Positions 1 to 64,000 of a stretch of 64,000 nt of DNA are shown one piece after another; within the stretch, counting starts at the first letter, position 1; each line of letters begins with the position of its first letter. This DNA is from Ruminococcus sp. Its GTDB lineage: Bacteria > Bacillota > Clostridia > Oscillospirales > Ruminococcaceae. The position numbers and the translations under genes were made by a program. The stretch is taken from the NCBI GenBank assembly GCA_020861185.1, contig JAJBSV010000007.1:52093-116092 (forward strand), given 5' to 3'. The notes beneath the pieces were generated by a model. That model was not told the origin of the DNA. It saw only the letters and a list, made by a program, of their open reading frames with translations, and did not search any database.

Positions 1-1163
1 CCGAGGGCGCACTTTATAAGACCTATTCCCGCTTTCCCGTCGTGTTCGATCGGGGCGATGGCGTAAGGCTATACGACGACAAGGGTACAGAATACCTCGA
101 TTTCGGAGCCGGAATCGCCGTTATGGGTCTCGGGTATCACTATCCCGGGGTCGACGAGGCGGCGAAAGCACAGATTGACAAGCTCGTCCACACTTCGAAC
201 CTTTTTTATAACATCCCCGCAACCGAAGCGGCTGAAAAGCTGTTGAAAGCAGCAGATATGGACAGGGTATTCTTCACAAACAGCGGCACCGAAGCAATCG
301 AAGGCGCCTTAAAGATTGCGAAGCGCCACACTTATAATCGTGGACTGCCGAATGACTACGAAATTATCGCCATGGAGCACTCCTTCCACGGAAGAAGCCT
401 CGGTGCGCTTTCCGTCACCGGCAATGCCCACTATCGCGAGCCGTTCAACCCGCTGATTCCGAATATCAAATTTGCGGAATATAACAACCTCGACAGCGTC
501 AAAGCCCTTTGGAGTGACAAGACCGCCGCCGTCATCATGGAAACAATTCAGGGCGAGGGAGGAATCTATCCGGCAACCGAGGAGTTCCTCAGTGGCGTAA
601 GAGCCCTCTGCGACGAGACCGGTGCGCTTCTCATCCTTGATGAAATCCAGTGCGGCATGGCAAGAAGCGGCAACATGTTCGCATGGCAGGCTTATGGTGT
701 CAAGCCGGACGTCATGACGGTTGCAAAGGCTCTCGGAAACGGCTTCCCGATTGGTGCTTTCCTCGCTCAGGGAGAAGCCGCAAACGCGATGACCGTGGGA
801 GATCACGGCTCGACCTGCGGCGGCAATCCGCTCGTCTGCGCCGTCGCCTCGAAGGTCTTAGACATCTACAAAGAAAAAGACATCCCCGGACACGTCAAGT
901 CGGTCGGAGGATATCTCTGGAATAAGCTTGAAGAGCTCATGAACTCTTCCGATAAAATTGTCGCCCACCGCGGCAGAGGCTTGATTCAGGGTCTCGAGTT
1001 CAACGTCCCCGTCGCGGACATCGTGAAGTCTGCGCTCTTGGATGAGCACCTCGTTCTCATTTCGGCAGGAAAGAACGTAATCAGATTTGTGCCGCCGCTG
1101 ATTATCACGGAAACGGATGTGGATGAGATGGTGGAGAAATTATCTAAGGTTTTAGGCATATAA
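1..1163 (+). CDS. argD: acetylornithine aminotransferase (class III PLP aminotransferase); 5' end outside window
   Basis: The reading frame is open from base 3 (..YKTYSRFPVVFDRGDG..), so the listed GTG at 42 is internal. ArgD-like motifs: LDFGAGIAV, FTNSGTEAIEGALK, LILDEIQCGMARSG. Confidence 0.85.
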   Translation, partial: EGALYKTYSRFPVVFDRGDGVRLYDDKGTEYLDFGAGIAVMGLGYHYPGVDEAAKAQIDKLVHTSNLFYNIPATEAAEKLLKAADMDRVFFTNSGTEAIEGALKIAKRHTYNRGLPNDYEIIAMEHSFHGRSLGALSVTGNAHYREPFNPLIPNIKFAEYNNLDSVKALWSDKTAAVIMETIQGEGGIYPATEEFLSGVRALCDETGALLILDEIQCGMARSGNMFAWQAYGVKPDVMTVAKALGNGFPIGAFLAQGEAANAMTVGDHGSTCGGNPLVCAVASKVLDIYKEKDIPGHVKSVGGYLWNKLEELMNSSDKIVAHRGRGLIQGLEFNVPVADIVKSALLDEHLVLISAGKNVIRFVPPLIITETDVDEMVEKLSKVLGI

Positions 1164-1164
1164 A

Positions 1165-1236
1165 TGTAGGGGCGGATATCATCCGCCCGAACAATAGCAT
1201 ATACGAAAAAGTGGGCGGATAATATCCGCCCCTACA
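1165..1236. repeat. REP1 palindromic element, copy A (25-bp terminal inverted repeats, MITE-like)
   Basis: TGTAGGGGCGGATATCATCCGCCCG - 23 nt - GGGCGGATAATATCCGCCCCTACA. Near-identical copies lie at 41190..41260 and 62294..62366. Confidence 0.85.
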
Positions 1237-1238
1237 AG

Positions 1239-1268
1239 AAAAGCTGTCCTTACCGGACAGCTTTTTTA
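1239..1268. terminator. bidirectional intrinsic terminator between argD and the DMT gene
   Basis: Hairpin AGCTGTCC-ttacc-GGACAGCT, flanked by an A-run and a T-run. Confidence 0.7.
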
Positions 1269-1275
1269 TTACGAA

Positions 1276-2199
1276 TTATTCCGCCAGCCCCTCAGCAACC
1301 CCCATAACGAGTATACCCGCCATGACAATCGCGATGGCGATGTACTGCTTCGGGGTGAGCTTTTCTTTCAGGAAGATTCTTGAAAGGACTATCGAAACAA
1401 TGCTGTATGCCGAGATGAGAGGCGCCGCGACGATGGCGTTGCCGCTCATGGCGTAGACGTAGAAGTACTGTCCGGCGGTCTCGAAGATTGCGGCGGCAAC
1501 CTTGTCTCCCTGCTTCGGAAGGGCTATCTTCTCCTTCTTGATAACAAGAACATAGAACAGCAGAATCAGCGCGACAATCAGGAACGTCAGCATATAGGAG
1601 ATGTTCGCAACGTCCTCGATGTTCTCTTCCGTAACGTCGACGAGCGGTGTGAGCTCGATGTCGAGATAGAACGCGTCGAAGAAGGTTCCGAGTGCGTCTA
1701 AGACCGCATAGACAAGCGGGAAGATGAGCGCAACGAAGCCGCTTATGTACTTCTTGTCGGTGTCTTTGACGTCCCCGACTTCCTGCCTCTCGAGGATTCC
1801 GATGTAGACAACGCCGATTGTGACGAGTATTACCGATACTGCCGACATGAGATCCAAGCTCTGCCCGAGGAAAATGATGCAGAGAATCGTTACGACCGCT
1901 CCGGAGGAATTTTCAACCGGCGAGCAGATGGAAAGCTCGAGATAACGAAGCCCCGCATAGCCGACGACCATCGAGATTATGTACATGAGCGAGGTTGGCA
2001 GGTAGTAAATCAGGTTCAGCGGGTTATAGTCAAACCCGTTTGCCACGAGCATGATTATCGCCTGAATGCCCATGATGAGACCGACTGCGATGGCGGTCAG
2101 ATAGTGACTGTATTTTTCGGTTTCGTCCGCACCCTTCTTATAGAACAGGTCGGCGGCACCCCAGAGAAATGTCGTCAACAGCGTGAATAAAAACCACAT
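1276..2199 (-). CDS. EamA/DMT-family membrane transporter
   Basis: 307 aa and polytopic hydrophobic. The two-half architecture is typical of drug/metabolite transporters. Confidence 0.6.
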   Translation of the reverse strand: MWFLFTLLTTFLWGAADLFYKKGADETEKYSHYLTAIAVGLIMGIQAIIMLVANGFDYNPLNLIYYLPTSLMYIISMVVGYAGLRYLELSICSPVENSSGAVVTILCIIFLGQSLDLMSAVSVILVTIGVVYIGILERQEVGDVKDTDKKYISGFVALIFPLVYAVLDALGTFFDAFYLDIELTPLVDVTEENIEDVANISYMLTFLIVALILLFYVLVIKKEKIALPKQGDKVAAAIFETAGQYFYVYAMSGNAIVAAPLISAYSIVSIVLSRIFLKEKLTPKQYIAIAIVMAGILVMGVAEGLAE

Positions 2200-2282
2200 A
2201 ATGTTAATCTCCCAACTAATAATAGCTTATTCAAAGTGCAAGTTTGCACGATTTGAAAGTATATCATAGTTGGGGGAGGTTG

Positions 2283-4397
2283 TCAAGAGCCGATTTTTCT
2301 TTTTATTTTCGCCCACAGCCCGCTCTTGTGCTTTATCTCCTCCGCAAGCTGGGTCTCTTCCTGCTGAAAGATTTCCTGACAGCTTCGAGGGCTCGAATTG
2401 TCCTTGATTCGGTGATAGGTTTCGTCGGGAGCCATCACACGGGCTTTCACGTTGTCGAGCCGGAGCTCGTCTATGATGTGCAAAAGGCGTTTGCGGGTTT
2501 CCTTGTCGGTAACGGGGCAGGCGACTTCGACTCGCCTTTCCGTATTCCTCGTCATAAAGTCCGCCGAGGCGATATAGAGCTTCGCGTCGTTGCCTCTGCC
2601 GAAGCAGTAGATTCTTGAGTGCTCGAGGTATCTTCCGACAATCGAGAAGACTTTGATATTGTCCGTCAAGCCTTCAATGCCCGGGAGGAGGCAACAGATG
2701 CCCCGGATATTCATGACAACCTCGACTCCCGACTGAGATGCCTCGGCGAGCTTGTCGATAATCTCCCGGTCGGTGAGGGAGTTGAGCTTCAGGAAGATAT
2801 AGCCGTCCGACTTCTTTTTAATCTCTTCGTCGATAAGCTCGATAACCCGCTCCTTAAGGCTGAAAGGCGATACAAGAAGATGCTGATACTTTCCATCTAA
2901 ATTGGCGGTCGCCATGTTCTGGAAGAGCAAAGCCGCATCCTCGCCGATTTCCTGATTGGCGGTCATGAGACTGAGGTCGGTATACTGCTTCGCGGTCTTC
3001 TCGTTATAGTTTCCGGTGCCAATCTGGGTGATGTATCTGACGTTCCCGCCGCCACGGCGGCTATGCTCCCTCTTCGTGATGAGGCATATCTTCGAATGAA
3101 CCTTGATGCCCTCGAAGCCGTAGAGGATGGTGCATCCTGCCTCCTTGAGACGCTCCGCCCAATAGATGTTGTTCTGCTCGTCAAAGCGGGCTCTCAGCTC
3201 CATCAGAACGACGACGTGCTTGCCGTTTTCCGCGGCGGCACAGAGATATTCGACGAGCCTTGCCCCTGCGGTGAGGCGGTAGATGGTAATCTTGATTGAA
3301 AGCACGCTCGGGTCGACCGAAGCCTCCGCAATCATCCTAAGAAACGGCTCCATCGACTCGTAGGGATAGAACATCAGGACGTCCTGCTTTTCGATTTGCG
3401 GGATAATCTTCTCGCTTTTGTTGAGATAGGGCGTGAAGTGTGGCTTGTAGACGGGGTCGCAAAGGGTCGCAACGCTTTCTTTCGGCAACAAGTCGCTGAG
3501 TGAGAATAAATAATCAAGATGAATCGGGCACTTTGTCGTGAAGACCTGCTCACGGCTGAGTGAAAGCGTCCTGCAAAGCGTCGTGATGAGCTTTTCGCTG
3601 AGAGTCCCCTCGATTTCGAGACGGACGGGCGCCAGACGGCGACGCTTTTTCACTATCTTCTGCATAAGCCGCCTGAAATCGGTCTCGACGTCGTATGCCT
3701 CGTCTTCGGGCGAGATGTCGGCATTACGGGTCACGGAAATGATTGCTTTCTCGGTGATTTCATACTCTGGGAAGACAAGGCTTGCGAACTCGCAGAGAAT
3801 GTCCTCCGTCAGAATGAAGTGCACGCCTCTTTCGTCAAGCCTTACGAACTTCGGAAGCTCATTCGGCACCGGAAGTATCCCGATGAGCTCCTGACCGTCC
3901 CGCTTGAGGGACAGGATTATATTGAGCCCCTTGTTCGGCAGATGCGGGAAGGGGTTGTGCATGTCGACAATCTGCGGCGAAAGAATCGGTCGGGCTTCGT
4001 CCTCGAACCATAGCGTAACCTGCTTTTTCGCCTTCTCGCTAAGGTCTCCGTAGGAAAATCTGCATATGTTGCACGCCCGGCAGAGGGATTCGAGCTCCGC
4101 CATTACTTTATCTCTTTTTTTGTATAGTGGTATCAGCGCCTTGAATATCGCCGAGAGCTGTTCCGAGGGCGTTTTGCCGGTCTTGTTGTCGATGTGCTCT
4201 TCTTTTAGTAAGCTCATATCGTGAAGTGACCCGACGCGAACCATGAAGAATTCATCCAGGTTGGAAGTGAAAATCGCCGCGAACTTGAGCCGCTCCATCA
4301 GCGGCACGCTCTCGTCCTTCGCCTCCTCGAGAACTCTTTCATTGAACCGAAGCCAGCTTAATTCTCTATCTTGAGTATACCTCAAATCCTTATCCAT
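2283..4397 (-). CDS. ppk: polyphosphate kinase 1
   Basis: DRELSWLRFNERVLEEA, FTSNLDEFFMVRV, and two PLD-like C-domains (KVHSKICLI, LEHSRIYCF). The ATG at 4397 has a GGGGAAGGG RBS; the listed start at 4415 is a TTG. Confidence 0.9.
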   Translation of the reverse strand: MDKDLRYTQDRELSWLRFNERVLEEAKDESVPLMERLKFAAIFTSNLDEFFMVRVGSLHDMSLLKEEHIDNKTGKTPSEQLSAIFKALIPLYKKRDKVMAELESLCRACNICRFSYGDLSEKAKKQVTLWFEDEARPILSPQIVDMHNPFPHLPNKGLNIILSLKRDGQELIGILPVPNELPKFVRLDERGVHFILTEDILCEFASLVFPEYEITEKAIISVTRNADISPEDEAYDVETDFRRLMQKIVKKRRRLAPVRLEIEGTLSEKLITTLCRTLSLSREQVFTTKCPIHLDYLFSLSDLLPKESVATLCDPVYKPHFTPYLNKSEKIIPQIEKQDVLMFYPYESMEPFLRMIAEASVDPSVLSIKITIYRLTAGARLVEYLCAAAENGKHVVVLMELRARFDEQNNIYWAERLKEAGCTILYGFEGIKVHSKICLITKREHSRRGGGNVRYITQIGTGNYNEKTAKQYTDLSLMTANQEIGEDAALLFQNMATANLDGKYQHLLVSPFSLKERVIELIDEEIKKKSDGYIFLKLNSLTDREIIDKLAEASQSGVEVVMNIRGICCLLPGIEGLTDNIKVFSIVGRYLEHSRIYCFGRGNDAKLYIASADFMTRNTERRVEVACPVTDKETRKRLLHIIDELRLDNVKARVMAPDETYHRIKDNSSPRSCQEIFQQEETQLAEEIKHKSGLWAKIKRKIGS

Positions 4398-4398
4398 T

Positions 4399-5301
4399 TC
4401 AATACCCTTCCCCAATTACGTTTTTAATCAAGTAGCCCTCGCGAACTCCGCACATGCTCACGGTTATCTCCTCGGCGTTCAGTGCCTTCGAGACAGTCTC
4501 AAGGACGATGAGCCCGGGGATGATGGTGTGGATTCTGTCGGGGACGATTTTTAAAAGCTCGTGGACATTGTCGCTGTCCTGCTTCCTGATACGCTTCAGG
4601 AGCATTTTGAGCTCTTCAACCGAGATTATGTTGTAGTCGTCCGAGCGGCAGAAGAAGTGGTTTGCAACCTGTGAAGCCGCCCGAACCGTCCCGCCGACCC
4701 CGCAGATGTGGGCGGCAGGGCTGAGGTCGACGCCGTTTTTCTCGAGTTGCTCCTCCACCTCTTTGCGAATCTTCTTTCGCTCATCCTCCGTCGGATAGAA
4801 GCCCTTGACATAGCAGTTGAAGAGGTTCAGGCTTCCGATAGGCAGACTGTAGGTCGAGAGAATTTTTCCGTCCTCGTAACGTAAAATTTCGGTCGAGCCG
4901 CCGCCGAGGTCAATCATGACGCCCTTTTTGTGCGTAATCCCGAGGGTAGCTCCCGTAAAACTGAGAACCGCCTCTTCCTCTCCCGAAATAACATTGACCG
5001 GAATCCCCGTCTCTTCAAGTATACCTGCGACGACCTCCTCGGTATTCGAGATGTTCCGAAGCGGAGCCGTTGCGAAAACGTGCATGTCCCTGATGTCAAG
5101 GTTGTCAAGAAGCCTCTTGTACTCGGTCAGAGTCTTGCAGATAATCCTGATGCCCTCCGAAGGAAGCCTCCCCGACTTGATATAGCTCGCAATTCCCGCC
5201 ATAGTCTTTCTGTGCATGAGAAGCCGGTTCTCGCCGCCCTCACACTTATAAACCGACAGCCGTATGGTGTTCGACCCGATGTCAACAATTCCGCAAATCA
5301 T
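4399..5301 (-). CDS. ppx: Ppx/GppA-family exopolyphosphatase
   Basis: N-terminal DIGSNTIRL and DLGGGSTE ASKHA phosphatase motifs. Adjacent to ppk. Confidence 0.8.
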   Translation of the reverse strand: MICGIVDIGSNTIRLSVYKCEGGENRLLMHRKTMAGIASYIKSGRLPSEGIRIICKTLTEYKRLLDNLDIRDMHVFATAPLRNISNTEEVVAGILEETGIPVNVISGEEEAVLSFTGATLGITHKKGVMIDLGGGSTEILRYEDGKILSTYSLPIGSLNLFNCYVKGFYPTEDERKKIRKEVEEQLEKNGVDLSPAAHICGVGGTVRAASQVANHFFCRSDDYNIISVEELKMLLKRIRKQDSDNVHELLKIVPDRIHTIIPGLIVLETVSKALNAEEITVSMCGVREGYLIKNVIGEGY

Positions 5302-5462
5302 TGCCGCATTCCCCCATCTTTATATTTTAATCATATTCGGGATTATTATAAGCAATGATGTGTAAAGTTTGATAGCACGGAAGGGTTAAATTTGCGTAAA
5401 GGGAATCCCTTTCGGCGGGGAATATTACCCTCGGTATACCCTCATTCACCCAAATAAAGAAT

Positions 5463-5635
5463 GTTGAAAACTCTGTGAGTTTGTTGAAAAGAAAAGCCCG
5501 AAATCAAGGGGTTCTCAACATTTTCAACCGAGTTTTCAACAAAAATTCAAAGAATACCGATTGTAAATGAAAAAATATGGCACCAAACCTCGAAAAAGCT
5601 CGAATAATTTTCGGAGAAGATTATAGGTTTTCAAC
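5463..5635. repeat. cluster of five GTTGAAAA / TTTTCAAC octamers in a 400-bp non-coding gap
   Basis: GTTGAAAA at 5463 and 5483. The reverse complement TTTTCAAC at 5521, 5533 and 5628. Confidence 0.6.
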
Positions 5636-5659
5636 CCGGGATTTTTTGCGGTTTTGACG

Positions 5660-5698
5660 AAAAAGAATGCCCCGGGTTCTGTTTGTCTGAACTCGGGG
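5660..5698 (-). terminator. intrinsic terminator after the AAA ATPase gene
   Basis: Minus strand: CCCCGAGTTC-loop-GAACCCGGGG followed by cattcttttt. Confidence 0.65.
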
Positions 5699-5704
5699 CT
5701 GTGA

Positions 5705-7057
5705 TTATTTGATTATCAGATTCTCCGTGCCTGCTCCTGTGCCCAGAAACATCACAAAGTAAATCGGAAGGTAAGTTATCTTGCCTTTTGCTGTGATTTT
5801 CCGTTCGTTCGACAGGACATATGCCTTTTTGATGTGATAATCTTCGTTCGATACGAAGGTGCTCAGGGCACTGTGGACAGTGTAATCCTTGCCCGATTTG
5901 ACCCCGATGGGAACAGCAGACAGACTTTCATAATCGTCGATGAGATAGTCAACCTCGCCCTTGTCCCTGTTATCGTAATAGTAAAGCGTGTGCCCATGTG
6001 CCAGAAGCTCACTTGCAACGACGGTTTCGTAAACGGAACCAAGATTAACGGAACACTCTTCGTCCATAATGGCACGCATATTGTTGCCGTAGAGGATTCC
6101 CGACAGAATACCGACATCATTGAGATAAAGCTTGAGAAGGTTCTTCCCCTGAGACTGCGAAAGCGGGAACTGCGGATTTGAGATAGCCTGAACATTCAGA
6201 GCAATTCCGGCACCGATAAGGTATTCAAATTCATCCCGGTAATCAATGAAGGTCTTGCCTTTTTTGCCTTCGATATTCTTTGCCACAACCCGTTTCTTCT
6301 TGTTCTCCATATTCGAGGGAATCATGTCGTAGACTCTGCGGATTTTGAGCTTGTTTTCAGAATCATACTTCGAGGCGTCTGCGGCGTAATAATCGTGAAT
6401 CTCCGCCTGGATCTCCCTGACCCGCTGAATATTCCTCGTCTCCAGGAACACATTCACAGCATCAGGAAGTCCTCCGACGAGAAGATATTTTCGGAATAAG
6501 TCCATCATCCTGTCGTGCATTGTCTCGTCAAGAGCTTCGCTTTTCAGAAATCTGCTTTGGAGTGCGGAAATCGCCGCCTCATTCATCCCATTGGCATAGA
6601 GGAACTCTTCAAAATCGAGTGGATACATCCGCACTTTTCTGATGCTCCCCATCGGAATCGAGGTTGTCTGTGACAATGTCACTCCCAAGAGCGAACCGCT
6701 TGCGATAAAGGTGTATTTTCCGTCCTGCGATAAAAACTTGAGCAATGTCAAAAGCTGCGGATAAACCTGAATCTCGTCGATAAAGATAAGGGTATTCTCT
6801 CTTTCGTGCATCTTATCTCCTGCGGACATACTGAGCCGAAGATAAAAATCCTCAACCGTCTTCGTCCCGGCAAACAGTCGCTCGCCGAGGGAATCCTCGA
6901 CCATATTGATTTCAATAAAGTTTTCAAACAACCTTTGCCCGACATGCCGGATAATATAGGTCTTCCCGACCTGACGCGCACCGTCGATGAGAAGAATCTT
7001 CCCGGAATCTCCAAGCAAATGCTCCTCAATCAAGCTTTCAATTTTACGATAGAGCAT
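5705..7057 (-). CDS. AAA-family ATPase (AAA_14 + DUF4143 architecture)
   Basis: Walker A GARQVGKT, Walker B LIFIDEIQ. The ATG at 7057 has a GGGAGG RBS. Confidence 0.75.
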   Translation of the reverse strand: MLYRKIESLIEEHLLGDSGKILLIDGARQVGKTYIIRHVGQRLFENFIEINMVEDSLGERLFAGTKTVEDFYLRLSMSAGDKMHERENTLIFIDEIQVYPQLLTLLKFLSQDGKYTFIASGSLLGVTLSQTTSIPMGSIRKVRMYPLDFEEFLYANGMNEAAISALQSRFLKSEALDETMHDRMMDLFRKYLLVGGLPDAVNVFLETRNIQRVREIQAEIHDYYAADASKYDSENKLKIRRVYDMIPSNMENKKKRVVAKNIEGKKGKTFIDYRDEFEYLIGAGIALNVQAISNPQFPLSQSQGKNLLKLYLNDVGILSGILYGNNMRAIMDEECSVNLGSVYETVVASELLAHGHTLYYYDNRDKGEVDYLIDDYESLSAVPIGVKSGKDYTVHSALSTFVSNEDYHIKKAYVLSNERKITAKGKITYLPIYFVMFLGTGAGTENLIIK

Positions 7058-7082
7058 AAATCCGCCTCCCAAAGTTCAAAAA

Positions 7083-7193
7083 TGACTTTTCAATAGTATT
7101 ATACCCCATTTTTTCTGACTTTTCAATACTTTCAGAGGCTATTTTTTCTGACTTTTCAATATATTTTCGTCTCGAAAATCATGACTTTTCAAA
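7083..7193. repeat. four copies of TGACTTTTCAA(T/A) at exact 33-bp spacing (iteron/operator-like)
   Basis: Copies start at 7083, 7116, 7149 and 7182. The intervening 21 nt are not conserved. The array lies directly upstream of the AAA ATPase start. Confidence 0.85.
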
Positions 7194-7257
7194 TTTGCCT
7201 GTTTTGTATTGTTTTTACATACAAAAATCCCCGCTCAACACGGGGATTTCGTTTTTA

Positions 7258-7530
7258 TTATCTCGTCGCCAACCAATCATGCGCCAGATCAATCGCCTCG
7301 AAGAGGCTCTTTTTCTCAGTCGTCTTGGTTATGCGCTCCATGACGGGGACGTTCTCGTCGGTCAGCATTCTGTAAACCCTGACCTTCGTCGCGACGTCGA
7401 CGTCGCCCTGCTTCTCGGAAGCGGCTATCTGCATATAGACAACTTCCTTGTCTCCCATGCTCCCGTAGTAGAGCTCGTTGCCCTTGCGGACAAGAGGCAT
7501 GCCCTTATATTCAAAAAACTGTTCTGCCAT
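7258..7530 (-). CDS. hypothetical small protein (90 aa)
   Basis: Clean ORF with coding-like composition. I recognise no family. Confidence 0.5.
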   Translation of the reverse strand: MAEQFFEYKGMPLVRKGNELYYGSMGDKEVVYMQIAASEKQGDVDVATKVRVYRMLTDENVPVMERITKTTEKKSLFEAIDLAHDWLATR

Positions 7531-7571
7531 AACATTCCGTTCCTTTCTTCAAAATGTAGTGCAAGGCACTC

Positions 7572-7627
7572 AAAGCCTCCCCTGAAAGGGGAGGGGGACC
7601 GCCGGCGAAGTCGGTGGTGGAGGGGTT
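7572..7627 (-). repeat. REP2 double-hairpin element (sub-type a, inverted)
   Basis: AAAGCCTCCCCTGAAAGGGGAGGGGGACCGCCGGCGAAGTCGGTGGTGGAGGGGTT. It overlaps the stop codon of the DUF4340 gene. Confidence 0.8.
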
Positions 7628-9113
7628 ACCACGCCATCAGTATATCATCACTGGTTCCGCCGTTTATAAACGTCTCCAAGTTCGTCTTAAGCGTCTGGAT
7701 ATAGCTTATCGGCTGACTGAATGAGGTGGTGCCGTTCATTTTTATCGTGACGCGGTTGTTGCCGTCGTCGTAGAACTCGAGGACATCTCCGCCCGTCTCG
7801 GTGATAATCTCCATCTTGCAGACAAGTTCAGAATCTTCGTCGGGGTCCTCAAGACAGAGGTCGTCAATCGGACACTTCAAGATAAACTGATAGAGCACTT
7901 TAAAAGTATCAATATCGACAAACTCGTTGTTATAGGTCGCAACGAGATAGTCTTCATCCTCGTCGGCGGTCACGTCGAAGTAGTAATCGGTGGTCTCGCC
8001 GTCCTCGTAGAATTCGATGTTGATATAGTCGACTCTGTAGATGTAGTTCGAGGTCATCAGGCTCGACATAATGTCAACCGGCATGAAGGTCGTCCACGGG
8101 AGGTCGTCAACCGCGAAGGTATAGACGCAGTCGATTCCCTCATAGTAGCCGTAGTAGTAAGCCGGCTCACTGGTGTCGTTGCCCGAGTCATCGGTTGCAT
8201 ATGACGCCACGTTTCCGATTATCAGTGAATAGGTCTGGAGCTCCGCCTCGATATAGACGGTGCAGAACGGGTCGTCAAGCCCGTAATACTCCCAGTCCTC
8301 CTCGGTCGGGAAGGGGCAGACAGCGTCCGAAGCAGTCAGTCCCCAGAGTCCATAGATAACGTCGTTTGAGTTCGTTATATCAAGATATGCGTAAACCGGC
8401 GAGGTCATGACCTGCGAGGAAGCCATCGAGACTTCGTCCGTCGCATAGTTCTTGGTGTCGTCCTCGAAGGTGATGTCATAGTCGAGGTCCTTCCTCGTGA
8501 CTATCATATAGTCGATGGTCGGCGAGGTGCTAGTCGAGGTGAGCTCACTGAGGATTATAAGGCTGATGAAGTCCTCTTTTGCATAGTAGAAGTATCTCGA
8601 GGAGTTCGAGAGAACGGTGTAGACGTCATTCGAGTCGCCCATTCTTACATAGACGGTCGAGCTGGTCGAGTCGGCAGAGTCGATTCCGTAATAAACAGTG
8701 TACTCTGTGCCGTCGTTTAGGGTTACAACTACCTTTGCGGTCGGGTCGTCCTCGGAAAGCCCGTATTTCGCAAGGTCTTCGGCGTTCTCTTCAACCAAGG
8801 ACTGAGCCGTTATCGAGGAGATGCAGTTTCCCGCCGCCGCAAGGGTGGTGGAGTTCTGATTGAGTCCTTCAAGCTCGTCTATTGTGAAGGTTCCGTCGTC
8901 CTGGGTGACGGTGTATTCTCCGTATTCGTTCGAGATGACCATCGTCGCGATGTCGTCGCGGCTTCCGCTGTAGACATAAGTCGTCGTGTCCTCGGTTGTA
9001 TCGTCGGTCGAAATGCTGACGTCAACCTGAGTGAGGAGAAGTATTCCCAGAACAACAAGCAGGCAGAGTACGAAAACAGCAACGACTATAAGGCTTCTTT
9101 TCTTTGAGGTCAT
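7626..9113 (-). CDS. DUF4340-like membrane-anchored protein
   Basis: N-terminal TM segment and an acidic T/Y-rich ectodomain. The ATG overlaps the GldG stop (TAATG). The position after a GldG-like gene is the typical context. Confidence 0.55.
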   Translation of the reverse strand: MTSKKRSLIVVAVFVLCLLVVLGILLLTQVDVSISTDDTTEDTTTYVYSGSRDDIATMVISNEYGEYTVTQDDGTFTIDELEGLNQNSTTLAAAGNCISSITAQSLVEENAEDLAKYGLSEDDPTAKVVVTLNDGTEYTVYYGIDSADSTSSTVYVRMGDSNDVYTVLSNSSRYFYYAKEDFISLIILSELTSTSTSPTIDYMIVTRKDLDYDITFEDDTKNYATDEVSMASSQVMTSPVYAYLDITNSNDVIYGLWGLTASDAVCPFPTEEDWEYYGLDDPFCTVYIEAELQTYSLIIGNVASYATDDSGNDTSEPAYYYGYYEGIDCVYTFAVDDLPWTTFMPVDIMSSLMTSNYIYRVDYINIEFYEDGETTDYYFDVTADEDEDYLVATYNNEFVDIDTFKVLYQFILKCPIDDLCLEDPDEDSELVCKMEIITETGGDVLEFYDDGNNRVTIKMNGTTSFSQPISYIQTLKTNLETFINGGTSDDILMAW

Positions 9114-10717
9114 TATCTGTGTCTCCTCCTCATCCATACAACGATGCCGATTACGATTGTGATTACGGGGATAACTCCGGCGAAGGCAACGTTAAGTCCG
9201 TTCTGGACGGATTCCGAAACCACGACTCCGCTCGAAGAAATCGTCTTCGAGGTGATTGTGATGCCCTCGGTCTTCTCGGTTATCTCGTTAATAAGGCTTA
9301 TGAAGAAGTCGCCGTTATTGAACTGCGAGCTCGACATGAGCGTCGAAAGAAGCATCTGGTCGGAGCCAACGGCTATAACATGCGTATAGCCCGAAATATG
9401 GGTGTCCTGATTGAGGACCTTATAGGTTCCCATTGCGACGGAATAGAAGCTTCCACGCTCGGTGGCGTCGTCGGTCGACCAGTCGTCGGAGGTGTCATAC
9501 ATGTCCTTGAGGACAGCATTTTCCGAAGTCTGAACGAGTATCTGGCAGGTGTAATAGCCGTCGCCGTCGTCGAATCTCGTGGAAACAGCTCTCGAATTCG
9601 GAACATAGAGCGAAAGATAGGGGTTGGCGATGTCGTCCGAATAATCCTCCGAAACTATGGTCTGGAAGGTGTAGTTCTGATAGTTTGCGTAATAGCTCGT
9701 GCTGGTCTCGTAGATTACCTTATACTCAACCGTCAGACCGTACTTATAGAGCAAGGCGTCAAGGTTCGGGGTTTCCGCCTGCTCGACAGAAGCGACATAA
9801 ATTAAATCCTTCTCGAGCTCGCCATTGTTATAAAGCCAGGTCTCAATCTTCGAAATCTCGTCTGTAGTATAGTCAATCTTCGGAGCCGGAATGATGACGA
9901 GATCGACGTCCTCGGGGATGTCCTCGGTCTGGATGTTAATCTCAGTCAGGATATAGCCGTTCTTGTCAAGAAGGTCCGTTAAGCCCGATACATCCGACTC
10001 GTTTGCGCCCGGGAATGTGAGCGTTGCGACGGTCACGGGGTTCGCATCGGTAACGGTCATGATAGCGCTCGTTATCGCCTGCTCGGCGCAGGAGCCGGTT
10101 ATAAGACCGTAGGCATCAAACATCTCGTGGGTATAAAGCGCGCCATAGGAGGAAGCATAGGGGCTCAGATAGCTCTCATAGTCCTCGGAAACCTCGATGA
10201 TATCGCAGAGGGAGACAATCTTGACTCTTGTGTGGTCGCCGTCGCCGAGCTCGATGATGATGTCGCCGGTCTCGAGAGACTGCGAATAGTTCGCGACAAA
10301 GTCGGGGTTCGAGTTGAGGTCCTTATAGCTTACGACTATAAGCGGGTTATACTGGGTGTATTTGTCAAGAAGCTCCGAGCACTGGACGGTATAGTCGCTT
10401 ATCGAGCGGTATTCGTCCTCGGTGCACATAACGGTCACCTGAACCGCAACGTCGATTCCCTCGATATAGTCGACAGTCTCATCGGAAACCGAGTAGATGC
10501 TGTCGGATGTTAAGTCGATTGTAATCGGGAAGCGGTCGAAAAGCATCGTCATGACTATGTTGACTAAAACTACTGCGGCAACAAACAGGACTGTCATCGC
10601 CGTCGCGAACGAGCCGTGCATGAGCTTGCGCTTATTAAGCGGCTTTCTCTCGCGCTTCGGCTTTACGGCCGTTCCGGCGTTCTCGTTTGCTTCTTTTTTC
10701 TTCAATTCTAACTTCAT
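9113..10717 (-). CDS. GldG-family ABC-transporter accessory protein
   Basis: N- and C-terminal TM anchors and a large extracytoplasmic domain. It follows an ABC-2 permease. The ATG at 10717 has an AAGGAGG RBS. Confidence 0.6.
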   Translation of the reverse strand: MKLELKKKEANENAGTAVKPKRERKPLNKRKLMHGSFATAMTVLFVAAVVLVNIVMTMLFDRFPITIDLTSDSIYSVSDETVDYIEGIDVAVQVTVMCTEDEYRSISDYTVQCSELLDKYTQYNPLIVVSYKDLNSNPDFVANYSQSLETGDIIIELGDGDHTRVKIVSLCDIIEVSEDYESYLSPYASSYGALYTHEMFDAYGLITGSCAEQAITSAIMTVTDANPVTVATLTFPGANESDVSGLTDLLDKNGYILTEINIQTEDIPEDVDLVIIPAPKIDYTTDEISKIETWLYNNGELEKDLIYVASVEQAETPNLDALLYKYGLTVEYKVIYETSTSYYANYQNYTFQTIVSEDYSDDIANPYLSLYVPNSRAVSTRFDDGDGYYTCQILVQTSENAVLKDMYDTSDDWSTDDATERGSFYSVAMGTYKVLNQDTHISGYTHVIAVGSDQMLLSTLMSSSQFNNGDFFISLINEITEKTEGITITSKTISSSGVVVSESVQNGLNVAFAGVIPVITIVIGIVVWMRRRHR

Positions 10718-10731
10718 TTTCTTCGCCCTCC

Positions 10732-11460
10732 TTAGCTCCAACGGCGTCTTTCAATAACACGGACGGTCAGGAACAGGAAGACGACCACCATGCTTACAAA
10801 GAAGAGGACGTTTGAAAAATCGAAAATTCCATAGGTGAAATAGGTGTATCTCGTGACGACGGACAGCTCATACAGGATGTTCGAAATCCAGTTTACGTTG
10901 ATAAGAGACGCAATCGACGAGATGAGATACATGCAAAGTATCGCGGCAAATCCGCCGACAGCGGCGATTACCTGATTCTCCGTCAGGGACGAGACGAACA
11001 TGCAGATTGCTATGAACGCCGCACCGATGAGGAGAAGCCCGACGATATTTCCCATGACCTCGAGCCACTGAACCTCGACGAAGAAGTTAAGTACGATAGC
11101 ATAGACAAATGTTGCCGCAACGCCCATCGCATAAACCACAAGCGCCGCCAGATATTTTCCGATTACCAGAGAAGTAAGGCTTATAGGAGCCGTAAGAAGG
11201 CACTGGTCGGTCTTGTTCTTCATGTCCTCGGAAATCGTTCTCATCGTGAGTATTGGGATAAGAACCATCAGGACATAGAAAAGTAGGGTGAACATCGTCG
11301 ACATATCGCTCGTCATATAGAGAAGTCCGTCAAGCGAGCTTGTCGAGACGGCTGTGATTCCGAACAGGACGCCCGAAGCGGCATAGAAAGCCGTCAGGAA
11401 GATGTAGCCGATAAGCGAGGTGAAGTATGAATTCAGCTCTCTTTTGAATATTGCCTTCAT
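10732..11460 (-). CDS. ABC-2 family transporter permease
   Basis: 242 aa, six-TM-like profile. Overlaps the ATPase gene stop. Confidence 0.7.
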   Translation of the reverse strand: MKAIFKRELNSYFTSLIGYIFLTAFYAASGVLFGITAVSTSSLDGLLYMTSDMSTMFTLLFYVLMVLIPILTMRTISEDMKNKTDQCLLTAPISLTSLVIGKYLAALVVYAMGVAATFVYAIVLNFFVEVQWLEVMGNIVGLLLIGAAFIAICMFVSSLTENQVIAAVGGFAAILCMYLISSIASLINVNWISNILYELSVVTRYTYFTYGIFDFSNVLFFVSMVVVFLFLTVRVIERRRWS

Positions 11461-12455
11461 GCCTTTTTCGCCTCCCCGTGGTTGTCTAATGATTCCGCTT
11501 TCTGGTTTATAAACTCGTCGACGCTTTCGCCCATCGTAAGTCTTAAGAATATGTCTTCAAGAGTGAGCTCCGAAGGTCTTAAGCCCATGATGTACCAGTT
11601 TCGGGCTGAAAGACGCTTGTTGAGCTCGCGCCGGATGTCCGTTCCCTCGACGGCCTCGATATTGTACTCCCAGACGCCCTTTTCACGCTGCATATCCGCA
11701 AGGACGGAAACAACTCCGGGAATCGAGCTTATTACCTTCACTACTTCCTCTCTCGGTCCGTCGATTCTTGCAATCAGCTTGTGGTCGGCGGTTAAGGTGT
11801 TCGAGAGGTTGTCGGCGGTGTCGTCGGCGATAATCTTGCCGTTGTTTATGATGACGATACGGTCGCAGACCGCCTGAACTTCGCTTAAGATATGCGACGA
11901 AAGGATAACCGTGTGGTTCTTTCCGAGCTTCTTTATAAGCGTTCTTATCTCGATAATCTGCTTCGGGTCAAGACCGACGGTCGGTTCGTCAAGGATAAGG
12001 ACGTTCGGGTTGCCGACAAGCGCCTGAGCCAAGCCGACACGCTGTTTATAACCCTTTGAAAGGTTTTTGATGAGGCGGTTATAGACCTCCTCAATCTTGA
12101 CAAGCTCGCATATCTCCTGCAAGTGAGTGTTTTTTGGAATCTTGCACCCCTTCAGCTCATACATGAAGTTTAAGTACTCCTTTACGGTCATGTCGAGATA
12201 GAGCGGCGGGAACTCGGGAAGATATCCTATTTCCTTCTTCGCAAGAAGCGGCTCCTCAAGGATTTCCTTGCCGTTTATATACGCTTCTCCGCTTGTGGAG
12301 GAGAGATAGCCCGTCAGGATGTTCATTGTAGTGGATTTTCCTGCGCCGTTCGGTCCGAGGAAGCCGAGGATTTCACCGTTGTGAGCTTCGAAGCTTATGT
12401 TGTCGACCGCCAGTTTATCGCCGTAGGATTTACAAAGGTTTTTTACCTCAATCAT
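11457..12455 (-). CDS. ABC transporter ATP-binding protein
   Basis: Walker A GPNGAGKST, signature LSKGYKQRVGLA, Walker B LILDEPT. Confidence 0.9.
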   Translation of the reverse strand: MIEVKNLCKSYGDKLAVDNISFEAHNGEILGFLGPNGAGKSTTMNILTGYLSSTSGEAYINGKEILEEPLLAKKEIGYLPEFPPLYLDMTVKEYLNFMYELKGCKIPKNTHLQEICELVKIEEVYNRLIKNLSKGYKQRVGLAQALVGNPNVLILDEPTVGLDPKQIIEIRTLIKKLGKNHTVILSSHILSEVQAVCDRIVIINNGKIIADDTADNLSNTLTADHKLIARIDGPREEVVKVISSIPGVVSVLADMQREKGVWEYNIEAVEGTDIRRELNKRLSARNWYIMGLRPSELTLEDIFLRLTMGESVDEFINQKAESLDNHGEAKKA

Positions 12456-12547
12456 CGGGTATTACGTCCTTTCCGGTAAATTCCGATATATACTTCACAC
12501 ATTATACACCGTTTTTGTGTACACATTGTGTCAACTCATTGAAACTG

Positions 12548-14002
12548 CTATTTCGTAAGCATCTCCAGCGAGCGGTTGATTCTTGCGATTGTCTCGTCTT
12601 TACCGATAATTTCGGCAATCTCGAAGGCTCCGCCGGGGGTGAACTGCTTGCCGCTTATGGCAACTCTCAAGGACCACAATACATAGCCGTTCTTGACTCC
12701 CATCTCCGAAATAAGCTCGAAAAGCTTGTCGTGGATGTTCTGGAAGTTCCATTCATTCTCGGGGATAGCTTCGAGAACAGGCAAAGCACGGGTCAACGCA
12801 TCAATAGCCGTCTCGCGATTGGTCTTCATCTTCTTGTTCTCATAAAGACTGAGGTCATAGTCGGGCATCTCGTCGATAAAGTCAACCTGCTCGGGAATCT
12901 CGGAGAATACCTCGGTTCTGTTCTGTAAGAGCGCCGCAATCTTAGCGATGTCAACATCTTTCTTAACTACGCTTCTGATATAGGGTTCTGCATACTCGGC
13001 AAACTTCTCGGGAGTCAAGGCTCTTATATATTCGCCGTTGATTGCTCTCAGCTTCAGGGGGTCAAAGATAGCCGGCGACTTCGAAAGCCCGTCAATTTCG
13101 AACTCTTCGATAAGCTCGGGGAGAGTGTAGATTTCTCTTTCGCCCTTCGGCGCCCAACCGAGGAGCGCAATGTAATTTATGATGGCCTCGCTCAGGTATC
13201 CCTTTGCAACCAAGTCTTCAAATGATGCGTCGCCGTTTCTCTTCGAAAGCTTGTTGTGCTTGTCCTTCATAATCGGTGCGACGTGGATATACTTCGGGAC
13301 GTCCCAACCGAAAGCCTCATAGAGGAGGTTATACTTCGGAGCGGAGGCGAGATATTCGTTGCCTCTTACGACGTGGGTGATGCCCATCAGGTGGTCGTCA
13401 ACGACGTTCGCAAAGTTATATGTCGGCATACCGTCCGCCTTCAGAAGAATCTGGTCGTCAAGTGTCGAATTCTCAACGGTGATGTCACCGAAGAGCTCGT
13501 CGTGGAATGTAGTTGTCCCCTCGAGCGGAATCTTCTGGCGGATGACGTAGGGTGTGCCGGCGTCAAGCTTCGCCTGAATCTCTTCTTTTGAAAGATTACG
13601 GCAGTGGCGGTCGTACATCGGGCTGATTCCTGCGGCTTCCTGAACGGCTTTAAGCTCGGTCAGTCTGTCCTTGTCGCAGAAGCAATAGTATGCTCCGCCC
13701 TTTTCGACAAGCTCAAGAGCATATTTCTTGAAAATGCCCATTCTTTCAGACTGGATATACGGTCCGTAATCGCCGCCGACGTCGGGTCCTTCGTCCCAGT
13801 TAAGTCCGACTGCCTTGAGCGTGCGATAAATCGTGTCGACAGCGCCCTCGACATATCTTTCCTGGTCGGTATCTTCGATTCGGAGTATAAACTTTCCCCC
13901 GTACTTCTTGGCTATGATATAGGTATAAAGTGCCGTTCTCAGGTTGCCTATGTGCATATAGCCGGTTGGTGACGGCGCAAACCTCGTTCTTACTTCACTC
14001 AT
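12548..14002 (-). CDS. gltX: glutamate--tRNA ligase
   Basis: [14 protein letters not shown] (HIGH motif) and KLSKR (KMSKS motif). Confidence 0.95.
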
Positions 14003-14026
14003 TTTCTTCGGTGACTGATTTAAAAA

Positions 14027-14914
14027 TCAGTCGTCCTCCCTTCTTTTGTCTATGTCCTTATTGATAGTGGCGGTGAGCTCTTCTATTCCCGAGAATCTCT
14101 TCTCGTCCCGATAGAATCGCCGTAGCTCCACTTTTATATCCATGCCGTACAGGTCGCCGACGTCGCCCAAGATATGCGTCTCGAGCCCGATTTCACCCGA
14201 GTCGCTGACGGTCGGCTTGACTCCCACGTTCGAAATGCCCTTGAACTTCTCGTTGGTGCTAAGCACCGTAACGTCGCTCGAATAGACCCCGAATCGGGGG
14301 ACTATTTTCTTCGGCGTCAGGGGGATATTGACAGTTCTTATTCCCATCTCGCGCCCCATGCTCATGCCGTGGGTGACATTGCCGCTGAAAAAGTACTTAT
14401 ACCCAAGGAACTCGCTTGCTTCAAGCATATTTCCGCTTTCGATAAGGGCTCTTATTCTCGTTGTCGAAACCGTCTCGCTGCCATAGCTCAGGAGTTCGAC
14501 AATTTTCGACATCATTCCGTAGTTCTCGCAAAGCTTTTTCAGTAGCTCCGCATCTCCGGCGGCGTTCTTCCCGAAGCGGAAATTCTCGCCCGAGAGAACC
14601 ATGTCAGCCTTGAGCTCTTCCTTAAGAATCCTACCCACGAAGTCCTCGGGGCTTGTGTCCCGAACTTCGGGGAAGCTCGCGAATATAACCCTGTCGGCTC
14701 CGTATTCAAGTAGCTTCTGCTCTTTCTCTTGGTCGGTCAGGACAAAGCTTCTGTGCCCCTTGGTGTCGACCTCCGAAGACCTGAAAGTATAGACGATTTT
14801 ATCGTCAGCCTTCGTATCGCAAAGAGCCTTAAGTGCCGCCTGGTGCCCGATGTGGACCCCGTCGAAGAGCCCCAGGAGCACCGCCCTTTTTACTGTATTA
14901 TTTATGTCAATCAC
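14027..14914 (-). CDS. ribF: bifunctional riboflavin kinase / FAD synthetase
   Basis: GLFDGVHIGHQ motif and a C-terminal riboflavin kinase domain. The likely GTG start overlaps the truB TGA (GTGA). The listed ATG at 14959 would overlap truB by 49 nt. Confidence 0.85.
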   Translation of the reverse strand: MIDINNTVKRAVLLGLFDGVHIGHQAALKALCDTKADDKIVYTFRSSEVDTKGHRSFVLTDQEKEQKLLEYGADRVIFASFPEVRDTSPEDFVGRILKEELKADMVLSGENFRFGKNAAGDAELLKKLCENYGMMSKIVELLSYGSETVSTTRIRALIESGNMLEASEFLGYKYFFSGNVTHGMSMGREMGIRTVNIPLTPKKIVPRFGVYSSDVTVLSTNEKFKGISNVGVKPTVSDSGEIGLETHILGDVGDLYGMDIKVELRRFYRDEKRFSGIEELTATINKDIDKRREDD

Positions 14915-15804
14915 CAGAAATTCTTTACTATTCTGATTTCGCCGTTCGTGACCCGGCATAGCCCTAAGAATCCGCAGTCGCCGTAAATCCTGAAGGTTTC
15001 GCCTTCCTGAGCACCACGAACCCTCTTTGCGTCAAGCTTCACGCCGTTTTTGTACATTCGGGTCTGCGCTTCGGAAAGCCCGAGCTCCCCATAGCACCCG
15101 AAAAGCTTGTCCGTCGGGATGATTCTTTCGGTCGCGATTTCAAGGGCGTTTTCGCTAGCTCTGAGCTCTTCAAAGGGAATGCAATCATCAATCCCGAATC
15201 CATGCGCCGAAATACGTCTTAAAGCCGTCATGCAACCGCCGACCCCGAGTGAATCGCCCAAATCGTTTATAAGCGTGCGGATATATGTGCCCTTCGAGCA
15301 GGAGACAAGAAGCGTTCCCGTCCTGTCGGCTTCGTTATAGGCTTCGAGCGTAAGATTATATATAGTAATCTCTCTCGGAGTCCTCTCGACGCTCACGCCT
15401 TGGCGGGCGAGCTCATAAAGCCGCTTGCCGCCTACCGAAACAGCCGAATACATCGGCGGGAGTTGGGAGATAGTTCCCCGGAACTCGGGGAGCTTCCCCA
15501 AGATTTCGGCTTCCGAAACCGGTTTATCCGATTCCAACAAAGCCGTTCCCGTTATGTCCTGAGTGTCGGTGCTTTTACCGAGCACAAAATCAGCTCTGTA
15601 GGTCTTCTCGTCAATCGGGAGGATATCGCTTGCCCCGGTCGCCTTGCCGATTAAGACCGGCAGGACACCCGTCGCCATTGGATCGAGGGTTCCCGTGTGC
15701 CCGAGCCTCTTTTCGTGCAGAAGCCCACGCAAAACGGCGATAACGTCAAAAGACGTATACCCCGAAGGCTTGTCAATCAGCAGGATTCCGTTCGGGATTA
15801 TCAC
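14911..15804 (-). CDS. truB: tRNA pseudouridine(55) synthase
   Basis: GHTGTLDPMATGVLPV catalytic motif. Confidence 0.9.
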   Translation of the reverse strand: MIIPNGILLIDKPSGYTSFDVIAVLRGLLHEKRLGHTGTLDPMATGVLPVLIGKATGASDILPIDEKTYRADFVLGKSTDTQDITGTALLESDKPVSEAEILGKLPEFRGTISQLPPMYSAVSVGGKRLYELARQGVSVERTPREITIYNLTLEAYNEADRTGTLLVSCSKGTYIRTLINDLGDSLGVGGCMTALRRISAHGFGIDDCIPFEELRASENALEIATERIIPTDKLFGCYGELGLSEAQTRMYKNGVKLDAKRVRGAQEGETFRIYGDCGFLGLCRVTNGEIRIVKNFW

Positions 15805-16760
15805 AGATACTTCCTTGTGACTTCAAGAAGCTTCATCATGACTTCTCTTGCCTTGCCCTCGACGGTGCAACCGGATGCACGGAGGTGCCCTCCGCCGCCG
15901 AACTCGCCGCAGATTGCCGCGGCATCGGCATCGGTAGTCCTGAGAGATACCTTGAACATCTCGGGGTTGTCCTCCTGCTGCTTGAGGGTATAGCCGAACC
16001 GGACGCCCTCGATAGTAAGAGGAATCTGCGCGAATGCGTCGAGCTCCGAGCGGTCAATCTGGAAGTCGGCGATGTCCTTGTTCGTAGCGGTCAGGATTCC
16101 TATCTGTCCGTCCTCGAAGAAGCGCATCTCACTGATGAGCTTCTGCTCGCACATGACTCTGCCTCTTGACTTGATGTCAAACATCTTTCTATTTATATGC
16201 TCAAAGTCAACGCCCATTTCAAACATCTTCGCCGCCGCGATGTGAGCGGAAGGCGTCGTGTTCTGGAACTTGAAGCAACCCGTATCGGTCGCAAGACCTG
16301 TATAGAGGTTCGTCGCAATCGGAAGGGTGATGTCGGCGCCCATATGCTCAAGGAGCTCGAAGATTATGAGGCAAGCCGCCGAAGCCTGTGCGTCGACATA
16401 GGACTTCTTTGCGAAGAACCTGTTTGAGCCATGGTGGTCGATGCAGAGGTCAATCCTGTCGGCATATTTCTCGAGCTCGTCGCCCAAAAGCGTTGTGTCG
16501 GAGATGTCGACCGAGATGACGAACTGCTCCTCAAAGACCTCGGGCTGATAGTCCCCAATCATGAAATCGAATCTGTCGGGGAAGCCGTCGGAATTAAGGA
16601 CGTTTGCCTTCTTTCCTAAAGATCTCAGATAGAGGCAAAGCCCCATTCCCGCACCGATGCAGTCGCCGTCGGGGCTCTTGTGCGTGAGAATGCTCACGTT
16701 GTCACAGCCCCGAAGGATTTCGGCAACCTCTTCGTAGCTTGTAAGTCTCGTATTTTCCAT
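15801..16760 (-). CDS. nrnA: DHH-family phosphoesterase (NrnA-like oligoribonuclease / pAp phosphatase)
   Basis: DGDCIG, DHH and GGGH motifs. Conserved position between rbfA and truB. Confidence 0.8.
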   Translation of the reverse strand: MENTRLTSYEEVAEILRGCDNVSILTHKSPDGDCIGAGMGLCLYLRSLGKKANVLNSDGFPDRFDFMIGDYQPEVFEEQFVISVDISDTTLLGDELEKYADRIDLCIDHHGSNRFFAKKSYVDAQASAACLIIFELLEHMGADITLPIATNLYTGLATDTGCFKFQNTTPSAHIAAAKMFEMGVDFEHINRKMFDIKSRGRVMCEQKLISEMRFFEDGQIGILTATNKDIADFQIDRSELDAFAQIPLTIEGVRFGYTLKQQEDNPEMFKVSLRTTDADAAAICGEFGGGGHLRASGCTVEGKAREVMMKLLEVTRKYL

Positions 16761-16761
16761 C

Positions 16762-17121
16762 TTAGTCCTCGTCCTCCCTGATGTCCATTTCCCTCAGTAG
16801 CTTGGAAATGTGTGCGGAGTATTCGCTCGAATCATCCGCTATAAACTTGAGCTCGGGAGCCTTTCTTATGTGAAGGCTGTCGGAGATTCTTCTTTTAATC
16901 ATCCCCGACGCGCTTTCAAGCCCCTTCACGGCTTCCTTCGCCTCTTCAATACCGTTTAAACTTGAAACGTAAACTCTTGCGCTCGAACGGTCTCTCGTAA
17001 CCTCGCACCTGACAATCGTGAGCATCCTGTCCTTGATTCGGGGATCTTTCAGCTCCCCGAGCATGGTGCTCAGAATCCTCTGCAAGTCCGACGAGAACCG
17101 CTCCGCCTTATGATCAGCCAT
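16762..17121 (-). CDS. rbfA: ribosome-binding factor A
   Basis: 119 aa, RbfA-like sequence immediately after infB. Confidence 0.9.
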   Translation of the reverse strand: MADHKAERFSSDLQRILSTMLGELKDPRIKDRMLTIVRCEVTRDRSSARVYVSSLNGIEEAKEAVKGLESASGMIKRRISDSLHIRKAPELKFIADDSSEYSAHISKLLREMDIREDED

Positions 17122-17131
17122 TTAATATCCC

Positions 17132-19573
17132 TCACACTTCGGTTTCATTAAGCTGATAAGCCTCGAACACGTCGCCTTCCTTGAAGTCGGTGAACTTCTC
17201 GAGCGTGATACCGCACTCATAGCCCTGTGCAACATCCTTGACGTTGTCCTTGAAGCGCTTTAAGCTCGACATCTTGTCTTCCGCAATGACGATACCGTCA
17301 CGGACGACACGAACGAGGTCGTTTCTTGAAATCTTGCCGGAGGTGACATAGCATCCCGCAACCTGACCGACGCCGGTAATCTTGTAGACCTGTCGAACCT
17401 CGACACGGGCTGTGTCGACCTCGGTATACTTCGGCGCAAGCATGCCCTTCATAGCCGCCTCAATCTCTTCGATGGCTTCGTAAATAACTCTGTAGGTCTT
17501 GAGCTCAACTCCGTCGCGCTCGGCGTTTTCTTTTGCTACGGGGTCTGGACGGACGTTAAATCCGACTATAATCGCTCCGGATGCGCCTGCAAGCATGACA
17601 TCCGATTCGGAAATCGCTCCCACGCCGCCGTGGATGACCTTGACCTTGACCTCGTCGTTCGAAATCTTCTCGAGCGACTGCTTGACAGCTTCGACCGAGC
17701 CCTGAACGTCCGCCTTGACGACGATGGGAAGCTCTTTGATTTCGCCTTCGTTAATCTGGTCGAAGAGGTTGTCAAGACTTACCTTCTGAGCCTGCTTGAA
17801 GACTTCTTCCTTCGCTTCCTGCTTTCTCTTTTCAACGAGTTCTCTTGCAAGCTTTTCGTCGGCAACGGCGTTGAATGTATCTCCCGCCGCCGGAACCTCC
17901 GCAAGACCTGTAATCTCAGCGGGGACGGAAGGTCCCGCAGTCTCGACTGTTCTGCCCTTGTCGTCGGTCATCGTTCTGACACGTCCGACAGCTGTTCCCG
18001 CGATGATAACGTCGCCCGAATGAAGAGTGCCGTTCTGAACAAGAACTGTCGCAACAGGTCCACGACCCTTGTCAAGTCTTGCCTCGATAACTGATCCCTT
18101 CGCCGCACGGTTCGGGTTAGCCTTGAGTTCCTTTACATCAGCTACAAGAATTATGTCCTCGAGGAGCTCATCTATACCCATGCCGGTCTTCGCCGAAACG
18201 GGGACGCACATGACGTCGCCGCCCCAAGCCTCGACAACAAGGTTGTGCTCGGTGAGCTGTTGCATGATTCTGTCGGGGTTTGCGCCCTCTTTATCCATCT
18301 TGTTGATTGCGACGATGATTGAAACTCCCGCCGCCTTTGCGTGGTTGATAGCTTCAACCGTTTGCGGCATGATTCCGTCGTCCGCCGCAACAACGAGTAT
18401 TGCGATATCCGTGACCATTGCGCCTCTGAGTCTCATAGCCGTGAAGGCTTCGTGACCGGGGGTGTCAAGGAATGTGATGTCTCTGCCGTCGATGGAAACT
18501 CTGTAAGCACCGATGTGCTGGGTGATGCCGCCCGCCTCGGTTGCTGTGACGTTTGCATGACGAATCTTGTCAAGAAGCGAGGTCTTGCCGTGGTCGACGT
18601 GACCCATAACAACGACAACGGGGTCTCTCGGCTGAAGGTTCTCGGCGGTGTCCTCTTCGTCGACGATAAGTCTTTCCTCGATAGTGACGACGACTTCTTT
18701 TTCTACTTTAGCGCCCATCTCTTCCGCAACGAGCGCCGCGGTGTCAAAGTCGATGACCTCGTTCTGGGATGCCATAACGCCGAGACCAATAAGCTTCTTT
18801 ATAACGTCGGAAACCGTAGCCTTGAGTCTCGTTGCGAGCTCGGAAACGGTGATTTCGTCGGGAATCTGAACACGAACTTTGAGCTTTCTTGCACGCTCAA
18901 GCTCCATGCGCTTCATTCTCTGGGCTTCGGTCTCGTGCTTTGTCGAGAGCTTTTCCTTCTTCTGCTGACGGGACTTCTGGGTGAGCTTCTGCTTCTTCTG
19001 ATAGTTGTCGCCGCCGCGGTTCTTCGAATCCGCAAGGTTATCGTAGTGCTCGTTATACTTGTCGATATTTACATAGCTTCCCCTTGTGTCGACAACGTGT
19101 GTCTTCTCACGCTGGGCATAGGTGGTGCTCTCCGACTTTCCGGTGACGAGCTGGATTCTTTCGCCGCGCTCCTTCTTCTTGGCGGGCTTTTTGTCCTCTT
19201 TGCGGTGCTCTTTTTTCTCTTCAGCTTTGGCTGTTGCTTCCTGAACGGGAGCGGCTTCCGCCTTGACCTCAGGCTTCTCAACAGCCTTCTGCTCTTCGAC
19301 CTTCTCCGCCGGCTTAGGCTCAGCCTTTGGCTCTTCCTTCTTTTCCGGCTTCGGAGGCTTCGGCTTTCTTACGGGACGATAGGAGAAGTAGTCATCGAAG
19401 TTCTCCACCTGATTTTTATGGGTGAAGACCTCAAAGACATAGTTAATCTCTTCCGTCACGAGAATTGTCGAGCCTTTCTTTGCGCCATAGACGGGCGCAA
19501 GGCAGTCGATGATGTCGTTCACCGGCACGCCCAGGTCTTTGGCAAGGTTTGATAATTTATATTTTGTAATCAT
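17132..19573 (-). CDS. infB: translation initiation factor IF-2
   Basis: [24 protein letters not shown]. The ATG at 19573 has an AAGGAG RBS. Confidence 0.97.
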
Positions 19574-19585
19574 AGGCAAATCTCC

Positions 19586-19897
19586 TTATTTTGGACTGGT
19601 GCTTGTCAACCGCTTCTTGGCGGCTTTCGCGAATCCCGCATCGGTCACGGACATGATTCCATAGACCTTTCCGAGTGCATTTCCGACATCGTACATGCTC
19701 TCGGGAATCTCGTAAAGAGGCGTTTCATACTCTTCGCAAATGCGGGTAATCTCGTTTTTCGAACGCTCTGCCAGGTCTTTGGTGACAAGGACGATATATG
19801 CTTTTCCGGAGCGGACCGTGCCCTTGACTTCGTCCATTCCGAGAGTGAGCTTTCCTGCCCTTCGGCAGATGCTCAGTAAATTCATTATATCAGCCAT
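19586..19897 (-). CDS. ylxQ: L7Ae/L30e-family RNA-binding protein (YlxQ-like)
   Basis: 103 aa in the conserved position between ylxR and infB. Confidence 0.75.
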   Translation of the reverse strand: MADIMNLLSICRRAGKLTLGMDEVKGTVRSGKAYIVLVTKDLAERSKNEITRICEEYETPLYEIPESMYDVGNALGKVYGIMSVTDAGFAKAAKKRLTSTSPK

Positions 19898-20186
19898 CTT
19901 CGCCGCCTTCCAGGGTCTCGACCTCCGCTATGTCGTGCGACAATCTTTCGTAAATCTCTGCGGGGATTTCGCACTCAAGGCTTCTCTCAAGGCATCTTTT
20001 CTTTCTTGCCTTTTCGAGACATTCCTTCTTCGGGCAGATATATGCTCCTCTTCCCGACTTCTTTCCGGTCGGGTCGACGAGGATTTCGCCCTCGGGGGTT
20101 CTCACAATCCTTACAAGCGACCTCTTCTCCTTGGGCTCACCGCACCCGAGGCAGGTTCTTATAGGCTTTTTCTTCTGCTTAACCAT
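19890..20186 (-). CDS. ylxR: YlxR/RnpM (DUF448) RNA-binding protein
   Basis: PIRTCLGC ... GRGAYIC motif. Follows nusA. Confidence 0.8.
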   Translation of the reverse strand: MVKQKKKPIRTCLGCGEPKEKRSLVRIVRTPEGEILVDPTGKKSGRGAYICPKKECLEKARKKRCLERSLECEIPAEIYERLSHDIAEVETLEGGEDG

Positions 20187-20187
20187 A

Positions 20188-21312
20188 TTATTCCTCAGCC
20201 GGGGCTTCTTCCTCAGCTACGCCGGCAGCTGCTAGCTTCTCGGGAGAAACGATGTCAATCTTGTAGCCGGTAAGTCTCGCCGCAAGCTTGGCGTTCTGTC
20301 CACGGTTGCCGATTGCGAGCGAAAGCTGAGACTCGGGAACGACAACTCTTGCCGACTTTATCTCGTCGCTTTCGATGGTGACGCTCATGACCTCGGCAGG
20401 TGACAAAGCCTGCTTGATGAATTCGGCGTCGTCCTCGGAATACTTGATAAGGTCAATCTTCTCGCCGCCAAGCTCCGATACAATCGCACCGATTCTTGAG
20501 CGGTGATTTCCGATGCAGGCGCCGATGGCGTCAACGTTCTCGTCGTTCGAGGAGACAGCAATCTTGCTTCTTGAGCCGGGCTCACGGGCTATGGATTTTA
20601 TCTCGACGATTCCGTCGTAAATCTCGGGAACCTCGAGTTCAAACAGCCTTCTTACAAAGTCGCGGTGAGTTCTTGAGACCTTGACCGAGGGCTTTCTGTC
20701 GGGATTAAGTATGCCAACGACATAAACCTTGATGATGTCGCCCGGCTTGAGCTCCTCCCCGGGGATCTGCTCTCCCTTCGGGAAGTAAATCTCGTCCTTG
20801 TCGATGGTGAGGATGGCGTTGCCGGTTGCCGGCTCGACCTTCTGGACGGTTGCGGAGACGATTTCGTGCTCCTTGTCTTTATACTGCGAAACAAGTCTGT
20901 CGCGCTCGAACTGCTTGAGGTCGGAGCGTATCGACTGCTTTGCCGAGGAAGCCGCAACTCTTCCGAATGCCGACGGGGAAACGGGAATCTCGATCGTTCC
21001 GTCAACATAGGCGTTTGCATCGTATGTCCTTGCCTGCTCGAGGGAAATTTCGTTAGCCGGGTCCTCCGGCTCGCCCTCGACGACAGTCTTCATGATGTGG
21101 ATTTCAAATTTCTTGGTTTCGGGGTCAAGGTCAACCCTGACGTTCTCGTTTCCGGGATAGTCTCTCTTTACAGCCTTGAGGATGCCCTGCTTTATCTTCT
21201 CTAACAGTTCGTCAAGCTGAATGCCGCTCTCTTCCTGCAAGCCGTCGATAGCACCGAACAGCTCATCCAAATTAAGCTCATGGCTCTGAGCCGCCTTAGT
21301 TTTTCTCTTCAT
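20188..21312 (-). CDS. nusA: transcription termination/antitermination factor NusA
   Basis: S1 plus two KH domains (IGACIGNHRSRI, AIGNRGQNAKLAARLTG). Confidence 0.95.
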   Translation of the reverse strand: MKRKTKAAQSHELNLDELFGAIDGLQEESGIQLDELLEKIKQGILKAVKRDYPGNENVRVDLDPETKKFEIHIMKTVVEGEPEDPANEISLEQARTYDANAYVDGTIEIPVSPSAFGRVAASSAKQSIRSDLKQFERDRLVSQYKDKEHEIVSATVQKVEPATGNAILTIDKDEIYFPKGEQIPGEELKPGDIIKVYVVGILNPDRKPSVKVSRTHRDFVRRLFELEVPEIYDGIVEIKSIAREPGSRSKIAVSSNDENVDAIGACIGNHRSRIGAIVSELGGEKIDLIKYSEDDAEFIKQALSPAEVMSVTIESDEIKSARVVVPESQLSLAIGNRGQNAKLAARLTGYKIDIVSPEKLAAAGVAEEEAPAEE

Positions 21313-21343
21313 ATTGTTTTAACCAGTCCTTTCTTGGTAGTAA

Positions 21344-21835
21344 TCAATCTAATTCCAAATCGTCGTCATCGAAGAGCGTAATCTTTGCGCACTCTTCAAA
21401 GCTGATTTTTTCTTCCTGTTCGTTTTCATCCAAAACCATGATTCCGTCCTTGTCGTAGCCGGTGAGGACTCTTAGTATCTCCTTCTCACCATCACGAGGT
21501 CTTATGAATCTGATCCGAATCGGGTCACCGATGCAGACCTCAAAGTGGTCGAGCCGCCGAAGCTCTCTGCCGAGTCCCGGGCTTGACACCTCGAAGATAT
21601 AAGACTGCTTTATCGGGTCGAGTTCGTCAAGCTTATCGCTAAGCGGGCGGTGCAACGCCTCGCAGTCATTCATGTCAACCCCGCCGTCCTTGTCGATTAT
21701 AATCCTAAGGTACCACGAAGCTCCCTCTTTTTCATATCTGACGTCCCAAAGATAGAGCCCAAGCTCCTCGCACATCGGCTCGGCAATCTCGCGAACCTTC
21801 GCGACTGTCGGGCTGTCGGATTTGATTACAGACAT
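21344..21835 (-). CDS. rimP: ribosome maturation factor RimP
   Basis: RimP-like sequence upstream of nusA. The ATG at 21835 has a GAAAGGGG RBS. Confidence 0.85.
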   Translation of the reverse strand: MSVIKSDSPTVAKVREIAEPMCEELGLYLWDVRYEKEGASWYLRIIIDKDGGVDMNDCEALHRPLSDKLDELDPIKQSYIFEVSSPGLGRELRRLDHFEVCIGDPIRIRFIRPRDGEKEILRVLTGYDKDGIMVLDENEQEEKISFEECAKITLFDDDDLELD

Positions 21836-21992
21836 ACTTTCACCCCTTTCAAGGCTATCCAAAACAAAAGACCGGAACGAAATTCCAGCCTTTCATAAGA
21901 GTTATTAAATATAGTATACCACAGATTTTCAAAATTGCAAGAGGAAAACGCAAAAAATACGGAATTAATTTTCGAAACTGCGAATCGGTTTG

Positions 21993-22022
21993 TTGACAAA
22001 TATCAGGAACATATGATATAAT
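21993..22022 (+). promoter_or_regulatory. sense promoter of cassette 1
   Basis: TTGACA (21993) - 18 nt - TGaTATAAT (extended -10; TATAAT at 22017). Confidence 0.65.
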
Positions 22023-22081
22023 ATCAGTAGCAAGCGAGTTGAAGCGGTTTGACCTTCGATAAAACTGAGGAGGTGGCTGCT

Positions 22082-22186
22082 ATGACGATTTTCGAAGTTA
22101 TTACGACGGTTTTATCTATCGTTAATCTGATGGCGGACATAGTACTTGGCATTCTTGGTCTTCGGACTGGGAATAAAAAGAAATAA
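22082..22186 (+). CDS. 34-aa hydrophobic Lys-tailed peptide (type I toxin-like; possibly holin-like-toxin family)
   Basis: MTIFEVITTVLSIVNLMADIVLGILGLRTGNKKK. SD GAGGAGGTGG lies 6 nt upstream. Not in the ORF track because it is too short. Confidence 0.65.
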   Translation: MTIFEVITTVLSIVNLMADIVLGILGLRTGNKKK

Positions 22187-22294
22187 CCGCCCGGCTTAAC
22201 TCATAAAGGGACGGTCGATTTCCAAACATAGTGCTACCGTGAGTAGCACATTTTAGGTCGAGCCGCACTGAGTGACGTTCAGTCCAACTCTCTT
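22170..22294 (-). ncRNA. predicted antisense RNA of cassette 1 (ends approximate)
   Basis: Starts about 7 nt after the minus-strand TATAAT. A possible stop is at the U-rich tract UUAUUUCUUUUUAUU, antisense to the KKK-stop codons. Confidence 0.35.
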
Positions 22295-22300
22295 GCTATT

Positions 22301-22329
22301 ATTATACCCTATCGCTGCCCGATTGTCAA
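22301..22329 (-). promoter_or_regulatory. antisense promoter of cassette 1
   Basis: Minus strand: TTGACA (22329..22324) - 17 nt - TATAAT (22306..22301). Confidence 0.65.
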
Positions 22330-22337
22330 CAGCTTTT

Positions 22338-23237
22338 TTATTTTCCGAGGAGCTCTTCAAACTCTTCCTTCGTGCAGAACGTCGTCCCTTCATGCGAGAT
22401 TGCTCCCGCCGCTGTGGTGACGGCGTACTTGAGGACGTCTTCGAGAGGCAAGTTCTTGGTCAGGGCAAGGATTGCCCCGGCAAGCATGTTGTCGCCCGCT
22501 CCCGAGGTGCTCTTGACAGGCACCTTCATAGCCGGAGCCTTGTGGCACTCGGCTTCGGAGACGATAATCGCCCCTTCTGCACCTCTTGAGACCAAGACAA
22601 CCTGCACGCCGTAATCCGAAATTATCTTTCTCGCCGCCGAGATTATCTCACTTTCGGTGGAAATCTTCCCGACGAGCGTTTCAAGTTCAAAAATGTTCGG
22701 CTTTATCATGAAGGGATGCGCCTTCAAGCCTTCTCTCAGGAGTTCGCCTTGTGCGTCCAGAATCACTTTTGCATTCGAGAGTTCACCAAGTTCACGATAA
22801 ATATCACTTCCGACGCCCTTCGGGACGCTCCCCGCAAGGACGATAAACTCGCTGTCCCCCGAGGATTCGGCAACCGAAGCCTTCAGCGCCTCGATGCTCT
22901 TTTGTGTAACTTCGGGGTTCGACTCGTTGATTTCAGCAGTCCTGCCGAGCTCGGTCTCCATAATCTTAAGATTCGTTCTGAGCGAACCCGGGCACTGGGT
23001 AAACTTGCACTCGGTACCCTCACTCCCGAGGGTTTCGGGGATAGCTTCCCCGCCGTCGAAATTGAAGCCGAGAGCACGGCTCGGGACTCCCAATCTCGAA
23101 AGAGCTCTGCTCACATTGATTCCCTTGCCGCCGATGTCGAGGCTCACAGGCTCGACCCGGTTCATGGCATCGAGGTCGAGCTTCCCGGTCTTGACCGTCT
23201 TGTCAAGACACGGGCTGAGAGTTACCGTAGTAATCAT
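22338..23237 (-). CDS. PfkB-family sugar kinase (1-phosphofructokinase / tagatose-6-P kinase type)
   Basis: DIGGKGINVSRAL and a C-terminal GAGDNMLAG motif. Confidence 0.8.
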   Translation of the reverse strand: MITTVTLSPCLDKTVKTGKLDLDAMNRVEPVSLDIGGKGINVSRALSRLGVPSRALGFNFDGGEAIPETLGSEGTECKFTQCPGSLRTNLKIMETELGRTAEINESNPEVTQKSIEALKASVAESSGDSEFIVLAGSVPKGVGSDIYRELGELSNAKVILDAQGELLREGLKAHPFMIKPNIFELETLVGKISTESEIISAARKIISDYGVQVVLVSRGAEGAIIVSEAECHKAPAMKVPVKSTSGAGDNMLAGAILALTKNLPLEDVLKYAVTTAAGAISHEGTTFCTKEEFEELLGK

Positions 23238-24502
23238 GCTTTAGCCGCTTTCTTCGCCGGTTTATCCGCATCAGGGTCAATCTCCCCTGCTCTCTTGAGA
23301 GCAATCTTTGTGAGCGTCGGTCCGACGAGCTCATAGACCATTACCGAGAAGAGAACCACGTTTCTTATAAGCGCGCCGTCCTGCAGGTTTGCCGCAGTGG
23401 TCGCCATTCCAAACGCAACGCCCGCCTGTGGGAGAAGCGTGATGCCCAAGTATTTCTGAATCTCCGGACTGCAGCCGGTCATCTTGGTGGAGCTGAACGC
23501 GCCGAAAATCTTGCCCGCAGAACGGAAGACTATATAAGTGATACCGACCAGGAGTACGAGCGGCTGTGTTAAGATGCTCAGATCAAGCTCCGCACCGGAA
23601 ATTACGAAGAAGAGGACGTTAAGAGCGGATGTCCACCGGTCGTCGTTCTCCATAACCGTACCCGAAAGCTCGCTTGTGTTGCAGAAGATTGCGCCCGTAA
23701 TCATGCAGGTAAGGAGTAGCGAGAAGCCGATTTTGACTCCGCCTATCTCCATTTCGGTCATCGAAAGAGCCGCGGCGAGAACCACGATGCCGATTGAAAT
23801 TGACATTCTGTTGGCTCTTGACTTGAAGAACTTCTCGAACCATCTGAGAAGGAGTCCCATAAGAATGCCGAGGACAACAGACAGAACTATCTCGATAACC
23901 GGCTCAAGGACGATATTGACAACCGAAACTCTGCCCTGCTCGAGTGCGTCCGCGATTCCATAGGAAACGGAGAAGAGCACCAAGCCGACTGCGTCGTCGA
24001 TTGCTACTACCATAAGCAAAAGCTTAGTGAGCGGTCCATGCGCCTTGTACTGATTTACTACCATGAGCGTTGCCGCCGGAGCAGTTGCCGAGGCGATTGC
24101 ACCAAGGGTGATAGCCGCCGGAAGGGAGATAGCATCCGGGAAGATGAAGTGCAAAGCAATAAGCCCGATATCGACGACAACAGTAGTCACAACAGCCTGC
24201 AAGATGCCGACCGTTATCGCCTGCTTGCCCATCGACTTGAGTTCCGAAACCTTGAACTCGTTACCGATTAAAAACGCTATAAATGCCAGTGCTACCTGTG
24301 AAATAATCGAAAAGCTGTCGACCTCTTCGAGCGAAGTAAAGCCCAAACCCTCAATTCCGAGAGCACCGAGGCAGAACGGACCCAAAAGTATACCCGTGAC
24401 CAGATACGCCGTGACGGCGGGAAGGTGCACGAGCTTTGCCAGTCTTGTCATCAAAAGTCCGCAAATCATTGCGAGTGCTAAACATATCAGAATTTCCTCC
24501 AT
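23234..24502 (-). CDS. cation:proton antiporter (CPA2 / Na+/H+ exchanger family)
   Basis: 422 aa, polytopic. N-terminal LPAVTAYLVTGILLGP motif. Confidence 0.75.
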   Translation of the reverse strand: MEEILICLALAMICGLLMTRLAKLVHLPAVTAYLVTGILLGPFCLGALGIEGLGFTSLEEVDSFSIISQVALAFIAFLIGNEFKVSELKSMGKQAITVGILQAVVTTVVVDIGLIALHFIFPDAISLPAAITLGAIASATAPAATLMVVNQYKAHGPLTKLLLMVVAIDDAVGLVLFSVSYGIADALEQGRVSVVNIVLEPVIEIVLSVVLGILMGLLLRWFEKFFKSRANRMSISIGIVVLAAALSMTEMEIGGVKIGFSLLLTCMITGAIFCNTSELSGTVMENDDRWTSALNVLFFVISGAELDLSILTQPLVLLVGITYIVFRSAGKIFGAFSSTKMTGCSPEIQKYLGITLLPQAGVAFGMATTAANLQDGALIRNVVLFSVMVYELVGPTLTKIALKRAGEIDPDADKPAKKAAKA

Positions 24503-24647
24503 TTTTGACCCACTTCTTTCCTGAAAATATACAGAGTTTTCTGATTAGTTATTAAGTATAGCACAATATGACGCCTAAATCAAAGTATTTTTTGCACAAT
24601 CTTCTTTAGCGTAATAAGCCGCAAATTGGCGATATAAGCAATTATTT

Positions 24648-24676
24648 TGTTGACATCAAGCGAAGCGTATGATATA
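24648..24676 (+). promoter_or_regulatory. sense promoter of cassette 2
   Basis: TTGACA (24648) - 17 nt - TGaTATAAT (TATAAT at 24671). Confidence 0.7.
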
Positions 24677-24738
24677 ATAACCTCGGTAAGAGAGCGAAAA
24701 ACGGCTTGACCTTTGATAAAACTAAGGAGGTGGTCGTT

Positions 24739-24831
24739 ATGACGATTTTAGAAGTGCTCGCACTACTTAATCTGATTACGAACATAGTACTTGGCATTCT
24801 CGGCTTAACCTCCGGGAATAAAAAGAAATAG
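24739..24831 (+). CDS. 30-aa hydrophobic Lys-tailed peptide (type I toxin-like)
   Basis: MTILEVLALLNLITNIVLGILGLTSGNKKK, with SD AAGGAGGTGG upstream. Confidence 0.65.
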   Translation: MTILEVLALLNLITNIVLGILGLTSGNKKK

Positions 24832-24935
24832 CCGAGAGCTAGAGTAAAAGTCCCGACCAATTCCGATTTTAGTGCATCCCTCACAGGAGCACATATTAGT
24901 TGAGCCGGAGCTGTTACCGGCAGCTCCGCTCTCTT
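24815..24935 (-). ncRNA. predicted antisense RNA of cassette 2 (ends approximate)
   Basis: The 5' AGAGAGC can close onto GCUCUCGG just before UAUUUCUUUUUAUU. Two internal hairpins: GGAGCUG/CAGCUCC and GUGC/GCAC. Confidence 0.35.
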
Positions 24936-24941
24936 ACTGTT

Positions 24942-24970
24942 ATTATACCCCATCGCTGTTGCTTTGTCAA
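24942..24970 (-). promoter_or_regulatory. antisense promoter of cassette 2
   Basis: Minus strand: TTGACA (24970..24965) - 17 nt - TATAAT (24947..24942). Confidence 0.7.
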
Positions 24971-25001
24971 CAGCTTTTTTATTGGGTTTAAAAGGTATTT
25001 T

Positions 25002-26607
25002 TTAAACATCCACCGCCCGTCTCGATTCTATCTTCTGCTCGCCGACGATGGCGTAGAGCTCCTCTTTCGTTGCTGAATTATCATATGTCATATAGCGGAC
25101 GTGGAGGATGTCGCCTTCCTGAAGGGTGTTGTCGCCGTGGCTGTCGACCTCGGCGCCGGCGGTTTCGCCGTGCTTGACCGAAAGAACAAAGAGGTTCTGC
25201 GGCCAGAAGATGTCCCGAATCTGCTTGCCGACGGCGAAAGTATTCCTGCCGACGATTACGAATGTATCTATTACCTTCAGGACCTTGCCGTAGTTGATTT
25301 CACGGATTCTTCCCGCAACGACCTCTTCGTTGATGGATTCGGCACCGCAGGCTTCGGTGACTATGTAGGAAAGTGCCGCCGCTAAGATTACCGGGAGAAT
25401 ATTTTCCGAGCAACCGAGGGCTTCAATCGAGAAGACCATCGCCGTAAGCGGGCACTTCATCATGCCGGAGATTCCAGCGGTGATGCCCAAGACCACAATA
25501 GTGCTGTAGTAATCCGCACTGATAAGCCCCGCGCCAATCGTAACCTTCGCGACGAGCGAGGCAACAAGCGCACTCAGCGCGATTATCGGGACGAACATAC
25601 CGCCGTTGATGCCGGTGTTGTTCGCCGCCAGGAGCATCGTAGCCCTATAGAGAAGAATCGCAAGGATAATATACCACAAGACATTTCCTTCGAGCAAGCT
25701 GTCGACGAGGTCGTGACCGGTCGAGATGAAGTCATAGGAAATAAGCCCGAACGCAAAAGTGAGCATGAAGACGATGAAAATCTTCAAGCGGAGGCTCATC
25801 GCCGAGAGCTTCTCCCCCGATGAACTTTCTCATCACCATGAAGTAGCGAAGGAAGATGACCGACATAAGACCCACGACTACAGCACAAATGGCGATAACG
25901 CCGAGCTGGGAGAGCCCGAGTTCCCGGACGTGCTCCGAAATTCCGGGGAACATGTCGGCATCCATCCCGAGAAGCGGGCACATCCACCGGACTGTGATTG
26001 ACGAGAACATGACCGACGAGAACGCCGTCATTATTATCATCGGGCTGATTCTCTGGTGAGCCTCTTCGATTGCAAACATGATTCCGGCAATCGGCGCATT
26101 CGTCGCCGCGGTGAAGCCGGCGCAGGCACCGCCGGTCATGACGTATCTGTCCCAAGCCTGATTCTTGCCCGCCATGGTCTTTACGGTTCCGCGACCGATT
26201 GCGGTACCGATCTGGACGCTCGGTCCTTCACTGCCTAATGGTACACCGACAAAGAACGTCGAGAGCGACGCCAACGTTACTCCGATAAGGTTCTTGAGCC
26301 AGTTGAAGCGGATGCCGCCTCTGAGGATTCCGATAGCCGTCGGGATGCCGCCGCCCTTGAGGTTCGGCGTCTGCTTATATACGAATGCGAGAATCGCCGC
26401 CATCGCCCCGAGGACCAAAACTGCGGGGATAACGAGCACCGGTCTTTCCCTCACGGTGGAATAGACCGTTTCCGAAAGGTTTATGACCTTGTTCGCCGCA
26501 AACCGGTACAGAACGATAAAAGCCCCCGTAAGCGTTCCCGCTATGAAGCTGAATATGAGCGCCGGCAGAGCGATATTTTTGACATAATTCAGATTGCGTT
26601 TGAACAT
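25002..26607 (-). pseudogene. ClC-family chloride channel with C-terminal TrkA-C/RCK domain, split by a frameshift
   Basis: ORFs 25732..26607 (GGGIP, GSEGP motifs) and 25002..25799 (GGMFVP motif plus RCK_C) overlap in different frames. Removing one C from the C5 run at 25814..25818 fuses them (..RKFIGEKLSAMSLRLK..). Confidence 0.7.
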
Positions 26608-26623
26608 TTCTGACCCCTAAACC

Positions 26624-27478
26624 CTATTTTTTGAAGAAGAGCACACCCAAGCAATTCGGTCCGCAGTGACATGACACCGTGCAACCGGCGTAGGTCTCTA
26701 AGATATTTTCGTCCTCGAACGGCTGTAGCTCCTTGACGAGCGCCCGAACCTTCGCGACGATATCGTCCGGCACATGCGAGTGGGTGATGAATATGCGGCT
26801 TGTGTCGATATCCGTTCTGCCCTCGAGACGTCCACGGACATAGTCAAGAATCGACTTCTCCATCGCGCCGCGATACTTCTTGCCGACAATCATGGTGTCC
26901 TCGGAAACGACAATTTCGGGGCGGATTTTGAGAAGATTCGCGCCGAACGCAGTAACTCCACTGCATCTGCCGCCCTTCTGGAGATAATCGAGCGTCTGCA
27001 AAACGAAGCTGACATCTAACTTCTCTTTCATTTCGTTCAGCCTATCTGCGATTTCCAAAGCCGAAAGCCCTTCGTTCGCGAGCTCCCTCGCCCTGATTGC
27101 AAGGTGCCCCGAACCGGTCGAGAGGTTTCTTGAGTCAATCGGGTAGACATGCCCGAGCTCCTCGGCGGCAATGCAGGCGTTCTGATAGCAGGAGGAAAAC
27201 TCGCTCGATATGTTGATGTGGACAATCTCGGCGCCCTCGTCGACATAAGGCTTGAAAACGTCCGTATATTCGGAGACCGACACGGCGGAGGTCTTCGGAA
27301 GGACTCCTGTCTCCCCGACGTAGTCGAAAATCTCAAGCGGCGTAACGTCCACTCCGTCCCGCCTCATCTCCTCACCCAGGATAGTCCCAAGCGGCACAGG
27401 CTTGATTTCATACTTCTCATAAAGCTCCGGACTCAAATCACAAGTCGAGTCGCAGGTTATGATTATTTTGGTCATCAA
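26624..27478 (-). CDS. DegV-family fatty-acid-binding protein
   Basis: N-terminal IITCDSTCDL and DegV-like length (284 aa). Confidence 0.85.
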   Translation of the reverse strand: MMTKIIITCDSTCDLSPELYEKYEIKPVPLGTILGEEMRRDGVDVTPLEIFDYVGETGVLPKTSAVSVSEYTDVFKPYVDEGAEIVHINISSEFSSCYQNACIAAEELGHVYPIDSRNLSTGSGHLAIRARELANEGLSALEIADRLNEMKEKLDVSFVLQTLDYLQKGGRCSGVTAFGANLLKIRPEIVVSEDTMIVGKKYRGAMEKSILDYVRGRLEGRTDIDTSRIFITHSHVPDDIVAKVRALVKELQPFEDENILETYAGCTVSCHCGPNCLGVLFFKK

Positions 27479-27490
27479 TATCGCCTCAAA

Positions 27491-27895
27491 TTACATCAAT
27501 TCCAAAAATTCACCTACACCGATAATTCTCGGGTCGGTTATATTCGATTCCAAAAAATCCTTGTCTCCCGTTAAAAACAAATCCGCATGGGCATCAAGTG
27601 CCGCTCTGAGAATCGGGCGGTCTTTAGGGTCGCGGATTTCTTTTTCAACATCGGTTTCTTCCTCCGGTGTCTTGACAAGACGGATATATGAAAGCGCATT
27701 GTACAAAAACGCTTCCATCTCGGTTATGCGCTCGGGGAACTTTTCTCTGAATTTTCTATGCAATTCATCCACAACATAATCACAGACAATCGGCTGAAAC
27801 GGCGGGTTTACCGCTTTATAGAAAGCGGAAGCAACCTTGCCGTTCGGGAAAAGAGCCGCAGAAATGATTATGTTAGTATCGAGCATAACTCTCAT
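27491..27895 (-). CDS. PIN-domain toxin (type II TA, VapC-like)
   Basis: MLDTNIIISA N-terminus and conserved acidic residues (LTGDKDF). Overlaps the upstream antitoxin gene by 4 nt. Confidence 0.75.
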   Translation of the reverse strand: MRVMLDTNIIISAALFPNGKVASAFYKAVNPPFQPIVCDYVVDELHRKFREKFPERITEMEAFLYNALSYIRLVKTPEEETDVEKEIRDPKDRPILRAALDAHADLFLTGDKDFLESNITDPRIIGVGEFLELM

Positions 27896-28164
27896 TCTTC
27901 GTTTTCCTCACGTCTTGAAGCAGTAATCCACTCCGCAACATCATCCTCAGAGTTGAAGCCGGCTTTTTTGGCTTCACCCTTCATCTGCTCCTGAAATTTC
28001 TGCATAGCATAAACAGCCGAATTGACGACCTTTACCGTTCCGTTTTCGAATATGAACGTCACACGGTCTCCCGTTGAAATACCGAGAGCCGCCCGAATAT
28101 TCTTCGGAATTGTGACCTGTCCCTTGGACATCACTCTTGCATCGTTTACCAATACATCAGGCAT
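27892..28164 (-). CDS. AbrB/SpoVT/MazE-family antitoxin
   Basis: SKGQVTIPKNIRAALGISTGDRV swapped-hairpin motif. Confidence 0.75.
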   Translation of the reverse strand: MPDVLVNDARVMSKGQVTIPKNIRAALGISTGDRVTFIFENGTVKVVNSAVYAMQKFQEQMKGEAKKAGFNSEDDVAEWITASRREENEE

Positions 28165-28188
28165 ATAAAGACCTCCAGTCTTAAAAAA

Positions 28189-28244
28189 GTAGGAAAGTAG
28201 GAATTTCCTACTTTTATTATATCCTATCTTCGGCTTATTGTCAA
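28189..28244 (-). promoter_or_regulatory. promoter and palindromic operator of the AbrB-PIN operon
   Basis: Minus strand: TTGACA (28244..28239) - 17 nt - TATAAT (28221..28216). The perfect palindrome GTAGGAAtTTCCTAC (28197..28211) sits at the predicted start site, next to an AGTAGGAA direct repeat. Confidence 0.6.
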
Positions 28245-28306
28245 TCGTTTTCTATTCCGAGAGTTTGCTTCGCAAACTCTCTAAGTTCGACGCAGTCGAA
28301 CTTGTC

Positions 28307-30784
28307 TTACCACCACCGGCTTGGCAATTCCGCCTCGATAATCCTTGTCTTCGGATAGGGCGTGAACTGGACATAATTGCCCGTCAGTTCGTCATACTTG
28401 AGTGCCGAGTTCTTGGCGGCGTCGTGGAGATACACCTCCGAAATCACTTCGCCGCTTGCATCCGTCAGGGTGACTGTTTCGAGCTCGCTCAGGTTAAAGC
28501 TGAGCTGAACCAGCCCCACGGCGTCGTCACGAAGGTAATTCTCGCAGACGAGCTTGAGCTCCTCGCCGGAAGCGAGGGTGCCGGAGGTGATGGTATAGGC
28601 ATAGATGCCGTCGGAAACGGTGAGACCTGAAAGGCTGACAGTCTCCTCGCCGTAATTCTTGATAGTTATGTAGTCCTGATAACTGCCCTTATAGCAGACC
28701 TCGGAGATTTTCAAGCCTGCGGTGTCACAGCTCGTAACGAGACTGATTTTTATATTGTTTCCGTAAAGCTCGCCCGAAATCTCGACCGTCTCGTCATAGA
28801 CCTTCTCGCCGTTGATTTCCCAGTATTCGAACTTATAGCCGTCGACAACTTCGCAACTGAGCGTCTGTGACGTTCCGTCGAAGTAGTAGCCGCTGAAGGT
28901 GTACTCATCGCCCACGTCTATCCGAGCTGTATTATAAGTGATTTCGGCATAATCAGAAGTCGTGATTCGGACGTAATAGGTTGATTTACTGTCGTATTCC
29001 GGGAAGATTGCGGCAATCTGCGTCTTGGCAGAGTAGGGTCTGCCCTCAATCCACTCTTTCGCATTCGCAAGCTCGCTCGAAATGCTCCATGTCGAGGTCG
29101 TCCCCGCCTCGCCCGCTTCAACAATCTCGTGAAGCCGCTCGGTGTTGAGTTCGTCCAGCTTGTCGGAAACCTTGTCCGCACTGCAATACCAGTTCATGAT
29201 GTCGCAAAGGATGTTGACGAATTTCTCTTTGATATCGTCTCTCTTACAAAGTGATATGAGAAGGTCGCTTCGGGTATATTTCTCGCCTTCGTCGTGGACG
29301 TCGTCATACCAGTCCTCGGGTATCAATCCGAAATACTCCTCGTCGAACAGGTCTTTTATGTTGTACTCAAAGAAGCTCGAGCCGTAGAGCCCAAGGGCAA
29401 AATCGCTGTCATAGATGAGGAACCGCCATCTGCCGTCGAAGACGTCTTCTTCGCTTGAAAGCGAAGTGTCCCCCGAGACAAATCTGTATACCTTGTAGTT
29501 ATTATTTGGCCAGTCGCCGTTGCCGACATAGGCGCACAGGGCGTAGTAGGTCAGCATGTTGTCAATATCCAGCAGTTCCTCGAGCTCGGCGAAAGTCTCG
29601 TCGTCGGTGAGGTCCTTATAGGCGTAAGCCTGAACCGTTTCCCAGTCGCTTTTCGCTTTTTCAAAGCGGTCGTCGTTGTTGCCGCTTGTCATCATATACT
29701 CACAGCCCTCAAGGATGTCCCATGTCCCCTGCTCGACTGCATACTGGTGGTCAAGCCAGTCCTCGGAATAGGTGTCCTGAACCCACGCAAAGCCGTAATA
29801 TTCGCCGTTTAAGAAGACCGCCGCCGCACGGCAGTTCTTGGCGTCAAGTCCGGCATCGTCGGCAAGCGAGGATATAACCTCGTCGCGCTCGAAGAGATAG
29901 CCGTTGTCGTTGCCGCCGGCACGGAGGGAAATCTTGTTATAAGACTTTATCTTGTCTCCGTTGACGTCCGTCTCGTCGGTGAAGAATTCATATCTGAACC
30001 GGTCGTTTTCGGAATCATATTCCTCCCGGGCATATAATCTTATATTTTTCTGACTGTTCGAACGGCTCCAGCCGCCGTAGATTCTCAGTCCGCAAGCCTG
30101 CGAGATGACGCAGGTGCCGTCGTATTCATACACCTCGACATAGGTGGGGCGTTCGCCCTCCATTCCGCTCTGGTTCCAGTTGGCGGGGTCGGTCGGCTCG
30201 ATGTCGCCCTCGGGGTCGGTGGCGAGGTAGTCGTCGCGCATCTTTCCGGCGATGAAAATTCCGTCCTCATAATTATAGAGGTAATCGGGGTCGATTGAAA
30301 TCGAGAAAACGAGGCAGTCAAACCGTTCGTCGATGTTCGCGCCGAGGAAATAGCTCCGGGTGACGGTGTCCGAACAGCTCCCGTCCGAATAGACGGCACA
30401 GGCTCGGACTGTATAAAGAATGCACTCCTCGCTGTCCTTGACCGAAAGTGTGATGCCGCCCGAATAGCTCTCGCCCGAGGTCTGCGGCTCACTTCCGTCA
30501 GTAGTATACAAAATATCTGTGACCTCGAGGTCTCCTGAAGCCGAAGAGCTTAAGTAAAGCCTCTGAGTGCTTGAATAGAATCCGCAGTCAATCGAAAACC
30601 GCACCGGCTCTTGGTCTGTAGATCCGACCGAATCGGAAACGAGCGACGACACGGTAATCTCCGAAGCATGGAAGCTCACCCAGTCCTGCGCCAAGCATGT
30701 CACAAAAATGAGCACGGCAAGCAAGACCGCCACGACAGCAGTCAACAGCAATTTATATTTAATTTTGCCTTTTTGTTCGTTCAT
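28307..30784 (-). CDS. CotH-kinase-family protein with N-terminal TM anchor and C-terminal lamin-tail-like domain
   Basis: CotH-like segments (NIRLYAREEY..FRYEFF, GNGDWPNNNYKVYR) and a C-terminal LKISEV..ITIKNYGEETVSLSGLTVSD. The ATG at 30784 has a GGGAG RBS. Confidence 0.6.
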   Translation of the reverse strand: MNEQKGKIKYKLLLTAVVAVLLAVLIFVTCLAQDWVSFHASEITVSSLVSDSVGSTDQEPVRFSIDCGFYSSTQRLYLSSSASGDLEVTDILYTTDGSEPQTSGESYSGGITLSVKDSEECILYTVRACAVYSDGSCSDTVTRSYFLGANIDERFDCLVFSISIDPDYLYNYEDGIFIAGKMRDDYLATDPEGDIEPTDPANWNQSGMEGERPTYVEVYEYDGTCVISQACGLRIYGGWSRSNSQKNIRLYAREEYDSENDRFRYEFFTDETDVNGDKIKSYNKISLRAGGNDNGYLFERDEVISSLADDAGLDAKNCRAAAVFLNGEYYGFAWVQDTYSEDWLDHQYAVEQGTWDILEGCEYMMTSGNNDDRFEKAKSDWETVQAYAYKDLTDDETFAELEELLDIDNMLTYYALCAYVGNGDWPNNNYKVYRFVSGDTSLSSEEDVFDGRWRFLIYDSDFALGLYGSSFFEYNIKDLFDEEYFGLIPEDWYDDVHDEGEKYTRSDLLISLCKRDDIKEKFVNILCDIMNWYCSADKVSDKLDELNTERLHEIVEAGEAGTTSTWSISSELANAKEWIEGRPYSAKTQIAAIFPEYDSKSTYYVRITTSDYAEITYNTARIDVGDEYTFSGYYFDGTSQTLSCEVVDGYKFEYWEINGEKVYDETVEISGELYGNNIKISLVTSCDTAGLKISEVCYKGSYQDYITIKNYGEETVSLSGLTVSDGIYAYTITSGTLASGEELKLVCENYLRDDAVGLVQLSFNLSELETVTLTDASGEVISEVYLHDAAKNSALKYDELTGNYVQFTPYPKTRIIEAELPSRWW

Positions 30785-30874
30785 GTTAAGCTCCCGACAA
30801 AATCGCATTAAATCAAAAATCCGCTATCTTATATGATAGCAGATTTTGTGTGAAAAGTAAAGTATGAGTTTCCC

Positions 30875-30904
30875 TTGACACACTGGGGAAACATATGATA
30901 TAAT
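30875..30904 (+). promoter_or_regulatory. sense promoter of cassette 3
   Basis: TTGACA (30875) - 18 nt - TGaTATAAT (TATAAT at 30899). Confidence 0.6.
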
Positions 30905-30967
30905 GCTCGTAGCAAATGCGGGGACACGCGGGCGCACTCCAGTCTGAAAGGAAGGGAGTGATAGCAT

Positions 30968-31090
30968 ATGAGTATTACGGAAGTTCTTTTGCTTCTTGAC
31001 ATACTTCTGTCGGCTGTTTCCCACAGATGCGTAGCATCTATGTTATCAACTCGGTTCCCACCGAAAGAAATAACCGCATCTTGTAGTTAG
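30968..31090 (+). CDS. 40-aa divergent small ORF of cassette 3 (possibly a frame-shifted toxin remnant)
   Basis: MSITEVLLLLDILLSAVSHRCVASMLSTRFPPKEITASCS. The family-type C-terminus (..LGSHRKK-stop) is present only in the +1 frame. Confidence 0.4.
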   Translation: MSITEVLLLLDILLSAVSHRCVASMLSTRFPPKEITASCS

Positions 31091-31181
31091 CAAAGATAGC
31101 GGCTCTTCTCACATACTTAGTTATCACGGAGACGCTTGTTTATCTGAACTGACACTTCGGATGAAACTGTCCCCGTTTGCT
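31055..31181 (-). ncRNA. predicted antisense RNA of cassette 3 (ends approximate)
   Basis: Lies downstream of the minus-strand consensus promoter. Extent inferred by analogy with copies 1, 2 and 4. Confidence 0.25.
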
Positions 31182-31187
31182 ACCAAT

Positions 31188-31216
31188 ATTATAACTCCTC
31201 GCTGTTGATTTGTCAA
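31188..31216 (-). promoter_or_regulatory. antisense promoter of cassette 3
   Basis: Minus strand: TTGACA (31216..31211) - 17 nt - TATAAT (31193..31188). Confidence 0.65.
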
Positions 31217-31224
31217 CAGCTTTT

Positions 31225-32475
31225 TTATTTGACGCTGAACGTCTCCGATACATCAGACAGCACAATATCATCATCTGTGCAAACAATCGTGAATCCGTCG
31301 TAATAGACCGAATAGATTCCGTCTGCGGCGAGGGCTTCAAGCTTTGATTCGTCGAGGGTGTCGGCGATATAGGTGTCTGTCAGCCCGAGCAGCAGGTCGG
31401 CGCAGGTCGCTGAATCGGAATAGAGCACCAGGTCCTCGGTTGCGGCTTTGCAGAGACCGTCGGTGGGATCGATATAGGGGTTTCTCGTTTCGCCGTCCTC
31501 ATAGGTATAGTAGCGCAAAGCGTCGTCCGAGGTGATTGCATAGTCATGTGCGTAAACAAAGCTCATCGCACCTTCATAAATCATATCGGCGACCGAATAA
31601 ACGGTGTCGCCCTCCCTCGAATAGAGAGTATAGGAAAACAGCTCGTCGCAACCGCCAAGGTTTCTGGTGAAGCCGTCGGCAGAGCCGATTATTCCGGCGG
31701 TATAGCCGTTTTCAATCATCACATCCGAAATATAGTCGACAACAAACGCGTTCGTCATCCACGAAAAGTCGATGAAGCTGTCGATTCCCATCTCTTCGGC
31801 ATACTTAAGATACTCGTCCGAAACGTTCAATATAACCGTGTTGTCCTCAAGAAACTCCAAAGCTACATGCTCGTCCGTGCCGACGAACCCGAGAACCTCG
31901 GCGAAATACTCCGCCTCGACGTCGTTATAAAGCGGGTCGAATTCCTTCGCCTGCCAGTCTTCATCCGAGAAGAAAAGGCTCTCGTATTCCGAATAAATCG
32001 GTCCGAGATAAATCTCACGTCCGCCACTCTCAACCATCGTCTCAAGTGCCGAATAGAGCACCTCGTCGACCACTATTTCCTCATTCGGGTGGTTGTTTAT
32101 ATACCAGACGTTAAAGACATATTCATATTCCGTGTCGGGCGTGAAGAGCTGATAAGCCGTTTCGCAGGCATCCGAATAGATGACGACTATCGCCTTGCGC
32201 TCGGTAGTCGCAGATTCACTTCCAGCGCCGATGTCGTACATAAACGTGAGCTCCGTCGCGACGCTCAGGTCGTCGACGTCCGCCTCTATCTCCTGCCAGC
32301 CGTCCGTGCCGGAAAAAAGCTCGTTGATGGCATAGCCAAACGCCGTTGCCGCAATCAGCACCAGGAGTACAACCGCGACAATCCGAAGACCGATATGCGA
32401 GGTCGAAATCTCGACGTTCTCGACCGGCTTAGGGCTCAAGTTACTTGTATGAATTCGTGACCTTGTAGATTTCAT
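31225..32475 (-). CDS. hypothetical membrane-anchored protein (416 aa)
   Basis: N-terminal TM segment (LRIVAVVLLVLIAATAF) and an acidic ectodomain. I recognise no family. Confidence 0.5.
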   Translation of the reverse strand: MKSTRSRIHTSNLSPKPVENVEISTSHIGLRIVAVVLLVLIAATAFGYAINELFSGTDGWQEIEADVDDLSVATELTFMYDIGAGSESATTERKAIVVIYSDACETAYQLFTPDTEYEYVFNVWYINNHPNEEIVVDEVLYSALETMVESGGREIYLGPIYSEYESLFFSDEDWQAKEFDPLYNDVEAEYFAEVLGFVGTDEHVALEFLEDNTVILNVSDEYLKYAEEMGIDSFIDFSWMTNAFVVDYISDVMIENGYTAGIIGSADGFTRNLGGCDELFSYTLYSREGDTVYSVADMIYEGAMSFVYAHDYAITSDDALRYYTYEDGETRNPYIDPTDGLCKAATEDLVLYSDSATCADLLLGLTDTYIADTLDESKLEALAADGIYSVYYDGFTIVCTDDDIVLSDVSETFSVK

Positions 32476-32568
32476 ATTATCTCACCAAAAACAATCCAAC
32501 CCGTCCGAATATTCCGGACGGGTCGGACTTACTACTAAGCGTTATTTGCGGTTCTGTCTTAAAAGTTA

Positions 32569-33879
32569 TCAGATTACGGCTAACAGAAGCATCAGCAGGA
32601 ACAGAACAATGATAATTCCGATTACCACAAATCCTGCAATGGCTCCCTTGCAGCACATCTTCCAGTTGCGGAAGTGCCTGTTCGCCTTGAATATCTGTCC
32701 GAGGATTATACCCAAGATAGGAAGCAGGAAGGAAAGAACTGCATACCACTTTGAGCCAGTGTCGTGGATAGGAGCGTTGAGGAACTGCTCCTCGGCAGCC
32801 TTCTCGGTTGCGTCAATCTCTTCGACTGTGGGCTCATAGGTCTCGCCCTCTTCAAGGATGGTGACCGACTTGATAATCTCGTTCTTCTCACGAAGTGCCT
32901 TGTACTCCTCGATTTCCTTCTTGTTGCCATAGACAAAGTGATTGTGACCGATGTCTGTGAGTACCGGCTTGTCCTCGCTGTAGTCATGGATAGACGGGTC
33001 GTAGGTATAGAGCACCTTGTTCTTCTCAAGCTTCGGGTCGGGAATCGGGATAGCCGAAATGAGCGAGTGAGTGTAGGGATGAAGTGGGAAGCTAAAGAGC
33101 TCCTCGGCGTCCGCAATCTCAACGATGTCGCCCTTATAGATAACACCGATTCTGTCGGAAATGAATCTTACGATTGAAAGGTCGTGGGCGATGAAGAGGT
33201 ATGTAACACCGTCTTCCGCCTGGAACTTCTTCATGAGGTTCAGAACCTGCGCTCTGATGGAGACGTCGAGAGCCGAGATAGGCTCGTCGGCAACAACCAG
33301 CTCAGGCTTCATAACCATCGCTCTTGCAAGACCGATTCTCTGTCTCTGACCGCCGGAGAACTCGTGCGGATATCTTGTCAGATGCTCCGGCAGAAGTCCT
33401 ACTTCCTTGATGATGTCCTCGACCTTCTTGACTCTGTCCGCCTCGTTTTCATAGAGGTGGAAGTTGTAAAGTCCTTCGGATACGATATAGTCAACCGTTG
33501 CTCTCTCGTTAAGAGATGCCGCCGGATCCTGGAATACCATCTGGATGTTTCTTATGACCTCACGGTCGAGGGAATGCGGAATCTTTCCGGAAATTCTTAC
33601 GCCCTTATAGAGGATTTCGCCTGCCGCGCAGGGATTTACTCTGATAACAGCACGACCGATTGTTGTTTTACCTGAGCCCGACTCACCAACGAGCGAGAAG
33701 GTCTCGCCCTTATAGATGTCGAAGCTTGCGTTCTTGACAGCTTTTACGGCGTTGTCGCCCTTGCCGAAGGTAATATCGACGTTCTTGAGCGAGAGAAGCA
33801 CTTCTTTTCCGTTTTCGTCAATCGGACCATGCTCCGGGAAATGCGACTGCGTTGCAGTCTTTTTGTTTTCTTTTGCCAC
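32569..33879 (-). CDS. oppF: oligopeptide-type ABC ATP-binding protein (OppF-like) with C-terminal two-TM extension
   Basis: [34 protein letters not shown]. An extra ~100 aa tail ends in two hydrophobic helices. Confidence 0.85.
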
Positions 33880-33891
33880 GTCAAAACCCCC

Positions 33892-35646
33892 TTATATGTT
33901 GAACGCTCTGATGAGCTTGCCGTGAATATCGTCGATAGCTTCAGGCTTTTCAACCTTCGGCGCATCGGGATCCAAGAGCCACGTCTTTGCATAATGAGTG
34001 TCGCTGACCTTGAACATCGGCGGCTCCTCAAGGGTGTCTATCTTAAGGCAATAGGGATTTCTCGGCGCAAACGCATCTCCGACAACCTCGTTATAAAGCG
34101 ACGGAGGCGTACCGGTGATTGAATAGAGCTTTGTATTTCTCTGTGTGAGCTGAGGGAGACTCGAAAGAAGTGCCCATGTGTAGGGATGCTTCGGGTCGTA
34201 GAATACTTCCTCAACCTTGCCGAGCTCTATAATCTGTCCGGCATAGAGTACTGCGACTCTGTCGGCTATGTTCGCAACAACTCCGAGGTCATGGGTGATG
34301 AATACGATTGTATAGTGGAACTCTTTCTGGAGATCCTTAAGAAGCTTCAGAATCTGAGCCTGAATCGTAACGTCAAGAGCGGTAGTAGGCTCGTCGCAGA
34401 TAAGAATCTTCGGCTGGCAGGAGAGGGCAATCGCGATAACGATTCTCTGTCTCATACCTCCGGAATACTGGAAGGGGTAGTCGTCGAATCTCTTCTCGGG
34501 GTTCGGAATACCGACCTTATGCATAAGCTCAAGGGCTTTTCTTCTTGCGTCAACCTCACTGCATCCCTGATGCTTGATGATGATTGATGTAATCTGCTTG
34601 CCGATGGTTATAATCGGGTTAAGAGAGGTCATCGGGTCCTGGAAGACGGTCGCGATTCTCTTACCACGAATCTGTGCCCAGTCCTGACTGAACTTGACGT
34701 TTGCAAGGTTCAGAACGCAGGTGCCGTGCAAAGCTTCCTCGGTCTCGTCGAGATACTGAACTCTGAACGCAACCGTATCGAAAACAGAGTTTCTCTGCTT
34801 GTCGTCGTTAAGGTCAACGCCGAGCTGCATAGCCTTCTTAAGGGCTTTGAGGAGCTTATTCAGGAGCGAATAGCGGTCCTTCATGCCGTATCTGCCGATT
34901 GAAAGGCAGATTTCCTTTGCAAGAACGGTGTTGCGCTCTCTTGTTTCGTCGGAGATTTCGCCGGAGATTTCCTGCTGATACTTCGACTTGAGAGCCGCCA
35001 TCTTCTCGTTATAGGTTGCGAGATAAGCAGTGTCGGCTTTGAGAGCCTTCTTGTGCTCAGCCTCGATAGACTTTGCATTCGCTCTCAAGGATTTGAGCTC
35101 TGCGTCGTATTCGTCAATCTTTGCGGAAAGCTCCTTGATCTGAGCCTTGTCCTTCTTCGAGTCGAGCGTGAGCTTGAGGTTATAGGCGTCGGTTCTGTCG
35201 GCAATAAGGTCAGCCTCTTTTGCCTTCTCCTTTTCGAGCTCATCCGAGCTCAAGCCCTCGCGCCCCTTCTTCTCGGATTCGAGATTAAGGATTTCCTTAT
35301 AGGTTTCAGCTCCCAATTCGAGCTTTGAATATTCGTCGAGCTTCTTCTTTGCGCTTGCTTCGATTCTCTTGATGTTCTTCGAAAGAGCAACGTGGGTGTC
35401 TGAAAGCTCGGGGTCGTTATAAATGATTTCGCCGCCGCTGATGTAGCCGTTCTGGTCGTTCATACCGGTGAAGCACTTTGTGAAAACAGACTTACCGGAG
35501 CCGGACTCACCGACTATCGCTATTGATTCCTCTTCGTAGATATCGAGGGAAATTCCTCTGATAGCAGTGAGGATACGTCCTCTTACCTTGAACTGGAGAT
35601 GCACATCCTTTGCGGAGAGCAACACTTTCTTCTCATTGTTTTCCAT
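33892..35646 (-). CDS. oppD: oligopeptide-type ABC ATP-binding protein (OppD-like) with ~240-aa coiled-coil insertion
   Basis: Walker A GESGSGKS near residue 47, but the Q-loop VFQDPMTSLNP is near residue 335. YSGGMRQRIVIA, LICDEPTTALD. Confidence 0.85.
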   Translation of the reverse strand: MENNEKKVLLSAKDVHLQFKVRGRILTAIRGISLDIYEEESIAIVGESGSGKSVFTKCFTGMNDQNGYISGGEIIYNDPELSDTHVALSKNIKRIEASAKKKLDEYSKLELGAETYKEILNLESEKKGREGLSSDELEKEKAKEADLIADRTDAYNLKLTLDSKKDKAQIKELSAKIDEYDAELKSLRANAKSIEAEHKKALKADTAYLATYNEKMAALKSKYQQEISGEISDETRERNTVLAKEICLSIGRYGMKDRYSLLNKLLKALKKAMQLGVDLNDDKQRNSVFDTVAFRVQYLDETEEALHGTCVLNLANVKFSQDWAQIRGKRIATVFQDPMTSLNPIITIGKQITSIIIKHQGCSEVDARRKALELMHKVGIPNPEKRFDDYPFQYSGGMRQRIVIAIALSCQPKILICDEPTTALDVTIQAQILKLLKDLQKEFHYTIVFITHDLGVVANIADRVAVLYAGQIIELGKVEEVFYDPKHPYTWALLSSLPQLTQRNTKLYSITGTPPSLYNEVVGDAFAPRNPYCLKIDTLEEPPMFKVSDTHYAKTWLLDPDAPKVEKPEAIDDIHGKLIRAFNI

Positions 35647-35661
35647 GTAGCTACACCCCCA

Positions 35662-36642
35662 TTACATATGTGTTCTCGGGTCGGTAGCGTCACCTAAGTT
35701 CTGACCGACAACGTAAAGAACGATTGTGATGATGGAGACTACGGCAACCGGGCACCAGAACTCGAACTGCCAGCCGGGAGTTACCATTGCGGACTCGGCG
35801 TCGTAAATCATACGACCGAGTGACATGTCCGAAAGACCCATTCCGATGTACGCTAAGAATACTTCGTAGCCGATGTAGGAAGGAATTTCGGTAGCCGCCT
35901 GTGTAACGATGACGGAGGTCATGAACGGCAGGATGTTCTTTATAGCTATCTTGAAGGTGGACGTTCCAAGACACTTGGATGCTAAGTTATACTCACGGTC
36001 TCTTATGATTACAACCTGCGTTCGTATGAAGTAGGCGATTCCGATCCAGCCCGTTATCGTGAGGGCGAATACCATCGTCCAGAACGAAGCCGTGAAAATC
36101 ATTACGAGAACGGAAATGAGCAAAACATAAGGGATGTTACCGATGATGTTGTAGATTGGGATCATGATGGAGTCGAATCTCTTCGAGAAGCCCCAGACAG
36201 CGCCGAGTACAACACCGATGACCATGTTGATTGCGGCGCAGATAAACGCCAGGGAGATGGAGATTCTCGCACCATACCAGATAGCGTCAAAGGTCGACTG
36301 ACCTGAAGCACCGGCACCGAATATCCAGTGGATATTGTAGCCGAACTTCTCCATTGCCGCAGCAGGAGTCAGGTGCTTGGCGGATGCGTCCATGATGTTT
36401 GCGAACTTGTCATAAGTGGTGACTGCCGGATAGACATATGTGAATATGACTATGAAGGCGAGCAGTGCAAGGATTACGATATTTATCTTCTTGCGGAAGA
36501 ACACGCGGAAGACCGAGTGCCAGTAGGAATAACGCGGTGCGGTTATTCTTTCTGCCTCTTCTGCATCGTTCTCAACGTGAGCGAAGAGCTCTTCCTTTGA
36601 AAGACCGTATTTTTCAGATATTTCAGCTGTTGTCATATTCAA
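35662..36642 (-). CDS. oppC: oligopeptide ABC permease (OppC-like)
   Basis: 326 aa, BPD-transporter-like inner membrane component. Confidence 0.85.
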   Translation of the reverse strand: MNMTTAEISEKYGLSKEELFAHVENDAEEAERITAPRYSYWHSVFRVFFRKKINIVILALLAFIVIFTYVYPAVTTYDKFANIMDASAKHLTPAAAMEKFGYNIHWIFGAGASGQSTFDAIWYGARISISLAFICAAINMVIGVVLGAVWGFSKRFDSIMIPIYNIIGNIPYVLLISVLVMIFTASFWTMVFALTITGWIGIAYFIRTQVVIIRDREYNLASKCLGTSTFKIAIKNILPFMTSVIVTQAATEIPSYIGYEVFLAYIGMGLSDMSLGRMIYDAESAMVTPGWQFEFWCPVAVVSIITIVLYVVGQNLGDATDPRTHM

Positions 36643-38223
36643 TCACCGCGCTTTCGAAGTAAAGTTGATTCTCGGGTCGACAGCGCTCATAAGGAGGTCG
36701 CCGGCGATGAGCGAGACAACGGACAGCACTGCATAGAAGAGCGTTACACCGACGATAACCGAGTTATCGTAAGCGTTGATAGCTCTCGTGAGCAAGTTAC
36801 CGGTACCGGGAACCGAGTATACACGCTCGGTGATGATGGCGCCCGTAAGAGCTCCCAGAATGCTTCCGGGAATACCGTGTACAATCGGGATAACCGCATT
36901 CTTAAGGATGTGGTTTCTGAAGATTTCGCCTTCCGAAAGACCGCCTGCGCGTGCAAACTTGACGTAGTCGGAATTCATCTGGTCGATCATATATCTACGC
37001 AACCACTTCATCAGGCTTGCAACCGAAGGCAAAGCCAGTGAAACGATAGGCAGTATATACATCGCCGGGACTTCCGTGTCGATAATAAACGTCGTCGGGA
37101 AGCCGAGGTTTCCGCCTATTGCCTTGAACAGGAAGATATATGCAAGCGAAGGAACCGCAATCATGAAGATTATGTAAAGAGTTCCGAGCTTGTCAAGGAA
37201 TCCGTCCTTGTGCTGTGCCATGAGGATTCCGAGAGGAATACCCAGAACATAAGCCATAATTGTCGAAAGGATACCGATAATGAACGAATAGCCGATTCTC
37301 GAACGTCCTGTCTTGTAGGTGGTCGTGTTGGTGTAGTTGTCGGTGTATCTCTCAGAGTAGACGATGTTACTCTCAAGGCTTCCCGAAACGTACTTCGCCG
37401 TATGAAGGTTATCGGCGCTCTGTTCCGTCAAGCCTGTCGGGTATGTAACCTCTCTCTTCGAGTAGCTACCTTGCTTGTCTGACATGGTATTGGTGATATC
37501 AATACCCTGATTAACTGTGTATGAAACTCCCAGGTTTATCGTCACAAAGTTCTGATGGATAAACGGGAACTGATCGTCAAAGTATAATAGGTACTTATGG
37601 GTTGTGCCGTTGCCGATGATTGCTGGCGAGAAGGTGTCTCCGCCGTAAACAGGGTCATACCATGTGAACGTAAGACCTCTTTCTCCGACGTCGTCGGTAA
37701 CTGCGTTGATGTTGTCGAATGTTAAGATGCTTGTAAGATACGTCCAGAGTCGTGAGATGACGGGTATATTCTTATAAGCAAAGAGCTGTTGGTTACCACC
37801 GGTCGCAACCTTGGTGTTGGTCATCATAACAGCGTCCAACCTTATAACAGTATAGCCCTGACTCTGATAGTATTCAGTGAACTTCTGAACATATTCCGCG
37901 ACTTCTTCCGAGTCGTTTTCCGATTTTCTGGCGATCGAAGTGACTGTCGACTTGGTGTCCTCGTCAATCTCGCCGTTTGCTACCAATTCGTTCAGATAGT
38001 CGTTGTAGGTTACATAGTCAAGGTAACCATACTCCTCCCACTTCTGATACTGGTAGATGGTTTTGTTATTGTTGCTCTGTTTCGAGTAAACAGTATCCTG
38101 TGCGAATATCAACGTCCTGTCCATGAGAGAATATATCAGGATCATGACGATTGCTATAACTGCAACGATAGAGAGCAAACCTGTCAATATTCTTTCTATT
38201 AGATATTTTGCCACTTTGTCCAC
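36643..38223 (-). CDS. oppB: oligopeptide ABC permease (OppB-like) with enlarged extracytoplasmic loop
   Basis: 526 aa. A ~250-aa hydrophilic insertion follows TM1. The start codon is uncertain (two GTG candidates). Confidence 0.8.
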   Translation of the reverse strand: MDKVAKYLIERILTGLLSIVAVIAIVMILIYSLMDRTLIFAQDTVYSKQSNNNKTIYQYQKWEEYGYLDYVTYNDYLNELVANGEIDEDTKSTVTSIARKSENDSEEVAEYVQKFTEYYQSQGYTVIRLDAVMMTNTKVATGGNQQLFAYKNIPVISRLWTYLTSILTFDNINAVTDDVGERGLTFTWYDPVYGGDTFSPAIIGNGTTHKYLLYFDDQFPFIHQNFVTINLGVSYTVNQGIDITNTMSDKQGSYSKREVTYPTGLTEQSADNLHTAKYVSGSLESNIVYSERYTDNYTNTTTYKTGRSRIGYSFIIGILSTIMAYVLGIPLGILMAQHKDGFLDKLGTLYIIFMIAVPSLAYIFLFKAIGGNLGFPTTFIIDTEVPAMYILPIVSLALPSVASLMKWLRRYMIDQMNSDYVKFARAGGLSEGEIFRNHILKNAVIPIVHGIPGSILGALTGAIITERVYSVPGTGNLLTRAINAYDNSVIVGVTLFYAVLSVVSLIAGDLLMSAVDPRINFTSKAR

Positions 38224-38469
38224 CGTTCCTTACGCGGGGAAACAACCGCCGCCATTCCCCATTGTTGTTTTAGTCGTTAGGTTCTCCTGCGGAAAATCCG
38301 ACACTTAAGTCGTCGGATTCCCCAAAAATGTTGATTCCTCTTTAAAGCCTTGAAGCAATCTTTAACAGAGAGCCCCCAAAAGCCTTGACTCTTGGGGGCA
38401 GATACTCTGATTAAGATTTAAAGCTTTGCTATTCAGATTAAATTGATCTGATTCGGAGCAGGTTCTAAA

Positions 38470-40731
38470 TTAATAGATACCGATGCTCTTGACCATGTAG
38501 CCGGAGTAGCTATCGAGGAAGGTTCCGAGATAAGTGGAAGGATCGCCGTAGTCAGGACCCCAACCGGACAAGGTGTTGATGGTGAAGTTAGCTTCGTAAC
38601 CATAGCTGAAGTAGTAGCAAGCATAGTACCAATCTGAGGTAGCGTCAGCAGCCTGGATGTCGATGACAACCTTTCCGCCGAGTGCAGACTCAACAGACTG
38701 CTTCCAAGCGTTAGCGCCGTTTACATAAGTCTCAACAGCACCGGTGGTAACGAATTCGATGTGGATAGGATTATCCTCGTCGATAACTACACCCTGAGCA
38801 GCGAGCTCTTCGATGGCGATTTCGAGTTCAGCAACAGCGTTCTCAACGTTGTAGTATCCATCGTAACCAGCGGAAGAAAGGGTCTCAGAGTTCCAGGACT
38901 GGATTGCTACGCCGTCAGCATCGAGCTGAGCCTGACGGATTTCGCCGTAGTAGGTGCCAGCCGGGAAGGTGGTAGCAGTGCCGTTGATGTCAACAGTAAC
39001 TTCTTCCTCGAGGACAACGAAGTCACCGGGAACGTAAGAGTTGGAAACACGTACTGCAGCGATGTCATCTCCATAGAACTGAGCATTGTAGGAGATTCTG
39101 TCTACAGCATAAGTGATAGCTCTTCTGAAGTGAACATTGAGCATTGCGACGTTGGTTCTTGTAGCCTCTTCTTCAGAGAGGGAGGAAACCAAGACTGTGC
39201 TGTCGTTGAAGTTAGCAAATGCAGTTCTGTAGATGTTGTAGAATGCGAGGTAGGAAGTAGTACCGAGGTCAGCACGGTAGATGTAGTTGTCGGTGGAGTA
39301 TCCATCAGCAGCTGCGATAGCAGCGATAGAAGTGGAGATACTTACAGAGTCAACCAAGCCGGAGATGAAGTCGTTGTACTGCTTGGTAACGTCGGAACCA
39401 TCGTTGTAGAGCCAAGTGATGGAGTGGATCTGAACATTGTCAGGATTCCAGTAGGTCTCGTTGTACTCCCACTTGATGGTGTTCTCGTTGGTGTACTGAG
39501 TGATGATGAACGGACCGCAGTAAGCGATGTTCTCGAAAGTAGTTCCGTAGTAGTAGTCGGAAGCGGAAGGATCATACTCGTCGCCGAACTTACCGCCCTG
39601 AGAAGTGTAGTAGCTTCTGCTCATAGGAAGGAAGATGGAGTAGCCGAGCATGGTCTCGAAGTAAGAGCAAGGCTCTTCAAGAGTGTAAACGAGGGTGTAG
39701 TCGTCAACAGCAGTAACGCCAACCTCAGAGAAGTCGGTGATTTCGCCGGTGAGGTACTCGTAAGTGCCAGCGATAGCCATACCAACTTCGCCGTCAACGA
39801 GGTACTCAAGTCCGCCAGCTGCATTGAGCATGTGCTGCATAGCTGCAACCCAGTCGTCAGCAGTAACGTCTGCTACATATCTGCCCTGAGAGTCAACCCA
39901 TGTAACACCTTCACGGATGTGGAAGGTCCAGGTAAGACCGTCGTCAGAAACTTCCCAGCTCTCAGCGAGTGCCGGCTGAAGAGTGCCTTCGGAATCGTAC
40001 TCAACGAGTCCGTCAACGCACTGGATAACCTTCTCGGAGTCGGTAGCCTGTGAAGTAGCGAGGATGTCGAAGGTTTCAGCATCGCCTGAGTAGCTGTTTA
40101 CATACTCATCGTCGAAGGTGTAGCCCTGCTCGGTGAGATAAGCCTTAGCTTCCTCAAGGTAAGTGCCGGTGCCTCTGAGCTCTTCCCAGAGAGACTTGAG
40201 GTAGGTTCTGTCAGCAACAGAGATGATCTCGTTGGTAACAACGTAGTTGTGCATTCTGTCGCTATCAGATCCCCAAAGAGCATAGTCGCCGGAACGAACC
40301 ATAACGCGGCTCATTGCCTGTCCGCCACCGTCGTAAGTAGTGGAAACGAATACGCACTCTTCAAGGAGCTTAGCCTCAGCGATAGCATAGAGAGCGTACT
40401 TTTCGGAAACGTTCTCAGCCTCGGAAGCTGCCTGATAGTAATCGTAGTAATCGCCAAGAACGTCAGAGTAGACAGCTGCAGAAAGAGCAGTGTACTGCTC
40501 GAAGTCGATGGAAACGGTTCCATCTTCGTTCTCGACCCAGATCTCATAGTCAGCATAGGGATCTACCGGCTCGGTAGGATTCTCTACAGCTGTGTCGTCT
40601 GTAGCAGCGGTATCGCCGGTGCTGTCAGCCGCATTGGTGGTGGAACTGTCACTAGTAGCAGTGTCGCCGCAAGCGGAGAAGCAGGAAAGAACCATTGCAA
40701 CAGCTAAGATCATAGCAAGTAGTCTTTTCAT
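38470..40731 (-). CDS. ABC substrate-binding lipoprotein (family 5, peptide/nickel type), 753 aa
   Basis: The ATG at 40731 has a GGAGG RBS and a lipoprotein signal peptide (MKRLLAMILAVAMVLSCFSAC). The listed 800-aa ORF has a spurious N-terminal extension. Confidence 0.8.
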   Translation of the reverse strand: MKRLLAMILAVAMVLSCFSACGDTATSDSSTTNAADSTGDTAATDDTAVENPTEPVDPYADYEIWVENEDGTVSIDFEQYTALSAAVYSDVLGDYYDYYQAASEAENVSEKYALYAIAEAKLLEECVFVSTTYDGGGQAMSRVMVRSGDYALWGSDSDRMHNYVVTNEIISVADRTYLKSLWEELRGTGTYLEEAKAYLTEQGYTFDDEYVNSYSGDAETFDILATSQATDSEKVIQCVDGLVEYDSEGTLQPALAESWEVSDDGLTWTFHIREGVTWVDSQGRYVADVTADDWVAAMQHMLNAAGGLEYLVDGEVGMAIAGTYEYLTGEITDFSEVGVTAVDDYTLVYTLEEPCSYFETMLGYSIFLPMSRSYYTSQGGKFGDEYDPSASDYYYGTTFENIAYCGPFIITQYTNENTIKWEYNETYWNPDNVQIHSITWLYNDGSDVTKQYNDFISGLVDSVSISTSIAAIAAADGYSTDNYIYRADLGTTSYLAFYNIYRTAFANFNDSTVLVSSLSEEEATRTNVAMLNVHFRRAITYAVDRISYNAQFYGDDIAAVRVSNSYVPGDFVVLEEEVTVDINGTATTFPAGTYYGEIRQAQLDADGVAIQSWNSETLSSAGYDGYYNVENAVAELEIAIEELAAQGVVIDEDNPIHIEFVTTGAVETYVNGANAWKQSVESALGGKVVIDIQAADATSDWYYACYYFSYGYEANFTINTLSGWGPDYGDPSTYLGTFLDSYSGYMVKSIGIY

Positions 40732-40922
40732 GTTAGATTTACCTCCAATAAATTTCGCGCAGGCGTTTTTAGTACAATGCCCGATGCGTGCTTTGGAAAT
40801 TCGCACTTTCATGCGAATGGTTTCCCGTGTGAGGCGGGTTTCAGCCTTTTCAATCACTGAAATCAAGCACAAATTGTGTTGACTCCGTGAGAGGAGGGTG
40901 CCCCTACCTTCACGATTGTTTC

Positions 40923-40951
40923 ATTATACGCCTTTTCTCTTCACTTGTCAA
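40923..40951 (-). promoter_or_regulatory. candidate promoter of the opp-like operon
   Basis: Minus strand: TTGACA (40951..40946) - 17 nt - TATAAT (40928..40923). This implies a ~185-nt leader. Confidence 0.55.
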
Positions 40952-41189
40952 TAGACCTCGCAAATTTAGGCGATAATGCAAAAAACGTCGCCGATTTTTC
41001 ACGGCATTTTGGACAATTTGAAGGTTGCAAAATCCGAAAAGTAAGCGAAACTGGAAGCCTTTGTAAAGGAAACATAAAATCCGCCATGACGGTTCGTGTA
41101 CGAAAAAATTCATATTCGGCAATTTTTCGGGCGGAAGGGTGAGGATTTTGCAAGTTTGAGATTTCAATAATTCATGGCAGGGGAATAAA

Positions 41190-41260
41190 TGTAGGGGCGG
41201 ATATCATCCGCCCGTTTGTTGGTTGACTGCTGGTTCGGGCGGATAATATCCGCCCCTACA
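41190..41260. repeat. REP1 palindromic element, copy B
   Basis: TGTAGGGGCGGATATCATCCGCCCG - 21 nt - CGGGCGGATAATATCCGCCCCTACA. Confidence 0.85.
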
Positions 41261-41289
41261 AACAAAAACACAATGTTGCATAAAATGAA

Positions 41290-41342
41290 AAAGGCTCCCC
41301 TACGCTTAGGGGAGCTGGCTTGCAAAGCAAGACTGAGAGGTT
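41290..41342 (+). repeat. REP2 double-hairpin element (sub-type b variant)
   Basis: GGCTCCCCTacgcttAGGGGAGCTGGCTTGCaaaGCAAGaCTGAGAGGTT. It overlaps the metA stop codon. Confidence 0.7.
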
Positions 41343-42258
41343 ACCCAATCTCCTCCACATCGTAAGGCGTGGTCTGATATACGAAGTAATTCAGCCAATT
41401 CGAGAACAAGAGGTTCGCGTGGGCTCGCCACCGGACGATTGGCGGCTGTGAGGGGTCGTCGTTCGGGAAGTAGTTTTTGGGGACCTGGGGGTTCAAGCCC
41501 TTTTCTTTGTCCCTGAAGTACTCCCGAGCTAAGGTGTCGGGGTCGTATTCCGAGTGCCCCGTCACGAAAATCTGCTTGCCCTCGGCGGTCATGCAGGCAT
41601 AGAGCCCCGCCTCGTCGCTCGAGGCTAATATTTTGAGCTCGGGGATTTTCTCAACATCGGCGGTGTCAATCGTCGAATTCCGCGAATGTGGGGCATAGAA
41701 AACGTCGTCAAAGCCACGGAAGAGAATCGGGTTTTTATAGCTCACCCTGTGCGGGAAGACTCCGAAAAGCTTCTCCGGGAGCTGTTTTTTCTCGACTCCG
41801 AAGTGATAGTAGAGCCCCGCCTGTGCCGCCCAGCAGATGTGGAAGGTCGAGTGGACATGGGTTTTACTCCACTCGAAAATCTCGCAGAGCTCGCTCCAGT
41901 ACTCGACGTCCTCATAGTTCATATGCTCAACCGGTGCGCCTGTTATGACCATTCCGTCATAGCGGGAGTTTTTAATCTCGTCGAAGGTCTTGTAGAAGGA
42001 CAGAAGGTGTTCCTGCGAAATGTTCTTCGACTGGTGCGAAACGGTGTGCATCAGCTCGATTTCGACCTGCAAGGGAGTGTTCCCGAGGAGTCGCGCGAAC
42101 TGGGTTTCCGTCTCGATTTTCGTCGGCATGAGGTTAAGAAGGAGAATCCGAAGCGGACGGATGTCCTGCGTAGAAGCCCGGGTCTCCGGCATTATAAAGA
42201 TGTTCTCGTCTTGGAGTGTTTTCGCCGCCGGAAGCGAGTTCGGGATTCTTATTGGCAT
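41341..42258 (-). CDS. metA: homoserine O-acyltransferase (MetA family)
   Basis: MPIRIP...[16 protein letters not shown] and HICWAAQAG motifs. Confidence 0.9.
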
Positions 42259-42278
42259 GGGTTCTCCTTTCTCAGAAA

Positions 42279-43568
42279 TTAAATATTATCCAACGCCTGC
42301 TTAATATCCGCAATCAAGTCTTCAGAGCTCTCAAGTCCGCATGAGAAGCGGACGAGATCACTCGGCACTCCTGCCGCGATGAGCTCTTCCTCGTTCATCT
42401 GGCGGTGGGTTGTGCTGGCGGGGTGCAGACAGCAGGTTCTTGCGTCGGCGACGTGGGTCTCTATGGCGGCGAGCCTGAGATTGCGCATAAAGCTCTCGGC
42501 GGCAGTTCTTCCGCCCTTTACGCCGAAGCTGATGACTCCGCAGGAGCCGTTCGGGAGATACTTCTTGCAAAGCTCGTAATCCGCATTGCCCTCAAGGTCG
42601 GGATAGATTATCCACGAGATTCTGTCGTCGCTCTGGAGATACTTCGCGACTGCCATGGCGTTCTCGCAGTGGCGCTTCATTCTGACGTGGAGGCTCTCAA
42701 GCCCCAAATTCAGAAGGTATGCACTCTGCGGCGCCGGAGTCGAGCCAAAGTCTCTCATGAGCTGAGAAGTAGCCTTGGTGATAAATGCGCCCTCTTTGCC
42801 AAATCTTTCGGCATAGGTGATGCCGTGGTAGCTCTCGTCGGGGGTTGTGAGCCCGGGGAACTTGTCCGCATGAGCCATCCAGTCGAAGTTGCCCGAGTCG
42901 ACGATGCAACCGCCGACAGCCGAGCCGTGACCGTCCATATATTTCGTGGTCGAGTGTGTAACGATGTCCGCTCCCCACTCGAAAGGTCTGCAATTAACGG
43001 GCGTCGCAAAGGTGTTGTCGACGATGAGCGGAACGCCGTGAGCGTGCGCCGCATCCGCAAATCTCTCGATGTCGAGAACCCTGAGAGCCGGATTGGCGAT
43101 GGTCTCGCCGAAAACAGCCTTGGTGTTCGGCTTGAACGCCGCCTCGAGCTCTTCATCAGAGCAGTCGGGAGCGACAAAAGTGAAGTCGATGCCCATTCTC
43201 TTCATCGTAACGGAGAAGAGGTTGAAGGTTCCGCCATAGATGGAGGATTCCGCAACGACGTGGTCGCCCTGTGAGGCGATGTTGAAGACGGAGAAGAAGC
43301 TTGCCGCCTGACTGGAAGAGGTCAGCATGGCGGCGGTTCCGCCCTCGAGCTCGCATATCTTCGCCGCAACGCTGTCGCAGGTCGGGTTCTGAAGGCGGGA
43401 GTAGAAGTAGCCGTTCGCCTCAAGGTCGAAGAGCTTGCCCATATCCTCGCCGGTGTTATATTTAAATGTAGTGGACTGTATGATAGGAATCTGTCTCGGC
43501 TCCCCGTTCCCCGGCGTATACCCGCCCTGAACGCAAGAGGTTTCGATTCCACGGGTTCTTTTTGTCAT
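42279..43568 (-). CDS. metY: O-acetylhomoserine aminocarboxypropyltransferase / sulfhydrylase
   Basis: Cys/Met-metabolism PLP enzyme ([11 protein letters not shown] lysine motif), 429 aa. Confidence 0.85.
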
Positions 43569-44632
43569 ACCCTCTGTCTCCAGCCTCTCGTATCTTCGAG
43601 CTTGCCGCTCTGGATGCCGGTGATTTCGTCGTAGAGACGCTGGGTGAGCTCGCCGATTTTGCCTCCGCCGATTTCGAAGACCTCATCAACATATCTCAAT
43701 TTTCCGACAGGGGAAATTACCGCTGCAGTGCCGGTGCCGAAGACCTCTTCGAGTGCGCCTGTGTGAGCCGCTTCGATGAGCTCGTCAACGGAAACCTTTC
43801 TCTCCTCAACCTCATAGCCCCAGTCCTTGCAAAGGGTGAGAACCGAGTTACGGGTGATGCCGGGGAGAATCGAGCCGTTGAGCATAGGAGTGACTACCTT
43901 GCCATTAATCTTAAAGAAGATGTTCATCGAGCCGACTTCTTCGATATACTTTCTCTCAACGCCGTCAAGCCAGAGAACCTGAGCATAGCCGTCGTCGTGA
44001 GCCTTGACCTGTGCCGCAAGTGAAGCCGCATAGTTGCCGCCGGTCTTGGCGAATCCCATACCGCCTCTGACTGCTCTTACATACTCGTCCTCAATCCAGA
44101 TGCCGACGGGAGCAAGTCCGCTCTCATAGTAGGCGCCCGACGGGGAAAGAATTACCATGAAGAGATAGTTTGTCGAGGGTGAAACGCCGAGCTGAGGCTC
44201 GGTTGCGATTACAAACGGTCTGATATAAAGGGATGTGCCCTCGTCCTCGGGAATCCAAGCTCTGTCGACGTCGACAACAGCCTTGATAGCCTGAACAAAG
44301 TCCTCCTCGGGAATCTCAGGGATGCAAAGACGGTCGTTCGAAGTGTTTGCTCTCTTTGCGTTCATGTCAGGACGGAAGAGATAAACCTCGCCGTCTGCGC
44401 CCTTATAAGCCTTCAAGCCCTCGAACATGGTCTGACCGTAATGGAAGACCATAGCGGACGGAGCAAGAGATATGTCCTGATAAGGGACGACTCTTGCGTC
44501 GTGCCAGCCCTGACCCTCGTCATAGTTCATGATGAACATGTGGTCGGTGAAGATGTGACCGAACCCGAGAGGCTCACCCTTCCCAGGGATTCTCTTCGGC
44601 GATGTGGTTTTTTCGATTTTTATGTTTAGCAT
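43565..44632 (-). CDS. ilvE: branched-chain amino acid aminotransferase
   Basis: Class IV aminotransferase motifs ([23 protein letters not shown]). The ATG at 44632 has an AAGGAG RBS. Confidence 0.9.
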
Positions 44633-44670
44633 CAGTATCCACTCCTTATTATAGTGTGCTATTTGATTAA

Positions 44671-44699
44671 ATTGTATCACAGTGAAAGTGAGTTGTCAA
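44671..44699 (-). promoter_or_regulatory. candidate promoter of ilvE-metY-metA
   Basis: Minus strand: TTGACA (44699..44694) - 17 nt - TACAAT (44676..44671). Confidence 0.5.
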
Positions 44700-44702
44700 C
44701 AG

Positions 44703-45821
44703 TTATCTCTCTACAAAAGCGATATTTAAATCAACGCTTCCGTTTATTCCGTCGACCGTTCCGCTCGAGGAATATTGCCACATCTGCAAATCATAATAGA
44801 GCGTCGGGGTGTCGGAATAGCCCGCGAACCACATCATATAGTCGTCGACCCGGCTCAGGTCGTACTTCCAGACGACCGTTTTCTTGTTTGCATAGATTCC
44901 GGCGGTGTAGCCGTCAATCTCGACTCTTGCGGCAAACGTGAGGAAGTTGTCGGTGAGCTGCTGAGGGTCTATGTAAGCGGTTCTTGCGGTGTCGCCGTCG
45001 GCGTCGATGACGACCTCCCAGTCGAAGAAGATGGGATAATCAAGGTCATAGCCTTCGACCAGATCGAGGCAGAACTCCGCTTCCTCAAGGGCTTCCTCGG
45101 TCGTAAGAGCCTGCGAGAAGAAGTAAACCCCGACCTTTATGCCGGCATCCGTCGCGCCCTTGATGTTCGCCCTGAAATTCGAGTCTTCATTCACGGTTCC
45201 GGTGACATAGCCTCTGTAGCCGCATCTGATAATTGCAAACTCGACCCCCGCCGCTTTCACGGCATCCCAGTCGATGTCGCCCTGATAGACGGAAACGTCA
45301 ATGCCCATGATGGAGTAGGTCTCGCCGTCGTCGTATGTGATGTACCCGGTCTCCTCGTCAACGGTGAAGCACTCCTCATCGTATTCATTCTTCCCGACGT
45401 TCTGCAAAGCATACATAAGAATCGTGCCATAGTTCGAGTCGCTGAGGGTAAATGTGTCCTCGCTCAGCTCGTGGTCATATTCGCTCGTCGGATCAACAGC
45501 TATGTACTCAGTGACAACCGTCGGAATCTCGACAGTCTGAATTTCGGTGACAACTGTCCCCTGCTCGGTAATCCATCCGACCGAAACGACAACCACCGCC
45601 ACCGCCAGCAAAGCGACCACGGCGCACAGCACACCCAGGATAGTCTTGTAGGTCTTGACCTCGGAAGCGTTCTTGCGTTCGCTCGAACTCCGATACATCT
45701 CAAGCATTTCGTTCGGGGTCTGTTCGTCGGCAAACTCCGTTTTCTCGGCAGTTGTAACCCCGCCGGTAATCTCCTGAAGAGCCTTTTCCCTCTCCTCAGC
45801 CGTCATAGTTCTTTCGTCCAT
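44703..45821 (-). CDS. GH25-family lysozyme (muramidase) with N-terminal TM anchor
   Basis: GIDVSVYQGDIDWDAVKAAGVEFAIIRCGYRG. The ATG at 45821 has an AGGAGG RBS. Confidence 0.8.
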   Translation of the reverse strand: MDERTMTAEEREKALQEITGGVTTAEKTEFADEQTPNEMLEMYRSSSERKNASEVKTYKTILGVLCAVVALLAVAVVVVSVGWITEQGTVVTEIQTVEIPTVVTEYIAVDPTSEYDHELSEDTFTLSDSNYGTILMYALQNVGKNEYDEECFTVDEETGYITYDDGETYSIMGIDVSVYQGDIDWDAVKAAGVEFAIIRCGYRGYVTGTVNEDSNFRANIKGATDAGIKVGVYFFSQALTTEEALEEAEFCLDLVEGYDLDYPIFFDWEVVIDADGDTARTAYIDPQQLTDNFLTFAARVEIDGYTAGIYANKKTVVWKYDLSRVDDYMMWFAGYSDTPTLYYDLQMWQYSSSGTVDGINGSVDLNIAFVER

Positions 45822-45984
45822 GTTTCCTCCTTTAATTGATTCCAATCCGGTTTTCGACAAAAATCGACAAAGTCGATAAGTATCAGTTTATCATACTTTC
45901 AACCGTTTGTAAAGGTGGGAATTATTAAGATTTGGGCATGAGAAAAGCTCCCCGGGGGGGAGCTGTGCACTTTGGATTATTTTG

Positions 45985-46014
45985 TTGACAACGTGTTCGA
46001 ACATATGCTATAAT
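45985..46014 (+). promoter_or_regulatory. sense promoter of cassette 4
   Basis: TTGACA (45985) - 18 nt - TGcTATAAT (TATAAT at 46009). Confidence 0.65.
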
Positions 46015-46071
46015 GCTTGTAGCAAGAGAGCACGGCTTGACCTTTTACATTTGTAAAGGGAGGTGGCTTGT

Positions 46072-46164
46072 ATGACATTTGCAGAAGTTATTCTTTTGTT
46101 GAATTTCATCTCGTCCATCGTCTTTGGAATTCTCGGTTTAACGACCGGGAACAAAAAGAAATAG
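46072..46164 (+). CDS. 30-aa hydrophobic Lys-tailed peptide (type I toxin-like)
   Basis: MTFAEVILLLNFISSIVFGILGLTTGNKKK, with SD AGGGAGGTGG upstream. Confidence 0.65.
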   Translation: MTFAEVILLLNFISSIVFGILGLTTGNKKK

Positions 46165-46270
46165 CCGAGAGCTAAAGTAACAAAGTCCCCGACCAATTCC
46201 ACTTTTAGTGCAGCCTTGAGTTGCACATTTAAGGTTGAGTCGAGGCTGTTCGCAGCAACCCCGCTCTCTT
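46150..46270 (-). ncRNA. predicted antisense RNA of cassette 4 (ends approximate)
   Basis: Lies downstream of the minus-strand consensus promoter. It is complementary to the sense 3' UTR and the stop-codon region. Confidence 0.35.
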
Positions 46271-46276
46271 GCTTTT

Positions 46277-46305
46277 ATTATAACCCATCAAGGCTATTTT
46301 GTCAA
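46277..46305 (-). promoter_or_regulatory. antisense promoter of cassette 4
   Basis: Minus strand: TTGACA (46305..46300) - 17 nt - TATAAT (46282..46277). Confidence 0.7.
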
Positions 46306-46333
46306 TAGCCTTTTTTATTTGCTCAATAGGGGC

Positions 46334-47350
46334 TCACACCGTCGTATCGTTCCCATTCAGAACATCGTGCAGTTCTTCGATGTTCTCAAGGAGCTTGCCG
46401 GCGCCGTCGACTACGCAGTCGAGCGGTCTCTCGGCAATGTAAACGGGGATGCCGGTCTCTTCGTTGATGAGGCGGTCAAGACCTCTGAGCAAAGCTCCAC
46501 CGCCGGCGAGGGTGATACCAGAGTCGATGATGTCCGCCGAAAGCTCCGGAGGAGTTCTCTCGAGGGTTGTCTTGACGGCATCGATGATGCTTGCAAGCGG
46601 GTCGGAAAGTGCTTCGCGGATTTCCTCCGAATTGATTGTGATGTTTTCGGGGAGTCCCGTCAGCAGGTTGCGCCCCTTGATTTCGAGCTCGATTTCTTCC
46701 TCCAAGGGATAAGCGGAACCAATCGAAATCTTGATATGCTCGGCGGTTCTGTCACCGATGAGGAGGTTATATTTCTTCTTGATGAAATTGATGATCGAGA
46801 GGTCGAACTCGTCGCCCGCAACTCTTACCGAGCGGCTTGTGACGATTCCGCAGAGGGAGATGACAGCTACTTCGCTGGTGCCGCCGCCGATGTCGACAAT
46901 CATCGAGCCGGTCGGCTCCTCAACGGGAAGTCCCGCACCGATTGCCGCTGCCATGGGCTCCTCGACGATGGAAACTCTCTTGGCGCCTGCGCCCTCGGCG
47001 GCTTCCTTAACGGCTCTTCTTTCAACAGCCGTGACGCCCGAAGGAATGCAGATGACGACCCGAGCCTTGACGAACGGGTTCGAGCCGATAGCTTTTCTTA
47101 TGAACTCCTGAAGCATGACGGTGCACATGTCGAAGTCGGCGATGACTCCGTCCTTGAGGGGACGGACAGCTCTGATCGAGCCGGGGGTACGACCGATGAT
47201 GTTCTTGGCGTCCTGTCCGACATACTTGACGGCGTCGGTCTTGGTGTCGACCGCGACGACCGACGGCTCACGGATGATAATGCCCTTGCCCTTGACGCAG
47301 ACGAGGGTATTAGCCGTTCCGAGGTCTATTCCTATATCTTTTTTAAACAT
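46334..47350 (-). CDS. mreB: rod-shape-determining actin homologue MreB/Mbl
   Basis: [17 protein letters not shown]..., [11 protein letters not shown]. The true ATG is at 47350; the listed ORF is extended at the N-terminus. Confidence 0.92.
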
Positions 47351-47516
47351 AATAATTCTGCCTTTCTCAGATAAAATATCTTCATTTCTCGCTTTTCCGA
47401 GAATAATCACATAAAGTATAACACAGTTTTTTCTCATGTACAAGAGATTTTTTCAGGAATTTTCGGAAAGGCGAAAATTTATTGCGATTATTTCGACTTT
47501 ATTCTCAAAATACTCG

Positions 47517-47545
47517 TTGCAACTTTAAAATCTATGTGGTATAAT
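47517..47545 (+). promoter_or_regulatory. candidate promoter of the plus-strand small-protein / YegP / sirtuin unit
   Basis: TTGCAA (47517) - 17 nt - TGgTATAAT (TATAAT at 47540). Confidence 0.55.
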
Positions 47546-47611
47546 TACATTAACCAAGAAAATTCCGTGAGGAATTGTGGTGAATAATGCTAAAGATAGG
47601 AGCAAAAAATC

Positions 47612-47830
47612 ATGGACATCAAGGCAAAAGTAGAAGAATGTGTCAAGAAGATTACTTCCGACGAGGAGCTTCTTGCGAAGTTCAAGAAGGACCCCACCGG
47701 CACTGTAAAGGATCTTGTCGGAGTTGAGATTCCTTCCGACCAGCTCAAGACACTGACCGACGGCATTCAGGCAAAGGTCAATCTTGATAGCATCAGCGGC
47801 GGCATCGGCAAGCTCTTCGGCAAGAAGTAA
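47612..47830 (+). CDS. hypothetical small protein (72 aa)
   Basis: GGAG RBS. Helical, charged sequence. I recognise no family. Confidence 0.55.
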   Translation: MDIKAKVEECVKKITSDEELLAKFKKDPTGTVKDLVGVEIPSDQLKTLTDGIQAKVNLDSISGGIGKLFGKK

Positions 47831-47867
47831 TAAAACAACCGACATCAACTTTTTTGGAGGTATTGTA

Positions 47868-48230
47868 ATGGGAAAGTTCACCGTAAAAGAAACCAACACA
47901 GGCTATGTTTTCAGCCTCAAGGCTGACAACGGACAGGTTATCGCAGTAAGTCAGGTTTATTCGAGCGAGGACGCCTGCAAGAACGGCATCGAGAGCGTCA
48001 GAAAGAACGCAGTCGACGCAAAGCTTGAAGACCAGACCCTCGAGAACTATGAGACCGCAACAAACCCGAAGTTCGAGGTCTATGTCGACAAGGCAGGCGA
48101 ATACAGATTCCGTCTTAAGGCTCGCAACGGCGAAATCATCGCCACCGGCGAGGGCTACAAGGCAAAGGCTTCCTGCCTGAACGGCATCGACAGCATCCGC
48201 AGAAACGCTCCCGAGGCGACAGTCGAATAA
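47868..48230 (+). CDS. YegP-family (DUF1508/UPF0339) tandem-domain protein
   Basis: Two repeats of the F.L.A.NG..I..S..Y.S...C..GI.S.. pattern. The ATG at 47868 has a GGAGG RBS. Confidence 0.75.
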   Translation: MGKFTVKETNTGYVFSLKADNGQVIAVSQVYSSEDACKNGIESVRKNAVDAKLEDQTLENYETATNPKFEVYVDKAGEYRFRLKARNGEIIATGEGYKAKASCLNGIDSIRRNAPEATVE

Positions 48231-48273
48231 CATGAATCCGATTTTGCCGGAAGAGTAGGGCGTCTTCGAAGAG

Positions 48274-48978
48274 GTGAAGCGGATTGTCGGAGAGTCGGAC
48301 AACATCGTCTTCTTCGGCGGCGCCGGAATGTCGACCGAGAGCGGCGTGCCCGATTTCCGCTCAGTGGACGGGCTGTATAACCAGAAATACGACTATCCGC
48401 CCGAGACGATACTCAGCCACTCCTTCTTCGAGGCGCACCCCGACGTCTTCTACGAGTTTTATCGCGACAAGACAATCGGACCGATGGTCGACGCCGAGCC
48501 GAACAAGGGGCACCTGAAGCTCGCCGAATGGGAGCGTGAGGGGAAGCTCAGGGCTGTCATCACCCAAAACATCGACGGGCTTCACCAGAAGGCAGGCTCA
48601 AAAGAAGTCTTGGAGCTCCACGGCTCCGCCGACAGGAACTACTGCCCGAAGTGCGGCAGGATTTTCTCGATGCGGGACATCCTTGAGGGAACAGGAATCT
48701 TCCGTTGCCCCGACTGCGGGAAAATCGTCCGCTCAGGAGCCGTCCTCTATGAGGAGCCGCTCGACGACAGCGTCGTAACCAAGACTCTTCACTACATCCG
48801 CAATGCCGACGTGCTGATAGTTGCCGGCACCTCGCTCGCCGTCTATCCGGCGGCAGGTTTCATAAACTACTACCCCGGCAACAAGCTCGTCTTCATTGAG
48901 AAGAATCCGAGTGTCACCAACCGCCGCGCCGACTATACCCTCCATGGCAAGGCGGGGGAGATATTGGATAGGCTATAA
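48274..48978 (+). CDS. cobB: NAD-dependent protein deacylase (Sir2 family)
   Basis: GAGMSTESGVPDFRS, TQNIDGLH and a Zn ribbon (CPKC...CPDC). GTG start. See the finding on the in-frame upstream ATG...TAG. Confidence 0.85.
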   Translation: MKRIVGESDNIVFFGGAGMSTESGVPDFRSVDGLYNQKYDYPPETILSHSFFEAHPDVFYEFYRDKTIGPMVDAEPNKGHLKLAEWEREGKLRAVITQNIDGLHQKAGSKEVLELHGSADRNYCPKCGRIFSMRDILEGTGIFRCPDCGKIVRSGAVLYEEPLDDSVVTKTLHYIRNADVLIVAGTSLAVYPAAGFINYYPGNKLVFIEKNPSVTNRRADYTLHGKAGEILDRL

Positions 48979-48980
48979 CC

Positions 48981-49015
48981 AAAAAAATAAGTACCCTACG
49001 GGTACTTATTTTTTT
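48981..49015. terminator. bidirectional intrinsic terminator
   Basis: A7-TAAGTACCC-tac-GGGTACTTA-T7. Confidence 0.75.
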
Positions 49016-49028
49016 GGTGGGAGAGGAT
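49015..49028 (-). other. 14-nt duplicate of the tRNA-Tyr 3' end (acceptor/CCA remnant)
   Basis: TGGTGGGAGAGGAT is identical to 49203..49216. Confidence 0.7.
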
Positions 49029-49172
49029 ACGCATTCTGCTCCGCAGAATGCGGTGAAAATCGGTTCTTCTTTATCGGATTGAGCCTGAACGCACTTCTGC
49101 ATTCCTTAAGCATTCGGAATGCACGACGCCGATTTTCATCCGAGCTCTTCATACATCCCCATCAAACCAAAC

Positions 49173-49198
49173 AAAAAACACCCATAAAGGGTGTTTTT
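49173..49198. terminator. bidirectional intrinsic terminator after the tRNA pair
   Basis: A6-CACCC-ataaa-GGGTG-T5. Confidence 0.7.
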
Positions 49199-49202
49199 CA
49201 TT

Positions 49203-49288
49203 TGGTGGGAGAGGATGGATTCGGACCATCGAAGCTGAAAAGCAACAGATTTACAGTCTGCCCCCTTTGGCCACTCGGGAACTCTCCC
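49203..49288 (-). tRNA. tRNA-Tyr (GUA), class II with long variable arm, CCA encoded
   Basis: Reverse complement: GGGAGAG..CCCGAGTGGCCAAAGGGG..GACTGTAAATC..long variable arm..GATGGTCCGAATCCATC CTCTCCC ACCA. Confidence 0.9.
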
Positions 49289-49323
49289 ATATTTGATTTA
49301 CAGAAAGCCATCAGGCTTACTTG

Positions 49324-49399
49324 TGGAGCTGGTGGACGGACTTGAACCCCCGACCTGCTGATTACAAATCAGCTGCTCTACCAACTGAGCTACACCAGC
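49324..49399 (-). tRNA. tRNA-Thr (UGU), CCA encoded
   Basis: Reverse complement: GCTGGTG TA GCTCAGTTGGTAGAGC A GCTGA TTTGTAA TCAGC ... CACCAGC T CCA. One G-G mismatch in the T stem. Confidence 0.88.
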
Positions 49400-49420
49400 A
49401 AGCACTCAACAACGTATGAT

Positions 49421-49449
49421 ATGATAACATATCGGAGCTCAAATGTCAA
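49421..49449 (-). promoter_or_regulatory. candidate promoter of the tRNA-Thr/Tyr unit
   Basis: Minus strand: TTGACA (49449..49444) - 17 nt - TGtTATCAT (49426..49421). Confidence 0.55.
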
Positions 49450-49533
49450 GCGTTTTTTGAAATATTTTTTTAGAAAGCTCAACGCAGGGCACTTGCTAAC
49501 CCTGCGTTGAAAATTTATCAGAGAAAAATGAAT

Positions 49534-51732
49534 TTACCAGGTGGTGTGCCCCGAATAGCTCGACTCGATCAAATCCGCCGAGCCGATTATCGAGACGGAG
49601 CTCGAGCCGACCGAGAGCGCATAAACTCTTCCGTCGCTCATGACATAGAGGATTCCGTTCGAGAGCTCAGCTCTTCCAAACTCGAATGCGCTGTCGACCT
49701 CGTGGGTCTCGACCGTTCCGACAAGGGTGAAGCCCGCGTCGCCGAGCTTATAGATTGCATAGGTGCAGCAATAATCGAAGCCGTCGAAGTATTTATACGG
49801 AACACCGACAAGACCGTTTGCCGCGTCCAGATAGAGAATTCTGTTGTCGCTGAGAGCCGGACTGTCGCAGTCCTCGGAGGAAATCATCGTCTCCGCAGAA
49901 ACCGCCAACTCGCCGACGTTATCCGTCTCAAGATACGCGAGCATCAGCATTCCGCTGTCGTCCTCGGTGAGGGTGACATATCCGTCGCCGAAGGATTGAA
50001 GCCCGAGTGTGAGGTCGACGCTGTCGTTACTCTCGATAATAGCCGGATTCGACGGGTCGGAGAAGTCCGCCACCTTGGTGTCATCCCCATTTCCGATAAT
50101 CACCTTCATGCCGTCGAAGGTCACCGTCTGGTAAGCCGACGGGAAGTCAGCCTCCGAAAGGAGATTCAGGTTTTCATCGAAAGCATAGACGGCTGTTATA
50201 TATCCGTTCTCGCCGCTTCTTAATGTCGCAACGAGAAGAACGTCATCACTCAAGCTTATTCCGCCGGTAAGGGCAACGCCCTCGATGGTTGCGGAATAGC
50301 TGAAGGTCGCCGCTCCGCCCGAAAGAGTGAGCTTTTCAACGGAGGTTTCCTCCGTTCCGGTGTAGCCGAAGACATAGACCGCATCCTCCGAAACGACCAC
50401 CTTGCCCTCAGAGCCGAGAACCGCCTGAACGGAAACGGGGCACGACGGGAGCGCCGCCGCAATTCCTCCGACGACGGTGTAATCAAGCGTCGAGAAGGAT
50501 TCGGGGATAAGGATGTTTGTCGCTTCTATATAGAGCTTTTCGCCGTTTACGTTGTAGCTCGGGACATAGCTGTCAAGATTGTCGCCCGTGAGAAGCGTAT
50601 TATGGTATTCGTCGTAGCTTGTGACGACATAGACATAGCCATCATCAAATACGGACTCAAGGTAGCTTCCGCTGAACGAGACCACAGAAGCGGTTGTGAT
50701 GCTTCCGTCAGTCGAGATGTCATAGACAACGACCTCGGCTGAATAGCTCGTGACGGTGTTTCCACCGTCCGAGTAGACGGAGGAAAGGATGCCCTCAACA
50801 AGCGATTCTTCGGTCGTCGCATTCGCCTGGATGGAAACCGGCTCCTCGGTCGTTACCGAGTAGACCGCGATGAGTCTTGAATCGACGGCATAGATATCCT
50901 CGAGCACTCTCGTCTCGAAAAGACCGTTCTCGGGGACGGTATCGCCGATATACTCAAGCGTGCCGGTGTCGGAAAGGATGACCTTGACGGTGCTTCCGTC
51001 CTTGATGTATATAATGTCGTTGCAGATAAGATAATTATCGTCGAGTTCGCCATCGGCGATTGTCGGGAGCCTTACTCCCTCGCTCAGGGTTACGTCCGGC
51101 TCGGTGTCGGTTGTTTCGACACTCTCGGAGGCTTCCTCCTCGGTCGGGCTTGTAGCCTCCGGCTCGGTAGCCGTGGTTACGGAAGCGTCGGTCTCGGCGT
51201 CTGTATCAACGGTGCTGTCCGAGTCGCTTGTGCTCTCGGAGCCGTTTTCGTTGTAAGAATTTTCAATCTCGGCGATTGCGGAATCAAGGGTTACTCTGTC
51301 CTCGTCGTCGGCATAATATTTCTTGAATGTCTTGTGGATTTCGTCATAGTCGGAAGCATAGGTTGAGCCCTTCGAGTCGGTCTCGACCGTCTCGACTTCC
51401 CCGAGATCAAAGTATCTCACGCACCCAAGGACGAGTGCCGCACATGCCGCAAGCGATGCAACTGTGCGATAGATTCTCGTGCGCTTTGTGTTGGAGCTGA
51501 CAGTAATCTGCTTCTTTTCAGGCTTCTTATTCGCCTTTTCGGTTGTATCGATAGAGTCGACAGAGGTCGGGACTTCGTTTGCAGTAACGGTTATCTCGGA
51601 CCTAAGCTCAGAACTCTTAGCTGATTCCAACTGATGAGCTTCCAGAAACGCGACGATATTGTCCGGCTCAAGTCTTTCCGGCACGGAAATATTCTGCATC
51701 ATTTCCCAGTAAACACTGTTCTTATTAGCCAT
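49534..51732 (-). CDS. membrane-anchored beta-propeller-domain protein, putative anti-sigma partner
   Basis: Short cytoplasmic N-terminus, one TM segment (VASLAACAALVLGCV), an acidic T/S linker, then a long beta-rich domain. It lies directly after the sigma gene. The ATG at 51732 has an AAAGGAG RBS. Confidence 0.5.
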   Translation of the reverse strand: MANKNSVYWEMMQNISVPERLEPDNIVAFLEAHQLESAKSSELRSEITVTANEVPTSVDSIDTTEKANKKPEKKQITVSSNTKRTRIYRTVASLAACAALVLGCVRYFDLGEVETVETDSKGSTYASDYDEIHKTFKKYYADDEDRVTLDSAIAEIENSYNENGSESTSDSDSTVDTDAETDASVTTATEPEATSPTEEEASESVETTDTEPDVTLSEGVRLPTIADGELDDNYLICNDIIYIKDGSTVKVILSDTGTLEYIGDTVPENGLFETRVLEDIYAVDSRLIAVYSVTTEEPVSIQANATTEESLVEGILSSVYSDGGNTVTSYSAEVVVYDISTDGSITTASVVSFSGSYLESVFDDGYVYVVTSYDEYHNTLLTGDNLDSYVPSYNVNGEKLYIEATNILIPESFSTLDYTVVGGIAAALPSCPVSVQAVLGSEGKVVVSEDAVYVFGYTGTEETSVEKLTLSGGAATFSYSATIEGVALTGGISLSDDVLLVATLRSGENGYITAVYAFDENLNLLSEADFPSAYQTVTFDGMKVIIGNGDDTKVADFSDPSNPAIIESNDSVDLTLGLQSFGDGYVTLTEDDSGMLMLAYLETDNVGELAVSAETMISSEDCDSPALSDNRILYLDAANGLVGVPYKYFDGFDYCCTYAIYKLGDAGFTLVGTVETHEVDSAFEFGRAELSNGILYVMSDGRVYALSVGSSSVSIIGSADLIESSYSGHTTW

Positions 51733-51794
51733 CCCGACACTCCTTTCTATTGAAATTAATTTATTTGTTTGGGCAGACAGGTTGCGAAGCAACC

Positions 51795-51813
51795 TACAAT
51801 ATCCGCCCCTACA
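51795..51813. repeat. REP1 half-copy (right arm only)
   Basis: ACAATATCCGCCCCTACA matches the REP1 right terminus. Confidence 0.6.
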
Positions 51814-52359
51814 CTAATCAGATAGCGCTTTTCGTAGCTTCTGCTTTGCTCGTGCTATATACGTTCGCACGGTGGCGTTGTTGATTTCGGTGATTTTGCT
51901 CACCTCGTCGCTCGTGTAGCCGTAGATGGCGTTAAGCGTGAAGCAAATCTTTTCGTTGTGACTCAGCCCCTCGATGTGCTCGAGTAGCTCGATTCCCTCA
52001 TACTTCGCTTCGTTGACGGGGATGTCGTTCATCTCGCCTTCCTCGGCGTCCTCATAGTCCGAGGTGGTGGAGCTGATATACTCTCGCTGACTGATATATT
52101 CCGCCTGTTTTCGCTTTATCTTGGCGGTCAGGATTTTGACCATCCAACCCTGGAAAGCCTCTTCGTTCTTGAGATTCTTAATCCCCGTGAAAGCATCCAA
52201 AACCGCGTCGCTCACGGCATCCGCCGCATCGTCCGCATTGTTAAGGTTACACAGTGCGTAGTAATAAAGGTCTTTATAAATGGCGGAATAAAGCTCGCCG
52301 AACGCAGAAGCATCGCCCCGCCTTGCACGGGTCACAAGCTCCTTGAAGTCGGATTTCAT
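51814..52359 (-). CDS. ECF/sigma-70-family RNA polymerase sigma factor
   Basis: Region 2 (FGELYSAIYKDLYYYA..) and a region 4 HTH (YGYTSDEVSKITEINNATVRTYIARAKQKLR). Confidence 0.85.
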   Translation of the reverse strand: MKSDFKELVTRARRGDASAFGELYSAIYKDLYYYALCNLNNADDAADAVSDAVLDAFTGIKNLKNEEAFQGWMVKILTAKIKRKQAEYISQREYISSTTSDYEDAEEGEMNDIPVNEAKYEGIELLEHIEGLSHNEKICFTLNAIYGYTSDEVSKITEINNATVRTYIARAKQKLRKALSD

Positions 52360-52646
52360 ATATCAGTCTCACCTCGATTCGCTGTAAGATATTATATTAC
52401 CACTATCCACACAGCCTCTTCATCGAAGTGCTTCTGTATAAATAGTGTCCGAAAAACCCGATTTTGTTTCAACCGAAATTAAAAAATTTTTTGTGGTGCT
52501 GATGTAGGATGGAAGTTTGCCGAAGGCAAATCTTCCGCAGGAATGAGCAACGCTCATTCCTGTTATTATACACGAATTCATCCCCGATTACAAGACACTC
52601 TGACAAAAAACATCATTTTATACAACTGTTTTTACATAGCGTGCCA

Positions 52647-52671
52647 AGAGAAAAGCCGGCACGAAGCCGGC
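52647..52671 (-). terminator. intrinsic terminator after the Fn3-repeat gene
   Basis: Minus strand: GCCGGC-ttcgt-GCCGGC followed by TTTTCTCTT. Confidence 0.7.
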
Positions 52672-52704
52672 TCTCCCCTATTTTAATCGATTGCGCGTAA
52701 CTTT

Positions 52705-55143
52705 TTACTTGACGGTAACAGACATGTAGCTGCACGCCTTGAGGTCGGTTGAAAGGTCAGTCTGATAAGGAACTGCAACAACTCTTACCTTGTAGGTTGT
52801 GCCGGATGTGAGACCGGTGATTGTGGTCGAGGTGCCGCTTGTTACGGTAGCCTTGCACTTGTAGGTGGAGCTTGAACCCTCGGCAACATAGACCTTATAG
52901 CTGGTTGCGCCGGAAACGGCAGTCCAGGAAACGGTTATCGAGCCGCTCGAAGAGCTTGTTACTGATGTCAGGCTCGAAAGAGTTGCCGTGCTTGCTACGG
53001 GATCGGTAGCGGTGACGGTCGAGGTCTTTGTCGAGCAGGTGATGGTAACGGTGCCGGAGCTGTAGCCGGTGTCAGCTACTACATAGAAGTCATAGCTTGT
53101 GCCGTCGTTGAGACCCTTGATGGTAACAGCGGTCTTCGTGACGGTTCCTGCCTTCTTCCATGTGGAGTTAGAGGATCTCTTCCAGTAAACGGTGTAGGAA
53201 GTAGCATCGTCAGCCGCAGTCCAGGAAAGGGTAATCTTTCCGCTGTTGCCCGAAGTAGCCTTGAAGGAAGTCGGGTAGACGGAAGCGTCACTGTCGGAAG
53301 ATGAGCTGGAATCAGACCCGGTGCCGGTACCTGAGATATAGGTAATTTTGCCTACAGTTTTCAAGCCGCCGGAAGAAGTAATCGCATAGACATAAGCTAT
53401 GAAGGAAGCATTCTTTCCATAAGGAATGGTGGCGCTATTAGTAGTAACAGTCTGCGAAGAAGATCCGGTCGAGTTTACACCACCATACATAACGTAGTAA
53501 GCGGTTGCTCCACTGACCTTATCCCATGTAAGAGTGGTGCCAAGTGTAGTCTGAGAAGAAATGTAGACACCGTCGGTTTCAGTAGAAGTAGCAGTCGTGG
53601 TGTTGGTTGTGCTCGAGGACGAGCTAGAAGTGGTTGTTGCCGCGACAGTAGCAGACGCCCAAGCACCGGTTACGAGCGCAGAGCCCGTCGAATCCATAGG
53701 TATAACGTAGATTGTGACAGCGTAGGTATTAGCTACGGGAATGGTAGCGCTTGTAGCAGATGTTGTAAGTGTAGTGCCGGTTGTGTTTGAGCCAACTACA
53801 TAGTAAACAAGGTATGTGTCTGCGCCCGAGTAAGCGGTCCAAGAAATCGTCTTGTAGCTTGCATACGAATAAACGGTGCATCTGGTACCGGAAGTCGTAG
53901 TGTAAGTGGTTGTGCTCGTGCTCGAGCCGGTGACTCCTCCTATAATTGTTGTATTGCCAACAGTAGCGAGGCTGTTTCCGTTCGCATCATAAGCATAGAC
54001 ATAGATAGAGTAGCTTGTAGAAGGATAGAAGAACTCATAAGTGAATTTAGTTGCAGTGCCGTAGTAAAGTCTGGTAGAACCTGCGTATACAGCGTAGTAG
54101 GTAGCCCCGGAATAAGCACTCCAGGACAAAGTATAACTGTAAGTGGCGTTAGAAGTAATACCGTTGCTCACAACGCTTATACCACTGGTATCACTCGAGC
54201 CAGACAAGCCGTTAATAGTTCCTGTTGTTCCGGAAACGATATACGCATAGCCTATTGTAGCTGAAGTGTTGCTTGAGGTTATACCATATACATACACGGT
54301 ATACGAATGACCGGTGATAAGGCTCAGCGACTTAGAGGTACTGCTTGTTGTTGTATATCCACTGCCGCTTGAACTTGTGGAATCAACGTATCTGATGTAG
54401 TAGGAAGAATAGCTGCTCGAGCCGTTCCAGGACAAGGTATAAGTAGTTGCCCCAGTAGAAGAGCTCGAAGAACCTGCTACTACATACAAACCGGAAGCAT
54501 AGCCAGTAGTAGAACCTGAGCTGGAGCTACCTATTTTGCATGTGTCAACAGTAGTGGAAGCTCCCTCATTACCCGATTTACTCCATCCTATAAGAGATAC
54601 GGAGTAAAGAGAAGAATAAGCTACACTGATAGTAGTACCACTTGTTGCATTCTTTACCTCTGTGCCGGAATCACTGCTTGATGTCTTGTAGAGGAGAGAA
54701 TAGCTTGAATAGCTATCATCAGTCCAAGTTACCTTAACGGCGCTGTCACCCGATTGAGTAACGACAAGACCACCTGAAGTATTGCTTGATGCAGTGTAAG
54801 TTACACTCTCAGTATCCGGCAAGGTAGTTGCATAGGTTCCATCAACATATACATCAACATTGAGAAGCAAAGAGCCAGAAGCAGTGATTTCTATTTCATC
54901 TACACTGGTTGTGTCTGACTTCGTGGATGATGATGCAAGTGTCTTGGAGTTTGTCTTATCGGTGAGCGTGTAAGTGTAAGTAATCGCTGTTGCACTGGAA
55001 TCAGTGTAAGACCATTCGATTTTTACAGTGTTATCGCCGTTATCAGTGATAGACGCTGAACCTGTCGCCGCAAACACCGAGAGATTGAGCATGGAGACTG
55101 CCAGAATGAGGGCGGTTGCCAATGCTAAAAGTCTTTTAGTCAT
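52705..55143 (-). CDS. secreted Ser/Thr-rich protein with ~9 fibronectin-type-III-like repeats
   Basis: Signal peptide MTKRLLALATALILAVSMLNLSVFA. Recurring ..Y.L.W.A.SGAT.Y.VY.. modules. Extreme S/T/Y/G composition. Confidence 0.7.
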   Translation of the reverse strand: MTKRLLALATALILAVSMLNLSVFAATGSASITDNGDNTVKIEWSYTDSSATAITYTYTLTDKTNSKTLASSSTKSDTTSVDEIEITASGSLLLNVDVYVDGTYATTLPDTESVTYTASSNTSGGLVVTQSGDSAVKVTWTDDSYSSYSLLYKTSSSDSGTEVKNATSGTTISVAYSSLYSVSLIGWSKSGNEGASTTVDTCKIGSSSSGSTTGYASGLYVVAGSSSSSTGATTYTLSWNGSSSYSSYYIRYVDSTSSSGSGYTTTSSTSKSLSLITGHSYTVYVYGITSSNTSATIGYAYIVSGTTGTINGLSGSSDTSGISVVSNGITSNATYSYTLSWSAYSGATYYAVYAGSTRLYYGTATKFTYEFFYPSTSYSIYVYAYDANGNSLATVGNTTIIGGVTGSSTSTTTYTTTSGTRCTVYSYASYKTISWTAYSGADTYLVYYVVGSNTTGTTLTTSATSATIPVANTYAVTIYVIPMDSTGSALVTGAWASATVAATTTSSSSSSTTNTTTATSTETDGVYISSQTTLGTTLTWDKVSGATAYYVMYGGVNSTGSSSQTVTTNSATIPYGKNASFIAYVYAITSSGGLKTVGKITYISGTGTGSDSSSSSDSDASVYPTSFKATSGNSGKITLSWTAADDATSYTVYWKRSSNSTWKKAGTVTKTAVTIKGLNDGTSYDFYVVADTGYSSGTVTITCSTKTSTVTATDPVASTATLSSLTSVTSSSSGSITVSWTAVSGATSYKVYVAEGSSSTYKCKATVTSGTSTTITGLTSGTTYKVRVVAVPYQTDLSTDLKACSYMSVTVK

Positions 55144-55420
55144 TTTTTATGACACTCCTTTTTTCAAAAATTTTTTAGATTCCCCCTTAGGAGTTACCTC
55201 CTGCAGGTTACCGAGTACATTATAACATCTTTTGCCCTGTTGTAAACCCCGAATTATTAATTTTCACAGGGAGAAAATTAATTTTTCGACTCAGAATCAC
55301 ATTTCCGAGGTTGCAATTCGTCTGAAAAGGTGTTACACTTATAATACAAATTGAGTGGCGCAATTATTGCACCCGAGAAAAATATTTTTCAAAAAATTTT
55401 TTGAAAGGACATGAAAACAA

Positions 55421-56464
55421 ATGACAACTGTAACAAGAAGAGATTTCGGATGCCTCTCGACCGGCGAACCCATCTCGCTCTATGAGCTCAAGAACTCAAT
55501 CGGCGCGTATGTCGAAATCATCACCTACGGCGGAGCTATCCGCTCGATAAACGTCCCCGACAAGAACGGCTATATCGCCGACGTAGCTCTCGGATATGAC
55601 GACATTTCCGGCTATGAGAATCAGGACAAGTACATCGGCGCGCTCATCGGTCGCCACGGCAACAGAATCGAGGACGCAAAGTTCAAGCTCGGCAGAAAGA
55701 CCTATACCCTCGGCAAGAACGACGGCAGAAACAATCTCCACGGCGGCTTTGAGGGCTTCAACAAGAAGATTTGGGACGCATCCGTTGACGGCGAAAAGCT
55801 CGTCCTCAACTACACCTCTCCCGACGGCGAAGAGGGCTTCCCGGGAACGCTTCACGTCACCGTCAAGTACTCCTTCGACGACGACTGCGCACTCAAGATA
55901 GACTATAATGCGGTAGCCGAGAGCGACACCATTTGCAACCTCACCAACCACTGCTACTTCAACCTCGACGGTCAGGGCACAGGCTCGATCGAGAAGCATT
56001 CTCTCAAGATTAACGCCACCCACTTCACGGTCGGCAATTCCGAGTGCCTCCCCACCGGCTATGTTGCAAAGGTTGAGGGCACACCGCTCGACTTCACCGA
56101 CTTCCACGTCATCGGCGAGAGAATCAACCAGAAGCACGAGCAGCTCGTCTTTGCCGGCGGCTACGATCACAACTGGTGTCCCGACGGCGAGGGCTTCAGG
56201 CACATGGCAACTCTCAAGGCGGCTAACGCCGGACGCACGATGGAAGTATGGTCGGACACCCCCGGCATGCAGTTCTATTCCGGCAACTTCCTCAACGGCA
56301 CAGCCCCCTACGGCAAGAACGGCAAGCCGGTCGAGAAGCGCGACGGACTCTGCCTCGAAACCCAGTTCTATCCGAACGCCATGAAGTTCGACAACTTCGA
56401 GAAGCCGATACTCAAGGCTGGAGAGAAGTATCATCACGTTACGGTGTATAAGTTCAGCGTTTGA
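55421..56464 (+). CDS. galM: aldose 1-epimerase (galactose mutarotase)
   Basis: GRHGNRI, NNLHGG, LTNHCYFNL, ETQFYPNA motifs. Confidence 0.9.
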   Translation: MTTVTRRDFGCLSTGEPISLYELKNSIGAYVEIITYGGAIRSINVPDKNGYIADVALGYDDISGYENQDKYIGALIGRHGNRIEDAKFKLGRKTYTLGKNDGRNNLHGGFEGFNKKIWDASVDGEKLVLNYTSPDGEEGFPGTLHVTVKYSFDDDCALKIDYNAVAESDTICNLTNHCYFNLDGQGTGSIEKHSLKINATHFTVGNSECLPTGYVAKVEGTPLDFTDFHVIGERINQKHEQLVFAGGYDHNWCPDGEGFRHMATLKAANAGRTMEVWSDTPGMQFYSGNFLNGTAPYGKNGKPVEKRDGLCLETQFYPNAMKFDNFEKPILKAGEKYHHVTVYKFSV

Positions 56465-56466
56465 TA

Positions 56467-56521
56467 AACCCCTCCACCGGCTTCGCCGGTCCCCCTCCCC
56501 TTTCAGGGGAGGCTTTTTTTT
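56467..56521 (+). repeat. REP2 element (sub-type a), acts as the galM terminator
   Basis: AAACCCCTCCACCGGCTTCGCCGGTCCCCCTCCCCTTTCAGGGGAGGC followed by T8. Confidence 0.8.
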
Positions 56522-56549
56522 GCTCTCGCAAAAGTTTGTGCAGAATACA

Positions 56550-56601
56550 AAAAGGCTCCCCTGAAAGGGGAGCTGGCGCCCGAAGGGCGACTGAGGGGTT
56601 T
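56550..56601 (+). repeat. REP2 element (sub-type b), inverted partner of 56467..56521
   Basis: AAAAGGCTCCCCTGAAAGGGGAGCTGGCGCCCGAAGGGCGACTGAGGGGTTT. Confidence 0.8.
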
Positions 56602-56659
56602 GCATGAAGCACTTTCCTCCCGCATATGCTTTAACAGCATGTACGAGAGGATGTTTTTT

Positions 56660-56878
56660 ATGACCCGTTCGCAGAATAAGCTCCGAAAACAAAAGCTCCT
56701 TGCTATCGAAGCCGATATCAAGGAGATTTCTGATGCTATTGAAGTTGCCGAGAGCTGTTTTAACGAGACGACCGACAGCGACCTGATGGACGCGCTTATC
56801 TACGATCGTGCGGCTCTTGAGTCCCGTTATAACTATCTGATAAGAGAGCTCAAGACTTTGGAAGAAGTCACTCAATAA
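56660..56878 (+). CDS. DUF2508 (YaaL-like) small protein
   Basis: 72 aa from the ATG at 56660 (GAGAGG RBS). The ..DSDLMDALIYDRAALESRYNYLIRELK pattern is typical of YaaL-like proteins. Confidence 0.55.
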   Translation: MTRSQNKLRKQKLLAIEADIKEISDAIEVAESCFNETTDSDLMDALIYDRAALESRYNYLIRELKTLEEVTQ

Positions 56879-57509
56879 ACCTGCCGATGCGCTTGCGGAC
56901 GGCTTCCGCCATGGGTCCGATTGTAAGAGCCATCAGAACCGTCACGATTCCGACCGTGCCGCCGATGAGATATCCGAGAACGGCATAGCCGCCGTCCCAG
57001 AGGATACGGACAACCCGGAACGGGAGCTTTTTCTGCGCCTTGAAGATGATTTCGGGAATCGAATCATAGGGCGATGCGCCGAGCCCAACCGAGGTGTAGA
57101 CCGCAACCGAGAAGACGAATATGCAGAGTATCACAACGCAGGCGACAATCTTCTCGGGCATTGTCGTGAATGAAAAATCGGGCAAGATTAGCGTCCGAAG
57201 CCATGTCATGAAGTCGCAGGCATAGCCGACGATGAACATGTTGCAAACTGTTCCGATGCCGATGTTCTCCCTCCCCTTCCAGAAAACGAAGACGAAGAGA
57301 ACGCAGTTGATGAGCGCCTGCCAGCTCCCGAAGCTTATGCCGAGGATTTCCGCCATGGCGAGATTAACGACCGAGCAGGGGTCGGTGCCCCAAGCCAGAA
57401 GGTTCAGCCACGACACGCAAAAGCCCATCATCGTGACCGCCACGACGCAAAAGATAACACGCCGAGCCATATGCGGCTTGCGGAAGATTGATATAAGAAA
57501 GTCTTTCAT
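56868..57509 (-). CDS. YczE/YitT-like membrane protein
   Basis: 213 aa and polytopic. The G.DP..V pattern in the first loop resembles YczE-type proteins. Confidence 0.55.
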   Translation of the reverse strand: MKDFLISIFRKPHMARRVIFCVVAVTMMGFCVSWLNLLAWGTDPCSVVNLAMAEILGISFGSWQALINCVLFVFVFWKGRENIGIGTVCNMFIVGYACDFMTWLRTLILPDFSFTTMPEKIVACVVILCIFVFSVAVYTSVGLGASPYDSIPEIIFKAQKKLPFRVVRILWDGGYAVLGYLIGGTVGIVTVLMALTIGPMAEAVRKRIGRFIE

Positions 57510-57525
57510 ATTTGCAGCCCCAATA

Positions 57526-57999
57526 CTATACCGTCGTTAATTCTTTTGACTCCTGGAATTCCTTCAGCCGTTCCAAGAGCAAATCAATATCCGTGCAATA
57601 ATTCGGACGTAGCCCGCTTTCGTATGCAGTCAGATAGGATTGACACTCAGAAACTATTCTGCTTTCGTTGTTGTCAATCAGATTTATGACTGCCGTCTGA
57701 TATTTACCGCTACCCATATTGAATTTATAAGTGTATTTTTCATCAATCGGAAACATCTTTATGTAGTGAATGCCGTGACGATGTCCAAGCTTGGTTGTTT
57801 TTCGGGGAGGCAAGGCAAAAAATTGTGACTTTGGGACAAATGAAGGAATATTTGAACGCAACGGAACAGCGAAAGTATGATATTCACCTTTATACTTCAA
57901 TCTGACAATCAAAACGCAGGGACGGGTGTGCTTGCGGAGCACCTGCTCATCTTCGTAATACACGTCTAAGAGCTCTTCGCTTATTGTCACTATCCTCAT
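57526..57999 (-). CDS. ToxN/AbiQ-like endoribonuclease toxin (type III TA)
   Basis: 157 aa from the ATG at 57999 (GAAGGAAAG RBS). RPCVLIVRLKYKGEYHTFAVPLRSN resembles the ToxN/AbiQ RP..G.V......Y.APL(T/S)S core. C-terminal CTDIDLLLERL resembles CNF.LLEEK. Context is tandem RNA repeats plus a terminator upstream. Confidence 0.65.
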   Translation of the reverse strand: MRIVTISEELLDVYYEDEQVLRKHTRPCVLIVRLKYKGEYHTFAVPLRSNIPSFVPKSQFFALPPRKTTKLGHRHGIHYIKMFPIDEKYTYKFNMGSGKYQTAVINLIDNNESRIVSECQSYLTAYESGLRPNYCTDIDLLLERLKEFQESKELTTV

Positions 58000-58014
58000 T
58001 TTAACACTTTCCTT

Positions 58015-58046
58015 CTCAAAATCAAAGCCCACCAAAAAGGTAGGCT
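58015..58046 (-). terminator. intrinsic terminator between the RNA repeats and the toxin ORF
   Basis: Minus strand: AGCCTACC-ttttt-GGTGGGCT followed by TTGATTTTGAG. Confidence 0.7.
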
Positions 58047-58049
58047 CGA

Positions 58050-58430
58050 TTCACATACAAATGAGTGATATTCTACGCGATTTTGCTCGCACCCCGTCAC
58101 CCCGGAGGCATTAGCAGTAGTAACTGCTTCACACAAGTGGGTAATATTCTACGCTTTCTGAAATCAGATTGCATCCCGTTACCCGCGGAGATATTATCAG
58201 TTACGGAGTAACTGATTCACACAAGTGAGTGATATTCTACACAGCCCGACAAAGCGGACCGGCTTGCAAGCAAACCGTTCCCCGTCACTCACGGAGGCTA
58301 AACATGACTACACCCAAAAGGGGAGCCGTACAAGGATGATATTTTGCGTGGTTTGAAGCAACCACACCCCGTCACCTACGGAGGCTAAACATATTCGCAA
58401 GCGAATTGTTCACTGCGTGATGTCTCCATC
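58050..58430 (-). ncRNA. tandem composite RNA repeats (4 units of 78-110 nt plus a partial unit), putative type III antitoxin
   Basis: Unit boundaries on plus coordinates: 58050, 58128, 58216, ~58326 and 58409. Conserved cores (minus strand): GTAGAATATCACTCACTTGTGTGAA and CCTCCG-N7-CGGGG. Confidence 0.7.
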
Positions 58431-58440
58431 CCGCACTATT

Positions 58441-58469
58441 ATTATACACTATGCGTCTGAAAAATGCAA
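58441..58469 (-). promoter_or_regulatory. promoter of the repeat array / toxin unit
   Basis: Minus strand: TTGCAT (58469..58464) - 17 nt - TATAAT (58446..58441). Confidence 0.6.
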
Positions 58470-58493
58470 TACCTTAATCAAAAAATATTGCAA

Positions 58494-59483
58494 TCACACT
58501 TTTGCCAAGGTTGCCGCCATAACCGCCTTGATAGTGTGCATACGGTTTTCAGCCTCCTGGAAGACAGCGGACTTCGGGCTTTCGAAGACCTCGTCGGTGA
58601 CCTCCATGCAGTCGATGCCGAACTTCTCGTTTATCAGCTTGCCGGTGGTGGTCTTCAAATCGTGGAAGGACGGCAGGCAGTGCATGAATACAGCGTTGTC
58701 GGTGGCGTCCATGAGCTTACTGTTCACCTGATAGGGCGACAGATCGGCGATTCTCTCCGCCCAGACCTCGTCCGGCTCGCCCATCGAAACCCACACGTCG
58801 GTATAGACGACGTTCTGGTTTTTAGCCGCCTCGGCAGGGTCTTCCGCCAGAGTGATGCTTCCGCCGCTCTCTTTTGCGAGCTCTTCGCAGGTTTTAACGA
58901 GCTCAGCATTAGGGAAGTATTTTGCGGGAGCACAGGCGGTGAAGTTCAGACCCATCTTGGCGCAACCGACCATAAGCGAGTTGCCCATGTTATACCTTGC
59001 GTCGCCCATATAGAGGAAATTGATGCCCTTCAGGTGCCCGTAAATCTCCTTGATAGTCAGGAAGTCGGCAAGAATCTGCGTCGGGTGGAACTCGTTTGTC
59101 AAGCCGTTCCAGACGGGGACATCGGAATACTTTGCGAGCTCCTCGACAATCTCCTGCCCGTAGCCGCGGTATTCGATTCCGTCAAACATCGAGCTAAGCA
59201 CTCTTGCCGTGTCGGCGATGCTTTCTTTCTTGCCTATCTGCGAGCCCGACGGGTCGAGATATGTGCAACCCATGCCCAAATCATGCGCCGCTACTTCAAA
59301 AGAGCAACGGGTGCGGGTGCTCGTCTTCTCAAAGATGAGGGCGACGTTCTTGCCCTCGCAGAGCTTGTGCGCAACGCCGGCTTTTTTCTTCGCCTTGAGG
59401 GTCGCCGCAAGCTCGATAAGCCCTTCTATTTCATCGGGAGTGAAGTCAAGAAGCTTCAGAAAATCCCGTCCGTAAAGATTCAT
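58494..59483 (-). CDS. argF: ornithine carbamoyltransferase
   Basis: [23 protein letters not shown] motifs. Confidence 0.92.
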
Positions 59484-60880
59484 TTCTGTTCAATTCCCTT
59501 CTTAAGATTACTTATTCTTTCTTTTGCATCGGCAATCTGCTTCTCGACGGAGCTTATCGAGGTTCCGCCCTCGCTGATTCTCTTGTCGACGCAGGTCTTG
59601 AGGTCGATTTCAGCGTATAAATCGCTGTCAAACAGCTCGCTGAACTCTTTGTATTCCGAGAGCTCCATCGTTTCAAGTACTTTTCCGGTCTCGATGCACT
59701 TAGCGACGATTCTGCCGCTGATTTTATAGGCACTTCTGAACGGCAAGCCCTTTCTGACGAGGTAGTCCGCCAGGTCTGTGGCATTTATGAAGCCCTTCTG
59801 CGCCGCAGTCATCATGTTTTCGCGGTTCGCCTTCATGGTCTCAATCATTCCGGTGAAGACGTCGAGGCACATCTTGACGGTGTCAATGCCGTCGAAGAGG
59901 CATTCTTTATCTTCTTGCATATCTTTGTTGTATGCCAACGGCAAGCCCTTGAGAACGGTCAGGATAGTAATCAAATCGCCATAGACCCTTCCGGTCTTGC
60001 CACGAACCAGCTCCGCCATGTCGGGGTTTTTCTTTTGCGGCATGATCGACGAGCCGGTCGTGAAGCTGTCCGAGAGCTCAATGAATTTGAACTCCCAGCT
60101 CGACCAGAGAACTATTTCCTCGGAAAATCTCGAGAGGTGCATCATGATGATGGACAAATCCGAGAGGGTCTCGCAGACGAAATCCCTGTCCGAAACGCCG
60201 TCAATGCTGTTTCTGCAAACCGAGTCAAAGCCTAATTTTCTTGCCTCATATCCCCTGTCGGTCTGATATGTAGTACCCGCCAAGGCACAGCTTCCGATAG
60301 GAGAAACGTTGACCCGGGCTTTTGCGTCCTCAAGCCTCGAAATATCTCGCCCGAGCATCTCGACATAGCACATCAGCTGATGCCCGAAGGTAATGGGTTG
60401 CGCTCTCTGGAGATGCGTATAGCCGGGCATGACGTAGTCTTTGTATTCTTCGGCTTTCGCGACAACTGCTTCACACAGCGAAATAAGCTTCTCCTGAATA
60501 GAGCCGATTTCGGTTCGTGTGTACATCCTCGTGTCGAGCGCCACCTGATCGTTGCGGCTACGGGCGGTATGAAGCTTCTTTCCGACGTCGCCCAAGCGAG
60601 AGGTGAGCACCTCCTCGACGAACATGTGGATATCCTCGCAGTCGGGGTTGATTTTGAGCTTCCCCGAGTCAAGGTCGGATAAAATTTCCGAGAGCCCGTC
60701 GATAAGCTGATTGGCTTCATCCTCCGAGATAATCCCCGTCGCCCCGAGCATCGAAGCATGCGCCATACTGCCGGTGATATCCTCGCGATACATCCGGCTG
60801 TCGAAGTGAATAGACGAGTTGAAGTCGTCGGCGAGGGTGCTTGTGTCGCCGCTAGTTCGACCTGCCCACATTTTTGCCAT
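59480..60880 (-). CDS. argH: argininosuccinate lyase
   Basis: MWAGR.., [12 protein letters not shown] signature. The ATG at 60880 has an AGGAGG RBS. Confidence 0.93.
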
Positions 60881-60895
60881 AGTTATACCTCCTGG

Positions 60896-60952
60896 AAACC
60901 CCTCCACCACCGCCTTCGGCGGCGGTCCCCCTCCCCTTTCAGGGGAGGCTTT
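60896..60952 (+). repeat. REP2 element (sub-type a) between argG and argH
   Basis: AAACCCCTCCACCACCGCCTTCGGCGGCGGTCCCCCTCCCCTTTCAGGGGAGGCTTT. It abuts the argH RBS. Confidence 0.8.
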
Positions 60953-60990
60953 GACTACCTACTACAAAAAGTTGTGATAGAAGGAAAATA

Positions 60991-61036
60991 GGCTCCCCTG
61001 AAAGGGGAGCTGTCAGCGAAGCTGACTGAGGGGTTT
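60991..61036 (+). repeat. REP2 element (sub-type b), inverted partner; overlaps the argG stop
   Basis: GGCTCCCCTGAAAGGGGAGCTGTCAGCGAAGCTGACTGAGGGGTTT. Confidence 0.8.
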
Positions 61037-62270
61037 ACCTCAACCCATTCTTCGCCTTCATCTTCGCGTAAACCTTGGTCGGGAGACCGTAGAGGTTGAT
61101 GAAGCCGCCGGCGTCCTTCTGGTCGTAGACCTCGTCCTCGTCGAATGTAGCGATTTCGGGGTCGTAAAGGGAGTAAGGAGAGGTTACGCCTGCGTTGATG
61201 ATGTTGCCCTTATAGAGCTTGAGGGTTACGTCGCCGGTGACGGTCTTCTGGGTCGACTTTACGAACGCAAGAATTGCCTCGGTAAGAGGACTGAACCACT
61301 GGGCGTTATATACGAGCTCCGCAAGCTTCTGAGCTACGAGAGACTTATAGTGAGCGGTTTCTTTGTCAAGGGTGATGGTCTCGAGGGTTTCGTGAGCGTG
61401 ATAGAGGATTGCGCCGCCGGGGGTCTCATAAACGCCCCTGCTCTTCATGCCGACAAGGCGGTTCTCGACGATGTCAAGAAGCCCGATGCCGTTCGCACCG
61501 CCGAGCTTGTTAAGCTCTGTAACGAGCTCGGTTGCGTTCATCTCTACGCCATTAACGGAAGTGGGAACGCCCTGCTCGAAGTGGAGCTTCACATAAGTGG
61601 GCTCATCGGGAGCCATTTCGGGCGAAACGCCCATCTCAAGGAATCCGGGCTTGTTGTACTGCGGCTCGTTTGCCGGGTCTTCGAGGTCGAGACCCTCGTG
61701 AGAAAGATGCCAGAGGTTCTTGTCTTTGGAGTAATTGGTCTCACGGTTAATCTTGAGGGGAACGTTGTGAGCCTCGGCGTAGTCGATTTCCTCGTCGCGG
61801 GACTTGATATCCCACTCTCTCCAAGGAGCGATAATCGGGATGTCGGGGGCGAAAGCCTTGATTGCGACTTCGAAACGAACCTGGTCGTTGCCCTTGCCGG
61901 TGCAACCGTGGCAGATGGCGTCTGCGCCTTCCTTGATTGCGATTTCGGCAATTCTGCGAGCTATCGGAGGACGTGCAAAAGCGGTTCCGAGGAGGTATTC
62001 CTCATACTTAGCACCTGCCTGAACGCAAGGGAAGACGAAATCGGTGAGGAACTCTTCGGTCAGATCCTCGATATAGAGCTTCGAAGTGCCGGTCTTAAGC
62101 GCCTTCTCCTCAAGCCCGTCAAGCTCAGTTCCCTGTCCGACATTAGCCGAAACAGCGATAATCTCGGGGTTATTATAGTTCTCCTTGAGCCACGGGATGA
62201 TGATAGAAGTGTCAAGTCCGCCCGAGTAGGCAAGGACGATTTTTTTGATGTTTTCTTTCTTTATACTCAT
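61035..62270 (-). CDS. argG: argininosuccinate synthase
   Basis: [22 protein letters not shown] motifs. The ATG at 62270 has a GGAGG RBS. Confidence 0.95.
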
Positions 62271-62293
62271 GTTGATTTCCTCCAATGATTTAT

Positions 62294-62366
62294 TGTAGGG
62301 GCGGATATCATCCGCCCGTTATTTCGTCGCGATGGCAGGTTCGGGCGGATAATATCCGCCCCTACA
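62294..62366. repeat. REP1 palindromic element, copy C
   Basis: TGTAGGGGCGGATATCATCCGCCCG - 23 nt - CGGGCGGATAATATCCGCCCCTACA. Confidence 0.85.
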
Positions 62367-62432
62367 TCTTGAACACCGCCCTATTATAGCACTACTTGCA
62401 TAATTATGCAATACCCTTGAATAAAAATTCAC

Positions 62433-64000
62433 TCAGTTTTTCTTGAAATAGTTCACTGTGGCTTCGAACATGCGGATGTCGTAGTTGCCGGGGACGTTTT
62501 TGTAGAGCCCGGAGCCGGTTCTTTCCGAATGTCCCATCTTGCCGAAGACCCTGCCGTCGGGCGAGGTGATGCCCTCGACCGCAAAGAGCGAACCGTTCGG
62601 GTTGTACCTAACATCCATGCTCGGGTTTCCATCCAAATCGACATACTGCGTGGCAATCTGACCGTTTGCGGCGAGCTTGCGAATCAGCTCCTCGCTTGCA
62701 AGGAATCTTCCTTCGCCGTGGGAGATGGGAACGTTCACGATGTCGCCGACATTCATGAGCGAGAGCCATGGCGACTTGTTCGAAGCGATGCGGGTTCTGA
62801 CAATCTTCGACTGGTGGCGGTTGATGACGTTGAAGGTAAGCGTCGGGCAGTTCTCATCGGTGTCGATAATCTTGCCGTACGGCAGAAGTCCGAGCTTGAT
62901 GAGTGCCTGGAAGCCGTTGCAGATTCCCGCCATGAGTCCGCCTCTGTTGTCCAAGAGGTCGTGAACGCCGTCTTTAATCTCAGCGTTGCGGAAGAATGCC
63001 GTTATGAACTTGCCGCTTCCCTCCGGCTCGTCGCCACCCGAGAAGCCTCCGGGGATGAAGATCATCTGCGCCGTCTTCAATTTTTCGGCAAACGTTTCAA
63101 CACTGCGGCTGATGCCCTCTGCCGAAAGATTGTTGATAACTAAGATTTCGGGTTCAGCACCAGCATCGGCGAAGGCTTTCGCCGAGTCGCATTCGCAGTT
63201 GGTTCCCGGGAAGGCGGGGATCAAAACCTTCGGTTTTGATGAGTTTGAAGTGTGAAGAGTGGAGAGTGGAGTTGAGTTGTAAGTGAAGAGTTCAGCAGTG
63301 CCAGAGGTACCGATGTTGCAACTATACACGGATTCCAGTTTGTTCTCATACGGATTTGAGAGCTCCGCAAGAGTAATGCTCTCATCACCATAGGTGATAG
63401 CCTCTTCAGCAGTAGTCTCACCTAATAGCTCGGCATCCAGATTTTCAGTAGCTTCGAGGATAAATGCGCCGTAGTTATAGCCGAAGATATCGGGAGTCGA
63501 AGCGAACTTAAAGCCGATGGAGTTTCCGATGCCCATCTTGAAGATTGCTTCGGCGATGCCGCCCGATGACGGGGTGTATGCCGCCGCTATCTTGCAGGCT
63601 CTCATCCATTCGGTGACTTTCGCGTAGACTTTGAGGAGCGAGCTTGTAATTGGCAGATTATTCTCGTCATATTCAGGCTTGATGAAGTATACTTTATGTC
63701 CGGCGCTCTTGAATTCCGGACTGATTATATTATCGGTGGTCGACGTAGTGACTGCAAACGAGACGAGCGTCGGGGGAACGTCGATGTCCTCGAAGGTTCC
63801 GCTCATCGAGTCCTTGCCGCCGATGGCGCCGATTTTCAGCTCAAGCTGTACCTTGAATGCACCAAGCAGTGCCGCCAACGGCTTGCCCCAACGCTTCGCA
63901 TCTTTATTGGAATGCTCAAAGTACTCCTGGAATGTAAGATATACTTCCTCGTCGTCGAACTTCGCACCCGTCGCAACGAGCTTCGAAACGGATTCGATGA
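62433..64000 (-). CDS. purL: phosphoribosylformylglycinamidine synthase (large single-chain type); C-terminal part, 5' end outside window
   Basis: The frame is open to the window end. C-terminal glutaminase domain: GICNGFQAL, PISHGEGRF, MGHSER. Confidence 0.9.
   Translation of the reverse strand, partial: IESVSKLVATGAKFDDEEVYLTFQEYFEHSNKDAKRWGKPLAALLGAFKVQLELKIGAIGGKDSMSGTFEDIDVPPTLVSFAVTTSTTDNIISPEFKSAGHKVYFIKPEYDENNLPITSSLLKVYAKVTEWMRACKIAAAYTPSSGGIAEAIFKMGIGNSIGFKFASTPDIFGYNYGAFILEATENLDAELLGETTAEEAITYGDESITLAELSNPYENKLESVYSCNIGTSGTAELFTYNSTPLSTLHTSNSSKPKVLIPAFPGTNCECDSAKAFADAGAEPEILVINNLSAEGISRSVETFAEKLKTAQMIFIPGGFSGGDEPEGSGKFITAFFRNAEIKDGVHDLLDNRGGLMAGICNGFQALIKLGLLPYGKIIDTDENCPTLTFNVINRHQSKIVRTRIASNKSPWLSLMNVGDIVNVPISHGEGRFLASEELIRKLAANGQIATQYVDLDGNPSMDVRYNPNGSLFAVEGITSPDGRVFGKMGHSERTGSGLYKNVPGNYDIRMFEATVNYFKKN

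Follow-up and report, generated by a model that had tools for sequence, protein, structure and literature searches.

Four plus-strand cassettes lie in the 64,000-nucleotide stretch of DNA analysed here (the window), and each of them is probably a chromosomal type I toxin-antitoxin (TA)-like module of the bsrG/SR4 design, a function that we infer from sequence and comparative analysis. The type I reading had already been put forward in the initial annotation of this DNA, and it agrees with every feature testable in silico, namely a small TM peptide under purifying selection, a structured convergent antisense RNA for which a separate promoter and terminator are predicted, and strand-specific RNA structure; it is supported by the match of the cassettes to the published bsrG/SR4 design.

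Four cassettes with facing promoters

The cassettes form a ~340-bp class at 21993..22344, 24648..24983, 30875..31230 and 45985..46320, and alignment, repeat search and nhmmer confirmed all four copies where the initial annotation had placed them (nhmmer E values of 1e-107 for all but copy 3, which had 8e-16). Every copy carries a plus-strand promoter, TTGACA-N17/18-TATAAT, that matches the consensus at 12/12 positions and has a TGn extended -10, together with a minus-strand promoter, also 12/12, located ~300 bp downstream of it, in line with the symmetric promoters described earlier. The cassettes own 8 of the 10 perfect promoters in the window, and the combined pattern of an antisense promoter and KKK-stop was matched three times, against 0.00 expected from shuffles. 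Unusually for a TA module, the toxin promoter looks equal to or stronger than that of the antitoxin. As first reported, the SD is strong; it reads GGAGGTGG or GGGAGGTGG, and the leader measures ~53 nt, close to the ~55 nt given before. The cassette ends, each comprising a promoter and the first ~10 transcribed nt, are inverted repeats, and the window copies are ~67% identical to each other. The parts of each copy are as follows.

Copy 1
21993..22022, plus strand: toxin promoter, TTGACA-N18-TGnTATAAT, 12/12 with TG
22029..22341, plus strand: predicted toxin mRNA, MFE -103 kcal/mol, z -4.75
22029-22040 with 22286-22297, plus strand: 5' and 3' arms of the mRNA closing helix, conserved, with compensatory changes
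22044-22057 with 22067-22076, plus strand: leader anti-SD and SD, helix conserved, with compensatory changes
22082..22186, plus strand: ORF, MTIFEVITTVLSIVNLMADIVLGILGLRTGNKKK (translation), hydropathy maximum 2.12 over 19 residues
22171..22297, minus strand: predicted antisense RNA, fold z -3.6, covariance model 112 bits
22301..22329, minus strand: antisense promoter, 12/12, -35 box within the toxin terminator hairpin
22314..22339, plus strand: toxin terminator, weak, 4 clean pairs then T6, terminator scan negative

Copy 2
24650..24678, plus strand: toxin promoter, 12/12 with TG
24685..24982, plus strand: predicted toxin mRNA, MFE -99.3 kcal/mol, z -5.2
24739..24831, plus strand: ORF, MTILEVLALLNLITNIVLGILGLTSGNKKK (translation)
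24816..24938, minus strand: predicted antisense RNA, fold z -4.1, covariance model 108 bits
24942..24970, minus strand: antisense promoter, 12/12
24955-24974, plus strand: toxin terminator hairpin (terminator scan)

Copy 3
30875..31230, plus strand: divergent cassette, promoter 30875-30904, predicted mRNA 30911-31228
30968-31090, plus strand: ORF, 40 aa, lacking the Lys tail
31216-31188, minus strand: antisense promoter
31201-31220, plus strand: toxin terminator

Copy 4
45985..46014, plus strand: toxin promoter, exact consensus
46021..46318, plus strand: predicted toxin mRNA, MFE -95 kcal/mol, z -5.6
46072..46164, plus strand: ORF, MTFAEVILLLNFISSIVFGILGLTTGNKKK (translation)
46149..46273, minus strand: predicted antisense RNA, covariance model 119 bits, fold z -1.4
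46277..46305, minus strand: antisense promoter, exact consensus

The hairpin plus T6 terminator that had been assigned to every copy holds in part, the hairpin of copy 1 being weak and skipped by the terminator scan. Neighbourhoods include housekeeping genes (rimP-nusA, mreB), and all four antisense promoters in the window share the direction of the genes that flank them. The minus-strand orientation of the neighbours is correct inside the window and fails as a rule, since relatives differ: a crude ORF call gave 19 cassettes opposite to their neighbours and 14 in the same orientation, and we dropped the rule that the toxin runs opposite to its neighbours. A fifth right-end match, at 28203-28257, was also dropped as a cassette, being only the promoter of a VapBC-like operon.

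A small predicted membrane peptide under purifying selection

Copies 1, 2 and 4 encode hydrophobic peptides of 30-34 aa with a KKK end, exactly as read in the initial annotation. The maximum 19-residue hydropathy of the window peptides is 2.1-2.3, compared with 2.24 for BsrG; at fewer than 60 aa and with a predicted TM helix, the ORF is the small hydrophobic peptide gene expected of a type I TA locus. Comparison within the family marks the ORF as a real gene under purifying selection, because differences are biased by codon position (476:183:753), the median dN/dS is 0.24 (58 pairs) and indels occur in multiples of 3.

A resemblance to the Hol_Tox family had been suggested, and its direction was right, in that BsrG and TxpA are Pfam Hol_Tox members and PF16935 is present in TxpA relatives; the window peptides themselves have no match, and their relatives remain below threshold. 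The proposed Pfam check of the four window peptides found no Hol_Tox match at E<=10, where the gathering threshold of PF16935 is 23.3 bits and the positive control, BsrG, scored 34.5 bits. Pfam and NCBIfam scans of the same four peptides yielded PRK13682.2-2 as the sole match (copy 2, E 0.013), and no NCBIfam model of the Fst family matched them. Among 37 peptides sharing the architecture, 13 matched Hol_Tox and nothing else, all below threshold (best 19.9 bits, E 6.8e-4). Alignment to BsrG/TxpA with hhalign gave a probability of 25% (E 7.8e-4) over the N-terminal 22 columns, with a reference alignment of 4 sequences. The peptide is very seldom called as a gene, with 11 representatives, all nameless, among 1.84 billion proteins; an exact look-up of the copy 1 peptide among protein records returned no entry, and a product identical to the copy 4 peptide is annotated in one public assembly, beside mreB. 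We rejected a leaderless bacteriocin, as no transporter or immunity genes lie nearby and the antisense RNA logic argues against it.

Copy 3, for which a divergent fourth peptide had been claimed, is indeed divergent; its Lys tail is missing, since indels put the ORF out of frame with KK-stop and leave the 40-aa reading. This copy retains the promoters of both strands, the SD, the terminator and the 5'-3' helix, which is long in the fold of its predicted mRNA (fold z -4.9). Its antisense region folds no better than shuffles (z -0.07), and the antisense covariance model gives no match there. The toxin ORF of copy 3 has probably been inactivated.

Conserved RNA structure on both strands

The predicted toxin mRNA of ~300 nt folds with z scores of -4.75 to -5.6 in copies 1, 2 and 4, and its first ~10-25 nt pair with its own 3' UTR directly before the terminator. 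Pairing in this 5'-3' helix reaches 99.3%, 6 of its 9 pairs show two-sided changes, and across subfamilies with unrelated arm sequences, cognate 5' and 3' arms pair at -19.9 kcal/mol versus -11.7 kcal/mol for non-cognate arms. In the leader:3'UTR, leader:SD and 3'UTR-internal helices, pairing is at 93-97% and G·U pairs of the toxin strand occur; the leader:SD helix stands at 96.9%, and the leader:3'UTR helix, its alternative partner, at 97.2%. An anti-SD helix between SD and 3' UTR is 93.7% pairable, yet lacks covariation. In thermodynamic modelling, the SD was mostly paired in both states compared, its mean probability of being unpaired moving from 0.23 in the free mRNA to only 0.17 with the 3' UTR blocked, which does not support a strong antisense-induced SD switch.

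The predicted antisense RNA is ~125 nt long and has three hairpins, the third being a terminator with a U tract complementary to the KKK-stop codons. Its complementarity to the toxin 3' UTR is complete, running from the closing helix (3' arm) through the Lys and stop codons; with this predicted transcript, the cassettes have the complementary antisense gene that a type I system calls for. The stop codon and the antisense -10 are 90-139 nt apart (median 106), and the toxin terminator hairpin contains the antisense -35 box. In the antisense structure, 93.3% of cells are paired, compared with 35-54% in slid controls, and 16 of 26 pairs show two-sided changes, values reached by 0 of 500 shuffles. 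G·U pairs abound in the antisense terminator stem, where the other strand would have C·A. Judging from the alignments, RNA structure is conserved on both strands and comes with compensatory changes and with G·U pairs specific to each strand. An Rfam search of the window at gathering score returned two tRNAs only, and a search of copy 1 at E<=10 gave no credible match.

In the mechanism we propose, the very strong extended -10 promoter would drive a ~300-nt mRNA for a 30-34-aa, single-TM, Lys-tailed peptide; the 5' end of this mRNA would pair with its own 3' UTR, closing the molecule, and a leader hairpin could hold the SD. The convergent consensus promoter would produce a ~125-nt, three-hairpin antisense RNA, the complement of the toxin 3' UTR. 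If the analogy with bsrG/SR4 holds, this RNA would pair with the 3' UTR and displace the 5' arm of the mRNA, the leader, once freed, would refold onto the SD, and RNase III would cut the long duplex, so that no peptide would be made while antisense RNA is present. The peptide, if made, would by the same analogy insert in the membrane and harm or arrest the cell.

Distribution of the cassette family

A check for further copies in relatives, suggested in the initial annotation, was run by nhmmer and an architecture search and yielded at least 45 distinct cassettes, from Oscillospiraceae/Ruminococcus MAGs and some viral contigs; nhmmer gave ~30 full cassettes, and 45 unique ORFs share the same architecture. 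Tandem arrays occur, with eight or so cassettes in 4.7 kb of one relative (L039), and type I loci typically occur in several copies and in tandem (Fozo 2010, PMC2887945). Cassettes are present or absent between close relatives: copy 2 is missing from the syntenic site of one relative, other sites carry different or inverted cassettes, and relative L083 carries the CotH-site cassette in inverted orientation. With tblastn against phages and plasmids, the copy 1 peptide had no match, and the control, BsrG, was found in 18 phage records where the window peptide was found in none. Full-text literature searches with peptide strings found no relevant paper, and we found no description of such cassettes in Oscillospiraceae or gut Clostridia.

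Alternative explanations

The peptide could instead be a non-toxic small membrane protein, a regulator or stress protein tuned by a cis-antisense RNA, with no addiction or killing. The housekeeping contexts (rimP-nusA, mreB) and an SD that is predicted to be occluded in all states would suit such a role, and YhzE-2, found by similar criteria, was non-toxic when tested (Fozo 2010, PMC2887945). We nevertheless consider it unlikely, as the design and the Lys-tailed TM peptide fit the proven toxins BsrG and TxpA, multi-copy and tandem occurrence, presence/absence and viral contigs are the behaviour of selfish TA modules, and one copy has an apparently inactivated ORF.

Two further explanations appear very improbable to us. 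If the cassettes were MITE-like mobile elements with ~45-bp terminal inverted repeats, the ORF and RNAs would be incidental and outward effects would come from the carried promoters. Inverted-repeat ends, multi-copy intergenic occurrence, the absence of copy 2 at a relative's syntenic site and the different or inverted cassettes elsewhere all point this way, while the purifying selection on the ORF speaks against it, as do helices whose pairing is preserved by compensatory changes and G·U wobble, which implies that the constraint is on RNA pairing and not on the DNA identity of the ends. Furthermore, the window copies are only ~67% identical, arguing against a recent burst, the copy 2 junctions show no target-site duplication, and no transposase was found in the neighbourhood of the window cassettes; with a selected ORF and no such duplication, we set aside a MITE-type element, and mobility by recombination is compatible with a TA module too. 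Were the cassettes mainly promoter/terminator insulators, the minus-strand promoter would drive rimP-nusA-infB and the Na/H exchanger, CotH and GH25 genes, and the plus-strand unit would block read-through. The four antisense promoters are co-directed with the flanking genes in the window, and upstream genes show no obvious minus-strand terminator before the cassette; the antisense unit, however, has its own conserved terminator right after ~125 nt, rimP has its own promoter-like site, and orientation is unconserved in relatives (19 opposite, 14 same; inverted at the CotH site of L083).

A bolder extension of the TA-like reading, which we regard as speculative and quite unlikely, is that cassettes are exchanged, inverted or replaced by recombination at intergenic hot spots beside essential operons, rewiring the neighbours, with RNAs that compete three-way for one 3' arm. 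Inverted-repeat ends that hold consensus promoters suggest that recombination at fixed intergenic hot spots might occur, and with identical toxin and antitoxin 5' ends, three-way competition for the single 3' arm would be the regulatory core.

Significance of the family

Beyond C. difficile, earlier homology searches had placed type I toxin homologs of Clostridia only in C. bolteae and C. asparagiforme. The type I TA-like reading preferred here adds dozens of candidate loci in uncultured gut and rumen Oscillospiraceae, with an unusually clean comparative data set in which two-strand covariation supports the bsrG/SR4 refolding model outside Bacillus, and in which the Lys tail of the predicted toxins is coupled to the antitoxin terminator. 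Annotation of the cassettes is advisable, given very strong promoters beside essential operons, and compact RNA-controlled kill switches for Clostridia are a possible use.

Comparison with known systems

Overlapping antisense RNAs on the 3' side are the rule in Gram-positive families (T1TAdb). In the Gram-negative hok/sok and aapA1/IsoA1 systems, the full-length toxin mRNA is likewise locked by a long-distance 5'-3' interaction; in them, the 5' region is the target of the antisense RNA, activation depends on trimming of the 3' end, and the peptides and hosts are unrelated to those of the cassettes. The type I modules of Clostridioides difficile (CD2517.1/RCd8 and others), compared by description, share the class Clostridia, convergent overlapping genes and a hydrophobic N-terminus with a Lys-rich C-terminus; they are frequent on prophages, and their toxins, of 50-53 aa, are reported to lack homology to other type I toxins.

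The par locus of Enterococcus pAD1 (fst/RNA II) resembles the cassettes in its convergent promoters a few hundred bp apart, its small TM toxin and an SD sequestered by mRNA structure. The par RNAs, in contrast, interact via 5' direct repeats outside the overlap and share a bidirectional terminator, whereas the cassette RNAs would be complementary in the 3' UTR overlap, with a separate terminator for each. Since the cassette ends are inverted and not direct repeats, the two RNAs would have like, not complementary, 5' ends; with this and no match to an Fst model, we rejected par membership. In the txpA/RatA group (B. subtilis skin element; relatives EF3263 and SprG/SprF), a Hol_Tox-family peptide is paired with an antisense RNA that, as here, overlaps on the 3' side; it measures ~110-220 nt and promotes decay of the mRNA. 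TxpA differs in its 59 aa and long polar tail, and at an hhalign probability of 25% a relationship to the window peptides is not demonstrable.

The closest likeness is to bsrG/SR4 of the Bacillus subtilis prophage SPbeta (BsrE-G-H group, PF16935). The bsrG mRNA is 296 nt long, its helix P1 pairs nt 1-35 with nt 232-262, one nt from the terminator, and its SD sits within a helix (PMC3834814); once SR4 binds, the 5' arm is released, the SD helix grows from 4 to 8 bp and RNase III decay follows (PMC3834814; PMC8309996). Our fold of the SPbeta sequence recovers P1, and its KKK-stop codons coincide with the SR4 3' end, as inferred from the predicted SR4 promoter and the published 180-nt length, suggesting that these codons would template the SR4 terminator U tract. 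The covariance model built on the cassettes scores the SR4 region at 17.5 bits. Both systems have a ~300-nt toxin mRNA (a predicted one in the cassettes) whose 5' and 3' ends lie in a long helix abutting the terminator, an SD inside a helix, a 30-38-aa peptide with an M-T-x-[YF]-E start and a KKK end, a convergent antisense RNA spanning the 3' UTR and the last codons, and Lys-stop codons at the antitoxin 3' end (predicted here, inferred in SPbeta).

They differ in that the predicted antisense RNA is ~125 nt here, against 180 nt for SR4, and in that its start lies upstream of the toxin terminator, within the closing helix's 3' arm, whereas SR4 starts ~60 nt past the bsrG terminator. Owing to this start, the 5' end of the antisense RNA repeats that of the toxin mRNA, and the antisense -35 box falls in the toxin terminator. 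Both promoters are perfect consensus here, the window peptides lack a Hol_Tox match, and the cassettes occupy housekeeping intergenic loci in an Oscillospiraceae host, whereas bsrG is on a prophage. The end-pairing helix beside the terminator and the convergent antitoxin over the 3' UTR and ORF end are nonetheless those of a bsrG/SR4-type locus. The view of the initial annotation that this combination was not a characterised system is not supported, because the closing helix, the SD helix, the 3'-overlapping antitoxin and the overlap of Lys codons with the antitoxin terminator together reproduce bsrG/SR4 of SPbeta.

Convergent-promoter cassettes in the window

The initial annotation had described a module encoding a tiny Lys-tailed peptide in four plus-strand copies, and alignment, repeat search and nhmmer bore out both their number and their positions:

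21993-22344, plus strand, copy 1
24648-24983, plus strand, copy 2
30875-31230, plus strand, copy 3
45985-46320, plus strand, copy 4

About 340 bp are alignable among the four copies, with a mean column identity of 67%, and nhmmer E-values are about 1e-107 for copies 1, 2 and 4 and 8e-16 for copy 3. Every copy carries a perfect TTGACA-N17/18-TATAAT promoter with a preceding TGn on the plus strand and, ~300 bp downstream, a second perfect promoter on the minus strand; eight of the ten perfect promoters in the 64-kb window are cassette-borne. The TGn extended -10, present in all toxin promoters (21993-22022, 24650-24678, 30875-30904, 45985-46014), occurs in no antisense promoter. The pattern of an antisense promoter with Lys-Lys-Lys-stop 95-125 nt away gave three matches, against 0.00 expected from shuffles. 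The neighbours are unrelated genes on the minus strand (rimP-nusA, a pfkB kinase, a Na/H exchanger, a CLC channel, a CotH protein, a GH25 enzyme and mreB). Copy 3 retains the promoters, SD, closing helix and terminator; its ORF is frameshifted out of the KK-stop frame and the fold of its antisense region is lost, and it is probably a toxin-dead copy.

The cassette ORF is under coding selection

Translation reproduced the peptide sequences of the initial annotation exactly. Further copies, which it had proposed to seek outside the window, were found: scanning GTDB genomes with the architectural pattern yielded 117 loci, nhmmer recovered about 30 full cassettes, and a regular-expression scan of genome and viral loci gave 45 distinct ORFs with the convergent-promoter layout. 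The hosts are nearly all Oscillospiraceae, Ruminococcus and other Clostridia MAGs; related cassettes also lie on eight IMG/VR viral contigs (loci L122, L126, L139, L143, L149, L155, L174 and L195), where one of the encoded peptides is MTVQETLMLLNLLAVVIFGVINITKKK.

When the 16 closest cassettes are compared, differences at codon positions 1:2:3 number 476:183:753 and the median dN/dS is 0.24, and the 34-aa and 30-aa ORF forms differ by 12 nt. Coding selection is clear, and the ORF is a gene. Gene callers almost never call it, with only 11 representatives among 1.84 billion proteins, none of which carries a name.

Predicted structure of the toxin mRNA and antisense RNA

The predicted ~300-nt mRNAs of copies 1, 2 and 4 fold far below shuffles (z -4.75, -5.2 and -5.6), and in all three folds the first 10-12 nt base-pair with the 3' UTR just 5' of the terminator. 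In a 16-sequence alignment, pairing in this closing helix reaches 99.3%, and six of its nine pairs show two-sided changes. The next leader segment has alternative partners, either a 3' UTR segment (97.2% paired) or the SD region (96.9%), and that 3' UTR segment can also pair within the 3' UTR (92.9%). G·U pairs valid on the toxin strand only are present in these helices. A hairpin inside the ORF just 5' of the Lys codons (AUUCUCGG...CCGGGAAU, 22140-22170, alignment A3 columns 154-177, and equivalents) is conserved as well (96.9% paired, two-sided changes in three of eight pairs).

Divergent subfamilies have arms that are unrelated in sequence yet still complementary, sometimes via G·U, with pairing energies of -19.9 kcal/mol for cognate versus -11.7 kcal/mol for non-cognate arms. 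The 'symmetric' cassette ends of the initial annotation are thus the footprint of an RNA helix together with an antisense RNA that starts within the 3' arm of this helix.

The minus-strand promoter is predicted to yield a ~125-nt transcript with three hairpins (z -3.6 for copy 1, -4.1 for copy 2). Searching with a covariance model derived from 13 sequences gave 24 instances, in which 93.3% of alignment cells are paired, compared with 35-54% for slid partners; two-sided changes occur in 16 of 26 pairs, and none of 500 shuffles matched the observed pairing values. The stem of the third hairpin includes positions occupied by G·U in 17-19 of the 23 sequences; since these would be C·A mismatches on the toxin strand, selection on this hairpin acts on the antisense strand, which would be expected of a terminator. 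The hairpin is followed by UAUUUCUUUUU, the complement of the AAA-AAG-AAA-TAA/G codons.

Cassette turnover and other repeats

In Oscillospiraceae bacterium U.11_4, the nearest relative identified, whose flanking genes are 81-86% identical in nucleotide sequence, three of the four cassette sites differ from the window, the rimP site of copy 1 lying outside the fetched loci. Copy 2 is absent, with another hairpin repeat in its place; the CotH site, where the window has copy 3, holds a copy-1-type cassette in opposite orientation (L083, 7623-7998); and the GH25-mreB interval holds a cassette of another subtype, 68% identical (L103, 1945-2274). On one Oscillospiraceae MAG contig, about eight cassettes are arrayed in tandem within 4.7 kb (L039, 380-4720); they belong to several peptide subfamilies and lie in both orientations. 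The intergenic sites are fixed and the cassettes at them turn over, which fits selfish TA modules.

Other elements in the window are:

27476-28306, minus strand, VapBC-like type II TA pair (PIN_3 protein 27491-27895, AbrB/MazE-like antitoxin 27892-28164)
1158-1236, 41183-41260, 62287-62366, intergenic hairpin repeat, GTAGGGGCGGATATCATCCGCCC type
7551-7596, 41290-41342, 56471-56600, 60907-61012, intergenic hairpin repeat, GGCTCCCCTGAAAGGGGAGC type
49206-49399, minus strand, two tRNA genes
48977-49028, 49165-49216, terminator-like repeat pair flanking the tRNA genes

The VapBC-like segment is absent from the syntenic region of L083, and the pair's perfect-consensus promoter (28244-28216) resembles the cassette antisense promoter. 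Both intergenic repeat types look REP- or MITE-like, and in L083 a GGCTCCCCTGAAAGGGGAGC-type element sits at the site of window copy 2.

Comparison with bsrG/SR4

The in silico evidence supports reading the cassettes as type I TA modules, and we infer the mechanism by analogy with bsrG/SR4 of the Bacillus subtilis prophage SPbeta. In bsrG, a 296-nt mRNA, nt 1-35 pair with nt 232-262 to form helix P1, which lies one nucleotide away from the terminator, and the SD lies within a 4-bp helix; the antitoxin SR4 overlaps the bsrG 3' end, and its binding releases the 5' arm, extends the SD helix to 8 bp and leads to RNase III decay (PMC3834814). When we modelled the cassettes with the 3' UTR blocked, the SD partner shifted towards the leader in many sequences; SD accessibility moved only from 0.23 to 0.17, so the safer guess is that the antitoxin RNA would act through decay of the toxin mRNA:antisense duplex. 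Judged by sequence alone, the toxin promoter seems no weaker than the antitoxin promoter, which would not be expected of a TA module.

The four window peptides gave no match to Pfam Hol_Tox, the family that the initial annotation had proposed checking. Among 37 architecture-sharing peptides, 13 match Hol_Tox, at best with 19.9 bits (cut-off 23.3), and no other family recurs; BsrG (sequence from PMC4342826) scores 34.5 bits, and the domain is also found in TxpA relatives. Comparison with BsrG and TxpA by hhalign gave 25% probability, no family in Rfam matched, and the antisense covariance model scored only 17.5 bits on SR4. We therefore claim likeness in working rather than proven descent; common descent of the window and bsrG-type peptides is plausible.

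Folding the SPbeta locus recovers P1 (z -7.3), its SR4 promoter is convergent to bsrG, and the SR4 3' end, counted 180 nt (the published length) from the SR4 promoter, falls on the AAG-AAA-AAA-TAG codons of bsrG. The peptides share the hydropathy of BsrG, and cassettes on viral contigs parallel the prophage location of bsrG. The window cassettes are more compact and differ in promoter quality; unlike in bsrG/SR4, their antisense RNA begins 5' of the toxin terminator, with its -35 box inside the terminator hairpin. The earlier view that this is not a characterised system is not supported, as bsrG/SR4 has the same design: the window cassettes reproduce a characterised design and, by analogy, would work like bsrG/SR4.

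Follow-up and report, generated by a model that had tools for sequence, protein, structure and literature searches.

Four similar cassettes, all on the + strand (copies 1 to 4: 21993-22342, 24650-24983, 30875-31229 and 45985-46318), were found in the 64,000-nt stretch of Ruminococcus sp. DNA analysed here, which is called the window and whose coordinates are used throughout. In each of them, the first nucleotides of a predicted small mRNA pair with a segment just before its terminator. This end-to-end helix (P1) and a second long-range helix slightly further in (P2) exist in thermodynamic predictions, are conserved among relatives, covary, and are specific to the sense strand. Given the perfect promoters, the terminators, the covarying helices, and the precedent of the bsrG/SR4 system of Bacillus subtilis, each cassette is probably a chromosomal type I toxin-antitoxin module working in the steps proposed below.

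In the predictions, the cassettes contain an ORF for a hydrophobic peptide with a promoter and a Shine-Dalgarno (SD) sequence, and an antisense gene with a promoter and a terminator, as expected for a type I system. The parts of the copy 2 cassette (24650-24983, + strand) are given below. The +1 sites of the two transcripts are predictions, as is the antisense 3′ terminus.

24650-24678, + strand: sense promoter (TTGACA, 17-nt spacer, TATAAT with an upstream TG; consensus match 12/12)
24685-24696, + strand: 5′ arm of P1, GGUAAGAGAGCG, beginning at the expected +1; partner at 24927-24938 in the MFE and centroid folds
24702-24710, + strand: 5′ arm of P2, CGGCUUGAC; partner at 24899-24907 in the fold
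24726-24730, + strand: SD sequence GGAGG, 8 nt upstream of the ATG (read from the sequence; predicted to be mostly paired, with inconsistent partners)
24739-24831, + strand: putative toxin ORF of 30 aa, MTILEVLALLNLITNIVLGILGLTSGNKKK (ORF call)
24832-24841, + strand: CCGAGAGCTA element after the stop codon (read from the sequence)
24855-24864, + strand: tentative anti-SD in the 3′ UTR, the P3 partner of the SD (RNAalifold consensus)
24872-24892, + strand: 3′-UTR hairpin P4 of the mRNA, equal to SL2 of the antisense RNA (folds)
24899-24907, + strand: 3′ arm of P2, GUUGAGCCG (fold and alignment)
24908-24926, + strand: hairpin P5 of the mRNA, equal to the core of SL1 of the antisense RNA (folds; AU/GC covariation)
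24927-24938, + strand: 3′ arm of P1, CGCUCUCUUACU; the initial 11-12 nt of the predicted antisense RNA are complementary to it
24942-24970, - strand: antisense promoter (consensus match 12/12), with the -10 box 3 nt from the 3′ arm of P1 and the -35 box within the sense terminator hairpin
24818-24937, - strand: predicted antisense (antitoxin) RNA of about 120 nt, with a single-stranded 5′ end, SL1, SL2, a terminator hairpin (about 24824-24864), and a U-tract that would pair with the KKK codons
24955-24980, + strand: sense intrinsic terminator, GCTGTTG...CAACAGC followed by T6 (terminator detection)

The 3′ UTR of copy 2 is about 100 nt in length. The other three cassettes are as follows.

21993-22342, + strand: copy 1; P1 arms 22027-22041 and 22285-22299; ORF 22082-22186, 34 aa
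30875-31229, + strand: copy 3; P1 arms 30909-30926 and 31168-31183; ORF 30968-31090, diverged or frameshifted relative to the family
45985-46318, + strand: copy 4; P1 arms 46021-46031 and 46263-46273; ORF 46072-46164, 30 aa

The encoded peptides are 30-34 aa in length and consist of a hydrophobic stretch followed by a C-terminal KKK. A Pfam and NCBIfam search of the four window peptides matched no family, and Rfam at its gathering thresholds detected two tRNAs and nothing else in the whole window. The peptide of copy 3 has an N-terminus related to those of copies 1, 2, and 4, while its remainder is diverged or frameshifted. Copy 3 may be a pseudogene, yet it retains P1, so that P1 could serve the RNA pair independently of translation. 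A fifth promoter-like repeat (28203-28257) was considered as a cassette and rejected; it is part of a MazE/PIN operon.

P1 occupies homologous sites in all four copies, directly 3′ of the sense -10 box and directly before the antisense -10 box. Its 5′ arm begins 5-7 nt past the sense -10 box (approximately at +1), and its 3′ arm stops 3-5 nt before the antisense -10 box. The helix of copy 2 comprises 12 bp including a terminal G·U pair; the helix of copy 1 has one C·U mismatch, and that of copy 3 has a UG bulge. All four arm pairs quoted in an earlier sequence-only reading of this DNA were found in the sequence at these homologous positions. RNAfold placed P1 in the MFE structure of 4/4 sense RNAs, with z values from -5.1 to -5.6, and 0 of 100-200 shuffles folded equally well. 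The longest perfect complement to the first 22 nt was also compared with that in dinucleotide shuffles. It was significant in copy 2 (11 nt; 4/2000 shuffles) and copy 4 (11 nt; 1/2000), weaker in copy 3 (8 nt; 70/2000), and non-significant in copy 1 (7 nt; 357/2000), because the helices of the latter two are interrupted. By themselves, the four window copies are suggestive, short of conclusive, and it was the relatives that proved decisive.

A peptide-profile scan of one genome per species gave 10 loci, every one of them in Oscillospiraceae MAGs. In a large protein collection, which was searched with a query whose first row was N-terminally extended, only 18 clusters of the cassette peptide were found, all without names. 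The peptide is conserved over these 18 clusters with synonymous nucleotide changes. Their contigs yielded more cassettes from gut assemblies, including a brushtail-possum metagenome, and nhmmer across all loci gave 32 distinct sense RNAs, which were aligned with MAFFT (alignment A5). Two further diverged cassettes, one at locus L049 and the other a second tandem cassette at locus L005, were found later and bring the total to n = 34. The DNA pattern GCTCTCTTGCTNNTATTATA occurred at 34 metagenome loci and 1 viral locus; nhmmer detected cassettes in L049 only, and the remaining pattern loci were rejected as chance matches. A scan of JGI metagenomes with the peptide profile gave 30 pattern matches and 0 relatives. 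The cassettes are intergenic and multicopy, and often adjoin housekeeping genes (rpoBC, groESL, nusA). Some are in tandem, with three consecutive cassettes at locus L007. The peptide family is apparently undescribed and narrowly distributed.

In the 32 sequences of A5, 96.0% of the P1 cells are paired, and two-sided changes occur in 8/11 pairs (28 cells; alignment columns 4-14), where many of the sequences are closely related and the cells are not independent events. Neither the observed pairing nor the covariation score was reached in any of the shuffles (0/500), a null that is not tree-aware and ignores relatedness, and only 36-53% of the cells were paired when the partner was slid by 1-3 columns. 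Thus, the proposal of the sequence-only reading, that a long-range 5′-3′ helix is kept by compensatory changes, held when more copies were aligned. The mean ensemble probability of P1 over the 32 RNAs is 0.91. In an alignment-free comparison of the first 24 nt with the 26 nt before the antisense -10 box, the duplex was formed in 34/34 cassettes; the mean P1 duplex energy is -22.2 kcal/mol, as against -10.2 +/- 3.2 for shuffled 3′ arms. There are at least ten distinct variants of the P1 arms, each matched inside its own cassette. The matched variants include AGCAAGAGAGCG/CGCUCUCUUGCU, GGUAAGAGAGCG/CGCUCUCUUACU, GACAGAAGAGUG/CGCUCUUCUGUC, AGUAGAAGAGCG/CGCUCUUCUACU, AGCAGGAGAGUG/CGCUCUCCUGCU, GACGAGGGAGUG/CGCUCUCUUGUC (with three G·U pairs), GACAAGAAAGUG/CGYUUUCUUGUC, and GUGAGAGGU/ACCUCUCAC, and two variants, in copy 3 and L007a, are bulged. 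The energies of cognate and non-cognate arms of the four window copies indicate partial specificity, since the 5′ arm of copy 4 pairs slightly better with the 3′ arm of copy 1. Therefore, insulation between the copies is not claimed from these energies.

The 3′ arm of P1 is the template of the antisense +1 region, and the complementarity of the arms is the same thing as both transcripts starting with the same bases. Thus, a DNA-level explanation is worth considering. The arms might be a DNA feature, such as duplicated promoter modules, a shared operator at both +1 sites, or the terminal inverted repeats of a mobile element, and the RNA pairing might be a by-product. Such an origin would account for the fact that both ends have TTGACA, a 17-nt spacer, TATAAT, and identical first transcribed bases, and would suit cassettes that are multicopy, intergenic, and sometimes in tandem. 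However, the two ends have unrelated spacer sequences separating their -35 and -10 boxes, and the 5′ side of P2 adjoins no promoter. Paralogues of one genome differ in their arms while each is matched to itself, which a common trans-acting protein would not allow. Moreover, the one-sided differences are overwhelmingly G·U rather than A·C on the sense strand in P1 (21:4) and P2 (62:8), and likewise in the SD helix P3 (102:16), whereas they are symmetric in the local hairpins, which can fold on both strands (P4, 14:8; P5, 3:3). This excess of sense-strand G·U pairs indicates that the constraint acts on the sense RNA and not on a DNA inverted repeat. The pairing constraint falls on the sense RNA, and it is highly improbable that the arms are a DNA feature. 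The unrelated promoter spacers and the G·U asymmetry led to the rejection of the mobile-element or inverted-repeat version.

RNAalifold on A5 recovered five elements, namely P1, P2, P3 (the SD region with a 3′-UTR segment), and the local 3′-UTR hairpins P4 and P5. P2, which was absent from the sequence-only reading, is formed by CGGCUUGACC, about 5 nt 3′ of the 5′ arm of P1, and GGUUGAGCCG in the 3′ UTR. In the 32-sequence alignment, it is 95.8% paired with many G·U pairs, and has two-sided changes in 5/9 pairs (0/500 shuffles). P3 is 90.9% paired and its covariation is weak. The hairpins P4 and P5 of copy 2 are present as they had been described earlier, and the pairing statistics of P4 are alike on the sense and antisense strands. 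In single-sequence ensembles, the partners of the SD sequence are inconsistent. The modelled SD pairing hardly differs among the free (0.68), antisense-bound (0.75), and nascent (0.73) mRNAs, with a few SD positions mis-assigned. The CC(UU) that closes the 5′ arm of P2 on its 3′ side also takes part in a local hairpin, in which it provides the 5′ strand and the first half of the SD sequence provides the 3′ strand. This local hairpin is CCUUUUAC/GUAAAGGG in copy 4, CCUUUAC/GUGAAGG in L004, and UCCCU/AGGGA in L049.

When the minus strand was folded from its predicted +1, it gave an RNA of about 100-150 nt with a short single-stranded 5′ end, SL1, SL2, a long terminal hairpin, and UUUUU. Its predicted overlap with the mRNA spans P1, P5, P2, P4, and the stop codon. 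On the antisense alignment, RNAalifold found SL1 only, where indels between the subfamilies disrupt the terminator columns; the terminator was assessed by folding each sequence separately and comparing its two strands. The terminator hairpin was recovered in 32/32 relatives, and each stem contains 2-7 G·U pairs. Read as antisense RNA, the hairpin has a mean energy of -16.2 kcal/mol, as against -8.7 for the sense reading, and the antisense version is the stabler one in 32/32 (Wilcoxon p = 8e-7). The U-tract of this terminator is encoded opposite the KKK codons, and the nucleotide-level invariance of AAAGAAATA agrees with this.

The CCGAGAGCTA element, which contains a second GAGAGC, is the 3′ half of this antisense terminator stem in the subfamily with 30-aa peptides, while the stem of the 34-aa subfamily is CCGCCC/GGGACGG instead. 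It was suggested in the sequence-only reading that the GAGAGC after the stop codon could compete with the 5′ arm to pair with the 3′ GCTCTC, so that mutually exclusive folds would result; such folds would amount to a structural switch. Copies 2 and 4 do carry the element, as do relatives from the same subfamily, and it could base-pair with the core of the 3′ arm. However, it is confined to that one subfamily and is missing in the 34-aa subfamily, including copy 1. In L003 and L041, it is changed (GAGAAC and GAGGAG, respectively) in such a way that it no longer pairs with the 3′ arm, which is unchanged, but still forms the antisense terminator stem. Across the 32/32 relatives, the hairpin with its U-tract is about 7.5 kcal/mol stabler on the antisense strand than on the sense strand. 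Since the element covaries with the other half of the antisense terminator and not with P1, it is read here as part of the antitoxin terminator, and a switch between exclusive folds is very unlikely.

In the type I mechanism proposed here, the perfect-consensus sense promoter would direct an mRNA of about 300 nt for the 30-34 aa hydrophobic peptide ending in KKK. The convergent perfect-consensus promoter, situated between the last long-range helix and the terminator, would direct an antisense RNA of about 100-150 nt, predicted to cover the entire 3′ UTR and the last codons of the mRNA. The free mRNA would close on itself by pairing its first 11-16 nt (P1), and then P2 about 5 nt further in, with the 3′ UTR upstream of the terminator. 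In Firmicutes, an mRNA whose 5′ end is closed by a flush helix should be shielded from 5′-end-dependent decay. The mRNA closed by its flush 5′-terminal helix would be stable and, with the SD sequestered, poorly translated; in this sense, P1 may "lock" the translation of the toxin. Since antisense transcription would begin (+1) on the 3′ arm of P1, the predicted antitoxin starts with the same sequence as the mRNA. Thus, on pairing with the 3′ UTR, it would displace the 5′ end of the mRNA from P1 and P2. The same start bases are paired in the mRNA and unpaired in the predicted antitoxin fold. By opening P1 and P2, the antitoxin would generate a long duplex for RNase III, and the freed CCUU segment might extend the local hairpin over the SD sequence, as SR4 does on bsrG. 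This translational part is hypothetical, and the toxicity of the peptide and its repression by the antisense RNA are putative.

It is conceivable, though I consider it rather doubtful, that the antitoxin serves as a built-in mimic of the mRNA 5′ end. Strand exchange might then expose the 5′ end to 5′-dependent decay, build the RNase III substrate, and re-sequester the ribosome-binding site, all at once. The copy-specific arms might partly insulate the paralogues, and the compact layout, with the antisense promoter inside the terminator and the antisense terminator inside the final toxin codons, might make the cassettes a minimal form of the bsrG design in its own right.

The 5′-3′ helix could also be a lock of the hok type, which keeps the full mRNA inert to both translation and the antisense RNA until 3′ exonucleolytic trimming activates it. 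The end-to-end pairing is present and covarying, and locks of this kind are known for hok and AapA1 (discussion of the bsrG paper, PMC3834814; cf. PMC6733600). In the cassettes, however, the antisense RNA targets the 3′ UTR with the 3′ arms, not a 5′ region that processing would expose. The arm is followed by a stable terminator hairpin, and trimming beyond the arm would also delete the target of the antitoxin. The architecture fits bsrG/SR4, in which the antitoxin itself opens the helix, and activation by trimming is accordingly an unlikely reading. When the sequence-only reading pointed to hok/Sok as a precedent, it was right in that this kind of pairing is known from type I systems, but the closest case is bsrG/SR4, where the same helix has been probed and is opened by the antitoxin.

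The bsrG/SR4 system, which occurs with bsrE/SR5 in B. subtilis prophages and is represented in Rfam by RF01412 (BsrG), is the closest known system to the cassettes. In the bsrG mRNA of 296 nt (about 295), nt 1-35 pair with nt 232-262, one nt before the terminator (PMC3834814). SR4 is 180 nt in length and starts beyond the bsrG terminator; when it binds the 3′ part of bsrG, nt 1-33 become single-stranded and the SD stem is extended from 4 to 8 bp (PMC3834814). SR4 also promotes RNase III-dependent decay of bsrG (PMC3834814; review, PMC6562991). The cassettes share with this system an mRNA of about 295 nt whose 5′ end pairs just before the terminator, an SD sequence in a putative short local hairpin, and a predicted convergent antisense RNA that matches the 3′ portion of the mRNA, with the 3′ strand of P1 in it, and would open P1. 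As in BsrG, the toxin is small and hydrophobic, starts with MTxxE, and ends with KKK. In contrast to bsrG/SR4, the antisense promoter of the cassettes lies inside the 3′ end of the mRNA; 3-5 nt separate its -10 box from the P1 arm, and its -35 box falls in the sense terminator. Unlike SR4, the antitoxin is predicted to begin precisely where P1 ends on its outer side and to leave the sense terminator uncovered, and its own terminator overlaps the last toxin codons. Furthermore, two helices, P1 and P2, take the place of the one long helix, and the hosts are Oscillospiraceae rather than Bacillus.

Whether the cassettes belong to the bsrG family was assessed at the RNA and peptide levels. The BsrG peptide was confirmed in phage SPbeta, and the sequence of the bsrG locus was read. 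The genuine bsrG locus scored 210 bits with RF01412, whose consensus has an outer 5′-3′ helix and an SD hairpin. At the gathering score of 55, RF01412 matched none of the cassettes, and it gave sub-threshold scores of 21-22 bits in copy 2, L001, and L010. It was the only Rfam family that matched several cassettes on the correct strand, below the threshold. When the profile of the family peptide was compared with BsrG by hhalign, the probability was 52% over 19 N-terminal columns. Membership of the bsrG family is thus unproven, and the resemblance is architectural.

Other type I systems share single features with the cassettes. [quoted passage not shown] In the excerpted account of txpA/RatA (PMC3531473), the antitoxin overlaps the 3′ end and the duplex, probably initiated by a loop-loop contact, decays in an RNase III-dependent manner; six stem-loops are described there, and that excerpt does not mention an end-to-end P1. 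No sequence or Rfam similarity between txpA/RatA and the cassettes was found. In hok/Sok (fbi-tac) and aapA1/IsoA1, as in the cassettes, the full-length mRNA is closed by end pairing and the SD is sequestered. They differ in that their antisense RNAs target the 5′ portion of the mRNA, activation requires 3′ processing, and the hosts are Gram-negative. Moreover, hok has a leader ORF (mok), whereas the cassettes have no overlapping mok-type leader ORF and carry the antisense promoter at the 3′ end. No Rfam matches to hok/Sok or aapA1/IsoA1 were obtained among the cassettes. The RNAs of the cassettes are convergent like those of par (Fst/RNAI-RNAII) of Enterococcus faecalis pAD1, where, reportedly, a 5′ helix probably stabilises the toxin mRNA (attributed to Shokeen et al. 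2009). However, the interaction in the cassettes lies entirely in the 3′ overlap and each RNA has a separate terminator. By comparison, par has 5′ direct repeats and a shared bidirectional terminator, as far as it is outlined in PMC3834814.

The end-to-end fold has already been shown experimentally for bsrG/SR4, and the cassettes add no new regulatory principle to it. In the literature searched, no report of a type I system in these Oscillospiraceae was found. The cassettes apparently represent an undescribed type I toxin-antitoxin family of gut Oscillospiraceae, which are uncultured or poorly studied. Their matched arm variants, at least ten in number, provide comparative support for an end-to-end helix previously established by structure probing of a single Bacillus system. 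They also illustrate how tightly two convergent RNA genes can be packed, with a promoter, a terminator, a coding sequence, and pairing arms sharing the same bases.

The end of the toxin ORF, made up of its final codons and the stop codon (AAAGAAATA), was found to be invariant at the nucleotide level, synonymous positions included, in the cassettes (predicted type I toxin/antisense-RNA modules) of a MAFFT alignment of sense RNAs, A5 (32 of 32; columns 222-233).

Window 24821-24831: example of AAAGAAATA (A5 columns 222-233)

This invariance fits a double duty of the sequence, which would also provide the stem end and the U-tract of the predicted antisense terminator.

The ORF of cassette copy 3 (window 30968-31090) follows the family for about 17 codons and then diverges, and the family C-terminal end (...KK-stop) is found there only in a different frame, beyond a stop codon. 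The arms of P1, the helix joining the extreme 5′ end of the mRNA to the segment before the terminator, are perfect in this copy, and both promoters and both terminators are retained. Copy 3 is possibly a decaying toxin gene whose RNA scaffold is intact. A remnant was also found in L049, one of the loci with related cassettes from Oscillospiraceae MAGs and gut assemblies.

L049 2762-2946, minus strand: remnant cassette, beginning only at the last toxin codons

This remnant, which may be an orphan antitoxin gene, retains the 3′ UTR and the 3′ arm of P1 as well as the antisense promoter and the terminator.

Two other related loci carry a tandem arrangement.

L005 880-1302, and the same position in L006: second, tandem cassette

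The peptide of this second cassette, MTLTEVLLLLELLFSVMFHLFDLWSDNHKRK, is diverged, and the 5′ UTR contains an additional hairpin. The cassette has an unusual P1 variant, GACAGAAGAGUG/CGCUCUUCUGUC, that is also present in the neighbouring cassette upstream, which suggests that the arms were duplicated locally or underwent gene conversion. In one subfamily (L007b, L008, L015b, L021, and L035), roughly 26 extra nt (GAUAGUUGCUUGCUAGCGGUGACUGUU) are inserted between the 5′ arms of P1 and of P2, the second long-range helix (A5 columns 15-41). A second UUGCUAGC within the insertion could pair with AGCAAG of the 5′ arm, making an alternative local fold possible.

The window also contains a type II toxin-antitoxin operon, tRNA genes, and a repeated element.

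Window 27491-28164, minus strand: operon encoding two proteins, a 90-aa antitoxin of the MazE type and a 134-aa toxin with a PIN domain
Window 49206-49399, minus strand: two tRNA genes
Window 1158-1236, 41183-41260, and 62287-62366: repeated palindromic element GTAGGGGCGGATATCATCCGCCC

The operon promoter (at about 28200-28250) resembles the antisense promoter of the cassettes. After it comes a palindrome, AGTAGGAAATTCCTACT, which could serve as an operator. In L004, two tRNAs lie directly upstream of the cassette. The GTAGGGGCGGATATCATCCGCCC element is REP-like, occurs as pairs in opposite orientations, and is scattered through this genome and related MAGs; it adjoins the cassettes of L002, L009, and L049, often lying directly downstream of the cassette.

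L033 4254-4604: cassette at the margin of a prophage-like block

Genes for a capsid protein and a GH25 lysin are present in this block. The position of the L033 cassette recalls that of the bsrG and txpA systems, which are located in prophages.

Follow-up and report, generated by a model that had tools for sequence, protein, structure and literature searches.

The window is a stretch of 64,000 nt from the genome of a Ruminococcus sp. Positions 30875-31230 hold copy 3, a complete member of a family of small cassettes. These cassettes have a promoter of the extended -10 type and a sequestered SD sequence, encode a hydrophobic peptide of ~30 aa with KK or KKK at its end, and include a 3' UTR and a terminator. 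They also contain a perfect convergent promoter, from which an antisense RNA of ~120 nt is predicted to run across the 3' UTR. The features of copy 3 are as follows (window coordinates):

30795-31242, no strand: cassette-bearing segment of 448 nt; in genome G021 and in contigs from runs X5 and X2, the orthologous site has 6 nt instead (joint of 30794 to 31243)
30875-30904, plus strand: toxin-mRNA promoter; -35 box TTGACA (30875-30880), 18-nt spacer, TG-extended -10 box TGATATAAT (30896-30904, with TATAAT at 30899-30904); 12 of 12 consensus positions
near 30911, plus strand: predicted start of the toxin mRNA
30911-30926, plus strand: 5' arm of the long-range helix, AGCAAATGCGGGGACA, from MFE folds; duplex of -26.9 kcal/mol
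30935-30960, plus strand: SD-sequestering hairpin from MFE folds; anti-SD CACTCC (30935-30940) pairs with the SD sequence GGGAGTG (30954-30960)
30968-31090, plus strand: frameshifted peptide ORF of 40 aa, MSITEVLLLLDILLSAVSHRCVASMLSTRFPPKEITASCS; codons 1-18 are family-like and codons 19-40 form a new tail
31022-31037, plus strand: 16-nt insertion, CACAGATGCGTAGCAT, from alignments and a genome scan; it folds into a small local hairpin with the following bases
31038-31073, plus strand: remnant of the ancestral frame (+1), LCYQLGSHRKK-stop, by comparison with intact relatives
31062-31183, minus strand: predicted antisense (antitoxin-like) RNA of ~120 nt, starting ~7 nt past its -10 box; from promoter and fold, with both ends predicted
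31168-31181, plus strand: 3' arm of the long-range helix, TGTCCCCGTTTGCT, complementary to the 5' end of the antisense RNA as well; from MFE folds, duplex energy and helix counts
31188-31216, minus strand: antisense-RNA promoter; -35 box TTGACA (31216 to 31211), 17-nt spacer, -10 box TATAAT (31193 to 31188); 12 of 12 consensus positions
31201-31230, plus strand: intrinsic terminator of the toxin mRNA, consisting of a hairpin, GCTGTTGA-TTTG-TCAACAGC (31201-31220), and a T run; from terminator scan and fold

The original prediction held that copy 3 retains both promoters, its SD sequence and a covarying 5'-3' helix. All of these are present: each promoter matches the consensus at 12 of 12 positions, GGGAGTG lies at 30954-30960, and 30911-30926 pairs with 31168-31181 in MFE folds. 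The copy 3 region contains five promoter-like sites (1.2 +/- 1.0 in shuffles), and the extended -10 layout recurs in other copies. The -35 box of the antisense promoter sits within the stem of the toxin terminator. Folding predicts the anti-SD/SD hairpin in copy 3, in a relative from each of two other genomes (G045 and G001) and in a paralog from the same genome. The antisense RNA has a terminator hairpin at 31074-31102 in the fold, which the simple terminator scan did not list; the U tract of this RNA is complementary to the toxin KK-stop codons (31061-31073). The predicted antisense RNA spans the 3' UTR only and is not complementary to the 5' region or the translation start of the mRNA. Since every signal is intact, both RNAs are probably still made from copy 3.

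The long-range helix is copy-specific. The alignment of 20 transcripts is poor at its 3' end, and a column-wise pair count was therefore replaced by arm-by-arm duplex energies and helix counts; these cover 20 of the 22 copies, omitting C13:5509 and C16:95279 because the promoter pattern missed their toxin promoter. Cognate arms pair at -24.3 kcal/mol, compared with -17.4 kcal/mol for 380 non-cognate arm pairs. A contiguous helix of 6-13 bp occurs in all 20 copies; there are 18 distinct helix sequences, with compensatory changes.

The 22 copies were found by nhmmer in an Oscillospiraceae genome of 1.97 Mb (16 contigs), where they are dispersed among housekeeping genes. Hydrophobic ORFs of 29-34 aa with basic ends and an upstream SD sequence are present in 20 of them. 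The family was detected in 12 of the 40 genus genomes searched, with ~95 cassettes in total. In this survey, 79 of the 85 cassettes with a GGAGGTG SD sequence have an in-frame ORF (ORF lengths were read manually), and the six which are out of frame constitute one single lineage. A preserved ORF is thus the rule, from which copy 3 departs. Cassettes are variably present or absent at orthologous sites. Mosaic cassettes are also seen, with interiors swapped at one locus; gene conversion between paralogs is evident in these.

The family is uncurated, and its host lineage is uncultured gut Oscillospiraceae. No cassette peptide scores above the cut-off of a Pfam or NCBIfam model. Against Hol_Tox (PF16935, gathering score 23.3 bits), none of the four window peptides matches at E<=10; below the cut-off, one of 51 homologues reaches 13.2 bits, and the best cassette match in a six-frame translation of the genome reaches 11.2 bits (E=1). 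Copy 3 matches none of the NCBIfam type I toxins (Fst, Ldr, Hok and others); the sole match is that of copy 2 to NF010232, which scores 15.9 bits where the cut-off is 85. Rfam at the gathering score yields two tRNAs only for the window, and in E-value mode 30800-31300 yields chance-level matches only (E>=0.51). A literature search found no paper on type I systems in Oscillospiraceae; the one joint mention that it found is in a riboswitch review on C. difficile.

The lack of a match in Pfam, NCBIfam or Rfam would be in keeping with a family that is not a toxin-antitoxin system at all. One alternative is a gene for a small membrane peptide, accompanied by an antisense regulator; another is a dispersed, promoter-bearing mobile element with inverted ends that only resemble an RNA helix. 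The cassette ends are indeed inverted repeats, consisting of promoter boxes and the first ~15 transcribed bases, and the promoter search matched either strand; variable presence at orthologous sites and the swapped interiors point in the same direction. However, the two ends share their boxes and transcribed arms but not their promoter spacers, a pattern better explained by promoters and RNA pairing than by ends that bind a transposase. The empty site shows no target-site duplication, and a mobile element with terminal inverted repeats is unlikely. The combination of hydrophobic helix, KKK tail, buried SD sequence and 3' antisense RNA is also the textbook layout of a type I system. A family of some other kind is, on balance, quite improbable.

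By sequence comparison, the single cause of the 40-aa ORF is the 16-nt insertion after codon 18; two point changes flank CACAGATGCGTAGCAT. The ORF at 30968-31090 with a family-like N-terminus (codons 1-18) and the LGSHRKK-stop ending in the +1 frame, legible at 31038-31073 as part of LCYQLGSHRKK-stop, are both as originally described. Departure from the family had been placed at about codon 16; against its own subfamily, it falls after codon 18. The insertion is missing from all eight of the nearest cassettes (from six genomes) and from all seven pattern matches in species-representative genomes, and each of these encodes 29 aa. This bears out the proposal of an indel-inactivated toxin. The 40-aa form is therefore not a conserved variant, which had been named as a possible refutation. 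No relatives of the 40-aa ORF were found among the proteins of 22-70 aa searched. Strict and tolerant pattern scans of metagenome contigs for copy-3-type ORFs, with or without the insertion, found no stretches.

The source of the inserted bases was sought in the same genome, and no donor was found for the 16-mer within 3 mismatches or for a 22-mer within 4. An origin as the reverse complement of adjoining sequence was ruled out by eye. A 7-nt identity between the insertion and the mRNA 5' end (CGTAGCA) is within chance by estimate.

In a 16-contig assembly with a repetitive family, an assembly or sequencing artefact has to be considered, and an error at the indel had been named as a further possible refutation. 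Sixteen unique bases with no near copy elsewhere in the genome are atypical of error. A 205-nt contig from run X1 covers 30885-31090 (4 mismatches, 1 gap) and includes the 16 nt, and the insertion is therefore not an assembly error. It should be noted that X1 may have a connection with the source sample, although its contigs differ from the window. From runs X2 and X3, the contigs covering this site are mostly clipped paralog contigs. An artefact is extremely improbable.

We infer a toxin-antitoxin function for the cassette family. In intact members, the strong promoter would give an mRNA of ~300 nt, with its 5' end paired to the 3' UTR and its SD sequence buried in a hairpin. This mRNA would encode a peptide of ~29-34 aa that combines a hydrophobic helix of the membrane type with a basic tail. 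The convergent promoter, inside the mRNA's own terminator, would give an antisense RNA of ~120 nt with full complementarity to the 3' UTR and, within it, to the 3' arm of the closing helix. By analogy with bsrG/SR4, the duplex would lead to RNase III decay and translation would be kept off.

In copy 3, the frameshift after codon 18 would remove the helix end and the basic HRKK tail, and add 22 unrelated residues; only codons 1-18 fit a small hydrophobic, basic-ended peptide. Because of these losses and the new tail, the 40-aa product is most likely non-toxic. Loss of toxicity is not certain, since the product keeps an 18-aa hydrophobic start (best 19-aa hydropathy of 1.71, compared with 1.98 in the intact paralog) and a frameshifted ibsC is reportedly still toxic (PMC7192591). 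The same points, with 40 open codons behind an intact SD sequence and start codon, could be taken to indicate a functional new product, either neo-functionalised, as had been suggested, or still membrane-active. However, the neo-functionalised reading is unsupported: the 40-aa form did not turn up a second time, whether among the 29-aa relatives, the pattern matches or the proteins searched. The basic C-terminal tail is also gone, and C-terminal Lys-Arg residues are described as indispensable for the toxicity of AapA1 (PMC10537873). A functional 40-aa peptide is thus very improbable. Copy 3 is likely to be a type I toxin-antitoxin-like cassette that is complete but has had its toxin gene disabled by a 16-nt insertion specific to its lineage. 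Gene decay of this kind is ordinary.

The orthologous site in the closest relative lacks the entire cassette. The insertion appears to be lineage-restricted and is probably recent. As it is confined to the copy 3 lineage, intact promoters and helices alone do not show constraint; there may have been no time for decay. The suggested constraint on the RNA elements is therefore not demonstrable in copy 3, although the signals are intact. Copy 3 itself does not discriminate between a kept RNA role and a young pseudogene.

A second frame-broken cassette lineage is represented in the same genome at C4:24879-25239. This C4-type lineage is common to six species and syntenic in at least four, and its break is older than that of copy 3. 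Promoters, SD sequence, helix arms and terminator are kept while the spacers diverge: of the 75 columns in promoter boxes, SD sequence, helix arms and U tract, 5 are variable, compared with 41 of the 79 columns in the spacers plus insert. By analogy with these six species, RNA constraint after loss of the frame is plausible for copy 3.

The copy 3 antisense RNA could form a duplex not only with its own mRNA but also, imperfectly, with that of the intact 29-aa paralog at 87163-87483 of contig C16. Computed duplex energies are -225 kcal/mol with its own mRNA, -142 kcal/mol with the paralog 3' UTR (perfect runs of 19 and 17 nt) and -52 to -56 kcal/mol with other subfamilies. Extensive pairing with the paralog and the conserved signals of the C4-type lineage both favour a reading in which copy 3 is selected as an RNA-only module; its antisense RNA or a sponge mRNA would regulate the intact paralog or guard against incoming cassettes of the same subfamily. 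This reading is tentative and not the expected one. The insertion is found in one lineage only, so intact signals need no selection; gene conversion between paralogs, as in the mosaic cassettes, could equally keep the signals alike; and in the S. aureus sprG/sprF work, non-cognate antitoxins failed to neutralise the toxins (PMC6393307). A broader proposal is that short ORF insertions turn cassettes into RNA-only genes which are kept for a long time, with copy 3 as a young and the C4 type as an old example, and with the copy 3 antisense RNA or decoy mRNA tuning the C16 paralog or giving immunity to cassettes of its subfamily. We regard this proposal as doubtful.

Read as an insertion-broken toxin gene in a multi-copy type I toxin-antitoxin-like family, copy 3 alone is ordinary. 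One genome nonetheless offers a natural experiment: a young break with a close intact paralog (copy 3), and an old break found in six species with conserved signals (the C4 type). The pair could show whether type I antisense-RNA genes outlive their toxins and cross-regulate paralogs, a question that the S. aureus study still regarded as open (PMC6393307). As for the uncurated family, it has 22 copies in 2 Mb, is present in 12 of the 40 genomes searched and is without a Pfam, NCBIfam or Rfam match.

Among known type I systems, bsrG/SR4, txpA/RatA and bsrE/SR5 of Bacillus subtilis have a 3'-overlapping antisense RNA (PMC3834814). In bsrG/SR4, as is predicted for the cassettes, the toxin mRNA is ~300 nt long, the encoded peptide is small and hydrophobic (38 aa in bsrG), an antisense RNA from a convergent gene complements the 3' end of the mRNA, and the SD sequence lies in a double-stranded region (PMC3834814). 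The antisense RNA is ~120 nt here and ~180 nt in SR4, and a 5'-3' closing helix is not a feature described for bsrG in that account (PMC3834814). The best cassette scores against Hol_Tox (PF16935), the family of TxpA/BsrG-like peptides, are 11-13 bits with a cut-off of 23.3; unlike in bsrG/SR4, the toxin frame of copy 3 is broken. In their N-terminus and KKK tail, the cassette peptides presumably resemble peptides of the bsrG/txpA/bsrE type.

Long-distance pairing between the 5' and 3' ends keeps hok mRNA inert. The same kind of pairing is described for the aapA1 toxin mRNA of aapA1/IsoA1 (PMC5416894). As in hok/Sok and aapA1/IsoA1, a 5'-3' helix is predicted to close the full-length cassette mRNA, with the SD sequence sequestered, and the peptide is ~30 aa. 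The antisense RNA of hok/Sok and of aapA1/IsoA1 (PMC5416894), however, covers the 5' part of the mRNA and acts after 3' trimming; that of the cassettes is predicted to cover the 3' UTR, together with the 3' arm of the helix. The hosts also differ: Proteobacteria and Campylobacterota for hok/Sok and aapA1/IsoA1, and Clostridia for the cassettes. In E. coli K-12, chromosomal hok genes have been inactivated by insertions.

Clostridioides difficile has the type I modules CD2517.1-RCd8, CD2907.1-RCd9 and CD0956.2-RCd10 (PMC6563280). By description, these are similar to the cassettes; they are clostridial, have convergent overlapping genes and a toxin whose N-terminus is hydrophobic and whose C-terminus is rich in lysine, and were unannotated and without homology to older families (PMC6563280). 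They differ in that they are found in prophages and beside CRISPR arrays and encode proteins of 30-56 aa (PMC6563280), whereas the 22 cassettes lie among housekeeping genes. In the sprG/sprF family of S. aureus, SprG4 is described as not expressed (PMC6393307). Copy 3 resembles both sprG/sprF and the K-12 hok genes: the type I loci are paralogous, some toxins are inactive while the locus persists, and the same question of cross-talk arises. It differs from them in that the break is a 16-nt insertion within the ORF rather than an IS element or the loss of a promoter, and in that the copy number of the family is far higher.

Copy 3 is a real, well-formed type I toxin-antitoxin-like cassette whose toxin frame is broken by a 16-nt insertion. 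All the features listed for it in the original prediction are present in 30875-31230, and the family-like ending can indeed be read in the +1 frame (LCYQLGSHRKK-stop, 31038-31073). A consensus scan identifies two perfect, convergent promoters, and promoter-like sites in the region number 5, against 1.2 +/- 1.0 in shuffled sequences. The antisense -35 box lies within the toxin terminator stem. RNA structures were taken from the fold of the predicted mRNA (about 30911-31227).

Features of copy 3
30875-30904, plus strand: toxin promoter, TTGACA at 30875, 18-nt spacer, TG-extended TATAAT ending 30904; 12/12 sigma-70-type consensus (consensus scan)
30911-30926 with 31168-31181, plus strand: closing helix (fold of predicted mRNA)
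30935-30940 with 30954-30960, plus strand: anti-SD/SD hairpin (fold of predicted mRNA)
30968-31090, plus strand: ORF of the 40-aa peptide quoted in the original prediction (translation)
31074-31102, plus strand: hairpin directly 3' of the stop codon (fold of predicted mRNA)
31201-31220, plus strand: intrinsic terminator, then a T run (consensus scan)
31216-31188, minus strand: antisense promoter, TTGACA from 31216, 17-nt spacer, TATAAT ending 31188; 12/12 sigma-70-type consensus (consensus scan)
31183 to 31062, minus strand: predicted antisense RNA of ~120 nt, over the 3' UTR only (promoter, hairpin and U tract)

The mRNA fold also has a second 3' UTR hairpin and the terminator. Read on the opposite strand, the 31074-31102 hairpin leads into a U tract complementary to the final codons and stop of the toxin; an antisense RNA of ~120 nt is therefore predicted. 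The closing helix and SD hairpin are found again in the folds of the relative in genome G045 and of the intact own-genome paralog, while the G001 relative keeps the SD hairpin and closes differently. In the predicted folds, the inserted bases pair among themselves in a small hairpin, and the remaining helices of copy 3 are undisturbed.

The nearest relatives of copy 3 are that paralog (C16:87163-87483) and seven cassettes from five other genomes of the genus. Among the nine aligned cassettes, copy 3 alone has the 16 extra bases (CACAGATGCGTAGCAT, 31022-31037, after codon 18), as well as two private point changes, 4 nt either side of them; the insertion is absent in 8/8 relatives. Six of these, translated by script, encode 29 aa (MSITEVLLLLDILL[ST]A[VI]SLGY[EK]IG..RKK); the other two (G045_C23 and G021_C12b) were found by eye to be without the insertion in the same alignment. 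A tolerant pattern, permitting 6-36 bases at the insertion site, gave 7 matches in 5 species-representative genomes, all uncultured Oscillospiraceae MAGs and all of insertion-free length. Among the 22-70-aa proteins of a large protein collection, none is related to the 40-aa ORF. On these results, the 40-aa form is not a conserved variant. Judged from its sequence, the product is without the end of the hydrophobic helix and the basic tail, and is probably harmless. Over the last 8 residues, copy 3 has a net charge of 0, compared with +1 for the intact paralog and +3 to +4 for copies 1, 2 and 4 of the window.

Sequencing error at the indel, the other alternative, is contradicted by a 205-nt contig from public run X1 (possibly related to the source sample), which aligns to 30885-31090 (4 mismatches, one 1-nt gap) and includes the 16 nt. 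In a second X1 contig, 30780-30880 is joined to the start of a CotH gene, and this start is unlike the window's. The X1 contigs, which are short and from a possibly source-related run, tentatively suggest a different strain with the cassette at the same site. A 14.7 kb contig from run X5 carries an insertion-free version at another locus.

The copy 3 segment is a presence/absence polymorphism. In the closest genome, G021 (flanks 87-89% identical to the window), the site is empty (C14:26000-26657, L002): 448 nt (window 30795-31242) are missing, and a 416-aa gene abuts the CotH gene, stop and start one base apart. The joint is likewise empty in contigs from runs X5 and X2, where 6 bases replace the segment. 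In the window, the segment separates the two genes, and the 416-aa gene takes its final codons from it; weak sites resembling promoters for CotH are found at 30861-30826 on the minus strand. At the rimP-pfkB locus, G045, G001 and G044 have a copy-3-type cassette (L014, L003, L015; flanks 86-96% identical), and the own genome has copy 1 (window 22034-22292), which belongs to a different subfamily (subfamily 1). Window homology stops near 22033 and 22293, inside the promoter-proximal arms; cassette interiors therefore seem to have been exchanged between loci by recombination between conserved ends.

A profile of the four window copies (21993-22342, 24650-24983, 30875-31229 and 45985-46318) was searched against the own genome (1.97 Mb, 16 contigs). 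It recovered 22 complete or near-complete cassettes (E <= 3.2e-07); 11 further rows (E >= 0.065) were short promoter-like pieces and were left out. Of the 22, 20 have an SD followed by a 29-34-aa ORF whose body is hydrophobic and whose end is of the KK/KKK type; the two deviants are copy 3 and one cassette from contig C4. The cassettes are dispersed among housekeeping genes. Those flanking the four window copies are ordinary chromosomal minus-strand genes (RimP, PfkB-family kinase, Na/H exchanger, CLC channel, CotH, GH25, MreB), and all four toxin ORFs are oriented against them. A genus survey, using a pattern that requires intact SD, start and stop motifs and is thus biased to intact copies, found 84 + 1 cassettes with a GGAGGTG SD. 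These come from 12 of 40 genomes, the remaining 28 having no match; a reversed control pattern found none. Six of the 85, all C4-type, have an out-of-frame SD-to-stop length (read from lengths and printed prefixes).

The covarying helix of the original prediction is real, because cognate 5' and 3' arms pair better (mean -24.3 kcal/mol, vs -17.4 for 380 non-cognate pairs) and 18 different helix sequences occur among 20 copies (for example AGCAAGAGAG/CTCTCTTGCT, GACATGAGGAG/CTCCTCATGTC and GGTGAGAGG/CCTCTCACC). All 20 have 6-13 contiguous pairs; the remaining two cassettes (C13:5509 and C16:95279) were left out, their toxin promoters being unmatched by the promoter pattern.

Since the copy 3 insertion is confined to one lineage, selection is unnecessary to explain its intact signals. 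In the second frame-broken cassette (C4:24879-25239; L038, L045), the insert measures 22 nt and contains a 7-bp inverted repeat; a 1-nt insertion follows 8 nt downstream. Six species each have one cassette with this insert (6/19 in the subfamily; elsewhere at L046, L048, L049, L050 and L052), with homologous flanks in at least four. The two most distant inserts differ at 5/24 bases by manual count; as 4 of these alter a new-frame residue, the putative new-frame peptide is not conserved. Among the six, variable columns number 5/75 in promoter boxes, SD, helix arms and U tract, vs 41/79 in spacers and insert (Fisher's test, p = 4e-10, which is overstated as the sequences are kin). The terminator is conserved along with the promoters, SD and helix arms. 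Selection for the expression signals could have produced this pattern, and so could repeated gene conversion by intact paralogs. Copy 3 is modest by itself and would be more useful beside the older C4-type lineage; together they could test whether type I systems persist as their RNA half only.

Other features of the window include a PIN-domain gene (27494-27895, minus strand; PF13470, E = 7.8e-15) preceded by a small ORF. A repeat finder grouped the region upstream of this ORF (28203-28257) with the antisense-promoter ends of the cassettes (65% identity); gene and ORF probably form an unrelated toxin-antitoxin pair, of type II, whose promoter is similar. Short, GC-rich, intergenic palindromic repeats of two families, GGGCGGATA[AT][CT]ATCCGCCC and CTCCCCTGAAAGGGGAG, look like REP-type or terminator-type elements.

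Palindromic repeats
1158-1236, 41183-41260, 62287-62366
7551-7596, 56471-56575, 60907-61012

No window cassette peptide scores above cut-off in Pfam or NCBIfam, and Rfam has nothing for the cassette family. A profile of 17 intact peptides found 51 representative proteins among 1.84 billion (E <= 0.001); just one reaches even 13.2 bits against Hol_Tox (cut-off 23.3 bits), and PF16935, searched against the own genome in six frames, gave 11.2 bits. By their sequences, frame or stop changes also occur in family members from other genomes, since several of the 51 homologues have read-through tails after the KK end (KNNRP...). Variant forms are P0013, P0022, P0024, P0029, P0035 and P0050; one 40-aa homologue resembles two fused N-termini.

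In silico analysis shows the promoters, terminators, folds, covariation and the frameshift; the mechanism is argued from established type I systems. SR4 antisense RNA causes decay and translational silencing of bsrG (PMC3834814); by analogy, the antisense RNA here would pair with the toxin 3' UTR to the same effect. The aapA1 mRNA is described as held inert by a 5'-3' helix and buried SD (PMC5416894), and the same elements may hold the cassette mRNAs inert. Copy 3 antisense RNA could also form a long imperfect duplex with the 3' UTR of the intact paralog: they share 73% identity, including perfectly matched stretches of 19 and 17 nt, and predicted duplex energies are -142 kcal/mol with the paralog, -225 with its own mRNA and about -54 with other subfamilies. 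The cassettes resemble bsrG/SR4 in having the layout of the 3'-overlapping type I systems of Firmicutes; they differ from these in adding a hok/aapA-like closing helix.

Follow-up and report, generated by a model that had tools for sequence, protein, structure and literature searches.

A multi-copy cassette family in a gut Oscillospiraceae genome with the predicted layout of 3'-overlapping type I toxin-antitoxin modules

Introduction

Next to mreB in a gut Oscillospiraceae (Clostridia) genome, a perfect minus-strand promoter is built into the terminator of a convergent plus-strand gene for a 30-aa peptide, and the locus raises the question of what an RNA started there would be for: whether it would regulate the peptide, serve the next gene downstream, or reflect the end of a mobile element. 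Toxin-antitoxin (TA) systems of type I are hard to detect by homology and almost nothing is known of them in uncultured gut Clostridia; a literature search returned no paper on type I TA in Oscillospiraceae. We analyzed the whole 64-kb stretch of DNA that contains the locus (hereafter the window), together with homologous loci from other genomes, and we put the probability that each cassette of this family is a chromosomal, 3'-overlapping type I TA module resembling bsrG/SR4 at about three in four.

Convergent promoters and cassettes in the window

A pattern scan of the window for exact TTGACA-N17-TATAAT returned seven matches against 0.01 expected by chance, and three further perfect promoters were found at 18-nt spacing and none at 16-nt spacing, for a total of ten in 64 kb. 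Eight of the ten are the convergent sense and antisense pairs of four cassettes of ~335 bp (copy 1, 21993-22343; copy 2, 24650-24984; copy 3, 30875-31230; copy 4, 45985-46319), a multi-copy family with four copies here within 25 kb. The minus-strand promoters lie at 22329..22301, 24970..24942, 31216..31188 and 46305..46277, exactly where the original prediction had placed a perfect TTGACA-17-TATAAT in each copy, and the sense promoters of all four cassettes match 12/12 with a TGn extended -10, at a spacing of 17 nt at 24650 and 18 nt at 21993, 30875 and 45985. The cassettes sit between the core genes for RimP, PfkB, Na+/H+ exchanger, ClC, CotH-like protein, GH25 and MreB, each with minus-strand genes on either side.

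The two perfect promoters outside the cassettes, 28244..28216 and 40951..40923, are both on the minus strand. The latter is followed by a structured-looking leader of ~190 nt and a lipoprotein-like ORF (window 40733-40951, minus strand); this leader has no Rfam match and may be an unrecognised cis-regulatory leader.

The features of copies 1 to 3 are as follows.

21993..22343, plus strand: copy 1 cassette (promoter scan; covariance-model match of 128 bits)
21993-22022 and 22082-22186, plus strand: copy 1 sense promoter and ORF (MTIFEVITTVLSIVNLMADIVLGILGLRTGNKKK)
22329..22301 and ~22294..22170, minus strand: copy 1 antisense promoter and predicted antisense RNA
24650..24984, plus strand: copy 2 cassette (promoter scan; covariance model)
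24650-24678, 24739-24831 and 24955-24974, plus strand: copy 2 sense promoter, ORF (MTILEVLALLNLITNIVLGILGLTSGNKKK) and terminator
24970..24942 and ~24935..24815, minus strand: copy 2 antisense promoter and predicted antisense RNA
30875..31230, plus strand: copy 3 cassette, divergent subfamily (promoter scan; covariance model)
30875-30904, 30968-31090 and 31201-31220, plus strand: copy 3 sense promoter, ORF and terminator
31216..31188 and ~31181..31058, minus strand: copy 3 antisense promoter and predicted antisense RNA

Copy 2 has a 92% identical orthologue in locus L013. The ClC chloride-channel gene beside it consists of two overlapping ORFs in the window (25002-25799 and 25732-26607, minus strand) and of one 534-aa ORF in the orthologous locus L013; a frameshift, a pseudogene or a sequencing error is the likely cause of the split across 25002-26607. 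Copy 3 represents a third subfamily, found as MTLTEVLLLLELLFSVMFHLFDLWSDNHKRK in L005 and L010; its toxin ORF was probably frameshifted by a 10-nt indel, and it keeps both promoters and the antisense terminator despite the divergent ORF.

Copy 4 served as the reference, with the following features.

45985..46014, plus strand: sense (toxin) promoter, TTGACA-18-TGcTATAAT, predicted TSS ~46021 (promoter scan)
46021-46031, plus strand: P1a 5' arm, AGCAAGAGAGC (covariation, MFE structure)
46033-46042, plus strand: P1b 5' arm, CGGCTTGACC, holding the local anti-SD GACC(UU) (covariation, MFE, G·U versus A·C 25:3)
46058..46066, plus strand: Shine-Dalgarno (SD), GGGAGGTGG (helix 3: 95% paired, 3 compensatory pairs; 42 G·U versus 4 A·C)
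46072..46164, plus strand: peptide ORF of 30 aa, MTFAEVILLLNFISSIVFGILGLTTGNKKK and stop (ORF translation)
46148..46270, minus strand: predicted antisense (antitoxin) RNA of ~120 nt, TSS ~46270 (covariance-model match of 72 bits, E 1.8e-15; covariation; strand asymmetry)
46266..46237, minus strand: antisense hairpin HP1 (predicted fold)
46226..46208, minus strand: antisense hairpin HP2 (predicted fold)
46200..46157, minus strand: antisense terminator stem HP3 (predicted fold)
46156..46148, minus strand: antisense U-tract, the complement of the Lys codons (sequence)
46233-46242, plus strand: P1b 3' arm, GGTTGAGTCG (covariation)
46263-46273, plus strand: P1a 3' arm, GCTCTCTTGCT (covariation)
46277..46305, minus strand: antisense promoter, TTGACA (46305..46300), 17 nt, TATAAT (46282..46277) (exact match)
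46290..46318, plus strand: sense intrinsic terminator, stem AAGGCTATT/AATAGCCTT, loop TTGTC, T6 (terminator scan)
45946..45964, minus strand: strong terminator separating copy 4 from the GH25 gene, AGCTCCCCCCCGGGGAGCT and then T-rich sequence (terminator scan)

The last of these would halt antisense read-through from copy 4. The copy 4 peptide also occurs, in identical sequence, on another contig beside mreB, and L007 has the copy 4 cassette flanked by GH25 and mreB, with ~68 nt of additional, REP-like sequence ahead of mreB.

In copy 4 the sense hairpin spans 46290-46312 and is followed by the T-run at 46313-46318. The complement of the antisense -35, TGTCAA (46300-46305), takes in the last four bases of the loop and two more at the start of the 3' arm, and that of the -10, ATTATA (46277-46282), lies 3 nt past the P1a 3' arm GCTCTCTTGCT. 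Both overlaps proposed from the first reading of the sequence, namely a -35 shared with the sense terminator hairpin (its loop and 3' arm) and a -10 that adjoins the 3' pairing arm, were therefore recovered, the gap in the second measuring 3-4 nt. The stem itself changes in a compensatory manner (GCTGTT/AACAGC, GCTATT/AATAGC and GCCGTT/AACGGC, with three G·U and no A·C on the plus strand), and a GC-containing hairpin, a T-run and compensatory changes are what an intrinsic terminator of the sense gene should display; the stem of copy 1 is degenerate. Read on the minus strand, the sense T-run of copy 4 is an A-tract at about -48..-43 of the antisense promoter. The consensus of UP elements is known, and this A-tract at ~-40 to -48 may act as one. 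The cassette offers a clean natural example of overlapping signals, in which one gene has its -35 within the other's terminator loop, and a terminator T-run doubling as promoter-upstream A-tract adds a further overlap.

Relatives and conservation

Scanning one genome per species with the back-translated peptide motif, we found 13 homologous cassettes, all in Oscillospiraceae MAGs (JAJQ...). In all 17 cassettes (four from the window and 13 relatives) the antisense promoter matches 12/12 with exactly 17-nt spacing and the sense promoter 11-12/12, usually with TGn. Mean pairwise identity in the 17-cassette alignment is 69% (range 49-95%), and conservation amounts to 100% for the antisense hexamers, 71% for their spacer and 60% for the 3' UTR; these values show strong purifying selection on the antisense promoter. 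Samples in which the cassettes occur include SRR15219682 and ERR13998681.

A profile search of 1.84 billion representative proteins retrieved only 11 peptide clusters, tiny and all unnamed. Distant members, those ending GILGYIKK (L014, L015) and L020, keep the whole cassette design: an antisense TTGACA-17/18-TATAAT whose -35 lies inside the sense terminator, 5' and 3' parts that are complementary although their sequence is another one, and a hairpin on the antisense strand with TTATTTCTTT after it. Some distant relatives reside in prophage regions, beside terminase or baseplate genes; a pattern scan of viral contigs gave 0 matches, and BLAST against phages and plasmids none. In the prophage-borne L015 (1440-1800) a stretch of ~35 nt with the sense -35 in it (GGCGGCGGAAATTGACAAAGAACG...) recurs immediately behind the cassette, possibly as the remnant of a tandem copy or as a scar of recombination. 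Tandem arrays of mixed subfamilies, with up to four cassettes ~370 bp apart, were observed in L002 (3200-4800 and 7000-7700), L005 (6688-7490) and L010 (6109-6915). L004 (1320-1467, plus strand) holds the antisense half of the MEIADILQLLLLVIASINLGLSLGDRR subfamily without a toxin ORF and is, by its sequence, an orphan antitoxin. The family includes decayed toxins with retained antitoxins.

The predicted antisense RNA

In each copy the antisense RNA is predicted to start ~7 nt past the -10 and to fold into three hairpins, the last of which is followed by UUUUUAUU or UUUUUGUU. A covariance model was built on seven antisense copies and searched against the window and the loci, where it recovered 21 antisense copies. 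In a plain MAFFT alignment of 17 antisense RNAs the two subtypes were misaligned and RNAalifold missed the terminator helix, which the model-guided alignment resolved. In the latter, pairing extends to 94% of the cells and compensatory changes are present in 15 of 34 pairs, the observed value being reached by 0 of 500 shuffles, with 35-49% pairing in slid controls. Two perfectly antisense RNAs mirror each other's helices, and wobble pairs (G·U versus A·C) were therefore counted to tell the folding strand: the antisense terminator helix has 76 G·U and 2 A·C pairs, and is therefore selected on the antisense strand. Taken alone, the antisense RNA is not unusually stable (folding z-score -1.2), and its terminator stem, with a long loop of 18-28 nt, is absent from the list of a simple terminator scan.

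The antisense U-tract is templated by the toxin Lys codons AAA-AAG-AAA-TAR. The stretch AAAAAGAAATA is 99% conserved and shows no synonymous substitution, copy 3 with its different frame included, and this templating explains why the KKK tail of the peptide, which ends GNKKK, is invariant. A covarying hairpin with a U-tract, antisense to AAY-AAA-AAG-AAA-TAR, is found exactly where a U-rich tract opposite AAT-AAA-AAG-AAA-TAx had been proposed to end the antisense RNA after ~120 nt. A cis-antisense gene overlapping the toxin mRNA, with its own promoter and terminator as type I TA systems have, is in this way present at the level of sequence.

The sense mRNA and its peptide

The predicted toxin mRNA measures ~295-360 nt across the cassettes and 294-298 nt in copy 4, where its folding z-score is -5.56. 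It contains three nested, covarying long-range helices: in P1a the mRNA 5' end AGCAAGAGAG pairs with CTCTCTTGCT, in P1b CGGYTTGACC pairs with GGTYGAGCCG, and in the SD helix the SD GGAGGUGGC pairs with an anti-SD of the 3' UTR. Over the three helices jointly, pairing amounts to 94.3% of the cells, with compensatory changes in 12 of 28 pairs, a result that 0 of 500 shuffles reached. The ratio of G·U to A·C is 25:3 in P1b and 42:4 in the SD helix, and both therefore fold on the sense strand. Duplexes between 5' and 3' parts have a mean energy of -22.1 kcal/mol for self against -11.8 kcal/mol for non-self combinations. In copy 4 the predicted partner of the SD is either the 3'-UTR anti-SD (~46197-46207) or the local GACCUU. 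The 3' partner strands of P1a, P1b and the SD helix fall, all three, within the part of the mRNA that is covered by the complementary antisense RNA, whose 5' end (AAGAGAGC...) repeats the mRNA 5' end and is predicted to compete for the 3' arms of P1a and P1b.

The peptide ORFs are 30-34 aa long and hydrophobic, with GGAGG 7-8 nt upstream, in line with the small (<60 aa) hydrophobic ORF with its own promoter and SD by which type I TA toxin genes are recognised. Among the 34-aa paralogues the variable columns are distributed as 12/7/21 over the codon positions, a pattern that indicates that the ORF is under coding selection. The promoters, the coding selection, both terminators and the helices with their folding strands can be regarded as established from the sequences and their comparison.

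A hydrophobic peptide under antisense control need not be a toxin: it could be a non-toxic small membrane protein, holin-like, regulatory or bacteriocin-like, whose expression is tuned by the antisense RNA. The peptide has no homology to validated toxins in the database and BLASTP comparisons, nothing significant was obtained with Pfam, NCBIfam and PHROG profiles, holin profiles match it weakly (E 0.03-0.2), and the position of distant relatives beside terminase or baseplate genes agrees with such a role. Its size, single hydrophobic helix and Lys-rich C-terminus, however, fit type I toxins, and the multi-copy and tandem arrays, the locked mRNA, the frameshifted copy 3 and the orphan L004 are hallmarks of type I TA (PMC6563280, PMC6562991). 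We consider a non-toxic peptide unlikely, and a type I toxin the better description.

Cassette ends and neighbouring genes

The right ends of the cassettes meet the neighbouring genes closely. The pfkB gene (ORF 22338..23237, minus strand) ends with a TAA at 22340..22338, and the ORF 31225..32475 (minus strand) with a TAA at 31227..31225, inside the conserved TTTTTTATT tail of copies 1 and 3, respectively; the ClC stop (25004..25002) lies 19 nt from the end of copy 2 and the mreB stop (46336..46334) ~15 nt from that of copy 4. The original prediction of a neighbour TAA within the tail in copies 1 and 3, and 14-20 nt away in copies 2 and 4, agrees with these distances. Of its two corollaries, the overlap with stop codons is real and recurs in other loci, and the suggested preference for an insertion site did not find support, as no syntenic empty site was found. 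A metagenome scan with MreB as query gave 80 loci; the antisense RNA was detected in 0 of the first 50, and 0 of the 20 top MreB loci were syntenic, these being without GH25 or ilvE neighbours. Relatives of MreB at 91% identity have a terminator of their own instead.

Across the window and loci, 44 ATTATA-N17/18-TGTCAA units followed by a T-run were counted, and converging ORF ends lie within 8 nt of the T-run in ~11/45 such units. As TTTTTTATT itself holds the complement of TAA, neighbouring genes may plausibly have co-opted the end of a cassette as their terminus. In the window cassettes the interval from the upstream stops to the antisense gene is free of minus-strand terminators, which makes read-through from the upstream genes into the antitoxin terminator likely and a contribution of those minus-strand genes to antisense transcription plausible.

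A REP-like palindromic repeat (GTAGGGGCGGAT...ATCCGCCCCTAC) occurs in the window at 1166-1235, 41191-41259, 51801-51812 and 62295-62365; in L004, L007 and L011 it comes right of the T-run that ends the cassette terminator, and it is also present in L001 and L012. A weak covariance-model match at window 1184-1267 was discarded, being a REP-like palindrome with an ordinary terminator and not a cassette.

Similar units are found apart from the cassettes. On the minus strand at 27491-28260, a PIN toxin (27491-27895) and an antitoxin resembling MazE (27892-28164) make up a type II TA pair driven by the perfect promoter at 28244..28216; the sequence around this promoter has 65% likeness to the right end of the cassettes, and it looks like a solo promoter/terminator unit driving mazE-PIN. 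In L013 the rimP promoter is likewise a TTGACA-17-TATACT unit inside a terminator hairpin. Because solo promoter/terminator units drive ordinary genes, the promoter is not exclusive to antitoxins. This, and the position of 4/4 window cassettes upstream of a co-directional gene, would suit the reading of the minus-strand promoters as promoters of the downstream genes (rimP-nusA, Na+/H+ exchanger, CotH-like, GH25), with long leaders and antisense RNA as a by-product. An antisense-strand-specific terminator ~120 nt past the TSS, kept in 21/21 copies, argues against it, as do the second strong terminator ahead of GH25 at copy 4 and the promoter-like site of rimP itself (21940..21913), and long leaders would leave three covarying hairpins and an invariant U-tract template without a role. 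We regard this reading as quite unlikely.

The same observations also allow a more tentative view, possible in our opinion although we would not bet on it, in which the ~45-bp right end is a portable, dual-function gene-boundary module that spread with the cassettes, was co-opted by neighbouring genes and couples toxin repression to housekeeping transcription. One strand of such a module would carry a terminator, hairpin and T-run, and the other the A-tract, -35 and -10 of a consensus promoter. It would give a stop codon and a 3' end to pfkB, to the 416-aa gene and to GH25 in L020, and would supply promoters to downstream genes, namely mazE-PIN in the window and rimP in L013. As genes without a terminator of their own, mreB, ClC and pfkB would have transcripts that end at the antitoxin terminator, and their mRNAs would bear the full antitoxin in the 3' UTR; if this were true, the boundary module would tie repression of the toxin to housekeeping transcription.

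The ends invite yet another explanation, in which the cassette is a MITE-like element and its inverted TTGACA...TATAAT...GCAAGAGAG ends are terminal inverted repeats recognised by a transposase. By motif content the ends are indeed inverted repeats of ~40 bp, and an intergenic site can hold one cassette in one strain and a different one in another: in L013 (5230-5560, minus strand; MAG MO.2_2) the second subfamily (peptide MEIADILQLLLLVIASINLGLSLGDRR) is found at the site of copy 1, with the same right end and the pfkB stop within the T-run. The spacers between the hexamers, however, have no relation from one end to the other or from copy to copy, the four window cassettes show no target-site duplication, the hexamers fit the sigma-70 consensus at exactly 17-18 nt, and helix covariation with a strand-specific G·U bias indicates RNA. 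Homology between L013 and the copy 1 site of the window restarts exactly at the antisense -10, and strain breakpoints inside the promoter units suggest homologous exchange, not transposition. With spacers not conserved and target duplications absent, this explanation was rejected as very improbable.

Proposed mechanism

According to the type I TA reading, a consensus sigma-A-type promoter would make the toxin mRNA for a hydrophobic membrane peptide of 30-34 aa. This mRNA would be locked, with its 5' end (P1a), leader (P1b) and SD paired with its own 3' UTR. From the opposite strand a perfect promoter would make an RNA of ~120 nt with three hairpins, ended by an intrinsic terminator and perfectly complementary to the last 5-6 codons and the 3' UTR, and we infer that the two RNAs would be transcribed and would pair in vivo in a duplex of ~120 bp, that the peptide would be toxic and that the mRNA would decay. 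By analogy with SR4 and RatA, the duplex would strip the three 3' arms and trigger RNase III-type decay, and in the freed leader the local anti-SD GACCUU would re-capture the SD. An extension of the SD helix by the antitoxin, as in SR4, may also be envisaged. In silico, SD accessibility upon antisense binding went down in 9/16 cases, was nearly unchanged in 3/16 and went up in 4/16; the translational part of the model is weak because these changes are inconsistent between subtypes. The cassette, compact (~335 bp) and made of two consensus promoters and a well-defined RNA switch, should lend itself to testing and could be reused as a regulatory device.

Comparison with known systems

Rfam recognises little of these elements. 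At gathering thresholds its scan of the window returned only two tRNAs, corresponding to two tRNA genes at window 49206-49399 (minus strand; 50 and 68 bits), and scans by E-value added only sub-threshold BsrG, fstAT and rli28. The BsrG family (RF01412) scores 21 bits against a gathering value of 55, in copy 2 only, which leaves the cassettes outside that family, and BLASTP of the peptide against BsrG gave 26% identity with E 0.05 in a single pairwise comparison. The fstAT family (RF01797) scores 16.8 bits against 72 and no Fst profile matches, which places the cassettes outside Fst/par.

In architecture the closest system is bsrG/SR4 of the B. subtilis SPbeta prophage (TxpA/BsrG group), with convergent genes, a 3'-complementary antitoxin and a 5'-3' helix. 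Nucleotides 1-35 of the bsrG mRNA (~294 nt) pair with nt 232-262 in helix P1, beside the terminator, the SD lies in a helix, and SR4, complementary to the 3' part of the mRNA, frees the bsrG 5' arm upon binding and extends the SD helix (PMC3834814); RNase III is involved in bsrG/SR4 decay (PMC3834814; PMC6562991). The 3' overlap, a P1 helix adjoining the terminator and an SD in a helix all have their counterparts in the cassettes, and the layout of 3'-overlapping type I antitoxins such as RatA and SR4, recognised at the outset, is well matched by the 5'-3' helix P1, the paired SD and the 3'-complementary antitoxin of bsrG/SR4 (PMC3834814). The BsrG toxin shares with the cassette peptide its small size and hydrophobicity, an MT(V/I)(Y/F)E start and a KKK end (sequence of BsrG: PMC4342826). 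The cassette antitoxin is shorter (~120 nt versus 180 nt for SR4) and differs from SR4 in starting inside the toxin mRNA, upstream of the terminator, and because of this start its promoter is embedded in the terminator. SR4 has a stem-loop, SL2, complementary to the bsrG terminator (PMC3834814), and since it includes this stem-loop it would start beyond that terminator. The host is a member of the Oscillospiraceae and the window copies lie in intergenic regions of core genes, unlike the prophage-borne bsrG.

The B. subtilis systems txpA/RatA, bsrE/SR5, bsrH/as-bsrH and yonT/SR6 overlap at the 3' end too, act by mRNA decay through a duplex of 100-140 bp and have toxins of 29-59 aa, with no SD remodelling by RatA and SR5 (PMC6562991); they are prophage-borne and have no sequence match to the cassette. 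The par system (Fst/RNA II of pAD1 and homologues) resembles the cassettes in its convergent promoters and in the extreme economy of the shared 3' end. The par RNAs share a bidirectional terminator and pair via direct repeats in the 5' region (DRa/DRb), whereas each cassette RNA has a separate terminator, and one of the two has its promoter overlapping its partner's terminator. Within the Clostridia, CD2517.1/RCd8, CD0956.2/RCd10 and other type I systems of Clostridioides difficile are likewise convergent, overlapping and multi-copy, with hydrophobic toxins that have Lys-rich C-termini (PMC6563280), but these toxins are 34-59 aa long, associated with prophages or CRISPR arrays and without sequence relation to the cassettes. 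From the sequence comparisons we conclude that the cassettes form a new family within a known kind, the 3'-overlapping type I TA systems.
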